DNA of 64,000 nt from an uncultured Planctomycetota bacterium. Lineage in GTDB: Bacteria > Planctomycetota > Planctomycetia > Isosphaerales > Isosphaeraceae. Location of the stretch: the NCBI GenBank assembly GCA_963823665.1, contig CAWGMQ010000010.1, positions 1,216,001 to 1,280,000 of the forward strand, given 5' to 3'. The notes beneath the pieces were generated by a model. It saw nothing but the letters and a program-made list of their open reading frames with translations. It searched no databases and had not been told where the DNA came from. This document shows, one piece after another, positions 1 through 64,000 of this stretch (the first letter of the stretch is position 1; the number at the start of each line of letters is the position of its first letter). Both the position numbers and the translations under genes were made by a program.

Positions 1-302
1 GCTTCACCGGGAGTTTGCGGGCGGGAGCCATCCTTCAGCCTCGAATTGCTCACCCCGCGGCGTGTTCCTGACGGGCTGTTTGTGGCGGCGGGGCGGGAGG
101 GATCGATGAATAGAAAAGCCAACGTCGGGCTGACCCTGCTCGGCATCGGTGCCCTCTTCTTTTGCAGGCCGCTCGGGGCCATCCCTCTGATGTTTTACGG
201 GATTTATTTCGGGGAGGCAGACACCCACGACTCGGATGTGGAAATCGGCGCCCGTCGTCCGAGTGTCGGCACCAGGCACGGAGATTGGGTGTCTTGCTTT
301 CC

Positions 303-391
303 CAACAGCGGCGGGGTCGGAGACCCGCGCCGAACAGTTGGAGACCTGCGGTCACAACAGCGGCGGGGTCGAAGACCCGCGCCGAACAACA
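303..391. repeat. REP-like family A, two tandem copies (GGCGGGGTCGGAGACCCGCGCCGAAC)
   Basis: Copies at 310-335 and 362-387 with a GGAGACCTGCGGTC spacer; reverse-complement copies at 31600, 44847, 44909, 44973 and 49971. Confidence 0.85.
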
Positions 392-1614
392 GTCCCGGCG
401 AGGACGCAGAACCGGGCTCGCGCGACCGAGGGGCGGAGGGCAACAGCCGAAGGGCGGAGGGGCGGAGGGCGGAGACGTGTATCACCTGGCAAGATCAGAC
501 CGAGCTTGGCTGTCGTTTATTGAGCATTTGGCAATGTCAGTTTCTGGCAGAATCGGTGCACGGACCCTTGCGTTTCAGTCATTGCGATCGTGATGATCGT
601 TATCGTCGCTCGGACCGGCAGAAGAAATCCAGATTTCCTGATCGACAAATTAGCGAGTGCACGAGGTTCGTCATATAATCTATCTATCTGAGTCTCGATC
701 GCTGACACCGGAGTCGGCACGGGGCAACGACGACCACCGCCGTCTCTTCGTCCTCATCATCATCACCTTTTTCTTCTTCTCTCTCGCCCTCTCGAACCGG
801 GGAACGATTCGTTTGTTCACTCTTGCGCCTGTTGCGCGACTTGCGCGGTTGCTCACCAGCCCGTCGCAGCGGGAAAGAAGGGGGCGAATTCCGTATGGAA
901 TGGGCGAACGTGGCGCTACGGGATTCCCTCGGGTTTTGAGCGGAACGGGGATCGGGACGCCCCCACCGCCGTTGAGAGTGAGTTCTTACCGGGCCGACCG
1001 AGCGATCGTCGAGCGGAACTGGTGGCGTTATCCTCTTTGTTTCTGGGCACTTCCGTGCTGCCAAAGGGTGTTTTCACCAGCCGGAGGACTGGGCGCGAGG
1101 CCGCAATGAAAATAGACCGCTTTGGGCCCTGGAGTCCCATTTCGTCCCATTTTGTCCCATTCCCTTATACTTATCGGAAATGCGCTGCATATGGCTCGGG
1201 GGTTTGCCGCAGAGTGCAGGAGGGCGCGTTGATCTTGTGCCGAGGGAAACTGGCTCAAAGAAAGAGTGCGCGGGAGGCGTCGGAGACGAAGTTCAACGCT
1301 CAAGGCCGGGCGTGGCAGGCCGAGGATGGCTGGACTGGACTTGGAGCGGCTTCATCGGGATGGCGTGCCCTGGCGGGCTGTTCTGTTCTGGAGAATTGGA
1401 AGAATGGGATCGAGTTTGAAGCATGCGGCTTTTTCAACGACCGGAGGCGCGGGGAAGAACTTTCCGCGCATGGGTCGATGATCGCAGTCGGAGGAACGGC
1501 CAAGCGTGCGCCGCGTAGACCGGACCGAGCGAGAGTAACAGGAATTTCTCGCGTGGAGTGCAATAGAGTGCAAGATAGTGCAACGATTGAAAGACCGCGA
1601 AAGCCCAAGGGATC

Positions 1615-1700
1615 GTCCGGCTAAAGCCTGAGCTGCTTTGACGGGGTCGTCAGGCTAAAGCCTGACCTACTTTGGGTCGTCAGGATAAAGCCCGACCTAG
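1615..1700. repeat. GTAG-type REP-like family B cluster (GTCAGGCTAAAGCCTGACCTAC)
   Basis: Hairpins ending CTAC/CTAG at 1649-1670 and 1679-1700, plus a degenerate copy at 1615-1632; also present at 3097 and 21448. Confidence 0.8.
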
Positions 1701-1718
1701 TGTGAAACATCGCGAAAT

Positions 1719-1851
1719 GCGCCGAACGAACCCAATTCAAGCCACGTGGCCGGAAATACGCAACTTGCTTTGAAAACTGGGATTGCATCGTGATATCAAA
1801 ACGAATTGGGAGTTGACAACGTGGCCGGAATTGCGAACGAACCCAATCACG
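1719..1851 (+). repeat. ~130-bp AACGAASCCAAT-bounded module, copy 1
   Basis: Aligns by eye over its length with 2877-3008; same motifs and spacing as 31013-31150 (minus strand). Confidence 0.85.
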
Positions 1852-2876
1852 CCGCGCTGTGAAGGTCGGCTTTGCGCTCTTTCCCTCGTGCGCGCCCCTC
1901 CACCGTCTGCGGCGACACCTCTCCCAGTGCGGGGGAGGAAATGCAGAGCCGAAACTCGATCGACGCGGTGGCGGGGACTGGACTTTCGCGTGCGCCGCGC
2001 GCGCGTCGAGGAGGAATTGCATTCGCTAATCGGTCTAGTCGCTGGAACCCGGAAACTTTCTGGAAATCTCCCGGTCGAACGCCGGCGGAATCTGCAAAGT
2101 CGCCGCATATTGTATATGAGGGAACCTCCGGCGCGTTGTGTTCTGCGCCGGGGCGAGCTGGGTCATGGCAACCGGCGCGTTCTGAAGACACAACCAGAGC
2201 TTGGAGGAATTCGTTCATGACGGAGGGAAGTGTTCCAGGGGCTCGAAGCTCGTGGCTATTGACGTACGCCACGTTGGGGCGGGGCGCGGCCGAGGCGGGC
2301 AGGAGTGGCGGCCCTGTGGTGACTGGGCCGGCGGGCGCGTACACGCTGGATTCAGATCAAGTTCGGGATTCAGAATCCGGCCCCTTTACACTAGTGTACG
2401 GATGCTTGAACACGCCTCAAAAGCGCCACTTTGCGCCACTTTCCGCCATGTGTTCGACGGTTGACTCGGGTGGATTCATTCTTTGCAAGTTCAATGGACG
2501 TCATCGATTGGGAACGGCGTGAGGCGTTCTTCGGTAATGGCGCACGCGAGTGGCGCGTGCCACCAAGAACTGCCACGACAGACCGATGGTGTTGTACAGT
2601 ATGTTTTCTCGTCCCCCTTTCTACTGCACTCGGAGGGAGATCCGCGCTTCCCGGCGTGCGCGGTCTTCCGAGGGCGCAGGCCCGCCTCGGCCACCTGCGG
2701 CGGCATCTCCCCCACGAGGGCTGGAGCTATGCCTTCGCGGGGTGGGAAGAATCCCTTCGCGAAGCGAAGGGCGACAATGGGGTGCGACCCACAGAGTCTC
2801 AACGTTGGGACCGAAGCATGGAGGTCATCCGTCCTGTTCCCGCAGATAGGCCCTTGTTGAGCCAGGCCCGGAAATT

Positions 2877-3008
2877 GCCAAACGAACCCAATCTGGGTGA
2901 GGTGGCCGGAAGTACGCAACTTATTGTGAGCACTGGGATTGGGTCGTGAAATCAAAACGAACTGGGACTTGACAACGTGGCTGGAATTCGCGAACGAACC
3001 CAATCACG
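2877..3008 (+). repeat. ~130-bp AACGAASCCAAT-bounded module, copy 2
   Basis: Direct repeat of 1719-1851 (shared ATCAAAACGAAYTGGGASTTGACAACGTGGCYGGAATT...CGAACGAACCCAATCACG). Confidence 0.85.
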
Positions 3009-3090
3009 GGGTCGACACGGATTCCCGAGCGAAGCCGGTGCGTTGCGTCGCAGAACCAGGGCGATGCATCGGAGACCAAGGGCGATTCGG

Positions 3091-3119
3091 GAAATCGTCA
3101 GGCTGAAAGCCTGACCTAC
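3091..3119. repeat. REP-like family B copy
   Basis: GAAATCGTCAGGCTGAAAGCCTGACCTAC, near reverse complement of 21448-21475. Confidence 0.8.
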
Positions 3120-3184
3120 GTCCGGTTGAACGCCGGGATCAACGCTGGGTTGGATTTGCATCTCGCACCGCGAGCACGACGAAC

Positions 3185-4483
3185 ATGATTCATGTTGGAT
3201 TTGCCGAGACTGACATCACGCCGAAGCCTGGGTCGCAGAGCCCTGGGGGTATGCAGGCGCGGCGGTTGAACGAGGTTCATGACCCGCTCAAGGCCGTTGC
3301 CATGGTGATCAAGAGCGAGGATGCAACCGTCGCACTTGTCGGGATCGACGCGCTGTTCGTCACCGAGGAGACGACAGCACGGGCGCGTGATGCCATTACT
3401 CGCGAAACCAGAATCCCGGGCGCGAATGTTCTGATCGGGGCCAGCCATACGCATGGGGGTGGGCCGATCGCCTCGTGCTTCGAATCCGAAGCGGATCCTG
3501 CGTATCTGGAGCTCGTCGCCGGCCGGATCGCCGAGGCCGTTGGCTCGGCTTATCGGTCACTGCATGCGGCCGAGCTTGGTGACGGGACTGGCCACGAGCC
3601 GAGCATCAGCTTCAATCGCCGGTTCCTGATGCGCGATGGGAGGCATGTTACGCACCCTGGGAAAGGCAATCGCGGAATCGTCAAGCCGGCAGGGCCGATC
3701 GATCCCGATGTTGGTGTTCTGGCGGCCCGTTTGCCCGGGGGCGATCTACTGGGCGTGTTCGTCAACTTTGCCTGCCATCTCACGGTGATGGGCGGAAACG
3801 GGTTCACTGCGGATTATGTTCATTATTTGCGAGAGACTTTGAGGAAGCACTACAAGAAACCACAACTGCCGATCGGTTTTCTGCTGGGGGCGGCGGGCGA
3901 TGTGACGCAGGTGGACAACCTGCGGCCCGGCCGCGAATTCGGGGAAGAGTGGGCGCGGATGTTCGGGCTGGCGCTTGCGGCCGAGACGGTGCAGACCGTG
4001 GAGCGAATGGGCTGGAAGAAGGATGTTGTGGTCCAGGCTGCTCAGACGGTCGTGAATATCCCGATCCGCGATTCAAGGGAGGCGGAACGTGCCACACCCG
4101 CGGTGGGGCTGGGATCTGGAGAGGTCGTGGACAAGATCTATGCCCGGGAGCGCGAGCTTGTGGCCCAAGAGCGTGCGAAGCGGCCGGTGATTCCGTGCGA
4201 AGTGCAGGCCATTCGAATTGGCGAGCTGGGAGTTGTGACCAACGGTGCTGAGTTCTTTTGCGGGCTGGGGCTGGACATCAAGGCGGCGAGCCCGTTTTTG
4301 CGAACATGGGTTGTCAGTCTGGCCAACGGGTGGATCGGGTATGTGCCGACGGCGTCGGCGTATTATGCGGGGGGCTATGAGCCCCGGACGGCGCGGAGTG
4401 CCAAGCTGGCGGCCTGGGCAGGGCAATCGATTGTTGAGGCGTCGCTCGAGGCGCTTGGGCGAGTTTATCAAGCGAAGAGGTGA
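3185..4483 (+). CDS. Neutral/alkaline non-lysosomal ceramidase-family hydrolase
   Basis: 432 aa; GFAETDITP, HDPL, ASHTHGGGP, NRR, GPIDPDV, NFACH, GAAGDV, GYVPT...GGYE motifs. Confidence 0.85.
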   Translation: MIHVGFAETDITPKPGSQSPGGMQARRLNEVHDPLKAVAMVIKSEDATVALVGIDALFVTEETTARARDAITRETRIPGANVLIGASHTHGGGPIASCFESEADPAYLELVAGRIAEAVGSAYRSLHAAELGDGTGHEPSISFNRRFLMRDGRHVTHPGKGNRGIVKPAGPIDPDVGVLAARLPGGDLLGVFVNFACHLTVMGGNGFTADYVHYLRETLRKHYKKPQLPIGFLLGAAGDVTQVDNLRPGREFGEEWARMFGLALAAETVQTVERMGWKKDVVVQAAQTVVNIPIRDSREAERATPAVGLGSGEVVDKIYARERELVAQERAKRPVIPCEVQAIRIGELGVVTNGAEFFCGLGLDIKAASPFLRTWVVSLANGWIGYVPTASAYYAGGYEPRTARSAKLAAWAGQSIVEASLEALGRVYQAKR

Positions 4484-4488
4484 GTATG

Positions 4489-6067
4489 TTATTCGCCCCG
4501 AATCCAGTCTTGGGCGGCTTTTTCGGCTGCGGCACGGGTGGGCCATGGGGTGGCTTGCCAGCTTGGGTAGTCGCCCGTGGGGGAGGTCATTTGCTGGACC
4601 CATTCCTGAATGATTTGCGGCGACTGGCTGAACGTGGCGGCGCGCCGGATTGTGCCGTTCCCGAGAGGCTGCACGAAGACGACGGTGTAGTAGTAAAGGG
4701 GGTCGTACGGGCGTTTCTGTGCGACTTTCTGGATGTAGTCGGAAAGCTTCTTGTCGAAGCGGGGGGGCGGATCGTTGAAGAACTTGTGAAACTCGGCGAG
4801 GTTTTCGGCAGGCGTGCGGGGCTCGAGGGGCGGGATTTTTCTCATCGCGTTCAGGTAGCTGACGAATTCCGTTTTGTGCTTCTGGGCCAGGAAATGGGTG
4901 AGTGCCCATGCGAGAGCGTAATCTGTGGGCGAGAGCGAGGGTTTGAGCAAGAGAGCCTCGGATGGGGACGAGGCGTCCTTGCGGGCGACTTTCCTTGCGC
5001 TCGAGAGCGGGTCTTCGAGCTCACGAATGGTTGCCATGTGCAGCGAGTTGATCGCCGCGACGCCGCTCCACATGATGCCTTTCCGCGTGATGGCGGTGGT
5101 GGCGCAGTATTCGGCCAGACCTTCGATCAGCCAGGGGGGCCAAGCAGCGAGACGGGGCTGGACACCGATGTTCGAGAGGATCTGGTGGGCTCCCTCGTGG
5201 GCGACTGTTTGAGGCTTGAGAAGTGCGGCGACCTTGGGCTCGCGAGCATCGTGATCGGACTTCTGAAAGAAGAAGATGCGGTTGGTGAAGTATTCGTAGT
5301 AGGCTCGGACTTCAGGATCGACTTTTTTGTGAGCGCGGAAATCGGCCTCGGTTGCGAAAATGACGGCAACCAACGGGAATTCCGACTCGTGGACGGGAAT
5401 ACTGTTCCTGCGGAAGGTGTCGATCAAGCCACGATAGAGGTCTTCGAGCAAGCGGCCGCTGTCTTCGGCGAACGCGCGAGTCGACTTGTAAAAGATCAAG
5501 TAATGATCGGTCTTCAAGAGCGGGTAGCCGAAGTAGGGACCGTCTTTCTCGTGGAGGAGGGTCGCGAGCTGCTCCGAGTCGAGGGGCTTGAACGGCTCGT
5601 CGGTCGGCACCAGGACGACGTTCAAGGTTCCGAGCTGTCCGTCGGGCAAGATCAGGGCGGTCTTGTCGCGGTACTGGCCGTAGAGCCGCGCGACGACGCA
5701 CTGGTTAAACTGATCGCGGACTCGAAAACGAGGTGCTCTTGTGATTTCAGCATCGTCGATCGCGTTCGGAGTGGGGACTGTGGCCTTGCCGCGGGGCGGT
5801 TGGGCCTCGCCGTTTGGTCGGCTTCGCGCCGCCGGCGCCGCGAGGGGCTTGGAAGGGGCAGTCGAAGGTGTTTCTTGCGGACGGCCAGGCGGAGGAGGGG
5901 CGACGGTCTGGGCGGGTGCACCTGGGGGCAAGGCGGCGGCGAACACGACGGCCGCGCCACGGCACGACCAAGACGCGCGTCCAGCCACTCGGCCGGCGTT
6001 TGAGGCGTTTGAGGCGGATGCGGAGGGCCTCACCGCAGCCACCGGGGACGTTGACCGCGCGCTCCAT
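4489..6067 (-). CDS. DUF1570-family zincin-like protein (probable frameshift near 5965)
   Basis: TVAHEGAHQILSNIGVQPRL and WLIEGLAEY motifs; YALAWALTHFL. ATG at 6067 has an AAGGA RBS but lies in another frame; start is uncertain. Confidence 0.8.
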
Positions 6068-6415
6068 GGCCGTTGTTCCTTCGCGGGCTTCGTCTGAAGA
6101 AATTCGGAGAGTCGCTCAATTGAGTTTAGCAGGCTGTGGGCGTGGCGAGAAGGCGTTGCTCGACGGAAACCTGTACGATCGCCAAACCTCCAAGCGTTGT
6201 GCAACGTACGGGCTGTATGGGAAACTGTGACGTGGGTGTGCGACCGTGCGCAAAGAAGACAAACAGCAGGCCGAGGGAGCAGGGCCCGGCGTGACCGGTG
6301 CCAGCCACCCCTTGACCGGTTTGCACGACGCCACCTAGCATGAATCTTACCCGCGTGTTGCGTGGGAGATCTGGAACTTATTCGTCTATCAACTCGATTC
6401 GAGTGGTTGAATCTG

Positions 6416-9400
6416 ATGCCCGAAACTGAGACGAGCGATTCGATACCCGTTGATGATCCGACCGGTGCCAGTGCCACCGCCACCGCTGCGGCGCCGGAGG
6501 AGGGAGCGGAACCCGAGCCTGCGCCGGAACCGATGACCCCCGAGCGCGTTTCCCAGTGGAACGCGTACTACGACGTCTATGTCAAGTGGGCGGCATTGAT
6601 TCTGGTCTTTATGGTCGCATGCAATTACGTGACCGAATCGCAGGTGTGGCTGCATTTGAAGACGGGGCAACTGATTTCCAAGCAATGGGCTCCGCTCTTG
6701 ACTGACGAGTTTTCGTACACGGAGGCCGGGAAGCCGTGGTTCAACGTCCCATGGCTGTTCCAGTGGGTTCACGCCTTGTTGTACGACTACACGTACGGTC
6801 TGGTTCCGGTGGACACGATTGACCCGACGGCAAACCGCGCGAGGGCTGAGCAGATTGCGGTTGGCACGCTGGTCGTTTTCGATGCGCTCATCCGGTTCTT
6901 GACGGCGTGGGTGGTGCTCAAGTTCCGGCATCGCGGGCCGGGTCTATGGTGGTCGGCGGTTTGCATGACGCTGGCGCTGGGCGTGATGATTGACCCGCTC
7001 GCGGGCATCTCCATGGGAGGGATTGCGGGGCCGTCGTTCGTGCTGCCGGGGACGTGGGGCTTGTTCTTCCTGGCGCTGGAGCTCTGGGCACTTTTCCGGG
7101 CGTTCTTCCAGGGAAGAGGCTTTGGGCTCTGGTTGTTGCTGCCGCTGTTCGTACTGTGGGCGAACGTGGACGAGTCGTTCTTGTTCGGGCTGGTGGTCCT
7201 GTTGAGTTCGGCACTGGGGTACGCGATGGATCGGGGACGGATAGACGCCTTGCTCGAGCGGCCGGGTGAAGAGGGCGAGGGCGTTCTAACGGCGGCGAGG
7301 AAGCCGGTGGGACCGATGGTTCCGCTCGTGGTCTCCGTGCTTTGCGGGCTCGTGTGCCTGGCCAATCCGTCGACCTGGCACGCATTTGATGTGGCCGCGA
7401 GTCCCTTTTACCGGCTGTTCCAGAATTCATTCTTCAACCCGGCTCTGGAGAAGAAGTACCAGGATAGCTGGTACTTGCTGCCGACATATTACCTGGTGAT
7501 AGTCGCTCTGGGCTTGGGCTCATTCCTGCTGAATGTGCGCCGGTTCTCGTGGGCGCGATTCCTGCCGTTCGCGGTGATGGCGGCGATGTGGGGCGCGATC
7601 ATGCACGTGAACGCGATTTTTGCCCTCATTCTCGCCTGGGTGGTGGCACCGAACGGTCAGGAGTGGTACCAGGATCGCTTTGGCGTCGCGGGGCGGATGG
7701 GGAGGCGATGGACGGTGTGGTCCACGGGTGGTCGCATGGTGACACTTGCACTCGTGTTCCTGCTCATGAGTAAGGACATCACGGGCTGGGGGAATCCGAC
7801 GCCGGGCATCCAGTTCGGGCTGGGATTTCAGCCGGATGCATTCACGCTCGAGGCGGCTGAATTTCTGGACCGCAACAACGAGATCAGCGGGAACATCCTG
7901 AACACGCTGACGGAACAAGGAGATCTAATAATCTGGAAGTCGGCTTCGAAGCGGAAGACGTACGTCGACGGGCGCACCCGGCTCTTTCCGCGAGAGCTTC
8001 AGGAGCAATTGAACCGGACGCGGCTGGCTTTGAGCGAAGATGATGTGGCCGGCTGGAAGCCGCTCTTGGACAAATACCAGATCAGCGCGATCATGATCGA
8101 GCCGCCCGACTCTCCGAAGACGTATGTCAAACTCATGGACAGTCCGAACTGGATACCGTTCTATGACGACGGCCGGATCGTGATGTTCGGCCGCGCGGAT
8201 GCACCTGCCACGGACCTGGCGTTCTTCAAGGCGAACAAGCTGGACGGCGATCTCCTGGCATATTACACGACGCACATGGTGCCCGGGGCAGAGCGGCCGC
8301 CCAACCCGACGTCGTGGATCGACGGAGTGTTTCAGAATCGGACATTCAGCCGGCCTCAGTCGCGGGTGCTCTCTTCTCTTCGCTGGCTGAACAGCCCGAT
8401 GCAAGAGGCGGCGAGAGCCAGGGAGCGGAACGAGGTGTGGATTCCGGACCCGGCTCACTGCATCCTGGCGATCCAGGAGGCCCGCAAGGCACTGGCGCAC
8501 AGCCCGGACGACTGGGTCGCATTCCGGAGGCTGAAGGATGCTTATGCGTATCTGATGTTTCAGGAGAACGCCATGCTCTATGGCGTTCCGATCACGCACG
8601 AGAACGGGGCGAGGATCCTCAGGCTTCAACCCAAGGTCGAGCTGCTCATGAATCGGATGCAGCAGCGGGCGGCGGCGCTCAATTATGCGATCCAGACGAC
8701 GCCACCCCCGAAGAATGCGGCGGAACGTGTGGAGAAGGGGCAATTAAACCTCGAGCTCTCGGAGCTGTACTTCCAGATCGGTGCGCGAGATATGGGCGCG
8801 ACTGTGTACGGGCATTCGTGGAAGGCGTGCAGCCCGGCGATTACACGAAGGAGATGATGGATCAGATCAAGCGTCAGCTCAGCGAATTCGATGAGGCCGT
8901 GAAGAAAGTCAACGACAGCGTCGACGACTTCGAAGTCGAGCGGTCCGCGGGTCCGGTTGACCGGGGAACGTTCGCTCTCAATCAAGGCAACACCGGCCGG
9001 GCGATTACGGAGCTGGCGGAGGCGGAGCGAAACCTTGTGAGCACTGCGGTGGTGAAGCCGCGGCTGGTCGACCTGTACTGTAACACCGGACAGCCGGACA
9101 AGGCGCTCGAGCTGCTATCGACGGGTGCGCTCGAAGACCCGAACCTGGGTGTCGAGCCGGGCGCGGGTGCGTTTCGCCAGGGCCGCGTCTACTTCTTGCT
9201 GGGAAATTACCTTTCCGCCGCTACACTCTGGCATGAGCGTGCGATTCCGCGGGTTCGGGCCGAGCGCAGCGGCAGAGTGCTCGCCTCGGCGGTGGGGTTG
9301 ACGCGAGGCGAATCGCTGCAAACCACGAATGCGTTCCTCGGTCTTCCAACGTCGCTGAGTCAGCAGGCGGCCTGGCTTTACGATCTGGGCATGTGCCAGC

Positions 9401-9753
9401 TCGAGGCCGGGATGCCCGTCGAGGCCGCCGAGAGCCTCACGAGCGCGCTCACTCTGGCGCCGGGACTTGGCGTCCGGCCGATCGCGGCATATTACCTCGA
9501 GAAGATGGGCAAACCCGTTCCGCCGCCGATGAAGCCGATTGGTGCTCCGGAGAAACGCGATGCGCTACCTGCGGATGCGCTGAATACGAACCTCCTGTCG
9601 CAGCCGCCGATCAGCCAACCGGCCGGAGCGGGGAAGCCCGCGGCCGAGAAACCGGCGGCGGCAGCGCCGGGGGCCGACCAAAGGAAGCCGGAAGGTGGGG
9701 CGGCACCGGCGAGTGGTGCCGGTGCGACCCCGTCCAAGAAGGGCGGGTCATAA
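6416..9753 (+). CDS. Large multi-pass membrane protein (GT-C-like N-terminal part) with C-terminal TPR-like helices; frameshift near 8795
   Basis: WLHLKTG...DEFSYT...WLFQ, LWANVD, YVDGRTRLF motifs and many TM segments; ORFs 6362-8857 and 8314-9753 join at ARDM/RDCVRAF. Confidence 0.75.
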
Positions 9754-9765
9754 GATCGGTTCGAT

Positions 9766-10530
9766 TCAGGGCGCAGCACGCTCCGGCTGATCGATCAAGA
9801 TCACGTTGTCGATCTGGCATACGACATCTTGAAAGTCATCATTCGTCGAATACTCCCAGCCGATCACATAGCTATTCGGAACGAGCTTGCCACTGGCCTT
9901 ATCCCGGTTGGGGTAGATCATGGCCTTGTACGGCTGTTTGGCCAGTCTCTTGTTGAGCCGGGAGACCAGCCCTGGCTCACTGAAGACACCGCCGTCCGAA
10001 AGGCCGTCATTGGAGACCCACAGCCCGAACGGCTTCTCGCCGGGATCGAATTCAGTCGATGATCCGGAATCAAGCGGCGGCGGCAAGTGCTGCTCCGTTC
10101 GCAAATCTTCAGTTGTATTCTTATATGTATAAGACCAGAGTTGCACCTTTGCGGGCTCGCCCAGTTCGTTCGAGAGGGATTTGTACCATCCGCCCTTGTT
10201 CCGGGTGGGCAGGCCGAGCGCGATCACCGGGCGGAACCGAACGGGGCCGTTACCGGCCTTCCGGAACAGCCCGGGTGTGGCTTCCGGGGATGTCTTCACG
10301 GGGTTCTTGAGATCAGCATACATCGAGAGGCCGTAGCGATCTCGCAAGATAACCTCCCAGTCGGGCTCGCCCGGGCCCGGGGCCACCTTGGGCTGTTTGG
10401 GAGTTTGCGGCGCGTCGCCAGCGGGCGGCCTAGCTTGTGCACTGCACCAGGGGAATCGACTTCCGGATGTGTAGGGGATGGCGAGCGCGAGGCTCAGGAT
10501 TGAGAGCGCTGCGGATCTCGAGGTTTTCAT
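9766..10530 (-). CDS. Secreted hypothetical protein, DUF4114-like C-terminus
   Basis: 254 aa, signal peptide, YVIGWEYSTNDDFQDVV. Confidence 0.7.
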   Translation of the reverse strand: MKTSRSAALSILSLALAIPYTSGSRFPWCSAQARPPAGDAPQTPKQPKVAPGPGEPDWEVILRDRYGLSMYADLKNPVKTSPEATPGLFRKAGNGPVRFRPVIALGLPTRNKGGWYKSLSNELGEPAKVQLWSYTYKNTTEDLRTEQHLPPPLDSGSSTEFDPGEKPFGLWVSNDGLSDGGVFSEPGLVSRLNKRLAKQPYKAMIYPNRDKASGKLVPNSYVIGWEYSTNDDFQDVVCQIDNVILIDQPERAAP

Positions 10531-10538
10531 GAGTTACC

Positions 10539-13500
10539 TCATGTTGATCGGTGGAGGGCGTTCGCCGTTTCGTCGGCCAATGGATCGGAAAGCGAGGCGC
10601 GTACGAGCATGGGGTCAACGGGTCGAGCCTTGCAGAAGAGGCCGAAGCAGAGCAAGCACACCATGCCCGCGGCACGAGACCACCAGGCCGATCTGGAATG
10701 ATCGCGGTGTGAACGTGTAAACGAGACGGTGATGGCCGGCGGGCACCAGAGCACCGCGCATCAACTGGTTGACCTGATAGATCTTCGCGGGCTTGTCGTC
10801 GATTGTGAGCTGCCAACCGGGATAATAGACATCGGCGAGCACAACGAGGCCAGGTGACTCGAGGTCGGCTTCGAGGACGGCCCGCTGGGGCGACGGATAG
10901 CTGACCGCGACGTTCTCGGAGTTGGCTGGCGGGCGGTCCGAGAGCTTGGGACTGACCTCGGAGATGTCGTCGCCGGCGACCCAGGCGAGCAGATGCGGAT
11001 CAAACGAGACTTTGGTGTGGTCCACCCAGAAACGGTCATTCGCGTAGAGCATTTCTTCGATCGCCGCGCTGCGAGATGCTCGCGAGAGGCCAACGGGGCG
11101 CTCGACTGCGCGCACGCGATGCACAACCCATGCACGAGGAAACTCTTGTTCATTTCGCATGATACGATAGTCTTTGGTCTCGATCCACTGCATCTGCTTA
11201 TCCTTGCCGCCCTTGACGATGAACTGGCCTGCCTTGGGGTAGACGGCTCGAGCCTGGTCGAGGAAGGCGGCTGTGGCGCGCGATTCGTCTTTCCAGCCGT
11301 TGGGAAAAAAGGGGAGGACGAAGTACCGCGTGTTCCAGAGGTCGAAGCCTCTGCGGGGGTAATAGATGATCTCGTCACCCGACTTGATGCCGAGGTCTGC
11401 GGCGGTCTGTGCGTTCTGGAGGTGGCGTGGGAAGCCGGCGAAGAACCACTCGTAGTCGTAGAGCTCGGCGACGCCGATCGTGTGCGTGTATTCGACGCCC
11501 TGGTCGATACCGTATTTGGGCTGGAGCGTGCCACGCTCCCAGGCGACGAAATCGCCCAGACGGTCCGGCGAGGACGACCTGTTCCAGCCGGGAGGGTTCC
11601 ATTGGGCCATGCGGTGGATGCGGAACGGGCCGGGTGCCGGGTGGGCACGCTCTTCGCGTTCAATGAGCTCGAGAACCTCCGGCTTGGTGTCGAAAAGCGA
11701 CTGTGGAACCGTGAATATGAAACGCGCATTGGCGGCGGCGAGGTCGAACGACACAACGAGCAGCAGGAAACCGGCCGCGAGCGCGGCGCGGGTCCGGAGC
11801 AGCCTGAGCGCCAGCAATCCGAGCGCGAACACGGCCGATGCGTGCGCGAGAGACCGGATGATGGCCCGGACCGCGCCCTGGGCGTCCAGTGGGCCGAACA
11901 TCGAGTTGGATTCGATGCCTTGTATCGCTGCAAACAATGCCCGGCGCTCGACGAGAACGGCGGCGAGCAAGCAAACGGTTACTGCGAGCAGAAGGGCGGT
12001 GATGGTGCTCGCGCCGCGATTTCGACCGGCTCGCACGCGGTCGCAGCCGATGCCGGCGAGCGCGGCCAAAGCGAGTGCCGTGAAGGTGAAGAGCTTTGCG
12101 GGGAAGCGAAATTGACGGAAGCCGGGCAAGAACGCAGCGATCAGCCAGTAAACGCCGCCATCGCCATCGCGGAGGAAGCCGTCCTCGCGGATGGGGTTGG
12201 TGCCGTGTTTGTCGACCGGCCCCAGGACGGCCGCGGCGGTCGCGATAGGGCCGGCGGGAGAAATTGCAGCGAGAGCACGCGTCACCCAGATCGGGCTGGT
12301 GTATTCGCCGATCGCACCGACGGTGCTCACGATGGCAATCCAGGAAAGCCACACACGCCAGGGCGGTCCTTTGCGAAAAGCGAGTGCGGAGAGTGCCACG
12401 ACGAACGTCATTCCGCCGAGGTAGAGCGATGGCACCCAGATCTTGGGATAGGCGCCCGGCAGTCGGATGATCGCTGCCCAGTAGGTGTTACTTCCGAATT
12501 GAGCACCGTAGATGTTGGGCCAGATCAGTTCAATCAGCCGATGGGGTTCGATGCTGAAGGCGTACAATTCATGAGTGCCCGGCTCCGATGCACGTGTCGT
12601 CTGCTGCGTGAACTCGATGACCGGGAAAAGCTGCGCCGCCGTGGCCGCGGTCGCGAGGATGGCCGAGACTGCGAGGCCAAGGACCATCGCGCCCAAAGGG
12701 TTTCGCCAAGGGCGACCTCGCCATCGGTAGAGAAAGATGCCTGCGATCACCAGCCAGGCAGCGAGCACCGCGGTGCTCAACGCGCCGATCCAGGGCAGGG
12801 GAGGTATTGGCGGGCCGTCGTGGGGCGGCCTGAATCTCGGGAACACGATGCCCATGATCACGGTTGCGGCGAACCACGCCGCGAAGAGCGCGACGGCGAC
12901 TGCCGCCACCCGCAAAGCTCGACCGCGGCGTTTCGGTGGAGTTGGTCCCGCATGGGACGAGGCTCGTTCGGGTGCTGCGCAGGCGTGCTCTGGTAAGCGC
13001 CAGCGCATAGCCGAGCCCAGCGATCCCGAGCAGGAAGGCCGACTGCGGGTCGCCACCGAGAACCTGAAGTCCCAGGACAAGGGCCAGTTCCAGGATAGCC
13101 CAGCGCCGGCCCAGCCGGACCCAGCGGTCGACGGCATGAACTCCCAGCGGAAGCCACGCGGCGCCGACCAGGTAGATGATATTGCAGTACTGAAACAGGA
13201 TCGGTGCACCAAAGGTATAACTGAGGGCACTGACGCCCGCCCCGCCCCAACCGGTTTTCCAGGATCTCATGAGAATCGAGCATTGCCGTGAATGCGACAA
13301 GCGAATGGGCCACGATGTAAATCCGCGCCGCCCACTTGTACGGAAGAACGTTGAAGACGATCTTGCCCGGGTAGAGCACCGCCGCCGTCGGGTTACCGAG
13401 CAGCGGCATGCCACTATTCTCCTCAGGCTCCCAGAGGGGCCATCGACGCTCGTTCCATTCCTTTTGCACCCGCGCGTGGAGCGGGTAGTAATAATGGCCG

Positions 13501-13610
13501 GCGTCTCGAAATCCGAACTGGCGATCTTTGAACAGGGCCGGCGCGTAGCAGCACAGAAAGAGAGCGGTGAAACAAGCCAAAAGCAACATCACCAGGAAGA
13601 CGGGACGCAT
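10539..13610 (-). CDS. YfhO-family membrane protein (GT-C fold); about 3 frameshifts (near 13275, 12975, 10670)
   Basis: RDAGHYYYP...PLWEP...GMPLLGNP...LYP, GGDPQ, FRFPAK, LADVYYPGW...MRGALVPAGHH spread over ORFs 12858-13610, 12569-13414, 10615-13230 and 10539-10754. Confidence 0.85.
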
Positions 13611-13655
13611 GCGGACCTCACCGGCCGCGATCGGCGTGAACGCATACCGATCTGT

Positions 13656-15114
13656 TCACTTCAGGGTAAACGGATGAGTTGCGGATCGCGCAACTTTGGC
13701 CGGCGGCGTGAGTGCCGCTTTAGGGTCGGGCGATTTCCCGTCAGGGCCTGGCGGAAGCTTGGGCAGGAGCTCGTCGAGTTTCTTCGTCTCGCCGCTCAGT
13801 GCCTTCATGAACGCGACCACGTCGGCCTTCTCCTGTGCAGTGAGCTTGAGCGGTTTCATGTCGGGGTCGAGCGACGAGTTGGGTGTTCCGCCTTTGTCAT
13901 AATGATCCATCACTTGTTCGAGTGTCGCCAGGCTGCCGTCGTGCATGTACGGTGCGGTGTGAGCGACCTCGCGAAGCGTCGGCGTCTTGAATGCGCCGAT
14001 CGCTGCGTCCACCTTGGCGCCGATCGGGTCGATCGCCCAGCGGCCCAAGTCGGCGAACTTGCCGGTCTTCTCGTCATAACCGATTCCCAGGTTGTGGAAA
14101 CCTTCATCCGTGAAATTGAAGCCCTGATGGCAGAGAGTGCATTTGGCCTTCTGCCGGACGACGTCCGTCTTGAAGTCGTCGTCGGTGTTCGAGGTCAAGC
14201 CGAACAGGACGAGGCCGCGCTTCTCGCTTTCGGAAAGAGCTTTGTTGTCACCGGCATTGTACTTGTCATAAGGCGAATTCCCCGAAAGTGCGGCGACCCG
14301 TTCAAACGTGGCGATCGCCTTGGCCATTCCGTCGAGCGTGACGGGCGTGCCGAAGACTTTCTCGAATTGCTCGATATATCCGTGGATCTTCGCGAGGCGG
14401 TTGATGATCTGGTCGTATTTCTGGTCGCCCATTTCGATCCGGTTCTGGATGGGTCCTTGAGCCTGGCCTTCGAGCGACGGTGCCCGGCCGTCCCAGAACA
14501 TCAACTTCCCGTATGTGGTGTTGATCACCGTCGGAGCGCTGCGATCGCCGGTTTGACCGTTGATTCCGATCGAGACTGCGCATCCCGTCGGTCCAGCCCC
14601 GGGCGGGGTTATGGCAGGTTGCGCAGCTCACTGTGCCGTCGAGCGAAACTCTCGGATCGAAGTAGAGCTGGCGGCCCAGCTCGTATTTGCCGTTCGTGAT
14701 CGGATTCGACGCGGGCACGTAGATTTTCGGCGTGAGGGGCTGCAATCCGAGCGGCACTTTGACGGCGAGCGGCTCGTCCTTGATGAGCTCCGGCCTGGAT
14801 GGCGACCACATATGCGCGAACGGCGTCGGACCGAAGCTGGACTCGCCTCCTTTCACTTCCCCTTTGACCGTATCGGCGAGTTGCTTGGTATCGATCGGAC
14901 GGGCCGGAGAAGTCACATTTGTCCCGCCCTTCTGCTCTGGCTGCGCGTCTGCCCCAGCGCCGGTGCCGCTCGGCGACCCGGGCGGTTTTTGGCTCGAGAC
15001 ATTCTGCGGCACACCCGCGGTCTGCGCTTCATCGCCACTCTGGCAGCCTGCAATGACACCCAGCACCAATCCACCGAGGAGACCCATCGCTCTTGATCGA
15101 ATCCACCAGCTCAT
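13656..15114 (-). CDS. Di-haem cytochrome c peroxidase (bCcP/MauG family), lipoprotein; frameshift near 14578
   Basis: Lipobox VIAGC, LGRQLYFDPRVS, CATCH, FWDGRA, CTLCH, FKTPTLR, APYMHDGS; GGAGG-like RBS before ATG 15114. Confidence 0.92.
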
Positions 15115-15290
15115 CACCGCCCTCCGCTCCAATCTGTCAACGCGAGCAGACACACTTCTCTGCTCTTCCACGCGCGCAAGCTGAGCTTGCACCTTACCCT
15201 GTTTGCGGGCAAGCGGCAACCGTCAGCTTGCCCGCGCTTTCGCACGATCAAGCGCGACGCCAACACGCACGGCGAAGCACTCGCCATCGA

Positions 15291-15662
15291 CTACTTCTTT
15301 TTCGCCAGCAGCCCTTCGGCATTCCGCTGGGCCTGATCAACCAGATTGTCCCAGTGCTGGTCGACGTATTGAGGCGGACCACCCTTCTGCGCAACGTGGT
15401 ACGAAACGTCGATCGTGTCCACCATATCAATCGCATCCCAGGGGCAGACCTGCGCACAATGCTTGCAGCCGATGCACCGATCGAGATCGATGTCGCAAAA
15501 GGTCTGCAGCGATGCGTGTTCCTCTCCTGGAACCTTATAGATACAGTCCACAGGGCATACCTCGAGGCAGGCCTCGCAACCCGTACAACCATCAGCGTGA
15601 ATCACCGCGAGGATCTTGGGGATGACTTTTCGCGGCTTGCCGGCCAGGGACGCTGCTGCCAT
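15291..15662 (-). CDS. 2[4Fe-4S] ferredoxin
   Basis: CTGCEACLEVCP and CIGCKHCAQVCP. Confidence 0.92.
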   Translation of the reverse strand: MAAASLAGKPRKVIPKILAVIHADGCTGCEACLEVCPVDCIYKVPGEEHASLQTFCDIDLDRCIGCKHCAQVCPWDAIDMVDTIDVSYHVAQKGGPPQYVDQHWDNLVDQAQRNAEGLLAKKK

Positions 15663-16253
15663 ATCACTTTTCCCCAGGTTCGCTGACGTTTCGGTGTCGG
15701 ATTCGCCGTGATTCCATGCGAACCCCCCGCATCGATCATGTCACGGAAAGCGAGCTACCGCGTGGCGGCCTTCGGTTTCGGCAGGGTCTTGGCGAAGGCG
15801 AAACCCGTCACGAGACTCACCATGATTATCGTCCTTTTGGGTGCAAGGGTCAAGCCACCGTGATTCAGCCTGTCGAAACCGGTGCGTCGAGGGCCGCGAT
15901 CGCGAGGCTCGGCTCGAGTAAACACGCCGGTGCCGCCGATCGCGCCAGCATCGCGCGTTCGATTGCTCACCGTCCCTTCCCTATAATAACATGCGCCGAA
16001 TTTCAGTGATTGGCAACAAATCCCGCCAAAAAAAGTGCAATCACGCAACTGATACGGCTGCAACGTTTCGAGTTACGGCTTTGCGCGATTTCTTCGTTAA
16101 TTGTGAACACGCGGTCGAATATTAACGCGGTCCTCCGATGCGTCATCGAGGGCGTGGTGAAAGACAACGGAAGCACCTCAGAGAACCTGAATCCGCTTTG
16201 CAGTGTGCTACTCGACTTTGAACCGGCCCCGGTTATCTGACGCTTCGGTGCGA

Positions 16254-18128
16254 TCAATTGACATCGTGCTTCGCAATCGAGTCGTCCACGATCCCGATCA
16301 GCGGCGTGAGGCTGCGTGGGATCGCGGGCTCGAGAGACCTGCCGGCTGTAATCGCGGCGGCGGCGCGATTGTATCGCTCCTGCGCCAGAACCCGGTCGGC
16401 GGGATCATAACGCGCGTACGCTTGGCGTGAATAAAAACCGGAAGACCGCTCACAGACCTTGGCCCATTTTCTGGCGTCCATCTTGAAATGACTGGCGCAT
16501 TCTTGCAGCTCGATCAGCGGGACCGGGGTCGACTCCGGCCACCCGAATGCGTGACGTGCTCGAAGCTGCTCAAGCACGTTGCGGGCCACGGCGATGGTTC
16601 CCACGAGATTCATATGGTGAGCGTCGTGGTACAGGTAATCATCCAGAATACCGTCAGGGCTCACCTTCGTCAGAATCGACGGCGCGTCGACCAGCATCGA
16701 TCCATACTGGCGCGCGACCGAATGAAAGACTGCTCGGAAGTCCGACTGGCAGCGAACCGGCAAGCCATCCCGGTCTCGGGCCTCGACGAATTCACGACCG
16801 GCTTCCTGCCATTGCCCGGTTTCGACGAGAGCTTTTCCAAGACGATAGTGGCTTTCTGCAAACTCGGGGTGGCTCGCGATCAGACGGCGGTACGCGGCAA
16901 TCGCCTTCTGGGGGTCGGGGGCCTCGCTCACGCTCGCGGTCCGAAATTCGGTCGCGAAGTCCGCCCTTTCCAGAGGAGAAGTGTCCGAGGAGAGAAAGGA
17001 CCTGCTGGGCTCGTAGGCTCCGTCGTTCGAGCCGGGAACAATCATGATCGGGAACGCGCCGATCCGGTTGCAATACTCCGCCAGCGATTCGAGCCGGCGC
17101 CGGAACTCTTCCAGCAGATACCGATACTCTCGCGGCGTGAAACACGGGCGGTCCACCAGCTCACGGCTCACGTGGGGCGGCGGTGGCGCCTCGCCGTAGA
17201 ATCGATCCAGGTTCTTCAAGATCACATGCGTCGTGGAGCTGAGCGACCGCGCGAGTTCTTGCAGGCCCAGCAGGCTCTCCGGTCCGTCCTCGACATAGTG
17301 CGCCACGTTACGATCCCAGCCATACCTCGCGTGGAATTCGTTGTGCCCCGAAAAGAGCAGGATTGCGTCTGGCTTGTAATCGAGCCCGTCGAGCGCCAGC
17401 AACGCCTGTTCGAGGCAGAAGCCGCCTCTGGCGCGCACGTCGACGTCAACCCCCCTGCCTGGAAGGACGCTTTCCAGCTTCCAGCCAACAATCTGGGCGA
17501 CAGAGATCCACGGTTCGTAAGGCTCGCCCGCCGCACTCGATTCACCAATGACCAGGATCTTCAGCTTGGAACCGCTCGATGGCTTCGTCACTCGAACAGG
17601 ATCACTCGAGCCCGCGTCCTTGCCGCGTTCTTCCGGGCGGATTCGCTCTCGAGCGTTGGCTCCCTCGGGATGAAACCTGGCTCCAGGATTGGCCGCCTCG
17701 TTCCTCTTGCTCGATTGCGGGTCGGGGATCCGGTAGGAATGTCGATCCATCATCCTTACAACGACTTCCATCACGATCAAGGACGCCGAGCAGCTCGTGC
17801 ACAGGAGCACCCATTTCATTGAATGCACGAACGCGCCACGATCGCGTCGTCGTCGAGCCCGCACAAGCGCGATCCATGACCACACCATGCCGATCGCCGC
17901 CGCGGGGACCGCGAGGATGAAGGCTCCAAGTAGAAACCAGAGGAGGACGATCCCGCCTCGAATGATCACCCAGTGCGGCGTGATCGCCTTCAGCCACGGC
18001 AACCCAGCCCCCAGGAGCAAGAAGGCACCAACCGTCGCCGCCGCTGGAATAGCAAGCTGGCGGGACCCGCCGGACAGAACTTGCCGTGAAGGCGATCGGT
18101 GCTCCGCATCGGAGTCGCGATGCATCAT
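16254..18128 (-). CDS. Membrane-anchored SGNH/GDSL-like protein with TPR
   Basis: N-terminal TMs, IGESSAAG, SGHNEF, TPR (PEFAESHYRLG), HDAHH. Confidence 0.8.
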   Translation of the reverse strand: MMHRDSDAEHRSPSRQVLSGGSRQLAIPAAATVGAFLLLGAGLPWLKAITPHWVIIRGGIVLLWFLLGAFILAVPAAAIGMVWSWIALVRARRRRDRGAFVHSMKWVLLCTSCSASLIVMEVVVRMMDRHSYRIPDPQSSKRNEAANPGARFHPEGANARERIRPEERGKDAGSSDPVRVTKPSSGSKLKILVIGESSAAGEPYEPWISVAQIVGWKLESVLPGRGVDVDVRARGGFCLEQALLALDGLDYKPDAILLFSGHNEFHARYGWDRNVAHYVEDGPESLLGLQELARSLSSTTHVILKNLDRFYGEAPPPPHVSRELVDRPCFTPREYRYLLEEFRRRLESLAEYCNRIGAFPIMIVPGSNDGAYEPSRSFLSSDTSPLERADFATEFRTASVSEAPDPQKAIAAYRRLIASHPEFAESHYRLGKALVETGQWQEAGREFVEARDRDGLPVRCQSDFRAVFHSVARQYGSMLVDAPSILTKVSPDGILDDYLYHDAHHMNLVGTIAVARNVLEQLRARHAFGWPESTPVPLIELQECASHFKMDARKWAKVCERSSGFYSRQAYARYDPADRVLAQERYNRAAAAITAGRSLEPAIPRSLTPLIGIVDDSIAKHDVN

Positions 18129-18221
18129 GATATATAAATTACCCGAATTCGAATGGAATCGACCGGCCTGACGGGCATTGACGTTCTCGCGGTGCACCGG
18201 CTGTCGACGAACGCATTGCGG

Positions 18222-19730
18222 CTAATGCGCATGACCTTCCCCGTGATCGCCGCCGGATGGAGACGCGGTTTCCACTTGAGCATTCTCGTGGTCACCGGCG
18301 CCCGCCCGCGGCATGAACCCATAGAAAAGCTTGACGGCCGCTTGAATGTAGCCTTTCTCGAGCGTGCCTGCCTTGGCCTGAAGCGCGAGCAGGCGCAGCA
18401 CACGCCCGTACGACGGATCGACGGGCACAGCAGCCGCGAGCTTCTGCAGCGAGAGGCCCTTTTCCATCGCCAGCGCGACTGCATGAATGACCATGCTCGA
18501 TTCGCCGCCGGCGACGGTTGCCCCCAGAATCCTCCCGTTCGGCGACGCAACCACCTTGGCGAAGCCATCCGTCTCCCCGTCAATCACGGCAGCGTCAACA
18601 TCGCCGAAGCCAACTCGGTACACGCGGCAAGGAATCTCTTTCGCCATCGCATCCGCCTCGGTGATCCCGACTCCCGCTACCATGGGATCGGTGAAAGTCG
18701 CCCACGGAATCGTCGCATAGGTCATCTTCTTGCGAATCCGCAGCACCGCGTTCTGGAACACTGTCATCGCTTCTTGCTCCGCGACGTTTGCCGAGAAGTG
18801 CTTCATGAGCACATCACCCACTGCGTACGCCCGCGTCGAATGGGTTTGGAGGTATTCGTCGACTTCAATCCCATGCGCGGCATCGGCATGGATTCCCGCC
18901 GCTTCGAGGTTCAGTTGAGCAACATTCGCGACCCGCCCCGCGGTGACCAGAATCGCTTCGCTTGCCGTCTCCCCGCCGTTGCCCGTCGCCCTCCCGCGGA
19001 ACGTGCAAACTTTGTCCGAGCCGCGCGGTTCAACCTTCAAGAGCTCCACGCCCGTATGAATCGAGAGCCCCTCATCCGTCAATCGCTTCGCGACAAATGA
19101 CGAAGCTTCCGGATCGTCGCGCGGCAGAACTGAATCCAGCGTGGTGAGCACCGTAACCTTCGAGCCCAGCCGCGCGAAACACTGGGCAAACTCGAGTCCA
19201 ACCGGCTCCGTCGTGATCACCGTCAGGCTTCTCGGCAGCGCTGAAAGCGACCAGATCGATTCCGAATCGAGATATCCGCATTGCGCGAGCCCCGGAATCT
19301 CGGGCGCGGCCGCGCGAGCCCCCGTCGCAATCACGAACCGGTTACTCGGCAGCAGCTTTCCTTCTACTTCGACTGTGTCGTAAGCCGAAAATGCCGCCGA
19401 TCCCTGGTGAATTTCGATGTCTTCTTGCGTCAGGATTTCGGCCGAGCTAGCATGTTCAAGCGTTCCCGCGATCGCTCTCACATTCGCGATCACCGCGGCG
19501 AAATCGACCTGCGGCTCGCTGGTCTTGATTCCGAATCGTGCCGGCCCTCTCATCTGATGCACCAGTCGGGCGGCCTGGAAGAGACCCTTGCTCGGCCAGC
19601 AGACCGATCCCGATGTCTTGTTCCCGAGCCGGGCCTTATCGACGAGCGCGACCCTCGCGCCCACGCGGGCCGCCGCGGTCGCGACGATCCTGCCGGCCGA
19701 GCCACCACCGATCACCACAAGGTCATACAT
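18222..19730 (-). CDS. Class-I pyridine nucleotide-disulfide oxidoreductase homologue (MerA/Lpd-like) with degenerate catalytic motifs
   Basis: DLVVIGGGSAG, CWPSK, IATGAR, YAVGDV, TFTDP, ILGAT. Confidence 0.85.
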   Translation of the reverse strand: MYDLVVIGGGSAGRIVATAAARVGARVALVDKARLGNKTSGSVCWPSKGLFQAARLVHQMRGPARFGIKTSEPQVDFAAVIANVRAIAGTLEHASSAEILTQEDIEIHQGSAAFSAYDTVEVEGKLLPSNRFVIATGARAAAPEIPGLAQCGYLDSESIWSLSALPRSLTVITTEPVGLEFAQCFARLGSKVTVLTTLDSVLPRDDPEASSFVAKRLTDEGLSIHTGVELLKVEPRGSDKVCTFRGRATGNGGETASEAILVTAGRVANVAQLNLEAAGIHADAAHGIEVDEYLQTHSTRAYAVGDVLMKHFSANVAEQEAMTVFQNAVLRIRKKMTYATIPWATFTDPMVAGVGITEADAMAKEIPCRVYRVGFGDVDAAVIDGETDGFAKVVASPNGRILGATVAGGESSMVIHAVALAMEKGLSLQKLAAAVPVDPSYGRVLRLLALQAKAGTLEKGYIQAAVKLFYGFMPRAGAGDHENAQVETASPSGGDHGEGHAH

Positions 19731-19929
19731 CGCTGGTTACCAATTCCGAGAGAGAGCGTGTTGCCGTGATAAGCCCGTTGGCCCACAAGGCCGCGGGTGC
19801 GCCGTAGCGTGTCGCGAAATCGCAATATACACTCTGCTCTTGGAGGTTGTTAGTTCTTACCCGTTCGTTCTGAATCGCCCTGATCACGGCGGCTCCGCCG
19901 TCCGTCTCTTTATCCTGGATGCGCCCATC

Positions 19930-21468
19930 ATGCCTCGAAAGGTCGCCATATTCTGGCCCGGAGATTATCGAGCCAGGCCGAATGAGTGGGCTCTCACCCA
20001 GTCCCGCGAGGCAACCTCGCAGCTCACCAGGGCGCTGCAAAAACTCGGGCGAACCCCGTACCTGGTCGAGGGCTACCTCACGCGGCCGGACGAATCGATC
20101 GCCAGGCTCGGTCCGATCGACGATCCCCTGATCGGTCTCTACGTCCACTGGACCTATGCGCCACACACGGTTGATGGAGTCGTCGGCAAAGATAACCCGC
20201 TCCTCCTCGCCTCGAATTTCTCGGGCACCTGGCCGGGCCTGGTGGCGCTTCTCAACACCGGCGCCTCGCTCGAAAGCGTCGGCCGGCCTGCCTCGCGCAT
20301 CTGGTCCGATTCCACCGACTGGACGGCCGATGCCCAGTTCATGGAGCGGCTCGACGAGTGGTGCACCTCCGGCCGCATCGCATATGACACCGGCGAGCTC
20401 CGAGCTGCTGCGGCGATCCGTCCCGAGGCAATCGCCGTCGCAAGCAGAGTGGCCGCCGAAATCCGCCGCCGTCGCGTGATCGCGCTCATGCTCGGCGACA
20501 CCTCGATGGGCATGATCAACGGATACTTCGGACCGAGATTGCTCTATCCCATCGGATTCACCGAGCACAAGGTCGACCAGGCCTGGCTGCTTGATCGCTG
20601 CAAAACGATCACCGAGAAGCGCGTCGGCGACGCATTCGACTTCGTCCAGGACCGCGGCGTCGTCTTCCACTGGAACGAGCCCGATGCCGCTGACTTCACG
20701 CCCGAGGCAACCCGCGAGCAACTCCGGGGCTACCTCGCTGCGCTCGATTTGATGGCGGAGTTCAAGGCCGACTGCCTGGGCTGGCAGTATCAGCTCGGGC
20801 TCCTCAATCTCCTTCCCCCCAGCGATTTCGCCGAGGGCCTGCTCAACTCCCACTGCCGGCCCGAAGGAAACGGCCGCGTCGTGATCACCAGCACCGAAGC
20901 CGACCAGGGGAACCTCGTCCCGATGGAGCTCATGAAACGCGTCTTGATCGCGCGCGGCATGCCCGAAGCCGTCATGTTCCACGACGTGCGCTGGGGTGCC
21001 CGCCACGACGACCGCTTTCTCTGGGTCCTGCTCAATTCCGGAAGCTGCTCGGCTTATGCATTCAACCACGACGTCTCGACCCTCCGCGGTGTTCATAGCT
21101 ACCGGCAGCCTGCCGGCTATTTCCCCGTGCCAGGCGGCACCTTCGCCGGCTCGAGCCTTGAGGGCGCAATCACCTGGGCCCGCTCCTGGATTGATCACTC
21201 CGGCAAGCTCGTCATGGACCTGGGCCGCGGCGAATCGGTTGCTCTCCCCGACCAGGTGCGCGAGTCCTGGTGGCGCGGCACAACCCGCCAGTGGCCGTTC
21301 ATGGCCGCCGACCTCGGCTGCTCCATGGAAACAATTATGGCCCATTATATGAGCAATCACATCGCCGTGGCCTACGGCGATATCTTCGGCGAAATGGTCG
21401 CATTGTCTCGGTCGCTGGGCTTCCAGGTGCGGATCCTCACTTCCGAAGCAGGTCAGGCTTCAGCCTGA
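19930..21468 (+). CDS. L-fucose/L-arabinose isomerase-like protein
   Basis: WPGLV, SMGM, WQYQ, TEADQG, HDVRWG, NSG, SNHIAVAY motifs; start taken at MPRKVAIF. Confidence 0.75.
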   Translation: MPRKVAIFWPGDYRARPNEWALTQSREATSQLTRALQKLGRTPYLVEGYLTRPDESIARLGPIDDPLIGLYVHWTYAPHTVDGVVGKDNPLLLASNFSGTWPGLVALLNTGASLESVGRPASRIWSDSTDWTADAQFMERLDEWCTSGRIAYDTGELRAAAAIRPEAIAVASRVAAEIRRRRVIALMLGDTSMGMINGYFGPRLLYPIGFTEHKVDQAWLLDRCKTITEKRVGDAFDFVQDRGVVFHWNEPDAADFTPEATREQLRGYLAALDLMAEFKADCLGWQYQLGLLNLLPPSDFAEGLLNSHCRPEGNGRVVITSTEADQGNLVPMELMKRVLIARGMPEAVMFHDVRWGARHDDRFLWVLLNSGSCSAYAFNHDVSTLRGVHSYRQPAGYFPVPGGTFAGSSLEGAITWARSWIDHSGKLVMDLGRGESVALPDQVRESWWRGTTRQWPFMAADLGCSMETIMAHYMSNHIAVAYGDIFGEMVALSRSLGFQVRILTSEAGQASA

Positions 21469-21475
21469 CGATTTC
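21448..21475. repeat. REP-like family B copy overlapping the isomerase stop codon
   Basis: GCAGGTCAGGCTTCAGCCTGACGATTTC. Confidence 0.75.
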
Positions 21476-21509
21476 TTGAAACCAATTCCCTGTCATTCTC
21501 CGTTTCCTC

Positions 21510-22982
21510 TCACGCCAGTATCGCCTTCACAACTTTCGCCCCCGTTACTTTCGCATCCGTCGGCGTCTCTTCGATCCCGCGCTCCGTGAATTTAAGGCGA
21601 TTGTGGTCGAGCCCAAGTTGATCCAGCACCGTCGCGTGCAGGTCGGGAACGCTCACTGGTTGCTCGACCGCACGGTAGCCAAACTCGTCGCTGCCGCCGT
21701 GAATGTACCCCTTCTTGAATCCGCCACCCGCCAGGAACAGGCCGAATCCATTGCGATTGTGGTCGCGCCCGTTCGCGTTTTGAGTGACGGGCAGCCGGCC
21801 GAATTCGCCCGTCCAGATCACGATCGTCTCATCCAGAAGTCCACGCGATTTCAGGTCTTTGACGAGTGCCGCCGCCGGCTTGTCCGTCTGCCCGCAGATC
21901 GACTCCAGCTCGAATTTGAGGTTCTTGTGGCTGTCCCACGGCTGAAACGACGGTTTGAGCGGTGGAAAAACCTGCACGAACCGAACCCCGGCCTCCACCA
22001 GCCGCCGAGCCAGCAGGCAGCGCGCGCCGTAGTTGCTCGTCCGCTCGTCATCAAGTCCATAAAGCCTGAGCGTCGCCGGCGGCTCCTTGCCCAGATCAAG
22101 CAGCTCGCCCGCGGCCAGTTGCATCCTCGCCGCCAGCTCGTAGTTCCTGATTCGTGATTCGAGCTCTCCCTCGCGCGGGTGGTTCCTGGCGTGCTCGGCA
22201 TTCAAGCTCGCAAGCAGCTCGAGCTCGCGTGCCCTCGCCTCACTCGGCACCGGCCGCGCCGGGTTCAGATACCTCACCGCATTCCCGCGCGCGGAGACCT
22301 CCACCCCCTGGAACAGCGCGGGCAGCCAGCCGCTGGACCACACCAGCTTGCCGCTCGTGTTGTAACCGTCCGGATCGCGCAGCACCACATAAGCCGGCAA
22401 GTTCCCATTGAGCGTCCCCAGCCCGTAGCTGATCCACGACCCCAGCGCCGGCCGCCCCGGAAAGATCTTCCCGGTCTGCATCATGACTAATGCTTCTGTG
22501 TGGTTATTATGCCCTGTGAACATCGATCGAATCAGGCAAAGATCGTCGGCGATTGAGCCTAGGTGAGGCATCACTTCCGAGAGCTCCATCCCACATTCGC
22601 CATGACGCTCGAACCGGAACGGGCTCGCCATGAGCGTGTTGGAGTTCCCCTTCTGGAATGTCTCCACGCTCCCCGGAATCGGCTGCCCGTGTCTCTTCAA
22701 GAGCTCAGGCTTCGGATCGAAGAGATCCATCGGGCTCGGTCCGCCGTTCATCATGAGCTGGATGACCGACTTCGCCCGCGGCGCGAAGTGACCGGCCCGT
22801 GGCGCAAGGTCTGCTGGCTCCCTCCGATCGGCTCGAGCCGTCACGGATTCTCCCAGCAATGCCGCAAGCGCAAGCGTGCCGAACCCCAACCCGGATCGCT
22901 CGAGCATCTCGCGCCGAGACATCGGAATCGAATATGGATTCATCAGCCTGACCCTCTCGCCATCATCGGTCGCCTGACTCAC
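21510..22982 (-). CDS. DUF1501 family protein (Tat-like leader)
   Basis: SRREML, GGPSPMDLFDPKP, CLLARRLVEAGVRFVQV, WDSH, GEFGRLP, GRDHN. Confidence 0.92.
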   Translation of the reverse strand: MSQATDDGERVRLMNPYSIPMSRREMLERSGLGFGTLALAALLGESVTARADRREPADLAPRAGHFAPRAKSVIQLMMNGGPSPMDLFDPKPELLKRHGQPIPGSVETFQKGNSNTLMASPFRFERHGECGMELSEVMPHLGSIADDLCLIRSMFTGHNNHTEALVMMQTGKIFPGRPALGSWISYGLGTLNGNLPAYVVLRDPDGYNTSGKLVWSSGWLPALFQGVEVSARGNAVRYLNPARPVPSEARARELELLASLNAEHARNHPREGELESRIRNYELAARMQLAAGELLDLGKEPPATLRLYGLDDERTSNYGARCLLARRLVEAGVRFVQVFPPLKPSFQPWDSHKNLKFELESICGQTDKPAAALVKDLKSRGLLDETIVIWTGEFGRLPVTQNANGRDHNRNGFGLFLAGGGFKKGYIHGGSDEFGYRAVEQPVSVPDLHATVLDQLGLDHNRLKFTERGIEETPTDAKVTGAKVVKAILA

Positions 22983-25696
22983 TCAATATAGAGAAATTCG
23001 TTTGTGCATAGAAGCATGTGGCACACCCCTGCCAGCGCGAGCGCATCCGCCTGCTCGCGCGTCGCCGGCTCCACGCGATACACCGCCGCCTGCCGCTGAA
23101 GCGAATCGATGCACGTTCGAAACTCCGAAGGCGAGGGCGGCCGCGCCAGTGCCACCAGGAACGCCCGCGCCACCCAGGCCGCTTGATCGCCGCGCGGCCC
23201 TGCATCGGACCGCACTCGCTCGGCGAGCTTCACGGCATGGTCCTGCACGAACTCGCTGTTGAGCGCCGCCAGCGACTGCAAGGGCGTCGCCGTGGTTGGC
23301 CGTCGCGTGCAGTTGAGTGCCATGATCGGGAAGTCAAACACGTCGAGCAGGCCAACCGGATAGTTTCGCCTGGCGAAAAGATAAAGGCTTCGCCGCAGGG
23401 CCGCCGCCGGGTTCTCGGCCGATACAAGCACCAGCCCGTCGGCCCGAGAGACCAGACGCGTTGGCGGCCCGCCCATCGTGTGCTTGAGCTCCCCGCTCAC
23501 CGCCAGCACAGAGTCTCGCATCGCTTCCGCCTCGAGCCTGCGCAAAGGCATGCGGAAGAGAAGCTCATTCGCCGGATCGACGGTCTCCCCTCGCGACGGC
23601 GCATCCGCTCGGAATCGCCCCGACGACTGGCGATACACCGCCGAGGTCATGATCAACCGGTGAAGACGTTTAAGCATCCACCCATGTTCCACCAGATCAA
23701 CAGCCAGCCAGTCGAGCAGCTCAGGATGCGAGGGCGGCGCGCCCTTGAGCCCGAAGTTGTCGGACGTGGCCACGATCCCCACGCCGAAGTGATGCTGCCA
23801 GATGCGATTGACTACGACCCGGGCCGAAAGCGGATGGTCGCGCGCAGTAAGCCACCGCGCCAGCGCCAGCCGCCGTCCGGTCGAGCCGCCGCTCGTGTCA
23901 CTCGGCCGCGCTAGTGCATTCCGCCCGGGCTGGCACAGGAAAGCGGGAAACCCGGGTGCAACACTTGCAAGCGGTGCCGCCCAGTCGCCGCGACGCAAGA
24001 TATAGGTCGTCGAAGGCGTGCCGCCGTCTTCCCACACCGCGGGAAATGATCCGCTCGATCGTTTCTGCGCCATCAGATCGGCCGACTGCTCCTGAACGTT
24101 CTTCAGGATGGCCTTCTCTGCGGCCGTGAGCGCCTGGTCCACCTCCGCCTCATTGACGCTTACCAGCGGTCCGAGCTTGTCGGCAAGGTAGTTTTGAACC
24201 TCGTTTCGCTTCTCCTTCGCCATCGATAGCGCCCCGCGAAGGTCGGCACGAATCGCCTCCGGCAGCGCAGCGTAACGCCTCGAGCTCACACGCGCTTCGG
24301 CCGCCCCGCGACCGCCACGCCCGCTTTTCGCACCTCTTCGATCCGCCCCTCGATCGCCGCGTTGTGTTGGGCGATCGCCTTGACCGCACCAGGCGGAACG
24401 TCCGGAAGACATCGCTCCGCCGGCAGTTTCCACCGGCCGGGGTCATACACCGGTGTGAAGCACGCGAGCAGCCGGTAGTAGTCTTCCTGCGTCACCGGGT
24501 CGTACTTGTGATTGTGGCAGCGAGCGCACTGGAACGTCAGCCCCAGCAAGTTGCTCGCGACCGATTCCGTCACCCGCCCCACGATCTCGTTCCGCTCGAG
24601 CGCCCGGTTCAGCTCGGCCTCGTTGGTGTCGTCGGGAACCGAGCGCAGATAGCCGGTCGCAACCAGCTTTTCGAGCGTCGCCGGCTTGTAGCTCGCCTCG
24701 TTCCGCCAGTCGACGGCCTCGTCGCCGGCAAGCTGCTCCGTGATGAATTGATCGAACGGCTTGTCCGCATTGAGCGACCGGACCACGTAATCCCGGTACT
24801 TCCAGATATCCTTGTTCTCCTTGATCGTTCCCAGATCGTTGTCGCCCCCGTGCGTGTCGGCATACCCGGCCCCGTCCAGCCAGTGCCGCCCCCAGCGCTC
24901 GCCGTAGGCAGGCGAGGCAAGCAACCCGTCGATCAGCCGTTCATAAGCATCTGGGCCTCGATCGGCAAGGAAACGCTCGATCTCCTCCGGCGTCGGGGGT
25001 AGCCCCAGGAGGTCAAAAGTCGCGCGCCGGATCAGCTTCCGTTTCTCCGCTTCCGGAGATAGCGCAAGACCCTTCGCCTCCAACCGCGCCACGATGAACG
25101 CATCGACAACCGTGCGTATCATCGTCGCGCTCTTGACCGCCGGTAAAGCCGATTTCACCGGCGGTCGAAATGCCCAGTGCAGGGGAGCCACCGCCGCCGC
25201 CGCTTCGCTCCCGGCCAGGTCACTCGGAGCCCCCGCGTCGATCCACCGAGCCACGAGCGCGATCTGAACGGCGCTCAGCTTGGCCGCCTTGCCGGGCGGC
25301 ATCACATGCTTCGAGATCTGCTCATAAAGGAGGCTCTTGCTCGATGCCCCGCGCTCGATCGCCGGCCCGCTCACCCCGCCCTTGGCCATCGTTGACGGAC
25401 TGCGCAGGTCCAGGTCAGCCTTCCGCGTCGCCTGCCCGTGGCACTTCAGGCAGTGCTCCGACAGAATCGGCTGAATCTCCCGCTTGAAGCTCGGGGCAGG
25501 GGCCTCGCGGCCCGCCCGCAGCTCATCGTCGGCGCGCCGCCACGATGGCACTCAGAAGTACAAGAGCGAAGCACGACGTACCGGCGGGGAAGGATGGCCG
25601 ACAACGCATTGGTTCCGATCCAGGGAGGAGGGATCGAATCGGGCCGAGTGCGCGACCTCGCGTTCCGGCAATGAGCCGGACGACACTGCCTCTCAT
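22979..25696 (-). CDS. Planctomycete cytochrome c / DUF1549 (PSCyt2) / DUF1553 (PSD1) protein; frameshifts near 25535 and 24290
   Basis: CLKCH, HWAF, YGERWGRHWLD, CARCHNHKYDP, RVVVNRIWQHHFG, PSHPELLDWLA, TPLQSL. Confidence 0.9.
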
Positions 25697-25806
25697 CGTA
25701 GTGTTACAATACTTGTTTAACAAGTGCTTTGCTCGTGGTGTTTGCTCGTGGCGGCGAAAAGGTTGACGTGTTTCCGTCACCGCCCGTATTCAAAAAGATG
25801 TGTTCC

Positions 25807-25827
25807 GTAGGGTGGGTGAAACCCACC
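25807..25827. repeat. GTAG-REP-like hairpin (GTAG-GGTGGGT-GAA-ACCCACC)
   Basis: Perfect 7-bp stem preceded by GTAG. Confidence 0.6.
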
Positions 25828-25924
25828 ATGACCCAGGCATACGTCAGACTTCGGCACCTGATGGCCCTGGTCGTGTACTTGCCGATCCCACTCGCCTGCC
25901 CCTTACCTCCGCTGCGAAGTTAAC

Positions 25925-27369
25925 TCACGCCACCAATTCCTTCACAACCTTCCCATGCACATCCGTCAGCCGGAAATCCCTCCCCGCATGATGAAACGTC
26001 AACCGCTCATGGTCGAAGCCTAAGAGATGCAGGATGGTCGCTTGCAGGTCGTGCACGTGCACCGGATTGGTCGCGACGTGGAATCCCAGATCATCGGTGG
26101 CACCATACGTGATCCCCGGCTTGATGCCCCCGCCCGCCATCCACATCGTGAACGCCTGGGGATGATGGTCGCGGCCCAGGCTGCGCCCCAGTGCCCGGTT
26201 GCTCTCCACCATCGGCGTCCGCCCGAACTCGCCTCCCCAGATCACCAGCGTATCCTCGAGCAGCCCGCGCCGTTTGAGGTCTTTGATCAGCGCGGCCGAG
26301 GCTTGATCGGTCGCCGCGCAGTTCGTCTTGTGGTTCCCGGTCAAGTCGGTGTGGGCGTCCCACCCTTCATGATAAATGTTCACGAACCGCACCCCTCGCT
26401 CGATCAGCCGCCGGGCCAGCAGGCAGGCGCGGGCAAACGATGGCTTGTCGGGGTCGGCGCCGTAAAGCGCCAGCGTCTCCTTGCCTTCGCTGCGCAAATC
26501 CATCACCTCTGGCGCTGAGGTCTGCAATCGAAACGCCATTTCATAAGCGGCAATCCTCGTCGCAATCTCCGGGTCTCCAACCGCTTGAAGCTGCCGCCGG
26601 TTGAGCGTTCCCACCAGATCAAGCGAATCTCGCTCCAGCCGCATATCCACGCCCGGCGGGCTCGAGATATTCAGGATCGGATCCCCCTGGTTTCGCAGTC
26701 GCACGCCCGTATACACCGTCGGCAGGAACCCGCTCGACCAGTTCGCCGCCCCCCCGCTGATGCCGCTCCCCGTCGACATCACCACAAACGCCGGCAAGTC
26801 CTGCGACTCGCACCCCAGCCCGTAAAGCACCCAGCTCCCCAGGCTCGGCCGGCCCGGCTGCGAAAAGCCCGTGTTCAAGAAAATCTGCGCCGGTGCGTGA
26901 TTGAACTGATCCGTGCGCGTCGATTTCACGATGCAAATGTCGTCGACGACCGTCGCCAGATGGGGCAGCATCTCCGAGAGCGACGCTCCGCATTGCCCGT
27001 GCCGCGCAAATTTGAACCGAGGCCCAAGCACCGCCGCATCCGGCCGGATGAACGCATAACGCTGCCCCCCGATCACCGACGGCGGCAGCGGCTGCCCTTC
27101 AAGCCGCGCCAGATCCGGCTTGTAGTCGAAGAGGTCAAGGTGGCTCGGCGCTCCCGCCATGAAGAGATGAATCACCCGTTTCGCCCTGGGCGCAAAATGC
27201 GGTTGGCGAGGCGCCAGTGGATTCTCCGCCTCACCCTCAGCAGCATAGCCCTCGCGCGCAACCATCCCGCCCAGCAGCGCCCCAGCGCAATCTTCCCCAC
27301 GCCCACGCCGCACTCTTCAAAGAAGTGCCGCCGGGTAATCCTCAAAGAATCATTCATAAACTGTCTCAT
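25925..27369 (-). CDS. DUF1501 family protein; frameshift near 27285
   Basis: TRRHFF leader, AGAPSHLDLFDYKP, FNHAPAQ, WDAH, GGEFGRTP, GRDHH. Confidence 0.92.
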
Positions 27370-27387
27370 GCCCTTAAGCGACATCCG

Positions 27388-30300
27388 CTACCCCTTCGTG
27401 ACAGCCTCATCCAGATTCAAGATCGCTCTCGCCAGTAACGTCCACGCCGCCCGCTCGATCGCCTCGGCCCCACCAGTCCCGGCAATCTTGCCCGCATCCA
27501 GCTCCTTCCGCTCGAGCCGCTCCCGCTGATTCTCAAGAAAATGGACAAGCACCGATACTTCATCTCGTTCCGGCGCACGCGAAAGGCACAGCCGGTACAG
27601 CCGTCCGATCCTCGCCTCCACCGTTCCTTTCGTCTGCGCCATCAGTGCCCCCAGCGCCTGGCTCCCCTCCACAAACGCGGGGTCATTCAGCAGCGTGAGC
27701 GCCTGCAGCGGCGAGTTCGACATCTCCCGCCGCGCCACGCAGACCTCGCCGGTGGGCCCGTCGAAAGTCACTGCCATCGCAAACGGCGCCGTTCGTTTCG
27801 TGAACGTATAAAGTCCCCGCCGATACCGGTCGCCCCCGGGGCTCGGCTTCCAGTCCAGCCCGCCATACGCCCCCTCGGTCGAAACACCCGGCGGCTGCGG
27901 CGGGAAAACACTCGGCCCGCCAATCCGCTCGCAAAGCAGCCCGCTCGCCCTGAGCACCGAGTCTCGGATCATCTCCGCCTCCGCCCGCACGCGCGGCCCT
28001 CGCGCCAGCAGCCGGTTCTCCGGGTCCTTCGCCAGCAGTTCGGGCGAAACCCGCGAAGTCTGCCGGTACGTCGCGCTCGTCACGATCGCGCGATGCATCG
28101 CCTTCATCGACCATCCCTGCTCGACCAGGGAAGTCGCCAGGTAGTCGAGCAGCTCCGGATGCGTAGGCCGTTCGCCCTGATAGCCGAAATCCTCCACTGT
28201 GCGCACGATCCCCCTGCCGAAGAACGCCGCCCACTGATAATTCATCACGACTCGTCCGGTGAGCGGGTTCGACCCTGAAACAAGCCAGCGCGCCAGTCCC
28301 AGCCGGTTGCGCGGCAGGTCCAACGGAATCCCCGGCAGCATCGAGAACGCCCCCGGCTCGACCCGTTCGCCTGGCTGCAAGAACTCGCCCCGGTTATGAA
28401 TAAACGTCGGCCGCGGATTCTCCGCCGGCCGCTCCGCCATCACCAGCGTGATCGGGTCCTCCGGAATCCCGCTCGCCTCCCTCGCAATCGCCTCCCGTGC
28501 CTTGGCCAGCTCCGGCGCAACACTCAAGAAATAATCTCGCAGCCGATCCACGTCTTCAGGCTTCCGCTTTCCGTGCTCGGTCAGCAGGATCGGCTCGAGC
28601 TCGAACGGAATCTCCCGCGCCGCGACTGCTCGTTGATCCGTCGTCGCCGAAATGCGGAAACGCCCAAGCCCTGCCGCGTAGTACCGCTCGAAAATCATCT
28701 CCACGGTGAGGGTGCCGGCGTCTTCGATCGGTGCCGCAAGCCGGAACACCGCCGAATTCTCGCGCCCTTGTCCGCCATTGATCGACCACCCTGTCTGCGG
28801 GTCGCCGTCGATCGCCGCGGCCGCATCTTTCTGTGCCTTCGGGTTGCTCGCTGTTGCCTCCGTGATCGGAACGAGCTTCCCGTTGGCAGACAGCCGGATC
28901 TCGCTCAGGTAGAAATCACCGAAGGCCCCCTCGTAATAAACTCGCCCCGGCCCCCGGCTCGGCAGCCGGTCGTCCGGCAGCGCCTCGAGGCGGATCGCCC
29001 TGATCCCCTTGATTCCCGACTCGAGCTGCACGGTATAGACATCGCGCTTGCTCTGGTCGCCGCTGGCAAACACCGAGCCGTCCGGCTCGACCGCAAGCCG
29101 CGGCACGTTCGCGGTCGCCTTCCTGGGCGTGAGCCTCACCCAGCGCGCAGTTTGCGATTCCGCACCTTTCAGCCAATCGCGAAATCGCTGTTCCAGATTC
29201 GCTCGCCGGCGGTCGGCCTCACTCGCGGCATTTCCGGCATTCGCCGCATTCGCGCCATGGCTTTTCTCATCAATCGGGAATTGATTCGCCAGGTCGGCCT
29301 TCATCGCGGCCACGCGGTCCTCGATCGCTCGCCGCCGCTCGGTGTGCCCGGGCGAGGGCACCGTCATCTTGGGTTCGTCCGCGTTGTTGAGCAGCCCCAT
29401 GAACTGGTAATACTCCCGGTGCGGAATCGGGTCGAACTTGTGCGTGTGGCACTGCGCGCAGCCCACCGTCAAGCCCAGCCACACCGTCCCCGTCGTGGCG
29501 ACCCGGTCGGTCATGGCGTAGAACCGGAACTCGAGTGGATCAATTCCGCCTTCTTCATTCAGCATCGTGTTTCGATGAAACCCAGTGGCCACCCGCTGCG
29601 AGACGCCGGCACCCGGCAGCATGTCCCCCGCAAGCTGCTCGATCGTGAACCGGTCGAACGGCAGATTGGCGTTGATCGCGTTGATCACCCAGTCGCGATA
29701 CGGCCAGATCGATCGCGGGCGGTCTTTTTCATATCCATTGGTGTCGGCATATCGCGCCAGATCGAGCCATCGCCTCCCCCAGCGCTCGCCGTAATGAGGC
29801 GAGGCGAGCAGCCGGTCGACCTGCCTTTCATAAGCATCAGCAGCTCGATCAGTTAAAAACGCGTCGATCTCTTCCGGTGTCGGCGGCAGCCCGATCAAAT
29901 CCAGCGACACCCGCCGCAGCAAGGTCGCGCGCTCCGCCTCGGCCGAAGGCTTCAATCCTTCCCGTTCGAGCCGCGCCAGAATGAATTCGTCAATCGCGTT
30001 GCGCACCCACAAGGAATCGCGCACCTTGGGAATATCAGGCTTGACCAGCTTCCGGAACGACCAGTGCACGTCGTACTTGGCCCCCTGGGCGACCCATTCC
30101 CTGAGTGTGGCCCGCTCCTTCTCCGAGAGCGTGGAGTTCGCCGCCCGCGGCGGCATTCGCTCCTCGGCGTCCTGGCTGAAAACCCGCCGCACCAGCTCAC
30201 TTTCCTCGGGTTTGCCCGGCACGATCGGTGGTTCGCCCGAGCTCGCCGGCTTCTTCGCTGCCTCTTCCTGGTCCAGCCGCAGCTTCGCCTTCCGACCTTT

Positions 30301-30504
30301 CTCGTCCGGCCCATGACACTTGAAACAGTGCCGCGCCAGGATTGGCCGCACCTCGTCATTGAAATCAACCGTGGGACGGCCCACGGGCTTGTGCTCTTGC
30401 CCCGCAGCGCCCGATGTCAGCCCCAACAGTCCGAGGCACGAACCCAGCAAGAACCAAGCAAAAGTCTGATTCACGGAATTCGCCTGCAAGGGGTGGGATC
30501 TCAA
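27388..30504 (-). CDS. Planctomycete cytochrome c / DUF1549 / DUF1553 protein with discoidin-like insert
   Basis: 1038 aa; CFKCHGPD, YGERWGRRWLD, CAQCHTHKFDP, AIDGDPQTGW, PLQALTLLND. Confidence 0.92.
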   Translation of the reverse strand: MRSHPLQANSVNQTFAWFLLGSCLGLLGLTSGAAGQEHKPVGRPTVDFNDEVRPILARHCFKCHGPDEKGRKAKLRLDQEEAAKKPASSGEPPIVPGKPEESELVRRVFSQDAEERMPPRAANSTLSEKERATLREWVAQGAKYDVHWSFRKLVKPDIPKVRDSLWVRNAIDEFILARLEREGLKPSAEAERATLLRRVSLDLIGLPPTPEEIDAFLTDRAADAYERQVDRLLASPHYGERWGRRWLDLARYADTNGYEKDRPRSIWPYRDWVINAINANLPFDRFTIEQLAGDMLPGAGVSQRVATGFHRNTMLNEEGGIDPLEFRFYAMTDRVATTGTVWLGLTVGCAQCHTHKFDPIPHREYYQFMGLLNNADEPKMTVPSPGHTERRRAIEDRVAAMKADLANQFPIDEKSHGANAANAGNAASEADRRRANLEQRFRDWLKGAESQTARWVRLTPRKATANVPRLAVEPDGSVFASGDQSKRDVYTVQLESGIKGIRAIRLEALPDDRLPSRGPGRVYYEGAFGDFYLSEIRLSANGKLVPITEATASNPKAQKDAAAAIDGDPQTGWSINGGQGRENSAVFRLAAPIEDAGTLTVEMIFERYYAAGLGRFRISATTDQRAVAAREIPFELEPILLTEHGKRKPEDVDRLRDYFLSVAPELAKAREAIAREASGIPEDPITLVMAERPAENPRPTFIHNRGEFLQPGERVEPGAFSMLPGIPLDLPRNRLGLARWLVSGSNPLTGRVVMNYQWAAFFGRGIVRTVEDFGYQGERPTHPELLDYLATSLVEQGWSMKAMHRAIVTSATYRQTSRVSPELLAKDPENRLLARGPRVRAEAEMIRDSVLRASGLLCERIGGPSVFPPQPPGVSTEGAYGGLDWKPSPGGDRYRRGLYTFTKRTAPFAMAVTFDGPTGEVCVARREMSNSPLQALTLLNDPAFVEGSQALGALMAQTKGTVEARIGRLYRLCLSRAPERDEVSVLVHFLENQRERLERKELDAGKIAGTGGAEAIERAAWTLLARAILNLDEAVTKG

Positions 30505-30615
30505 GGTGGGAAGCAGCCTCAGCCCGCCAGGTGACGGTAGAGTCAGTCTGACTCTGAATTATACAAAACCAAGCACGGCTATGCACGCAACCTGGATTAG
30601 CCATCTCGCCAGCGA

Positions 30616-30739
30616 GCGTCACCCGCCAGTGATCCGCTCGAAGCACCGCGCTCCAGCGAAAGCCCGCAGCCGAACTTTCCCCCCCTTGCAAAGGGGGGCC
30701 AGGGGGGGTGAAGGGCGTCACCCGCCAGTGATCCGCTCG
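30616..30739. repeat. 25-bp direct repeats (GCGTCACCCGCCAGTGATCCGCTCG) flanking a CCCCCCTT-AAGGGGGG REP-like hairpin
   Basis: Repeats at 30616-30640 and 30715-30739, related copy at 38444-38464; hairpin 30675-30710 recurs at 49790-49824. Confidence 0.8.
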
Positions 30740-30763
30740 CCGCGCACCAGCCCCCACATTCGC

Positions 30764-32774
30764 TCACGGCCCCCGCACGTCCTGCGGCGCCATCCCTTCC
30801 CCCGCCGCCCCACCCGCATCGGCCCCAGCGTTCATTCCCCCGGCACCCAACCTCGCCAATCGCTCCCGCGCCTCCTTCTCCGCACGTTGACGAATCCACT
30901 CCCGCCGCCTGATTTCCTTCCACGCGTCCCGTCGCTCGTAGTCCGTCAAGGCACGTGCAACCGGCTGTGTTGTCGAACCTCCACTTCCACCCGCCTCCGC
31001 ACCCCCCACCGGAATTGGCTTCGTTTGCAAAATTGGCTTCGTTTGACAATCGTCAAGTCCCGAAACACCGCCGGAATTCGTCGGAACTTCAATAATATCT
31101 TGATGTTGTGCTATGCACGCGTCATCACAAAAATTGGCTTCGTTCGGCGCTTTTTCACCGATTTGACTCTCGTCGCCGCCTGCGGCAACCTCTTCTTCCC
31201 GCCCTCGATCAGCAGCTTCCGCCAGTTGCTCTTGAGTGACTTCGCTCGCACCTCCCGCATTCAGTTCGATGTCGCACCGCTCGGCTTCCTCCAATTCTGC
31301 ACCCACCGTTTTCGAGTTCGGTACTTCATCCTCCAGGGCAGCCCCAGGCGCCGACTCGCCGTCGCCGTCGCCCGCAGCGCCAACGTACTTCTCAGGAAGA
31401 TACCCACCACACGCCAGAACGTCCGATTCCTCGACCACAACCGACTCCCACCCGCGCCCCTTCTCATTCGAAGTAGCAGGCACACTCCGTGTGCCGTCCG
31501 CCTGAGGCTCACGGCCAATCTCAACCGCCGCGCCCGAACCACTACCCGCGAGTGGCCCGCCGCTCCCACAGTCACCCGAATCCGCCTCCCCATCCGCGTG
31601 TTGGGCGCGGGTCTCCTGGCCCCGCCCTCCCCGCGACCGCAGGTCTCCCTTCTTCCCACCCCCCACACTCTCCGCCCACCAAGCCGCCGGCCGCCCATCA
31701 TATGGGCTGATAACATCTTTCCCAGGCACCGGCGGCAATCCCTGCGCATCGCTATCCGCCTTCCGCGCCCGTACCTCCTGCCGAATTACCTTGCCCCCTC
31801 GCTCCACCGACCCCTTGGCGCGCGAACCATCGCCGCATCGCCTCAGCTTCCTTGGTATAAACAAATCCCTTGCGTCGCCTCGTCCGCGCAGGTTCATCCT
31901 TGATATGGGTGTCATGTTCCGCCGCAATGGCCCACACCCGCTCGATCTCGCCCTCCACCAGCTCGATCAGGCTCTGCCTGGCCTTCTCCTTTTCACCGCG
32001 CTGCGATAGGTCAGGCCACAACGCCACGACCGCCTTCACGTGGGCCTCGAGCATCAGCTCGTTCATATCGCTGAGCAGATCGTCAAACGGTTTGCCCATC
32101 GGCCGAAGCGCGTGGCTGGCGGCGAAAACCTCAGCGACCCGCCGGTCTGCGGGGCCGTCCACAGGATTCCGCCCCAGCAACCGTAGCATCATCAGCCGAT
32201 CGCCGGAGGACCAAAAACGTTTGCGAGCCCGTTCCAGCAGTTCCTCAAGAACCTCAAGGATCCAGTAGCACCCCATCGCGCTCGATTCCAGTTTGCGCAT
32301 GAGTTCGTCGGGCTTGATCGCCGGCGCAGTTTCGCTACCCCATGACGGCCCCCCTGGTTTCTTGTTGTTATAGCGACGGGTGCCGAACAGCGCAACCGGC
32401 ACGCCTCGCGAATCGGTGAACAGCAGGTCGCCCGTTTCGCGCACCTCTTTGATCTCGTCGTCCTCGGCGTTGTCGATCTGGCTTTGAGTGAGTTCCAGAT
32501 AAGCGCCCCTCACCCGATCCATGTCCGACGCCAGGAACAGGTTGGCATTCAATAGAAACTCCTCGGGGTCACTCTCCACCCCATAATGCGCGGACCAGCG
32601 AAAGTATCGCGCTTCATACGCGATGCTTTCCTCCCGCGCGAGCTTCTCCCGCTCCGATCGCATACCGTGCTTCCGACTATTGCGAGCGCTCTTCGCCCGG
32701 GATTCCGGACTTTTAGGCCCGGTCGAGCGCAACGCATTGCGCCGATTCGCATTGATTTGTGCGTCAGAGGCCAT
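30764..32774 (-). CDS. Uncharacterised 'MASDAQINANRRNA...STGPKS...KHG' family protein with long low-complexity tail; frameshift near 31820
   Basis: ORF 31752-32774 joins ORF 30764-31927 at RRWFAR/AKGSVER; the N-terminal motif is one I recall as multicopy in Planctomycetes and Acidobacteria and it resembles the STGP...KHG part of HGGxSTG proteins. Confidence 0.75.
31013..31150 (-). repeat. AACGAASCCAAT-bounded module, copy 3 (intragenic)
   Basis: Reverse complement of 31132-31150 is GCGCCGAACGAAGCCAATT, 18/19 identical to 1719-1737; GGGACTTGAC at 31061-31052; two further motifs at 31045-31031 and 31027-31013. Confidence 0.75.
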
Positions 32775-33348
32775 ATCAGTATAAATTCCTATTCAAATGA
32801 GCTTGGAAGCCTGGCCCGAAGTCCCGCGACCTCGAGAATTTCATAAGTTGATGTGAACGGAACTAATCGGATCCAGAGACGTGGGTGCCCATCGCGCCGA
32901 CACCAGTGTCGGCAATCGACTTTGAGCTACAGATATTATGCGACGGGTTTCCCAAATTTGGTCATTTCGTCGACCAGAAAACCTGGAATTTTTTTCACGT
33001 CGCAACGCATGCAACGACCAATTCGATCGAACCTGCGAATTTGCGCGCGACGCGGCCAGAAAACGGGAAAAAACACCCGGCGCGATTCCCGCATCCACGT
33101 CGCCCGTTCAGTCCGTGAGCCTCTTGTCTCGAGCGCAGCTCGGCGGAGCCTCGCACTTCCGAAATCGCGAAATGCCGATTCGCCGTTGGCATCGTGAGAC
33201 AGGAATGCTCGAGGCACTGCATTGTCCGTACCGGCTCCTTCTGCGATCATCCAGAGTTAATCTGTGCCCACCGATCGCGCGCGTCCAGTGCATTCGAGAT
33301 CGTTGCGCCAGGGCTCGTTGAAAACACGGATTGACCGAGGTCATCGTC

Positions 33349-34448
33349 ATGCAGCTTCGTCATGCCGCGATCGCGTGGTGCTCGCTCTTTCTCGTGGCTC
33401 TCTCCGGCAGCGCTCGAGCCCAGCGCCTGCCGCAGAATGTCGTCACCTCGCACCCGCAAGTCTTCGAGATCACCGTCAAAACCACGTTCGTCGTGCCGGC
33501 TGACACGACGAATTTGGAAGTGCTCCGAGTGTGGCACGCCCTGCCGACCCGCGCCCCTGGGACGGCGTTGATTCAAAGCTGGGCGTGTCGGCAATCACAT
33601 TGGAGCCGCGTCTCGGCCGCATCCAGCACGTCGAGGCCAATGATTCGGACAGCGTCGTCTGGGAGTTGAGCCAGGGCCTTGTGCCGGGTACGAAGCTCGA
33701 ATTCAGCAGCCGCTTTCGCGTGCGTTCCGTCGATCGAAGTCTCGACCTCGAAAAGGCGAACGCTAGTTCGTCAAGCTCACCGCAGACGAAACGAGCACGA
33801 GCCCGCTCTCCGGTTCGCAAGCCCGAGGGCTCCAGTAAGCCGGCCGCCAGGAAAACGGGCCCATCGCAAACCCGGCGCGAAGAACCTATCCCCGCAGACG
33901 ACGTGAGCCTCGAAGCAATCGTGCGCGACATCACGGGCCGCCACTCGCCTGCTGAGTCGGCGCTCGAGTTCTGCAAGTGGATTACCGCGAACATCAAGTA
34001 CGATGCCTCCGTTCCCTACGGTTCTGATGACCTTCCGGCGACGCTGAAGAACAAGAAAGGCCATTGCGGCCATCAATTGCACGTGTTTCAGACAATGTGC
34101 TCGCTCGCCGAAATCCCCTGTAAGACGGTGGTGGGTCTGAACCTGTACCGCCCCGACGGAATGGCCGCGCTCCACAAGATTCGCCCCGACTACGAGAACG
34201 CACACTCTTGGGCCGAGATCTTGCTTCCCGGCTCCGGCTGGGTCGAGATCGACCCCGGCCAAGGCGACAAAGCCTATTCCCTTCCAGCCCAGCTCATCCA
34301 GAACAACGCCGACTACCAGAACTACGTGGTCTGGATGAGAGTCGACGGCCAGTGGAAGATCGCCCAGTGGGAATACCGCGACGGTAAGTGGTTTTCCGCC
34401 TACGGAATCGAGAACGTCCGCACCTACAAAAAGCTCGAAGCGAACTAG
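33349..34448 (+). CDS. Secreted transglutaminase-like cysteine protease; frameshift near 33552
   Basis: Signal peptide; triad motifs KGHCGH, HSWAE, GWVEIDP. Confidence 0.85.
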
Positions 34449-35357
34449 CGCCGCCTCGCAAGCATCTGCGCTTCGGCCCGCGAACATCCGCTCGTCCGCT
34501 GAGATCGAGAACCTTCGAAATTGCCCGTCGCCCCACAAACGCGCTCGACCTATCCCAGTGCGACCGCCCTATCGATGTCAATCGCGTCGTTCGCACGCGC
34601 CGCACCCAGCTTCTGAGGCATCCGCGTTCCGGCCGTCAAATCACCGCCGCCTCGAGCGAACGCAAAGCGTAATTAGCTGACGCGGCAGCCGCTACGAGTA
34701 CTCGTTGCCTCGATCCAACACGACCGTCCGACATCTGCCGAGTCGATCCCCACGATCGCGTGCCATGTCCCGTCTGCGTCCCGGCCTCGCTCTCATCTCC
34801 TACTTCGTTACCTTTGCTGCCTTCTGTTCAAATCTGGTATTTCCCTGACTATGCCAAGCCTGGCGAGCGTGTCAATTCCGACAAGAAGTGCATCTGATTG
34901 GTCGCAGCTTAGAACAACCTTCTATTCAAATCCGGTCTCTCGCCGGGCATGGCAAGCCCGGAAAGCCTGTCATTTCTGACGTGCGCGCGCTCCGCGAAGG
35001 GACTCCGTCCAACCCCATTGCCTCCACCGATTTCGCCCACTCGCCACACACAATAGAATGCAGAAAGAAACCGATGAGTGAGCAGCACGCGCAGCCATCG
35101 TTCCGGTCGCGTCGCGCAGTCGTCTGCAGCAACCGTCCGCTCATTCGGAAGCGGCAACGAATTGGTGAGAAAGGAACTCGCTGACGCAGCAGGCGTGTTG
35201 GGTGCTCGGCGGCTGCATCCGGAGGGCCGGCAATTGCCCAAACGACCCGCCTCCTGCGTGCCGTTCTCGTTTCTTCGACAACTGTCGTTGACCAACCCGC
35301 CTCCAGAAAATACCCTGGAGCAAGAAATCAAGCACATCAGCCAGCGGAGCAGCGCAA

Positions 35358-36650
35358 ATGACGCCAATCGCCCTGTTGCGCCGCAGCTTTCCGACTCCAG
35401 GATTGGTCATCCGGTGGATTGGCAAGAGCCGTCGGCGAATCGCCTCCCTGCTCCTCACGCTCCTGGCGATCATAGCCGCCCCTCCGCTCTGGTGGTCGGC
35501 GCAACTGATCGCCCTCCCCGACATCGGCGACCCGTTCGACATCACTTCATTCCCCCCGTCCACGATCCCGGCTGACCGAAACGCCTTCATGCTCTACCGC
35601 GAGGCCGACAGGCTGCTCAAGCCCCTTCAAGAGTACCTCAAGACACCGCGGACCAGCGTCGAGCTCTTCGCTCGCTGGCCGAAGGCCGACGCCGATCTCC
35701 GCCGGCTGCTCACGGAGAACCGCAAGGCCCTCGCCGTCTACCGCCAGGCCACCGAGCGGCCCGATGCCATCGATCCCGCCGTCAGATCTCTTCACGACGG
35801 CGACGAACCGCTTCCATCCGGTCTGTCCTTCCGCCTCATGGTCCTGCTCGAGGCCTCGCGGCTGGAAGACGTCCAGGGCGACATGGCCGGCGCATGGGGC
35901 TGGTACCGCGCCATGGTCCGGACCATTCACCACGTTGGTATGCGCGCTTCGGTCCAGCGGCGCATCAGTATCCAGCGCTGGTACGGACAGCTCCGCAATC
36001 GCCTGGCGACATGGGCCGCCGATCCGAGGACGACGCCCGCGCTCCTCCGCCAGGCTCTCGCCGACGTGGTCGCGTGTGACGAGCTGGTTCCCTCAGAACA
36101 AGATTCGCTCAAGGCCAGCTATTTAGACGTGTCCTCGCTACTCGACAGCCCGCAGAACCCAGGTCGCAACGTGCCATTCAAGAAGTTCCGCCAGTTCCGC
36201 AAACCGAACGGCCCGCTCACCCGGGAGGAAATCCAGAAGCTCTGGGATGCCTGGCGATTCGCGCGCCGCGAGCCCGAGCGCAGCCAGCGTGTGATCCGCA
36301 TGTTGACCGCCAACTGGCTGGCGTATCTCGACCTGCCGTCCCAAAATCGCCCGAAACCCGATCCGAAGGTCGCGCAGTTGGATATTTATCCCCTCGGTCC
36401 CCAATCACCGGCCAGCGCACGTACCCTGTCCCCCGAAGCTCTGGAACGCTGGTTTGAAAGCGCCCACGACGCCCAGAAAGTCCTCCCTTACCTCAATCAA
36501 ACCGCAGTCAAGAACCTCGAGCTCAGAAACCACGCCGAGATCCTGTTGCTCCTGGCAACCGAGCTCTACCGCCGCGATCACCAAGGAACCAACCCTCCCA
36601 CACTCGAAGCCTTGGTCGGCCCCTACCTCGAGCGTCTGCCCGACGAATAA
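35358..36650 (+). CDS. Hypothetical membrane-anchored protein, paralogue 1
   Basis: 430 aa; N-terminal TM, LPDIGDPFD...NAF.LY, C-terminal LEALVGPYLERLP. Confidence 0.8.
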   Translation: MTPIALLRRSFPTPGLVIRWIGKSRRRIASLLLTLLAIIAAPPLWWSAQLIALPDIGDPFDITSFPPSTIPADRNAFMLYREADRLLKPLQEYLKTPRTSVELFARWPKADADLRRLLTENRKALAVYRQATERPDAIDPAVRSLHDGDEPLPSGLSFRLMVLLEASRLEDVQGDMAGAWGWYRAMVRTIHHVGMRASVQRRISIQRWYGQLRNRLATWAADPRTTPALLRQALADVVACDELVPSEQDSLKASYLDVSSLLDSPQNPGRNVPFKKFRQFRKPNGPLTREEIQKLWDAWRFARREPERSQRVIRMLTANWLAYLDLPSQNRPKPDPKVAQLDIYPLGPQSPASARTLSPEALERWFESAHDAQKVLPYLNQTAVKNLELRNHAEILLLLATELYRRDHQGTNPPTLEALVGPYLERLPDE

Positions 36651-36767
36651 AACGTTCGCTCCAATTAGGCTAGAATTGCCTCCTGTTTCCCTACGGACGT
36701 TTTGAACTCTGAACCGCCCGAAAGAACCAGTGACCTGCATCTGGTCCAGGATTGACCAAGGACGACC

Positions 36768-37017
36768 GTGACGACATCCCAATCGTCCTGCTGGACCATG
36801 ATCCGCGCCGCCGCGGCCGGTAGCCCAGCCGAGCGTGAGGGCTCGTTACGACAACGGGGAGTTCACGAACTAGCGTGGCAGCGTGCCCCACTTGAGGAAG
36901 CCCATAAACTTTCGGCGAAGCAACCGAAGGCTTTCACCCAACTGTGGGCCGATGTGGCATAAGGAGTTGGAAGCGATCAAGGCGGTGCTGAACAACGCGG
37001 CGGAGAAGCCCCAATAG
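36768..37017 (+). pseudogene. Chimeric remnant: ECF sigma N-terminus fused to a Ser/Thr kinase-TPR C-terminus
   Basis: SSCWTMIRAAAAGSPAERE (ECF-STK-type leader) followed by KAFTQLWADVA...AVLNNAAEKPQ*. Confidence 0.55.
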
Positions 37018-37120
37018 CCCCGGTCAGCCGTCGCGCGCGTTCCATCGTCGTTGACCAACCCGCCTCCCGAACATACGCTGGAGCAAGAAATCAAGCTCAT
37101 CGGCCGGGGGAGCAACGGAG

Positions 37121-38412
37121 ATGACGCGCCTCGCCCTGTTGCACCGCAGTTTTCCGACACCGGGATTGTTCATCCAATGGATTGGCAAAAGCCGTCGACG
37201 GATCACCTGCGTTCTCCTCGCGCTCCTGACGATCGTGGCCGGCCCTCCACTCTGGTGGGAAACGCAACTGCTCGGCCTGCCCGACATCGGCGATCCGTTC
37301 GACATTGCCTCATTCCGGTCGTCCACCGTCCCCGACGACCGCAACGCGTTCGTGCTCTACCGCCAGGCCGCCGCGGCGCTCAAGCCTGACGCGGAGTTCC
37401 AGAAAACACCGCGGACCAGCGTCGAGCGATTCGCTCGCTGGTCCAAGGCTGACGAAAATCTCCGCCGGCTGCTCACGGAGAACCGCGACGCACTGGCCAT
37501 CTACCGCCAGGGAAGCGAGCGCCCGATGGGTTCGACCCTCCACCCATCGTATCTTCTCGCGACAGCGACGCAACGCTTCCATCTGGCCTGTCGTTCCGCC
37601 TGATGGTTCTGCTCGAAGCATCGCGGCTGGAAGATCAGGGCGACATGGCCGGCGCGTGGGGCTGGTACCGCGCGATGGTTCGAACCATCCATCACGTCGG
37701 CATGCGCGGCTCGGTCCAGCGGCGGTTCAGCATCCAGCTCTGGTACGGACAGCTCCACGATCGCCTGGCGACGTGGTCCGCCAACCCGAACACGTCGCCC
37801 GCGCTGCTCCGCCAGGCTCTCGCCGATATCGTCGCGTGCAAGGCAATGACTCCCTCGGAGCAGGATTCGCTCAAGTCAAGTTACTTGGATGTGAATCGGT
37901 TGTTCGACAGCCCCAAAAACCCGGCCGGCACGGTTCCTAGCACGAAGTTCCGCCAGTCGTGGAATCCGAACAACAAGCTCACCCGAGAAGAAGTCCAGAA
38001 ACTCTGGGATGTCTGGCGAATATGGCGCCGCGAGCCCGAGCGCAGCCGGCGGGTGATCCGCCTGCTGGCCGCCAACTGGCTGGCGTATCTCGACCTGCCG
38101 CCCCACAATCGCCCGAAACCCGATCCGAGCGTCGCCGCGGTTGATATCTATCCCCTCGGTCTAGAGTCGCCGCCAAACGCATGTGCTCTGTCCCCCGAAC
38201 TGCTGGAAAGCTGGTTTGAAAGCGCCCACGACGCGCAGGAACTCCTCCGCTACCTCAAACCAAACGCAGTCCAGAACCTCGAGCGCGCACACCACGGCGA
38301 GATCCTGCTGCTCCTGGCGACAGAGCTCTATCGCCGCGATCACAACGGAGCCAACCCTCCAACATCCGAAGCATTGGTCGGCCTCTACCTCGAGCGCCTG
38401 CCCGCCGAATAA
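37121..38412 (+). CDS. Hypothetical membrane-anchored protein, paralogue 2; 1-nt frameshift at about 37523
   Basis: Collinear with 35358-36650; adding one C to CCC at 37522-37524 restores ERPDGFDP...LSFRLMVLLEAS. Confidence 0.8.
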
Positions 38413-38590
38413 AACCTTCCCTCCAGAAGAGGGTGGAGGGTGCCACTCGCCAGTGATCCGATCGACACGCCCGCAAGCAAGCGGAAGCCGCCGCGCACCT
38501 TTCCCCCAAAGCCGGATGTGCGAGGCTCCCGCCGAGCCGCGAAAGCGTCGCATTCCCACCGCGCACATCCCCGCACCCGTCCAATCTTTC

Positions 38591-39100
38591 TCACCTCAAA
38601 ATCCCATTCCCAACAAGCGTCGCGCGCAGCCGCACAACCTTGGCCCGGCACACCTCGGCCGATTCCTCGGCACGATAGTCCTCCACCTCCTCGCGAAGCT
38701 CTGGAAACGCTGTCCCGAACGCCCCGAGTGCATCCAGCCTGGTCCGATGCGCCTCCGCACCCATGAGATCGAGAAGAATCGGCATGACCGGCCGAAGATC
38801 ATCACCCCGGTTCTTCATGATCCCGGCAGCCATCGGGTAGCACCCGGTTCGTCCAAATCCCGGGTTCCTGACAAACAGGCCCTGCAACTCTTCAGTCGAT
38901 CGCGAGCTCAGCGACTTGTACTGCCACGAAACCCATAGCACCAGGGGCAGGTTCACCGCCCATCGTCCGACAAACAATCCCACAAGGGCACCCAGCGGCA
39001 ACCCGAGCGCCCCCAGCTTCACCGCGCCCAAAATGGCAAACCCGCTCACACCCGCAGCAATCGACAGCCGTTCCAGCCACGGGAACCACGGAATGATCAT
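38591..39100 (-). CDS. Hypothetical membrane protein
   Basis: Two hydrophobic helices followed by a helical soluble domain. Confidence 0.6.
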   Translation of the reverse strand: MIIPWFPWLERLSIAAGVSGFAILGAVKLGALGLPLGALVGLFVGRWAVNLPLVLWVSWQYKSLSSRSTEELQGLFVRNPGFGRTGCYPMAAGIMKNRGDDLRPVMPILLDLMGAEAHRTRLDALGAFGTAFPELREEVEDYRAEESAEVCRAKVVRLRATLVGNGILR

Positions 39101-39261
39101 GCTTTCGCACCAGAACAATGGCCAGGCGTCTAAGAACTGTAGAAGATGGAAAGCTTAAACTAACGCGCGGCACGCAATCCTGGGAGGGCGAACCTTCCGG
39201 TGAGCCTCTTTCCATTCGACGACGAACCGCAGCACAGCCTTTGCCCTTCTTCGCTCAAAGC

Positions 39262-40265
39262 TCATCGATCCGATCGCGCAGCTTTCGGCAGCTTCGTCTT
39301 GATATACCTGACCACCCGCTCCTGGTAATCCATGGGCACCAACCGCAAGCTCAAGCTCATCAGCTTCTTGCCGAGATCATTCCTGAAAACAGGCATAATG
39401 AGGTATATCCTGCCGGAAGCGTCACGGCGTGTGACGATGTCGCACGAAGCAATCTCCGTCCACGGAACCAGTTTTCGGAACAACGCCAACCGTGCCGGAT
39501 AACCGTAAACGCCTTCGTGATCGATGCGCACCTGGCAACCATCCCAGGCGAGCACGAACTGGATTCCCAGGCCGCCGAACAGAACAAGGCTCACGATCGC
39601 GATAACGCTCGTCACAAAATCCGGCGTGTGGAGGCAGACAAGAAGCACGGTCGGCAGCAGACAGATTAGTGCAGAAAGGCACACGTTGACGATCACGGTC
39701 GGTCGATTGAACGCATACTCGACAGCCAGAAAGGGCGCGACGAATCGTTCCCGGTCCGCGACCATCCGATCCCAGGTCTCGATCGAGTTTCGGCTCAGAG
39801 ACAAGCCGCGCGCCCGGCAAAGCCGGTCGGCTGCGAAAAAGGCAAAGAGGTAGCTCACGAGCGCCACCCAGAACACCAGTGCGCTGAAATCCGAGCTCGG
39901 CGCTCGAGCGTGCGGCAAATGATCGCCGATCCGACCATCCCCGAGACGGTCAAAAGGCACGTGATCACGCCGGTCGCGAACAGAAAGTCCCGCCGCGAAG
40001 CGCTGCGTGCACGTTGCGATACATCGCGTGAGCGAATGAAGCGATCGGCTGCGAGAAGCGGCACGAGCGAATTGGCGAGCGCCAGGTCCAAGACGAATTT
40101 GGAATCACCACCGACCTCCAAGCCAAGCTCGAGCGAGACAACCGCCCAGAGGAAAAGCTCGCTGACCGTGACGCAGGTCGCCATCACGACGGCCACAGGA
40201 TAGGTTCCTGTCTTCGCCCGCGGCGCCACCGGTTCCCGCTTATCCACGACCCGGCTCCTCCGCAC
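39262..40265 (-). CDS. Hypothetical multi-pass membrane protein with bPH-like C-terminus; frameshift near 39905
   Basis: Hydrophobic segments continue from ORF 39855-40265 into ORF 39262-39960; VRIDHEGVY...VPWTEI. Confidence 0.55.
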
Positions 40266-40451
40266 AAGTTCACATCGCTGACTCCGTCGTCGCGGAGAGA
40301 TCCTCCCACGGCGTTGAGCACTAAACGAGGAAATCGACTGGGAAGTTTGTGACAGTCAGCCTGGTCACCACAAGGTCCCCCCAAGCTCCCGCTTATCAAG
40401 CCGCCCAGCCGAGCCGGCTCCGGTTCGATAAGAACCCCGACAACTTGAAAC

Positions 40452-41306
40452 CTACACGGAGGCAACCCCCGGCTGTACCATTCGCAGATCCAGTATATGG
40501 CACAGATACTGGCTCTCTTTGTAATTCGTGGTGGCGAAGTCTTTGATCCCTGACGCGAGGCACTCGAGGTGAATCCAGATGTCGGCGATATTCAAGCAGT
40601 GATCGTAATCATACAGGCGGTCCGGATCCGCCATCGCATGACGTAACTCGGCGATGGCCTTGAGCAACTCCTGGCTCAGATTGGTGCCTCGTTCTTGCAG
40701 AAGTACAAGCTGCTCGTAGCTCGTCTTGATCGCTGGCAGCCTTGACCGGAAGAAATTCGCGTTGTTACATTCGATTTTCCTGCAACGGCTTTCGGGGATT
40801 TCCACCTGTACTTTTCCGCTTTTCGCTAACGTTGGTCCTTCTCGTGCACGGGCACACTCCAACCCGTCGACCACTGAATCAACGCTTTTATCGAAGCGAG
40901 CCCATAAATAAAACATATTTAACCTTACGTAGGACTCGCATTTCAATGCAAGTCTCTCGTCCCAGCGACCGCCCGCCTCGACGTCGACCAAGTCGGTAAT
41001 CTGAAAGCCGAGCCAGGACAGAACGCTAATCAGTGTGGACGCTCGGCGCGAATACTGACTCTGACTTACCGCTCTCTTCATCGCGAGCAGGAACGATTTC
41101 TCCTCGACTAGATACCTGAGACACAACGCCAGATTTTGGAGAACCACTCTCTTGTATTCCAGACGAGAAAACGAAGCTGTTATACACGAATCATGATGCG
41201 AAATAATCTCCTCTATCGCCTGCCTTTTTTGCGGATTACGCTCTTCCAGCAGGCGGTCGACTTGGATGGTTGTGTCTAGAAACAGCGGGAGAGCCTTCGT
41301 ATTCAC
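40452..41306 (-). CDS. Divergent PIN-domain-like protein (putative RNase toxin)
   Basis: N-terminal hhLDTT, SRLEY, C-terminal IADIWI and ATTNYKE matching the PIN acidic-residue layout; Cys-rich insert. Confidence 0.6.
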   Translation of the reverse strand: MNTKALPLFLDTTIQVDRLLEERNPQKRQAIEEIISHHDSCITASFSRLEYKRVVLQNLALCLRYLVEEKSFLLAMKRAVSQSQYSRRASTLISVLSWLGFQITDLVDVEAGGRWDERLALKCESYVRLNMFYLWARFDKSVDSVVDGLECARAREGPTLAKSGKVQVEIPESRCRKIECNNANFFRSRLPAIKTSYEQLVLLQERGTNLSQELLKAIAELRHAMADPDRLYDYDHCLNIADIWIHLECLASGIKDFATTNYKESQYLCHILDLRMVQPGVASV

Positions 41307-41917
41307 TCGAGCTCCTCAATGGTGATCCGCATTCGCCTTGGTATCGCATTTCTTATCGGACCGGTTACGTCAATTCCAAGCTCAGCAAATCTGCGGATAT
41401 GGTCATGAACTGCCTCGTAGTCCAACAACCAGGAGGTCAAGTCATTTAGCGCGTTACAAAGCGCGTCCCTTTGCTCGCTGCCAAAGTCCTTTATGTCTGA
41501 GCACTTGGTCGCGGCATCGAGCATCCCTAGGAGATCTCGAAACGGCACGTCCCGATACTTGGCATAGTCCCAAAGCTCATCCAGAGAAGATGTCATCGCC
41601 ATGAAGCTGCATTCCCCTCGATCAGGATCGAGCGTCCGACATGCGTCTCGAAAAGCATCGCGGGCCTTCCGAGCCACGCCCTGCGCGGCGTCACGAAGCG
41701 CCGCATCGTCAGTGCTGTGATGCGGCCGTTCTGTTTCGCGGTCGACCTGAGGATCGGATTCCTTGATGTAGACCTTGGCATCGGAATAAATCCCTCGGCC
41801 GTCGCCAGCCCTATCTGATCGGGCGGCCGGATCACTCGCCCCTTCGAATAAGCGTGGGAAGTCCCGCGAGGTGCTTCCGCTTACTTCCGCGTTGTCGGCT
41901 GTTGCAGGCGTAGCCAT
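41303..41917 (-). CDS. Hypothetical protein (disordered N-terminus, acidic helical C-terminus)
   Basis: 204 aa; GTGA overlap with the downstream gene and 37-nt overlap with the upstream gene. Confidence 0.7.
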   Translation of the reverse strand: MATPATADNAEVSGSTSRDFPRLFEGASDPAARSDRAGDGRGIYSDAKVYIKESDPQVDRETERPHHSTDDAALRDAAQGVARKARDAFRDACRTLDPDRGECSFMAMTSSLDELWDYAKYRDVPFRDLLGMLDAATKCSDIKDFGSEQRDALCNALNDLTSWLLDYEAVHDHIRRFAELGIDVTGPIRNAIPRRMRITIEELE

Positions 41918-42642
41918 TCGAATAACTCCATCGCAATTACACCAGCACGTAGATAGCTTTTCTGGATAAACAAGCTCGACCGTTCAAGGTGACCGCGCTC
42001 TGGACGAGTGAACGTGTCAATATCGACCACGACAGAACCCGTACGCAATTCACCGTCCAGCCCAGTATATGGGTCGTCTCCTGGTTTTTGGGACGTTTGA
42101 CTTACGATCTCGATGCGCCTTCTGTGGCCAGATTCTTGGTCAGCCAGAACGAATGCCACAGCCGCATCCCGCAGCTCTGATCGGGTGCTCTCCTTGAGCT
42201 TTTCCAGGAGGGGCGAATCCATACCTCGACAGATGAAACGGTCCGCTTCTTCTAGTGTATCCGCCGGCACAACAAATCGAAATCGGGCACCGACGCGAGT
42301 CGTTTCGGTCACCCTGAGGGCCCGAGTCACGATTTCGTAAATCGCCTCCGCCTCCTTCGCATACGCTTCAACCTTCGGTTCGACGCCGTGGACGTCAATC
42401 GGAGGCTTGAGAAGATTCACGGACATGCTGAAACTACTTAAATTCAAAGCCATATTCAGGTCATCATTTCTCAATTGACCACCGACGACATTCACGGAAG
42501 TCACCGCCCAGCACGGGTTACGGCTGCGAATCCGAACTATTGTTTCCCCGCAATGATCGAGGTAGCGGTAACCGTCCCTGAACCTGGTTTCGAAGGCCAG
42601 AGTCTCGATCTTCATTCTCTCGACGTGCGAGTGGACGGCCAT
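41881..42642 (-). CDS. TIGR04255-like protein
   Basis: 253 aa; FETRF, TRVGARF, VVVDIDTF pattern resembling E.RF / R.G.R[YF] / hhDhD. Confidence 0.55.
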   Translation of the reverse strand: MAVHSHVERMKIETLAFETRFRDGYRYLDHCGETIVRIRSRNPCWAVTSVNVVGGQLRNDDLNMALNLSSFSMSVNLLKPPIDVHGVEPKVEAYAKEAEAIYEIVTRALRVTETTRVGARFRFVVPADTLEEADRFICRGMDSPLLEKLKESTRSELRDAAVAFVLADQESGHRRRIEIVSQTSQKPGDDPYTGLDGELRTGSVVVDIDTFTRPERGHLERSSLFIQKSYLRAGVIAMELFEWLRLQQPTTRK

Positions 42643-42959
42643 TATTCATCAATCCCCGCCATAAACGTCTTTAATTCATCGTTGCGCTCGAACGCTCGGT
42701 CCTGCCAAGCCGGACCGAGAATCCCACGCTCCGTCACAACTCGCTCAGATTCCCAGGAAAGGCGCGAGCCACTCCTCAGCCCGTCTTTCTGATCGATGAA
42801 TCGCGTTTTCGTCCGATGGAAAACTGAACTCGACCTTCCATGCTACAGCGACGGACGGCGCGCGACCAGCAAGCCCCGCCTCTTGGTCAGCCGTTCTTCT
42901 CGACCGGGCGCCGGGGGTAGATCACCCGGATCATCGGTCCGCATTCTCAATTATCGTTT

Positions 42960-42965
42960 ATTATA
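42960..42965 (-). promoter_or_regulatory. Possible sigma70 -10 box (TATAAT) for the 40452-42642 cassette
   Basis: Perfect TATAAT in an AT-rich patch; no canonical -35 at 17 nt. Confidence 0.25.
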
Positions 42966-43537
42966 GCGTGCGTCATGAGCTTAATACGCCAGAACCGATT
43001 CTCAAGGGCGTTTCTCCAACTTGCGCCCCAATTATGCCCTAAGTTTAGCGACTCGCGTTGACAGCCCATCGTCTCGCATCCAGCCGACTGAGCCGTCGCT
43101 CGTCGCCGGCTAGGTGTGCGCCATTGTTCGGCGAGTCCCGATGGGCGTTCCGCGATTGTTTAGACACCCTCCACGGCGATCAACACACTTCGGATCTCAC
43201 GGTGCCCAGCCGTCAAATCTACAGCAGATTACCGACGTACGAATCTCGAGAGGTCTGGGATGATCGAACGGACCGAGCCGCGATCCCCGGTCTTCGCGGG
43301 CGGTGGTATTGGTCTCGTTTGCACCAGGCGCTCGGCCGATGATTGGCGCAGGAAACCGCGCGGGACGATGCGGCAACTTGACAATCGAAATCGAGCCGCG
43401 ATCTGCGGGGCGGAGCACCACACTTGTCGACCCGTTTATAGTTCCAGTCCGCACGACCCCGCAGCACCCCAGATCCACCAACAGCCATTTCTCGAGCGCT
43501 GAGCCCAGGCCCGGCACGCCACGACCAGGAGATCCCC

Positions 43538-44788
43538 ATGCTCATCCACCCTCTAGCAATCTCATCCCTGATCAGCCCGACCGAAGGCGCGATCTTGGTC
43601 GCCGCCTCTCTCGTTCAAGCACCCCAAGCGCCCCGTGCCGGCGCATACCCCGGCCGCCAGCAGCCACGGCAGCCTCGAGAGGCCGTAAAAAACGCGGTGG
43701 TCGACCGCACCGTGCGGCCCTTCTGCCTCGCCATTTCTCCCGACGGCGGAACCCTCGCAGCCGCTTGCACCAATCGCCTGGTGTACTTGCTCGCCCCATT
43801 CTCCGGCCAGCAGCGAATCACGCTCTCCGGCGTGCAGCTTGGTTACATTCGCGGTCTTGCCTTCCTGCCTGGCAGCAAGACCATCGCCGCCATCAGCGAC
43901 GATAAACAGTTGCGGCTCTGGGACACCGATTCCGGGAAGCTGCTGAAAACCCGCCTCGCTCTTCGCGACAAGGAGGAAGCCGGTCTGCCGCCGCTCTTGC
44001 CGACGTCCCTGGCGGTCTCACCCGACGGCGGCCTGATCGCCGTCGCCGGTGCCGGGACCGCCGACCGTTCAGGCATCGTCCGCCTCGACGAAAAATCGTT
44101 TTTCGAAATCCGTGTCTACGACGCAAAGACAGATGATCTCAAGTGGTCGCACATCGCTCGTCGCGGATTCTTGAATCGCCTTGCCTTTTCACCCAACGGC
44201 AAAACCTTGGCCGGCGACACGTCCGCTGACGTCAGGCTCTGGGACGCGAAGACGGGCAAGCTGAACCAGGTCTTGGAGCAAGTCTTCAAACCGCCCTTCG
44301 GGGGCATCTGGGACATCGCGTTCTCTCCCGACAACCGTAGCATGGCGGGCTACGGCACGGCTGTCGTTGACGGCAAAAGAAAAAGCTGGTTGACGCTCTG
44401 GAGCCTGCCCTCCGGCGCAACCCTTCATTCGACTGAAGCCGGCGAAGCCAGTGCTGCCACAGCCCCGGGAACGCTTGCGTTTTCCCCCGACGGCAAGTCG
44501 CTTGCGACCGCTGCGGCCGGGATTGCCAGCGGGCCGATTTCGATCCGCGGCAAGAATGTCGGCATCGGCCAAAAGGTGGTCAACTTCGTCAAGCTCTGGG
44601 ATGTCGCCAAAGGCTCCCTCAAATGGACGTCGCCCGCTGGTGATTTTGGCCAGGTGACGTCCCTGTCATTCTCGCCCGACGGCCTTTCCATCTACTGCTG
44701 CGACTCGTCCGCCATCAGCCGCATCGACGCCCGCACGGGCCAGACCCGAAAAGACCTGATGACCCCCGGCAGCATCGCGACAAACTGA
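43538..44788 (+). CDS. WD40-repeat beta-propeller protein
   Basis: Repeated LAFSPDG...LWD units; AGGAG RBS. Confidence 0.9.
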   Translation: MLIHPLAISSLISPTEGAILVAASLVQAPQAPRAGAYPGRQQPRQPREAVKNAVVDRTVRPFCLAISPDGGTLAAACTNRLVYLLAPFSGQQRITLSGVQLGYIRGLAFLPGSKTIAAISDDKQLRLWDTDSGKLLKTRLALRDKEEAGLPPLLPTSLAVSPDGGLIAVAGAGTADRSGIVRLDEKSFFEIRVYDAKTDDLKWSHIARRGFLNRLAFSPNGKTLAGDTSADVRLWDAKTGKLNQVLEQVFKPPFGGIWDIAFSPDNRSMAGYGTAVVDGKRKSWLTLWSLPSGATLHSTEAGEASAATAPGTLAFSPDGKSLATAAAGIASGPISIRGKNVGIGQKVVNFVKLWDVAKGSLKWTSPAGDFGQVTSLSFSPDGLSIYCCDSSAISRIDARTGQTRKDLMTPGSIATN

Positions 44789-44846
44789 CCCCCGCCCCGG
44801 GAATACGCCGCCCCCCGCGAGCCGCCACGGCCGCAACCCCGCCCCC

Positions 44847-45022
44847 GTTGGGCGCGGGTCTCCGACCCCGCCCCAGTGTCGCCTTTCGCTCTGCGAAAGT
44901 GCGTCGGGGTTGGGCGCGGGTCTCCCGACCCCGCCCTCAGGCACGACCGAAGGTCTCCCACCCAGACCGAGCGTTGGGCGCGGGTCTCTGACCCCGCCCG
45001 CCCCGATGACCGAAGGTCTCCC
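44847..45022. repeat. Composite REP cluster (3x family A, 2x GACCGAAGGTCTCCC, 1x GTCGCCTTTCGCTCYGCGAAAG)
   Basis: Family A at 44847, 44909 and 44973; partner motif at 44945 and 45008; third family at 44878 recurs at 47991 and inverted near 2753-2775. Confidence 0.85.
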
Positions 45023-45162
45023 TACGGCGCCCCGCCCGCCTTGTTCTGCCCCTTCCCATGCCCGACGGCAACCATCCCATGTTATGATCCAGAAGTGCCC
45101 GGCTTCGTCCACTCCCATCGTGACGACGAGCGGACACTCCCGGCCCGGAAAAAGGATATGAA

Positions 45163-45693
45163 ATGCGACGCTCGCTCACCGCATGGCTCACGGCCTCGCT
45201 GGTCGCCCTGGTCGGCTGCACGGGAGCGCCAAGCAAATCCACGTGGCGGTCGGGCGCGGCCGTCCTCGCCGAGCTGGAATCCCTCCCGGTAGGATTGGAA
45301 GTCATCCACTCGCCAAATCCGGTGCGAAACCCGGTCGGTCCTGACACAAGAGGCTGGGCCTATCAATGGCATTTCCGGACGGAAGTCCGCGCCATCGATC
45401 GCCCACTGACCGTCGTTTATTTCGGCATCTGCGCCTGGGATGGTACGGAATGGATCTTGCCCTCCGACAACACGCGGTATAACGCCGGCGTCCTGCGTCA
45501 AAAAGACTTCATCGCGTGGTACACCTGCGCAGGCGCCCGCATCGTACCCGGCAAACCCGCCGTCGATCCCGAAAACTGGGCCGGCAGTCGCACCCGCACT
45601 TCGTTCCGCCAAAGATGGTTCTTCGTCGCCGAGGATGACCGGAAAAACCGCTACAAGGGCGAGGCGGTTGTTGAGTTGCTCGACGCCGACTAA
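45163..45693 (+). CDS. Hypothetical lipoprotein
   Basis: AAGGA RBS, lipobox LVGC, 176 aa. Confidence 0.75.
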   Translation: MRRSLTAWLTASLVALVGCTGAPSKSTWRSGAAVLAELESLPVGLEVIHSPNPVRNPVGPDTRGWAYQWHFRTEVRAIDRPLTVVYFGICAWDGTEWILPSDNTRYNAGVLRQKDFIAWYTCAGARIVPGKPAVDPENWAGSRTRTSFRQRWFFVAEDDRKNRYKGEAVVELLDAD

Positions 45694-45799
45694 TGCCGAT
45701 CTGAACAACGGTTCCGACTCCGTCTATCACAACTCGTCGGTTCCGCCGCCGATAATTAACTTCCCGATCTTGGCACCAACCCCAACACCAAGGAACACC

Positions 45800-45826
45800 C
45801 TCGTTCCGACGCTCCGCGTCGGAACG
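45800..45826. repeat. REP-like hairpin CTCGTTCCGACGCTCCGCGTCGGAACG
   Basis: CGTTCCGACGC/GCGTCGGAACG 11-bp stem, intergenic. Confidence 0.6.
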
Positions 45827-46652
45827 GTGTTTGTGCCGCTCTGCGGTGCGCTCGACGTGAATCGGAGGAAGTTATTTCCGGCCCGTTCCAAAGCCCGCGC
45901 CCCTTCGCCCACAGCCCCAGGATCTCACGGTCTTTGGCCTTCGCATTAGTGTGCGAATACTCTTTCCCGACCCGATGTGAATGAACCAGACCTGTAGTCG
46001 CCGGCCCACCGCCCCCCGTCCCTTGAACCACACCGACGTCATGAATGCCGGCACGGGAAAAGCCGCGAGCAGATGTCGCGCCAGCGACGCGAACTGCGGT
46101 CGCGGATTACTCACAACCGGCTCCCACGCCTCGACCGGCCGGATCCATTCTTCGTGATAGCTTGCGAGCGACAGCAGCCCATCAACGACTTCGCCGTAGC
46201 GTTCAGGCTCGATTCGTCCACCGGTTCGTGCGGGCGCAAGATCTCAAACTGCCGCACGTACCGCAGCAATCGCTCGAACGCGGCGCGCGTCGCAAAATGA
46301 TGACCCGCAACTGTGTAAATCGCAGCGCAAACCGCGCGGTCGATCGCGGCGCACGCGAAATTACTGCGCGCGGAGAAAGCCAACATGGGATCAGCCTCGT
46401 GGAACGTGCGGAAGCAGCCGACCGGGCAACGCAGCGCGCGTCCCGCTTACGGCGTCGAGAGCCGTTCCAGACCGATCCTCGCTCTTCAGGTAAACAGCGC
46501 GGCGCTGAGATTCAAAGCGTCCGTATGCGTTGTGTCGCCAGCCTCGATCATCGGTATGCCTCGAGAACACCTTGCAAGACTCTCGGAGGGCGTGCGCCCG
46601 GATGAGCCGCCAAGAACGGGGAATGCGACCCGCCCCGGTCATGGACCCCGAG

Positions 46653-47126
46653 TTAGAGAGCCTCTCCCTCCAAAAGGTTCGCCGACAATGAACCCACAGC
46701 ACTCAGCCCTGCCGTCCTCTTCGTTGCGGCTTCTTCGGGGCTTTGCGCTCGGTTCTTGCCGCGGATCGGCTCTTCTAGACAGGCGGCTTGCTCCGGCGCC
46801 AGGGGCGGGCTGAGCGGTTTCGTATAATCAATGCGGCGCGCATTGCGCGACCGCTCATACACCGCCTCGATCAATGGTCCAAGCAGGAGCGGTACGTCTG
46901 GATCCGGGCTGGCCAAAGGCACCGGGATTTCAGGTAGGACCTGGTGGCAGTGAGCAGGCCAGACGCGGCAATACGGAGCGCGGCTCTGCCGCCCCACAAG
47001 CAGGTAGCGCTCCGGCAGCCTGACTGCAAGCGTGCGCTCCATCTCGCCGATCAGCTTCGTGTGAAAATCGGGCCATAACCCGCACGCCTCGATAAACGGA
47101 TCCATGCCTGGAAATGGCGATTTCAT
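46653..47126 (-). pseudogene. DUF4058 family gene with internal in-frame deletion
   Basis: MKSPFPGMDPFIE...WPDFH and IPVPL...IDY present; the IEI...EVLSP.NK core seen in the 52434-53223 copy is missing. Confidence 0.75.
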
Positions 47127-47465
47127 CAGCCGCTCCGTTCCTTGCTTGACTTCTCACGATCCATGAGATGACCCAGGTAAACGAAATTCTCCTCGCTGAC
47201 GCGGTATCCGTCAAACTCCGGCGTCATCGGCCCATCCAACGATCGTTCCCGCGAGTTGCCCTGTGTCGCCCGGTTTACCGAAAACGTGAGATGAAGAATC
47301 TCACTCCACGGAAGAGCTTCGCCCGCAATGAATCGACTCGGACAGGCCGTGGTTTCCGCCATCCCAGAGGATTGTCATTGCGATCGCCGCAGGGGCGCGT
47401 GATAATCATGGTCACATCCGGATCGGCTCGGACGCAACGCCTCTGTCTCTCTCCGGAGGCCCTCC

Positions 47466-47978
47466 ATGGACGCCGACAGCCTTCTCAACCAATACACCAT
47501 CCCCGACCCCTGCCCGATGAACTGGGCCGACATGGATGGTGACGCCCGCTCTCGCTACTGCACCGCCTGCGGCAAGCACGTGCACGACTTCACCGCGGTT
47601 ACTGCGGAAGTTGCTGCTGGCACGATTCGCGACCAAAGTGCCGAGGTCTGCGGCAGGCTTTATGCCAGGCCCGACGGCACGTTGACCAGCTCGGCGGGCG
47701 AAATCCTGGCACCGTCACGCTCCAGGCCATTGCAGTTCACCATACGCTCGATCATGGCGGTCATCGCCGGTGTCGCCGCGATGTTAGGCTTCGCGCGACT
47801 TTTCGCAGACAACGCAACACGGCCCGCTCCAATAGCGCAGCCCCCAGCGCCGCTCAACACACTCATCATGGGCAAGATGGTTCCCAGCTCCCTGATCGAA
47901 CGAAAGCCGACTCTTCAGCCTTCGAAGACCAGCCCGGGCACGCCGAATAGCTGCGCAGAATCCGACGGCGCCTCCTAG
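47466..47978 (+). CDS. Hypothetical protein with Cys-rich N-terminal domain and one TM
   Basis: PCPMNW..M......YCTACGKHVHDF...VCGR; QFTIRSIM plus hydrophobic helix; GGAGG RBS. Confidence 0.75.
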   Translation: MDADSLLNQYTIPDPCPMNWADMDGDARSRYCTACGKHVHDFTAVTAEVAAGTIRDQSAEVCGRLYARPDGTLTSSAGEILAPSRSRPLQFTIRSIMAVIAGVAAMLGFARLFADNATRPAPIAQPPAPLNTLIMGKMVPSSLIERKPTLQPSKTSPGTPNSCAESDGAS

Positions 47979-48094
47979 CCGCGGCCCAGTGTCGCCTTTC
48001 GCTCCGCGAAAGTAGCGTCTTTGCCCAATAGATCCTCGAATTCCTCAGTCATCTTCAACCGCCCATCACACCACACCACCAGGAGCCCCAAATC

Positions 48095-49625
48095 ATGAAC
48101 CCGCAAACAAATCGCCGGACGTTTCTAGGTGCCTCGGTCGCTGGCGGTGCAGTGGTCGGCTTGGGCGACCTGGGTTTCCTCTCCCGCCTGGGCCCCGTCT
48201 CCGCCGCCGAGGCCTTCTTCGACCCCAAGATCGTGCGACTCGAGCCCGAGATCGAGCCCCTCGTCCGCCTGCTCGAAGAAACGTCGCGCGACGCCTTGCT
48301 CGAGGAAGTAGCCGCGCGAATCAAGAAGGGCCTGTCCTACCGCGACGTCGTCGCCGCGCTGCTCCTGGCCGGTGTCAGAAACGTGGAGCCCCGGCCCAGC
48401 GTCGGGCACAAGTTCCACGCCGTATTGGTCGTGAACTCGGCCCATATCGCCAGCCTCGCGTCGCCGGATAGCGACCGCTGGCTGCCCATCTTCTGGGCAC
48501 TCGACCATTTCAAGACGTCGCAGGCTCGCGACGTGCAGGAAGGCAACTGGACAATGGCCCCGGTGGACGAATCCGCCGTGCCGCCGGCGCGCAAGGTCAG
48601 GACCGCCCTCGCCGCCGCGATGGACCACTGGGACGAAGCCCCCGCCGATGCCGCGATCGCCGGATTGGTGCGTTCCTCGGCGCCAATGAGGTCTACGAAA
48701 TCCTCTTCCGCTACGGCGCACGCGACTTCCGCTCGATCGGTCACAAGGCGATCTACGTCGCCAACAGCTTACGCACCCTTCAGTGCATAGGCTGGCAGCA
48801 CGCTGAGCCGGTCTTGCGCTCGCTGGTCTACGCCCTCTTGAACCACAGCGGCGAAGACAACCCAGCCGAGCACGACTACGCGGCCGACCGCTCCTGGCGA
48901 CACAATCTCGATCGCGCGGCCAAGATCAAGGAAGACTGGACCGGCGGCACGCCGTCCCCCGGCGCCGCGGCCGACCTGCTCGCCACCCTGCGCCGCGGGT
49001 CCGACGACGAGGCCTGCGACCACGTCGTCACCCTGCTCAACCAGGGAGCCGCCCCGCAGTCGATCTGGGACGCCCTCTTCAACGCCGCGGGCGAGTTGCT
49101 CCTGCGCTCGCCCGGGTTGGTCTCCTTGCACGCGGTGACCACGACCAACGCTCTCCACTATGCGTACCAGTCCAGCGGCGACGACCGCACCCGGCGTCTG
49201 CTCACACTCCAGAACGCCGCCTTCCTGCCTCTGTTCCGATCGGCAATGGGAGGGAGCAAGCTCCGCGAGGCGCGAATTGACCAGCTCGAGCCGCTCGCGG
49301 CGACCAACGGCTCCGGCCCCGGTGCCATCGAGGAAATCTTCGCCGCCTCGAGCCGCGACCGCCTGACATCCGCGCGCAAAGCGCTTGCCTACCTCCAGGC
49401 TGGTCAGGACCCGACTCCCTTGATCGACGCCGCGCGCGGCTGGTGTTCTTGAAAGGCAACGACCCGCACGACTACAAATTCAGCTCGGCGATCCTCGAAG
49501 ACTATTTCAACACTTCGCCTCAATGGCGCGACCGCTTCCTGGCAACAAGCCTGCTCCTCTTGCCCACCGCGTCGGAGAAAGACAACAACCTGGTGAAGCG
49601 CACCCGCTCCGCCCTCTCGGTATGA
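48095..49625 (+). CDS. Tat-exported conserved hypothetical protein; frameshifts near 48678 and 49440
   Basis: NRRTFLG leader, AGGAG RBS, HKFHAV, LHAVTTTNALH, HDYKFS. Confidence 0.8.
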
Positions 49626-49665
49626 TCCCCAGCGAGAACGATCGCACCCGCGTTGTCCGAATCCC

Positions 49666-49997
49666 GTAGGGTCCGCCAATGCGGACCATCGCAGGCCCAT
49701 CGCGCGTTGGCCGCGGCTCCCCGACCCTGGGCTGTTGAAACCTTGTGATCTAACGAACGACAATTTCCCCACGCGTGTGTTGCGCAAAGCTTCCCCCCCT
49801 TGCGAAGGGGCGGCCAGGGGGGGATGCGTGGCGGCGGCCGCTATCACAAGACCGTCGCGCAACAGAAAACTCCGGATCGTCGTCCACCTCGAAATTCGCC
49901 ATTACGGCCCGGTTTTCATCAGCCCATCCCGTCGGGTCCGCCGTTGCGGACCATCCCTGAGCAAACGCGCGTTGGGCGCGGGTCTCCGACCCCGCCC
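49666..49997. repeat. Intergenic REP-rich tract
   Basis: GTAG-GGTCCGC-N4-GCGGACC at 49666 and variant at 49931; CCCCCCTT hairpin at 49790; family A at 49971. Confidence 0.75.
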
Positions 49998-50207
49998 GTC
50001 CCCAAGACCGTAGTTCTCTGACGCCCAAACCGCGCGCCCGCATCCCCCCTCGAGCCCCATCGCCCTCCAGAATTCCCAACGACCCGCTTGCGGAAGCGTA
50101 TCCCGCTCAACTACAGCTATCAGACAGCTCCGTCGGCGCATCACCTCTGACGGCCCTCGGTCCGGGAAGTCCCCAAGGCAGTCGCATCGTCTCCTGAGAA
50201 TTCCGCC

Positions 50208-50903
50208 ATGTCAAAGTACGCCGACCTGGGAGATGATGACTGGCCACCGATCGTTCCGCACGATCGCGGCCGAAGCCTGGGCAGGCGCCTTCTGGTGAGC
50301 GCGGTCGTTGGCATGGCCATGGCCGGGACCGCTTACTTATGTGCCTGGTGCACGATTGGCGCGGCATTCGGGCAAGGCGGGCATCTTGCCGCGCAGATTT
50401 TCCTGCGTACCATCAGAACGGGTGTGGAAGCGTATAAAAAGGAGCACGGACGTTATCCCGAGAAACTCGCCGATCTCAAGACCGACCTGCTCGACCAACT
50501 TCGCCCCCCTGACTCCGGCGACATCCTCGATCCGTGGAATAATCCCTACCAGTACACCGTCGACGGGAACAGCTACACGCTTCGCTCGTTCGGCCGCGAC
50601 GGCAAGCGCGGCGGGGAGGGCCTGGACCAGGACACCGACGTTCGCGACCTTCCCCGGAACAACCAGGGCTACGTGCCGCTCCCAGCTCCCACTCTGTGGC
50701 AGTTCACGTTCGACTGCAAAACCGGCGGCGTCATGGTCGCTTGTGCCCTCGGCGGCGTTTGTGCCTTCATCGCCGGCTTCGTCGCCTGGAAGCCGCTGCG
50801 CGCCAGCCCCGTGCGGTCAGCCATTTTGCTCAGTATGACTCTGGCAGCATGCCTGGTCACCGCCGTATTCATGAGCTTACTTCACATTCCCAGCGGCCAC
50901 TGA
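50208..50903 (+). CDS. Type II secretion GspG-like (T2SSG) domain membrane protein
   Basis: Y...GRYP..L..L, DPWNNPYQY, LRSFGRDGKRGGEGLDQD; TMs on both sides. Confidence 0.8.
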   Translation: MSKYADLGDDDWPPIVPHDRGRSLGRRLLVSAVVGMAMAGTAYLCAWCTIGAAFGQGGHLAAQIFLRTIRTGVEAYKKEHGRYPEKLADLKTDLLDQLRPPDSGDILDPWNNPYQYTVDGNSYTLRSFGRDGKRGGEGLDQDTDVRDLPRNNQGYVPLPAPTLWQFTFDCKTGGVMVACALGGVCAFIAGFVAWKPLRASPVRSAILLSMTLAACLVTAVFMSLLHIPSGH

Positions 50904-50907
50904 CATC

Positions 50908-51293
50908 GTGCGTTTTTTGTACCTCCGCGACCCCCTGTTTCTCACCTGCCTCCTCCTCTATTTCGTGAATAGGTGGATCCTCAAGGCAATCTGGTCCGGT
51001 GGATTCGTGCACGACCACTTGAACGACCTCATCTGCATCCCCTTCTGGGTTCCGATCATGTTGTGGGGAATGCACGGCTCGGCCTGCGCGAGTCGAACGG
51101 CCCGCCTCTCGCCAGTGAGATTGTGCTCCCGCTGTTCGTGTGGTCCTGGGTTTTTGAATACATTCTTCCGCGCAGCGATCTCCTCGGAGATCGTGCAAGC
51201 TCGGATTACCGCGACATCCTTTACTACTCACTCGGAGCAGCCCTGTCCGCCATCTTCTGGTCTTGGTGGTACCGCGCACAGCCTACCACTTGA
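50908..51293 (+). CDS. Small hypothetical membrane protein; frameshift near 51072
   Basis: DPLFL...VNRWILK...HLNDLICIP continues as FEYILP...DYRDILYYSLG in another frame. Confidence 0.7.
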
Positions 51294-52296
51294 CGCGCAC
51301 CAGCTTCATGATGCGCCCCGAAACATTCCAATCCTGAACATACAAATTCCCATCTCGGTCCCACGAAGACCCGTGCGTGCCACTGAAGATGCCGTCAATC
51401 CACTGCTCTTGCGGCACGTTGAAATTCCCCCGTTTTGCGGGGTCGGCGTTGAATCCGAGCACCGACATGATCGTGTTGCTCTTATCAAGAATGACCAGCC
51501 TACCGTGCAGATCCGGCACCGAGACATAATCCCCTTGGACTGAGGCCGATGTCGGCATCCCGAGTCCGGTCACGACCTCGTCGATGAAGTTTCCGTCGAG
51601 GTCATAATGCAGCAACCGCCCCTTGGGCTGATGATTGCGGTCACAGATCAAGAGTCGCGGCGGATCGTACCGCGTGTCCAGCGTCATCCCGTGCGCGGTG
51701 TTGAATTCCTTGAGTCCATTACCCTTCTTCCCGAAGTGCATCAGATACTTCCCGGTCTTGTCGAACTTGAAGATGTGGTCGCTCGCATAACCGTCGGCCA
51801 GGAAGATATCGCCATTAGGCGCCACGGTCATCGCCGTGGGATTGAATTTGGTCAGCTTGAGTCCCGAGGCTTCGGGAAATGGAAGCTTGAGCACAATCTC
51901 GCCGGTCTGGCAGTTGAACTTGATGCCCTCGGCGTTGTTGTTTCGGGCTCCGTAAATGAACTCGCCGTCCGCCTCCTCGCGGATCTTCATGTCATGAATA
52001 TCGGAGTATTTGTCGCCAAGGAAGCTGCGAATGACTTTTCCTTCCGGTGAGAAGGCAAACACTCCGGCATGAGCGCTCGTATAAATCGTCCCCGATTTAT
52101 CAACAACAACGCCCCCATGCGTTTGCCCGAGAACCGACTTTCCATCCGGCCCCAGCCCCCAGCCCGGCACGGTGTCAAACGTCATGATGCCGCAGCCCAT
52201 GCGTACCGGCTGAGAATCTTCGGCGGCGAACACCGGCACCGCAAGGCCCAAGACGAGAGCGACAGCGATATAAACCGAGCGTTTCTTCACGTTCAA
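51283..52296 (-). CDS. NHL-repeat beta-propeller protein (PAL-like), secreted
   Basis: Signal peptide; ADGYASD, FNTAHG, ICDRN, THG...LYVQDWN. Confidence 0.85.
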   Translation of the reverse strand: MNVKKRSVYIAVALVLGLAVPVFAAEDSQPVRMGCGIMTFDTVPGWGLGPDGKSVLGQTHGGVVVDKSGTIYTSAHAGVFAFSPEGKVIRSFLGDKYSDIHDMKIREEADGEFIYGARNNNAEGIKFNCQTGEIVLKLPFPEASGLKLTKFNPTAMTVAPNGDIFLADGYASDHIFKFDKTGKYLMHFGKKGNGLKEFNTAHGMTLDTRYDPPRLLICDRNHQPKGRLLHYDLDGNFIDEVVTGLGMPTSASVQGDYVSVPDLHGRLVILDKSNTIMSVLGFNADPAKRGNFNVPQEQWIDGIFSGTHGSSWDRDGNLYVQDWNVSGRIMKLVRVKW

Positions 52297-52433
52297 TACT
52301 CCTGGTTGTTGTTGCTGTCGTCATCGAGCGCGAGCGGATTGGATCCGCATCAAAACGACGAGCCCCGATCCCGTGGAATGCCTCGCAAGCGTGTGTATTA
52401 TCGGGCTCCCGGATTTCGAATTCAACCAGCGAA

Positions 52434-53223
52434 TCACCGCAACTGCTTCTTGAGCCAAAGTGATTCAGCCTCGGCAAGGGGCGGCCTGAGCGCTTTGCGA
52501 TAGTCGATGCTTCTGGGGTAGCGGAAACGCTGATAAATCTGGTCGATCATCGGTTGAATGTTCAGCGAAATATCGTCATCGGGGCTGACTAGCGGCACGG
52601 GAAAGGTCGGCAAGGGCCGAAGAGAGTGGGCCCGCCAGACGCGGCAAAGTTGCGACTTCGCACGCGCCACCAACAGCGTGTACGGACTGTCGGGCCAAGG
52701 ATCGAGCATGGGCATGCGCTGGCCGCCGCGCAGCAAGTCGAGTTCCACGAGGCTCACTTTTCCCAGAAGTAGACTTTGCCGCTTGCGCTGGTAGAGGTCC
52801 CAGCCCTCCGACCCAGGATGCTTGTTGGAAGGAGACAGAACCTCGAGGCTTGTCACGAGGCGCTGCTCGGGATTCGCCTCGTAAATCTCGATGAATGCCT
52901 CGCGATGCTCCTCCTGGATGAAGGGACGCATCGTAATGGGCTCGACCTCACCGTTCGGCTCAGCCAAGGCAACGCCCCCTTTTTTCGTAGTTCTCTTGCG
53001 CCGCGAGCGCGCTGACGCTCACATCGCGGAAAAAGGAGTAGTCTTTCTTACCTTCCGATTCAACGAGGACGACATAGGAGCGTTCTCCCGTCCGCACGAG
53101 GTAACGGTCCGGAGCAAGATCGGCGAGTTTCTCACAGATCTTGTCAATCAGGTGGCTATGGAAATCTCCCCACAACCCGCACCCTTCGATGTAGGGGTCC
53201 ATGCCCGGAAACGGTGATTTCAT
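52434..53223 (-). CDS. DUF4058 family protein; frameshift near 52990
   Basis: MKSPFPGMDPYIE, FIEIY...LEVLSPSNK, VELDLLRGG, SIDY. Confidence 0.88.
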
Positions 53224-53623
53224 GGTCTTCTCAGCCAATTTCAAATTCTCCGACCCTAGGGCCCGCCCAGCCTCCAGTGCGGATGAAACCACGACCTGGC
53301 GCCGCCAGGTTGCCCCAAGCGTTCCTTCCACCAGGCAAATTGTGGACTGCTCCTCTCAGAACAGTGTGTACACAAAAGAGGCTGTCGCGTCTCGGCGAGG
53401 CAGACCGCAGCAACACGCAGAATCGTCAAATCCCTCCCAGAGCAATCAACACGCCGGTCGCGCCTTCGCCTGCATGCGGGTTTTGACGCCCCAGATTTTG
53501 ATCGTGTAGACTCTTCTCGGAATGGATGAGCGCAGACTCCATTCCCCAACTCTCAGCGTGACGCGATCCCGGCAGCCGTTCCAGTAGTTCCCGTCTCGCC
53601 ATATCTCTTCAGGGATTTTCAGC

Positions 53624-55204
53624 ATGCTAGCGCGAAAACGTACCAGGTCCCGACCGCGACCATCGAACGCCTCGCCGCTTCTTGAATCGCTCGAAAACCT
53701 CCAGCTTCTCTCCACCGTGTCGACCACGGTCTTGATGAACCCCGCCGGTAGTCACATGATCGGCCAGGTCGGGACCGGGGGCGTTCTGGTCATCGAAGGC
53801 CAGACCATGCCCGATGCCGCAGTTCGCATGCACATCGGCCACCGCACGATGCTGGGCCGTTCGAATTCCAACGGCGATTATCAGTTCAGCCTGCCCGAGC
53901 GCGCCGGGATCTACCGGGTCAAGATCAGCGCTCACGGCGCTGCCGGCCAGGTATCGAAGGCCGCGATGAGCGTGACCGAAGGCGACGCGGTCGTCGCCTG
54001 GACCGACACGATGATCCAGGTCATCAAGGCCGACATCGCCAACGTGGGCCTCGCTTCGCGGACCATGGCGATGGTCTCAGGAGCCGTTTACGACGCCGTC
54101 AACGACATCGAGCGGACGGGATCGGTCTATCAATTCAATGTTCAAGCACCGCAGGGAGCGTCCCCGACTGCCGCGGCGTCCGAGGCCGCTTATACCGTGC
54201 TCAGTGCGCTCGACCCGGACATGCAGCCGCTGCTCGATGCCAGGTTGGCTCAATCGCTGGCCGCCGAGCCTTCGGCGAGCGCCGCTGCTCTGGGAGTGCA
54301 GGTTGGCAGCGAGGTCGCCCAGGACATGCTTGCCTGGCGAGCCAACGACGGGTCGGCTGCGACCGTCCCCTACGTTCCCGGCACGGCTCCCGGAGATTGG
54401 CGGCCCACGCCGCCCACTTATCAGGTCGCCTGGGGCCCCGAGTGGGGCCAGGTCGAGTCCTTCGCGATCACCAAGCCCGCGTCCGCCTTCGTTGCGCCGC
54501 CCCCGCCCGCGCTCAATAGTCCCGAGTATGCCCGCGCGTTCAACCAGGTGAAGTCGCTCGGAGCCTTGCACAGCACGACTCGTACCCCCGAGGAGACACA
54601 GACCGGGATCTTCTGGTCCTACGACACGCCGGCAATGGGAACGCCCGTGGTTCACTACGAAGAGATCGCCGTCTCCATCGCCCTGCAGGAGCACAACTCG
54701 TTCACCCAGAACGCCCGGTTGTTCGGGCTGGTCAACCTCGGCATGGCCGACGCCGGCATCGCGGCCTGGGACACCAAGTACACCTATAACCGGTGGCGCC
54801 CGGTCACCGCGATCCAGCTCGCCAATACCGATGGCAATCCCAGCACAATCGCCGACCCCACCTGGATGCCCCTCGGCTCCCCGGGTAATCCGGGCCAGCC
54901 CAGCTTCACACCCCCATTCCCAAGTTATGTCTCCGGACACGCCACCTTCGGCGCCACTCTCTTCACCCTCCTCACTGATTTCTACGGCACGAATGACGTC
55001 AACTTCACGATCACTTCCGACCTCTTGCCCGGAGTTACCCGATCCTTCACCAGCTTTTCCCAAGCTTCCTACCAGAATGCGATGAGCAGGATCTATCTCG
55101 GCATCCACTTCTGGTTCGACGAGACCGCCGGCATGACGATGGGCCAGCAGATCGCCCAGAATGTCTTCACCAACGTCCTGACCACGACAAAAACCTCTAG
55201 CTAA
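53624..55204 (+). CDS. Vanadium-dependent haloperoxidase/PAP2-superfamily protein with LEPR-xLL-like leader
   Basis: KYTYNRWRP, PPFPSYVSGH, SRIYLGIHF; N-terminal LESLENLQLLS. Confidence 0.88.
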   Translation: MLARKRTRSRPRPSNASPLLESLENLQLLSTVSTTVLMNPAGSHMIGQVGTGGVLVIEGQTMPDAAVRMHIGHRTMLGRSNSNGDYQFSLPERAGIYRVKISAHGAAGQVSKAAMSVTEGDAVVAWTDTMIQVIKADIANVGLASRTMAMVSGAVYDAVNDIERTGSVYQFNVQAPQGASPTAAASEAAYTVLSALDPDMQPLLDARLAQSLAAEPSASAAALGVQVGSEVAQDMLAWRANDGSAATVPYVPGTAPGDWRPTPPTYQVAWGPEWGQVESFAITKPASAFVAPPPPALNSPEYARAFNQVKSLGALHSTTRTPEETQTGIFWSYDTPAMGTPVVHYEEIAVSIALQEHNSFTQNARLFGLVNLGMADAGIAAWDTKYTYNRWRPVTAIQLANTDGNPSTIADPTWMPLGSPGNPGQPSFTPPFPSYVSGHATFGATLFTLLTDFYGTNDVNFTITSDLLPGVTRSFTSFSQASYQNAMSRIYLGIHFWFDETAGMTMGQQIAQNVFTNVLTTTKTSS

Positions 55205-56608
55205 GCACCCCTTTGACCACCTTCCCCGCCACATCCGTCAAGCGGTAATCCCGCCCGCTATGGCGAAAAGTCAGCCGTTCGTGGTCCAGCCCCATCAGAT
55301 GCAGGATCGTGGCATGAAAGTCATGCACATGTACGGGATCCTTCGCGACGTTGATCCCATACTCGTCTGATTCGCCAAAGACCATCCCCGGCTTCACCCC
55401 CGCCCCCGCCAGCCAGGAGGAAAACACCCAGTGATGGTGCTCCCGCGCCCGCGCGCCCTTATCCGCATTGAACGGTGTGCGGCCGAACTCGGTCGTCCAC
55501 ACGACCAGCGTATCCTCGAGCATGCCGCGCTGCTTCAAGTCCGTGAGCAACCCCGCAATGGCCCGGTCGACGTTCTTCGCCAGCGGATTGTGTGTCAGCA
55601 TGTCGCCGTGTGCGTCCCAGTTATCCGACGACCCCGAATCAATCAGCTCCACGAACCGAACTCCACGCTCCGCCAGCCGGCGGGCCACCAGGCATTGCCA
55701 CGCGAATCCCGCCGGGCCCCCGCGTTCGAGACCATACATCTTGAGCGTCGCATCGGTCTCCTTTGACATATCGAACACCTCGGGCATCTCCGCCTGCATC
55801 CCGAAGGCTGTCTCGAAAGACTTCATCCGCGCGGTCAGAAACCCGTCGCCAGCCCGCTGCGCGAGATGCCGCCGGTTGAGATCCGACAGGGCCGAGAGCT
55901 CCAGCTCCTGCAACCGCTTGCTGGCGACCCGCCTTCGAATGTTCGCCACCGGCTCCGGGCCCGGAACCACCAGCGTGCCTTGATGCGCGCCCGGCAAGAA
56001 GTCGCTCCCCCACACTTGCCCTCCCGCGTAGGGTGACTTGGGCGCAATCACCACAAACGACGGCAAGTTGCGATTCACTGTGCCCAGCCCATAGCTGACC
56101 CATGATCCAATGCTCGGTCGTGCAAACGTGAATGACCCGGTGTGAATTCCCAGTGTCGCCTCGTAATGGTTCGTGTGGTCCGATTTCATCGAGCGGATGA
56201 CACAGAGTTCGTCGACGCATCGGGCCATCGCCGGAAACAGCGAGCTCACCTCCGTGCCGCTCTCGCCGTGCTTGGCGAAGCTCCACTGCGGCCGCTTGAG
56301 GAACATGTTGAAGGCCCCCTTGCGGCCCTGAAACTCGTCGACTCCCACTGTCTTGTCCGCGTCGGCAAACAGCTTCGGCTTCGGGTCCCACGAATCCACA
56401 TGCGATACGCCGCCGCTCATATAAAGAAAAATGACGCGATTCGCCTTGGCGGGATAGTGCGGCGGCTTGGGTGCAAGCCCATCCAGATCGGCTGACTCCC
56501 CTCTTCCGCAAGCAGCTCCGACACGAGCCCCGGCAAGAGCATCGAGCCGCCAACCATCGACCGCAGCATCCCGCGGCGAGACAGATCAAATTTAGCATGG
56601 CGTGTCAT
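55197..56608 (-). CDS. DUF1501 family protein; frameshift near 56480
   Basis: SRRGML leader, GGVSHVDSWDPKP, WDAH, TEFGRTP, REHH. Confidence 0.9.
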
Positions 56609-56616
56609 GGGCTCGC

Positions 56617-60477
<3,861 letters not shown>

Positions 60478-60643
60478 ATTCCTTGCGCCAATTTAGAGTG
60501 CGTCTGCTACATCTTGATGCGCACGGCGCGATCTGGGAAGGTCTGAATCCCGCGAAGGGGATCATTGCATCCCGGCTCAGGTGGGCGATAATCAGTGCAG
60601 AGTCCCGATCGTGTTCGCAGCCTCTCTGTCGTCGAGGTCATCC

Positions 60644-62629
60644 ATGAAGAGAAATCTGCGCGCCGCCGCCGCCGTCCTGGCTTTCGAATTACTCGCGCTC
60701 CAGAGCCTTGCCGACGATGTTGGCAAGCAGGCGGAGGTGCGCAAGACGCAATCGACTCCTGCGGAAACCAGGCCGCTCGGAAAGAATGGGGCTCCGCCGG
60801 CCTCGGCCCAGACGCTCAAGGAATCCCTCCAGAAAGCGCTCAAGGAGATTCAGGCGATGTCGGAGGAGGCCGCCAAGATGGAGCGCGAGATTCGCATGCC
60901 TTCGGTAAACATGTTCGCGATGAGATTGGAAAAGGACCTGGAGGCAGACGTGGTCCGAGCAATCGGCCGCGCCCAGGCGAAAACCGGCAGCATCGAGGAT
61001 GCACGCGCCACATGGCAAAGCGCCCTCGACACTGCCGCCGCGATTTCCTCACTTGACGCAGCCGAGGAGCGCGCCAATATCTACATCGAAGTCGCCCGAT
61101 CGCAGAACGAAGCCGGCGAGCAGAACGAAGCTCGCTTCACCCTGCGCCAGGCCATTCAATCGGCACGGGCCGTCAAGCGCGACTCCATGTTCTCCTTGGA
61201 GCTTCCACCTGGAATGGAAGACAGAGCAGACCCGGTGGCCAAGAAGACCACTCTGCTCAGGCGGATCGCCCAGCTCCAGGCCGAGATCGGCGAGAAGGCG
61301 GGCTCCGACGAAAACTTTCGCCTGGCGGTCGAATCCGCCGAGAGCATCAAGGATCCGCTGAGGAAGGTCACTCACCTCCTGGAAGTTGCCGAGAGCCGTT
61401 CTGGCGAGCCGGCGGCTCTCGTCTGGACCAAAGCCCTCGAGTTCGCTCTCTCGCTCAAGGACGAATTCCCCCGTTCAAGGGCCGTCGAATCGGTCATCCG
61501 GGGCCGCCTCAAGTCGCTGCCGCCTGACGGAACGCTGACGATCATCGCCGACCGCTTGAAGGGAGACTTTCAACATTACGTGCTCTGGGTCGTAGCCGAT
61601 TTCATCGCATCAAGCGACAAGCCGTTTGCTCCGAATACCGTCGCGCAGCTCGGCCAGCTCGCCTTGAAGGCGGAGTTCGATCGCACGTCCAAGAAGATCA
61701 AGGTGTTTCAGCGCATCGCGGAGGCGCAGGCGCGGCTTGGCGATTACGACGGCGCCTACCGGACCGCCGGCGAGCCCCACCCGGTCAATGACGTGCAAAA
61801 CTTCCGGGCGACCCAGGCGCGCGTTCACGTGATGAAGGCGATCGCCGATTCCCAGCTCAAGGCCAAGCAGCTCGCGGCGGCCAAGGACACCGTCCTCATG
61901 GCGATCGAGCTCATCGCTCCGCTGCCGGACGAAGATGCCGAAGCGTATTATCCCCTGGCAGAGCTCTGCGTGCTGGAAGCCAAGGCCGGCGACCTCTCCG
62001 GCGCCCTTCGCAACGTCTCCGCCGTCAGCTCGAGTGCGTGGAAGGTCTCGATCCTCACCGAAATCGCCGCCAATCACGCCCAGGCCGGCCGCGCCGATGA
62101 GGCGAAAAAAACGTTGCGACTCGCGGTCGACGCCTCTCGCGGCGCGCCCAATGACGCGCTATGGGTATCCGCGTCCCACTTGGGCGATGCCATGTTCGAT
62201 CCTTCGCTTCCCATCCTGCAAACTCTCGCTCATGCCCACGCCCGAATCGGCGATCTTGAGGCGGCGCTCAAGACGGTTTCAGAAATGGGCCAGTCCGGGT
62301 TCGGACGGTTCTCGCGCGGTCAGGCCATCGATCAGATTGTGGCGACTCAGCTCGAGAAGGGCGACGTCGCCGGTGCCCGCCGCGCCGCCGATTTGATCGC
62401 AGATGCAGATTCATACCTGGGATCAAAGGCAAACCTTCTCGAGAAGATCGCCCAGCGACAAGCTGCAAACGGCGATGCCGCCGGCGTGCTCGCCTGGGCC
62501 GTCCGCGAGCGCCTGCCCAAAGCCAAGCTTCAATCCCTCCGCGGTATGGCCGACGGCGTTGCGGAGGCCGCCTCAGGCGCAAACCCAAAACCACCCGCTG
62601 CCGCTGGGGCACCAAAGCCGGCCGGTTGA
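60644..62629 (+). CDS. Secreted helical-repeat (TPR-like) protein
   Basis: Signal peptide; repeated IA.AQA..GD...A units. Confidence 0.8.
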   Translation: MKRNLRAAAAVLAFELLALQSLADDVGKQAEVRKTQSTPAETRPLGKNGAPPASAQTLKESLQKALKEIQAMSEEAAKMEREIRMPSVNMFAMRLEKDLEADVVRAIGRAQAKTGSIEDARATWQSALDTAAAISSLDAAEERANIYIEVARSQNEAGEQNEARFTLRQAIQSARAVKRDSMFSLELPPGMEDRADPVAKKTTLLRRIAQLQAEIGEKAGSDENFRLAVESAESIKDPLRKVTHLLEVAESRSGEPAALVWTKALEFALSLKDEFPRSRAVESVIRGRLKSLPPDGTLTIIADRLKGDFQHYVLWVVADFIASSDKPFAPNTVAQLGQLALKAEFDRTSKKIKVFQRIAEAQARLGDYDGAYRTAGEPHPVNDVQNFRATQARVHVMKAIADSQLKAKQLAAAKDTVLMAIELIAPLPDEDAEAYYPLAELCVLEAKAGDLSGALRNVSAVSSSAWKVSILTEIAANHAQAGRADEAKKTLRLAVDASRGAPNDALWVSASHLGDAMFDPSLPILQTLAHAHARIGDLEAALKTVSEMGQSGFGRFSRGQAIDQIVATQLEKGDVAGARRAADLIADADSYLGSKANLLEKIAQRQAANGDAAGVLAWAVRERLPKAKLQSLRGMADGVAEAASGANPKPPAAAGAPKPAG

Positions 62630-62839
62630 AAGGGCTTCGGGCCTTCAGGGGCTTTCGGCCGCCCGGCATTCGATCGGCTGGAGCCAATGCATCGCGTCGC
62701 CAATCCACCCAAACTAAACATACAAACACTGCCTCGTTGACTTTCGCCGCGCCTGATTTAGAATGCGAACGTCTTTTTTGTTGTCGCGGTCGCTGCTTGC
62801 GCGCGATCCTGCCGCTTCCCTCGAACCGCCAATTTGCCC

Positions 62840-63559
62840 ATGCGCCTGCTTACCGCCATTCCCGTTTACAACGAAGCCGCGAGCCTCGTGAGCGTGCTCA
62901 CGGAAGTGAAGAAATACGCTTCCGACGTGCTCGTGGTCGATGACGGCTCGACGGATCGAACGCCCGAGCTCTTGCGCGGGCTTTCCGGCGTCCGCACGAT
63001 CCGCCACACGCACAACCTGGGGTATGGCGCAGGCTTGCGCACGGCGTTCGAAGCCACGCTCTCGGGGGGGTATGACGGCGTTGTCACGCTCGACTGCGAC
63101 GGCCAGCATGAGCCCGCACGCATCCCCGAGCTGGCCGCTCATCTGGCTGAAGCCGATATCGTCTCCGGCAGCCGCTATCTCAAGGTGTTTGATCCCGCAC
63201 AGCGGCCCCCGGAAGAACGGCGGCGAATCAATCAGGAAGTCACGAGGTGGCTCAACGAGTGCCTTGGCATGAGCCTGACAGACGCATTCTGCGGCTTCAA
63301 AGCCTATCGTAGCACCGCGCTCGCGCAATTCGACATCACCGACAACGGCTATGCCATGCCCTTGCAGGTGTGGGTGCAGGCCGTTGCCTGCGGCATGAAG
63401 ATCATCGAGGTGCCGGTCGAGCTGATCTACCTGGACGAGTCGAGGGCCTTCGGCGGGTCGCTCGACGATGCAGCCTTCCGTTTGCAGCACTATCGGCGCG
63501 TATTCGAAAACGCGCTCAACCGCGCCGGGCTGCTGGCTCCGGCTGGATGTATTGGATGA
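62840..63559 (+). CDS. Glycosyltransferase family 2 (polyprenol-P-sugar synthase-like)
   Basis: IPVYNE, VDDGSTD, NLGYGAGL, DCDGQH, GSRY, DAFCGFKAY. Confidence 0.92.
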   Translation: MRLLTAIPVYNEAASLVSVLTEVKKYASDVLVVDDGSTDRTPELLRGLSGVRTIRHTHNLGYGAGLRTAFEATLSGGYDGVVTLDCDGQHEPARIPELAAHLAEADIVSGSRYLKVFDPAQRPPEERRRINQEVTRWLNECLGMSLTDAFCGFKAYRSTALAQFDITDNGYAMPLQVWVQAVACGMKIIEVPVELIYLDESRAFGGSLDDAAFRLQHYRRVFENALNRAGLLAPAGCIG

Positions 63560-64000
63560 GCCCGCGGCAATTGCGGGCTCCCGCGATCGACGGCGGCCTG
63601 CTGGTGGACCCGCCCCCCGATCGTCTGCCGGCCGTCCTGGCCGATAACCTCGCACGCCTGGCAACCTGGAATCACGATTTCCAGGGTCGAACCGCCCTGC
63701 GCCTCCGCGATCAGGTGCGCCGCGAAGTGCTTGCTCTTGCCCACAGGTATCTCGAGCAGCATGGTCTCGCCCGCCCTGAAATCTCGTCCGCCGCCTCCGG
63801 CGAGCACGCCGGCCCTCTTGTGGTCACTGGGCACCAGCCCGAATTGTTTCACCCCGGCGTCTGGATCAAGAACTTCGCCGCCGGAGGAATCGCCGCGCAG
63901 CATCACGGCCTCGCGCTCAACCTCATCGTCGATAACGACCTTCCCAAATCGGCGTCCATTCGCGTTCCGGAAGTCGAAAACGGTCTGGTTGGGACGACCC
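63556..64000 (+). CDS. BshC-like protein, runs off the window end
   Basis: Translated by hand from ATG 63556 (ATGA overlap with the GT2 stop): ...VVTGHQPELFHPGVWIKN...NLIVDND; open to the end. Confidence 0.6.
   Translation, partial: MSPRQLRAPAIDGGLLVDPPPDRLPAVLADNLARLATWNHDFQGRTALRLRDQVRREVLALAHRYLEQHGLARPEISSAASGEHAGPLVVTGHQPELFHPGVWIKNFAAGGIAAQHHGLALNLIVDNDLPKSASIRVPEVENGLVGTT

What the first reader, a model, noticed from the sequence alone, without database searches (positions are those of the whole stretch)
1719..3008. Fixed-geometry ~130-bp DNA module in three copies (70-nt spacing conserved)
Seen: copies at 1719-1851, 2877-3008 and 31150-31013 (minus) all read CCRAACGAASCCAAT, then exactly 70 nt (1738-1807, 2894-2963, 31062-31131), then GGGASTTGAC, then another AACGAASCCAAT. 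The spacer of copy 3 is otherwise not alignable to copies 1 and 2. Copies 1 and 2 have a TGA at the same place in the NEPN frame, and in copy 3 the motif is read as both NEAN and TKPI, so conservation appears to be at the nucleotide level. Inference: a cis-acting multi-site element (protein-binding or recombination site, element end, or structured RNA) that is neither REP nor CRISPR.
Basis: partly seen in the sequence, partly recalled or inferred. Interest (0 to 1): 0.75.

Follow-up and report, generated by a model that had tools for sequence, protein, structure and literature searches.

The report
DNA site of unannotated selfish gene
This 130-base repeat is a spacing-constrained DNA site that normally sits in the tail of a very large, unannotated, many-copy bacterial gene and also occurs alone about twenty times in this genome; it is likely the docking site that the gene's own protein, predicted to self-assemble, uses to get copied, which would make it a new kind of mobile element.

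Summary
Copy 3 lies in the 3' tail of an orphan gene (32774-31752, minus) found at 48 fetched loci of this genome and in 37,245 protein clusters with no Pfam, NCBIfam or PHROG family. Copies 1 and 2 are gene-less versions (19 near-full-length in the genome). Selection on the module is at the DNA level: synonymous change inside it is about 5-15 times lower than in the surrounding tail, gene-less copies carry stops, and there is no RNA-fold signal. Spacing is exact in gene-borne copies (28 of 28) and within one base in free copies (24 of 24). Box A marks relatives of the gene in Planctomycetota, Acidobacteriota and Alphaproteobacteria (64 of 80 loci, both strands, all frames). Copies are recombinant mosaics with ragged ends; I saw no terminal inverted repeats or target duplication. 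One empty site exists in a sister genome. The all-helical protein is predicted to oligomerise head-to-tail. Best reading: the cis-site of an undescribed selfish cassette plus non-autonomous derivatives, spread by borrowed recombination enzymes. Binding and mechanism are inferred; the small-terminase link is weak.

The parts
1715..1847 (+). Copy 1: gene-less (type B) module, bounded by two direct copies of box A
   Evidence: stop in the box frame as in 24 of 24 type B copies; no family gene within 3 kb
1725..1736 (+). Box A, first copy (family-wide core site)
1760..1785 (+). Central AT-phased, imperfectly palindromic element 35-36 nt after box A start; likely a DNA-bending or second-protein site (inferred)
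   Evidence: alignment of 52 copies; similar element beside the box in other subfamilies; IHF consensus test weak
1808..1818 (+). Box B with a -35-like hexamer (1813-1818); no -10-like box at promoter distance after it (read from the sequence)
1821..1831 (+). Second copy of an 11-nt internal repeat (first copy 1746-1756) found only in type B; type B is about one helical turn longer than type A here
1836..1847 (+). Box A, second copy; type B similarity ends here
2871..3004 (+). Copy 2: gene-less (type B) module; box A at 2881-2892 and 2993-3004, box B from 2964
   Evidence: no match at the orthologous place in sister genome G001
600..3150 (.). Gene-free mosaic of dispersed repeats holding copies 1 and 2 (REP-like array at 1609-1704, other short modules)
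   Evidence: most bins match other loci
31014..31154 (-). Copy 3: gene-borne (type A) module; box A at 31144-31133, 31043-31032, 31025-31014; box B 31061-31052
31752..32774 (-). Orphan gene, conserved all-helical core of about 340 aa with an N-terminal STGP / NAxKHG arm; frameshifted near 31817 in this assembly
   Evidence: contigs of all four soil runs carry 2 extra bases there and the 97.6% identical copy L050 is in frame
30764..31927 (-). Low-complexity 3' tail ORF (joined to the core in intact copies, 660-800 aa in all) that reads through the module and ends in an arginine-rich stretch
30640..33130 (-). Approximate full extent of the gene-bearing cassette; both ends ragged, REP-like repeats at the 3' end

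Best explanation
The module is a DNA-level, spacing-constrained site that lies in the tail of a multicopy orphan gene and also occurs without the gene; it is likely the cis-acting recognition site of an undescribed selfish cassette, and copies 1 and 2 are likely its non-autonomous derivatives. Shown: the site is selected as DNA, travels with the gene family across phyla, and copies recombine with each other. Predicted: the helical protein assembles head-to-tail into an oligomer. Inferred: the oligomer binds the box A repeats and the central AT-phased element bends the DNA between them, which would fix the spacing to within one base. The protein has no recognisable catalytic domain, so the complex would have to recruit a borrowed enzyme, most likely a single-strand-annealing recombination system of host or phage origin, that pastes copies in by short homology. 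That would explain mosaic copies, ragged ends and the lack of terminal inverted repeats.
For: DNA-level selection: dS 0.03-0.07 inside the module against 0.36-0.60 in the tail on either side in 6 of 6 pairs, all against copy L050 and so not independent; dN/dS 1.3-2.5 inside; no codon-position bias (0.92/0.93/0.91) and stops in 24 of 24 free copies. Link to the gene: box A words are the top de novo 9-mers in gene tails of 80 named loci; a site in 64 of 80 tails, 0.95 against 0.07 per kb in flanks, in all three frames and on the reverse strand at 16 loci. Protein under purifying selection: dN/dS 0.17-0.46 in 14 of 14 pairs. Dispersal: 48 loci in this genome, copies up to 97.6% identical with unrelated flanks; near-identical bursts in G001 and G003. 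Recombination: L046's core is 97-99% like L035 but its three 3' segments are 95-98% like L038. Empty site: G001 lacks a 934-bp insert that ends about 20 nt after a type B module. Oligomer: score 0.70, best control 0.00; the mark was reached by 20 of 30 solved pairs and 1 of 23 single chains; runs agree in at least 73% of contacts, pLDDT at least 72; four copies and my own alignment, so the calibration holds only roughly; one copy touches two neighbours by two different faces. Partner enzymes: in 5 of 6 viral-collection loci the gene directly follows an ERF-DUF968 gene, with YqaJ confirmed upstream in 3, and box A lies about 30 nt before the start in 4 of those 5. Single-copy, arm-less homologues in 6 of 6 genomes of family f33 have no box A within 600 nt of the gene.
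Against: No binding is shown. No clean empty site was found for any gene-bearing copy at 7 sites compared with G001; at 4 of the 7, G001 holds an older, truncated or other-subfamily member, so the sites may be old hot spots homogenised by gene conversion. The one empty site covers a composite insert that also holds REP-like repeats, and gain or loss could not be told. A subfamily without the STGP arm is still multicopy (15 loci) and carries a variant box, so the arm is not required. Tandem box arrays mostly keep one reading frame (58 of 83 in-gene forward sites), which leaves room for some peptide-level selection. No ERF or YqaJ gene was looked for beside the planctomycete copies. No circle junction of the cassette was seen in four soil runs.
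Confidence: 0.55

Rival explanations
1. The protein is a small-terminase-like ring and the module a pac-like site: the cassette would recruit a helper phage or gene-transfer-agent large terminase and start packaging from the chromosome.
For: N-terminal arm plus helical hairpin and predicted head-to-tail oligomer. TerS rings have been proposed to wrap about 100 bp and pac sites can be bent DNA (PMC6854486, passages), close to the 101-113 bp box-to-box span. HK97 TerS at rank 12, Z 7.2, rmsd 5.7, 99 of 122 residues aligned. phrog_9231 TerS hit in 3 of 31 members, best E 0.023, over the NAxKHG stretch in 1 of 32 N-termini. A large terminase lies within 2 kb in 2 of 6 viral loci. The downstream flank is syntenic with G001 at 7 of 7 sites.
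Against: The Z score is tied with generic helical bundles. HK97 gp1 against alignment A4 gives probability 0.07%. In L208 another gene (DUF5681) sits directly before the large terminase on the opposite strand. Packaging alone does not create copies at new loci in one genome.
Confidence: 0.2
2. The module is a host regulatory site (mobile promoter part or nucleoid-protein site), and both it and the gene are passengers shuffled by REP/RAYT-type or other transposases in mosaic intergenic regions.
For: -35-like hexamer; the next gene is co-oriented in 29 of 46 own loci and 49 of 74 named loci (rough ORF calls). REP-like repeats flank many copies. IHF consensus within one mismatch in 11 of 52 copies against a shuffled mean of 3.9, maximum 8.
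Against: No -10-like box at promoter distance. 10 of the 11 IHF hits are close type A paralogues and there is no exact hit. Box A follows the gene family across three phyla, which a lineage-specific host regulator would not explain.
Confidence: 0.15
3. The module acts as RNA, either a structured ncRNA or a protein-binding site on the cassette's mRNA, and the cassette spreads through a borrowed reverse transcriptase.
For: 5'-truncated copies and chimeras exist; tails end in arginine-rich stretches.
Against: Mean fold z between -0.5 and +0.5 for both types and strands; no Rfam match; the box occurs on either strand of the gene.
Confidence: 0.07
4. The copies are decayed gene tails whose conservation reflects a peptide motif.
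For: 23 of 24 type A copies keep the first frame open; arrays favour one frame.
Against: Synonymous sites are the most conserved. Free copies have stops and one-base indels yet keep the boxes, and share an 11-nt insertion. No gene remnant within 3 kb of 24 free copies.
Confidence: 0.03

Closest known systems
Bacterial MITEs / small mobile repeats (Correia-NEMIS, ERIC, RUP, RPE; PMC2229807, passages read)
   Same: Under 200 bp, non-coding, multicopy, intergenic and also in frame inside ORFs; the 155-bp Correia form carries an IHF site.
   Different: Ends are direct box repeats, not terminal inverted repeats; no target duplication seen; no stable stem-loop; the partner gene has no transposase domain.
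REP / REPtron / TIRtron systems (PMC3733652, passages read)
   Same: Dispersed short repeats that build mosaic clusters and are tied to one gene family; REP-like repeats lie next to copies 1 and 2.
   Different: The module is not a hairpin, and the linked protein has no Pfam or NCBIfam match to Y1 transposases and is all-helical.
Phage small terminase with its pac/cos site (PMC6854486, passages; HK97 TerS-DNA structure 8pop, search listing only)
   Same: Non-enzymatic helical oligomer, N-terminal arm, about 100 bp of spacing-constrained DNA. A site inside the protein's own gene is known for P22-type pac (recalled).
   Different: No significant sequence or fold match; no terminase, portal or capsid genes seen beside planctomycete copies; dozens of dispersed chromosomal copies.
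Putative mobile promoters (PMC3575422, abstract and opening read)
   Same: Repeated intergenic pieces with promoter-like motifs and no known transposase.
   Different: Only a -35-like hexamer; the site is embedded in, and travels with, a specific protein family.
Phage Red-like recombination modules (YqaJ exonuclease with ERF annealing protein)
   Same: Alphaproteobacteria-like relatives of the gene sit directly behind ERF-DUF968 in 5 of 6 viral-collection loci.
   Different: No such partners were seen beside the planctomycete copies; I know of no cis-site of this kind for these modules (recall).

Membership tests
MITE / insertion sequence | Terminal inverted repeats | tested here: not met
   Type B ends are direct repeats; cassette ends are ragged and differ among 93-96% identical copies; the module's own ends are not among the inverted repeats listed (25 longest of 67 shown).
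MITE / insertion sequence | Target-site duplication | tested here: inconclusive
   One empty site at 86-88% flank identity shows at most an imperfect 4-nt match; none seen by eye at other ends.
MITE / insertion sequence | Cognate DDE, HUH, serine, tyrosine or IS110 transposase | tested here: not met
   No such Pfam or NCBIfam hit for the window protein, for 15 long members (Pfam and NCBIfam) or for 31 short members (NCBIfam only); models are all-helical.
REP / REPIN / RAYT | Short GC-rich palindrome forming a hairpin | tested here: not met
   Fold z near 0 on both strands.
Structured ncRNA (Rfam) | Conserved secondary structure or Rfam match | tested here: not met
   Covariation was not computed.
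Small terminase with pac site | Sequence or fold homology to a known TerS | tested here: inconclusive
   Z 7.2, rmsd 5.7, 99 aligned, tied with unrelated bundles; PHROG best E 0.023; hhalign 0.07%.
Small terminase with pac site | Homo-oligomeric ring | tested here: inconclusive
   Self-assembly supported (0.70 against 0.00; 20 of 30 and 1 of 23), two-face contacts, but four copies cannot show a closed ring.
Small terminase with pac site | Gene directly upstream of a large terminase | tested here: not met
   In L208 a DUF5681 gene holds that place; in L212 the large terminase starts about 1.6 kb after the family gene's start; none seen by eye among ORFs next to the 48 own loci, which were not family-scanned.
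Small terminase with pac site | Specific DNA binding and TerL recruitment | not testable with these tools
   Needs EMSA, pull-down and packaging assays.
IHF-bound recombination site (attP-like) | IHF consensus (recalled) between arm-type repeats | tested here: inconclusive
   0 of 52 exact, 11 of 52 within one mismatch, mostly close paralogues.
Integron attC cassette | 57-141 bp imperfect palindrome (recalled) after each cassette gene, with an integrase | tested here: not met
   No fold signal; the only palindrome is about 23 bp; no integrase search was run.
Sigma-70 promoter | -35 and -10 boxes about 17 nt apart | tested here: not met
   Only the -35-like hexamer is conserved in the alignment; read by eye, no promoter scan was run.

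The most novel reading that the evidence does not exclude
A very large, unannotated class of transposase-free mobile elements: one non-enzymatic ring-forming protein recognises a spacing-coded site inside its own gene and hijacks host or phage recombination or packaging enzymes to copy the cassette, with MITE-like gene-less parasites such as copies 1 and 2. It would be a main driver of intergenic shuffling in soil Planctomycetota and Acidobacteriota.
Probability: 0.4. Interest if true: 0.9.

Novelty: categorically new. Interest (0 to 1): 0.72.

Why it matters
The family has 37,245 clusters at 50% identity and tens to about a hundred matches per genome in one planctomycete family, yet no profile library or paper I searched names it. 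If the protein binds this site and drives copying, bacteria have a mobile-element class that needs no transposase of its own, and current IS-finding pipelines would miss it. The module gives a short defined substrate, so the central claim can be tested directly with one EMSA and one hop assay. If it is terminase-like, it would be a chromosomal packaging origin present dozens of times per genome.

Tried and rejected
No Pfam, NCBIfam or PHROG family for the window protein. No solved relative by sequence. No Foldseek match at E<=0.001. TerS is not among the top 50 for the short model. ESM Atlas gave only hypothetical clusters, plus a 0.79 lead to SEC-C-bearing Acidobacteriota proteins. No match in INPHARED phages; 3 plasmid records, annotated hypothetical or not at all. 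phrog_9231 was not found in 13 related genomes. No RNA holder listed. No circle junction or clean skip of the module in soil contigs. Outgroup genomes do not bridge the L044 empty site. G001 sites for L031, L035 and L049 gave one-sided or no synteny. The conserved tyrosine in the last helix was rejected as a catalytic residue because it is not invariant. Literature searches that named nothing relevant among the rows listed. PMC3174227 (passages) reports many short repeats in Solibacter but not this family. Supplements were not opened and may list such paralogue groups.

Full report
1. Observation. Box A (window 1725-1736 and equivalents) occurs 7 times in the window against 0.44 expected and 59 times exactly in the 16.5-Mb genome against 0 for the reversed control, mostly in clusters of two or three. 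Box A to box B is 83 nt start to start in all three copies, so the spacer is 71 nt after the 12-mer, not 70. The second box lies at +111 and +112 in copies 1 and 2 and at +101 and +119 in copy 3. Best named relatives of the linked gene are Isosphaeraceae and other Planctomycetota, so the host is probably a soil planctomycete (inference).

2. Two settings. Copy 3 (type A) lies in the 3' tail of a gene starting at 32774 on the minus strand. In this assembly the gene is frameshifted near 31817; contigs of four soil runs carry two extra bases there and the 97.6% identical copy L050 is a 670-aa ORF. The protein has 59 matches in the genome, which I traced to 48 fetched loci. Sixteen loci carry the type A module (two of them are tails cut by contig ends) and four a related type C. 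Copies 1 and 2 (type B) are gene-less: 19 near-full-length copies and two halves among 23 matches genome-wide, and no family remnant within 3 kb of the 24 copies examined, 12 from this genome and 12 from sister genome G001. A profile made only from type B finds 15 of 28 type A/C copies, copy 3 at E 1.9e-6, so the types are homologous along their length. Type B sits in gene-free mosaics of REP-like and other repeats; most of window 600-3150 matches other loci.

3. Anatomy. The alignment of 52 copies gives four parts: box A; an AT-phased, imperfectly palindromic element of about 23 bp starting 35-36 nt after it; box B with a -35-like hexamer; and a second box A. Box A to the hexamer is 88 nt in 24 of 24 type A and 4 of 4 type C copies, and 87, 88 or 89 nt in 13, 5 and 6 type B copies. 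Type B has an extra 11-nt repeat before the second box, about one helical turn. Other subfamilies carry tandem units of box plus a similar central element (66-nt units, or a variant box about 35 nt after the central element in the 15 arm-less loci).

4. Selection is on DNA. In six comparisons against L050, dS inside the module is 0.03-0.07 against 0.36-0.60 in the tail on both sides, and dN/dS there is 1.3-2.5. The protein core shows dN/dS 0.17-0.46 in 14 of 14 pairs (the pairs are not independent). There is no codon-position bias. 24 of 24 type B copies have a stop in the frame that 23 of 24 type A copies keep open. Folding z-scores average between -0.5 and +0.5, and Rfam has no match on four loci holding both types. 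An IHF consensus (recalled) never matches exactly; 11 of 52 copies match within one mismatch (shuffled mean 3.9, maximum 8), but 10 of these are close paralogues.

5. The box follows the gene across phyla. In 80 named loci (Isosphaeraceae, Planctomycetaceae, Phycisphaerae, Bryobacterales, Alphaproteobacteria; the best 80 of 569 confirmed), box A words are the top de novo 9-mers in gene tails. A matrix seeded from the window's seven sites hits 64 of 80 tails, 0.95 against 0.07 sites per kb in flanks. Forward in-gene sites fall in frames 0, 1 and 2 (58, 15, 10), 50 lie after the stop, and 16 are on the reverse strand. The family has 37,245 clusters at E<=0.001. It was found in 17 of 18 other genomes of the host's family and 0 of 12 from other families of the class with the long profile, and in 8 of 120 genomes drawn from the phylum with the short profile. 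Six of those eight are single-copy, arm-less homologues in one family; five of the six lie near the same fatty-acid-synthesis-like genes (by eye), and none has a box within 600 nt of the gene. That looks like domestication with loss of the site (inference). Against a simple arm-box rule, an arm-less subfamily is multicopy here.

6. Mobility. Copies up to 97.6% identical lie in unrelated flanks, and G001 and G003 have their own near-identical bursts. Ends are ragged and recur at several alternative places; I saw no terminal inverted repeats or target duplications. Copies are recombinant: L046's core is 97-99% like L035 and 91-92% like L038, but its three 3' segments are 95-98% like L038. At 7 type A sites compared with G001 the downstream flank is syntenic in 7. 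G001 has a family member at 4 (deleted, 5'-truncated or another subfamily) and none at 3, with no clean upstream junction; 0 of 8 comparisons with other genera show a family gene there. Of 4 type B sites tested, one gives a clean empty site: G001 lacks a 934-bp composite insert (other modules, a REP-like array, then the type B module ending about 20 nt from the junction). Outgroups do not bridge it, so gain or loss is open.

7. The protein. No Pfam, NCBIfam or PHROG family for the window protein, and no consistent hit among members. Both models are all-helical: an N-terminal STGP / NAxKHG arm and a long helical hairpin with a variable insertion. Four copies are predicted to assemble: score 0.70, best control 0.00, mark reached by 20 of 30 solved pairs and 1 of 23 single chains, contact agreement at least 73%, pLDDT at least 72, and the calibration only roughly applicable. 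One copy meets two neighbours by different faces. A small-terminase link is weak: HK97 TerS at Z 7.2, rmsd 5.7, 99 aligned, tied with generic bundles; absent from the short model's top 50; PHROG E 0.023 in 3 of 31; hhalign 0.07%. In the viral collection 6 loci were found; in 5 the gene directly follows ERF-DUF968, with YqaJ confirmed in 3 and box A about 30 nt before the start in 4. Two have a large terminase nearby, and in L208 a DUF5681 gene precedes it on the other strand.

8. Mechanism. Shown: DNA-level constraint, near-fixed geometry, linkage to the gene, dispersal, recombination between copies, purifying selection on the protein. Predicted: self-assembly. Inferred: the oligomer binds box A repeats across a bent spacer and recruits a borrowed enzyme, most likely an annealing-type recombinase, which copies the cassette; type B uses the protein in trans. 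My odds: the site belongs to this family 0.9; it is bound by the family protein 0.6; the whole model 0.55. Rivals: pac-like packaging origin 0.2, passenger or host regulatory site 0.15, RNA-level function 0.07, decayed peptide 0.03.

9. Known systems and novelty. It works like a MITE with its autonomous partner, but fails the inverted-repeat and transposase tests (PMC2229807, passages). It is not a REP (PMC3733652, passages). It resembles TerS with pac in architecture (PMC6854486, passages; PMC10370121 and PMC11331095, search listing only), but membership is inconclusive or not met. Mobile promoters (PMC3575422, abstract and opening) lack a linked protein. Seven library searches showed no description of the family or the module among the rows listed; most subscription papers and all supplements were not covered. 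Earlier scan notes on terminase-like dispersed cassettes in other genomes are unchecked leads only. Verdict: a real, apparently undescribed cis-site of a large orphan multicopy gene family, candidate new mobile-element class, mechanism unproven; interest 0.72.

Noticed in passing
window 1609-1704, 3086-3119, 21443-21484: REP-like palindromic repeats, three in tandem just before copy 1; the same type lies beside other type B copies (L044, L089).
   Followed up: partly
window 1124-1165, 1556-1583, 2385-2450: Other short modules with triple direct hexamer repeats about 10-11 nt apart and AT-phased spacers; the stretches at 1124-1165 and 2385-2450 are repeated at several loci, some upstream of family genes. 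They may be cis-sites of other small elements.
   Followed up: no
L050 3182-3664 (minus): A 160-aa helix-turn-helix-like ORF (only weak Pfam hits, E 0.07-0.09) preceded by a triple direct repeat, directly downstream of a type A cassette.
   Followed up: partly
L234-L239 (family f33): Single-copy, arm-less homologue of the orphan protein in 6 of 6 low-GC genomes of one family, near fatty-acid-synthesis-like genes in five: candidate domesticated copy.
   Followed up: partly
L208-L212: Alphaproteobacteria-like elements with YqaJ, ERF-DUF968 and the family gene in one run, facing a ParB-like / DUF5681 / large-terminase run in L208 and L210.
   Followed up: partly
L213-L217 (G001): Near-identical copies whose tails expanded to 1200-1400 codons by tandem units of about 380-510 nt, each with the variant box.
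   Followed up: partly
L218-L227, L230-L232 (G003): A conserved short motif near the ragged 3' ends resembles the rRNA antitermination boxA (recalled, not tested); upstream promoter-like block conserved across otherwise different leaders.
   Followed up: no
window 35284-36650 and 37047-38425: Tandem paralogous genes about 1763 nt apart (79-84% identical); G001 has one copy at the orthologous place within the fetched stretch.
   Followed up: no
window 305-387, 31585-31664, 44847-45037, 49661-50035: Another REP-like repeat family, one copy inserted in the tail of the copy-3 cassette.
   Followed up: no
many fetched G000/G001/G003 loci: Frequent single-base frameshifts in family genes at homopolymers; some may be long-read assembly errors and not pseudogenes.
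   Followed up: partly
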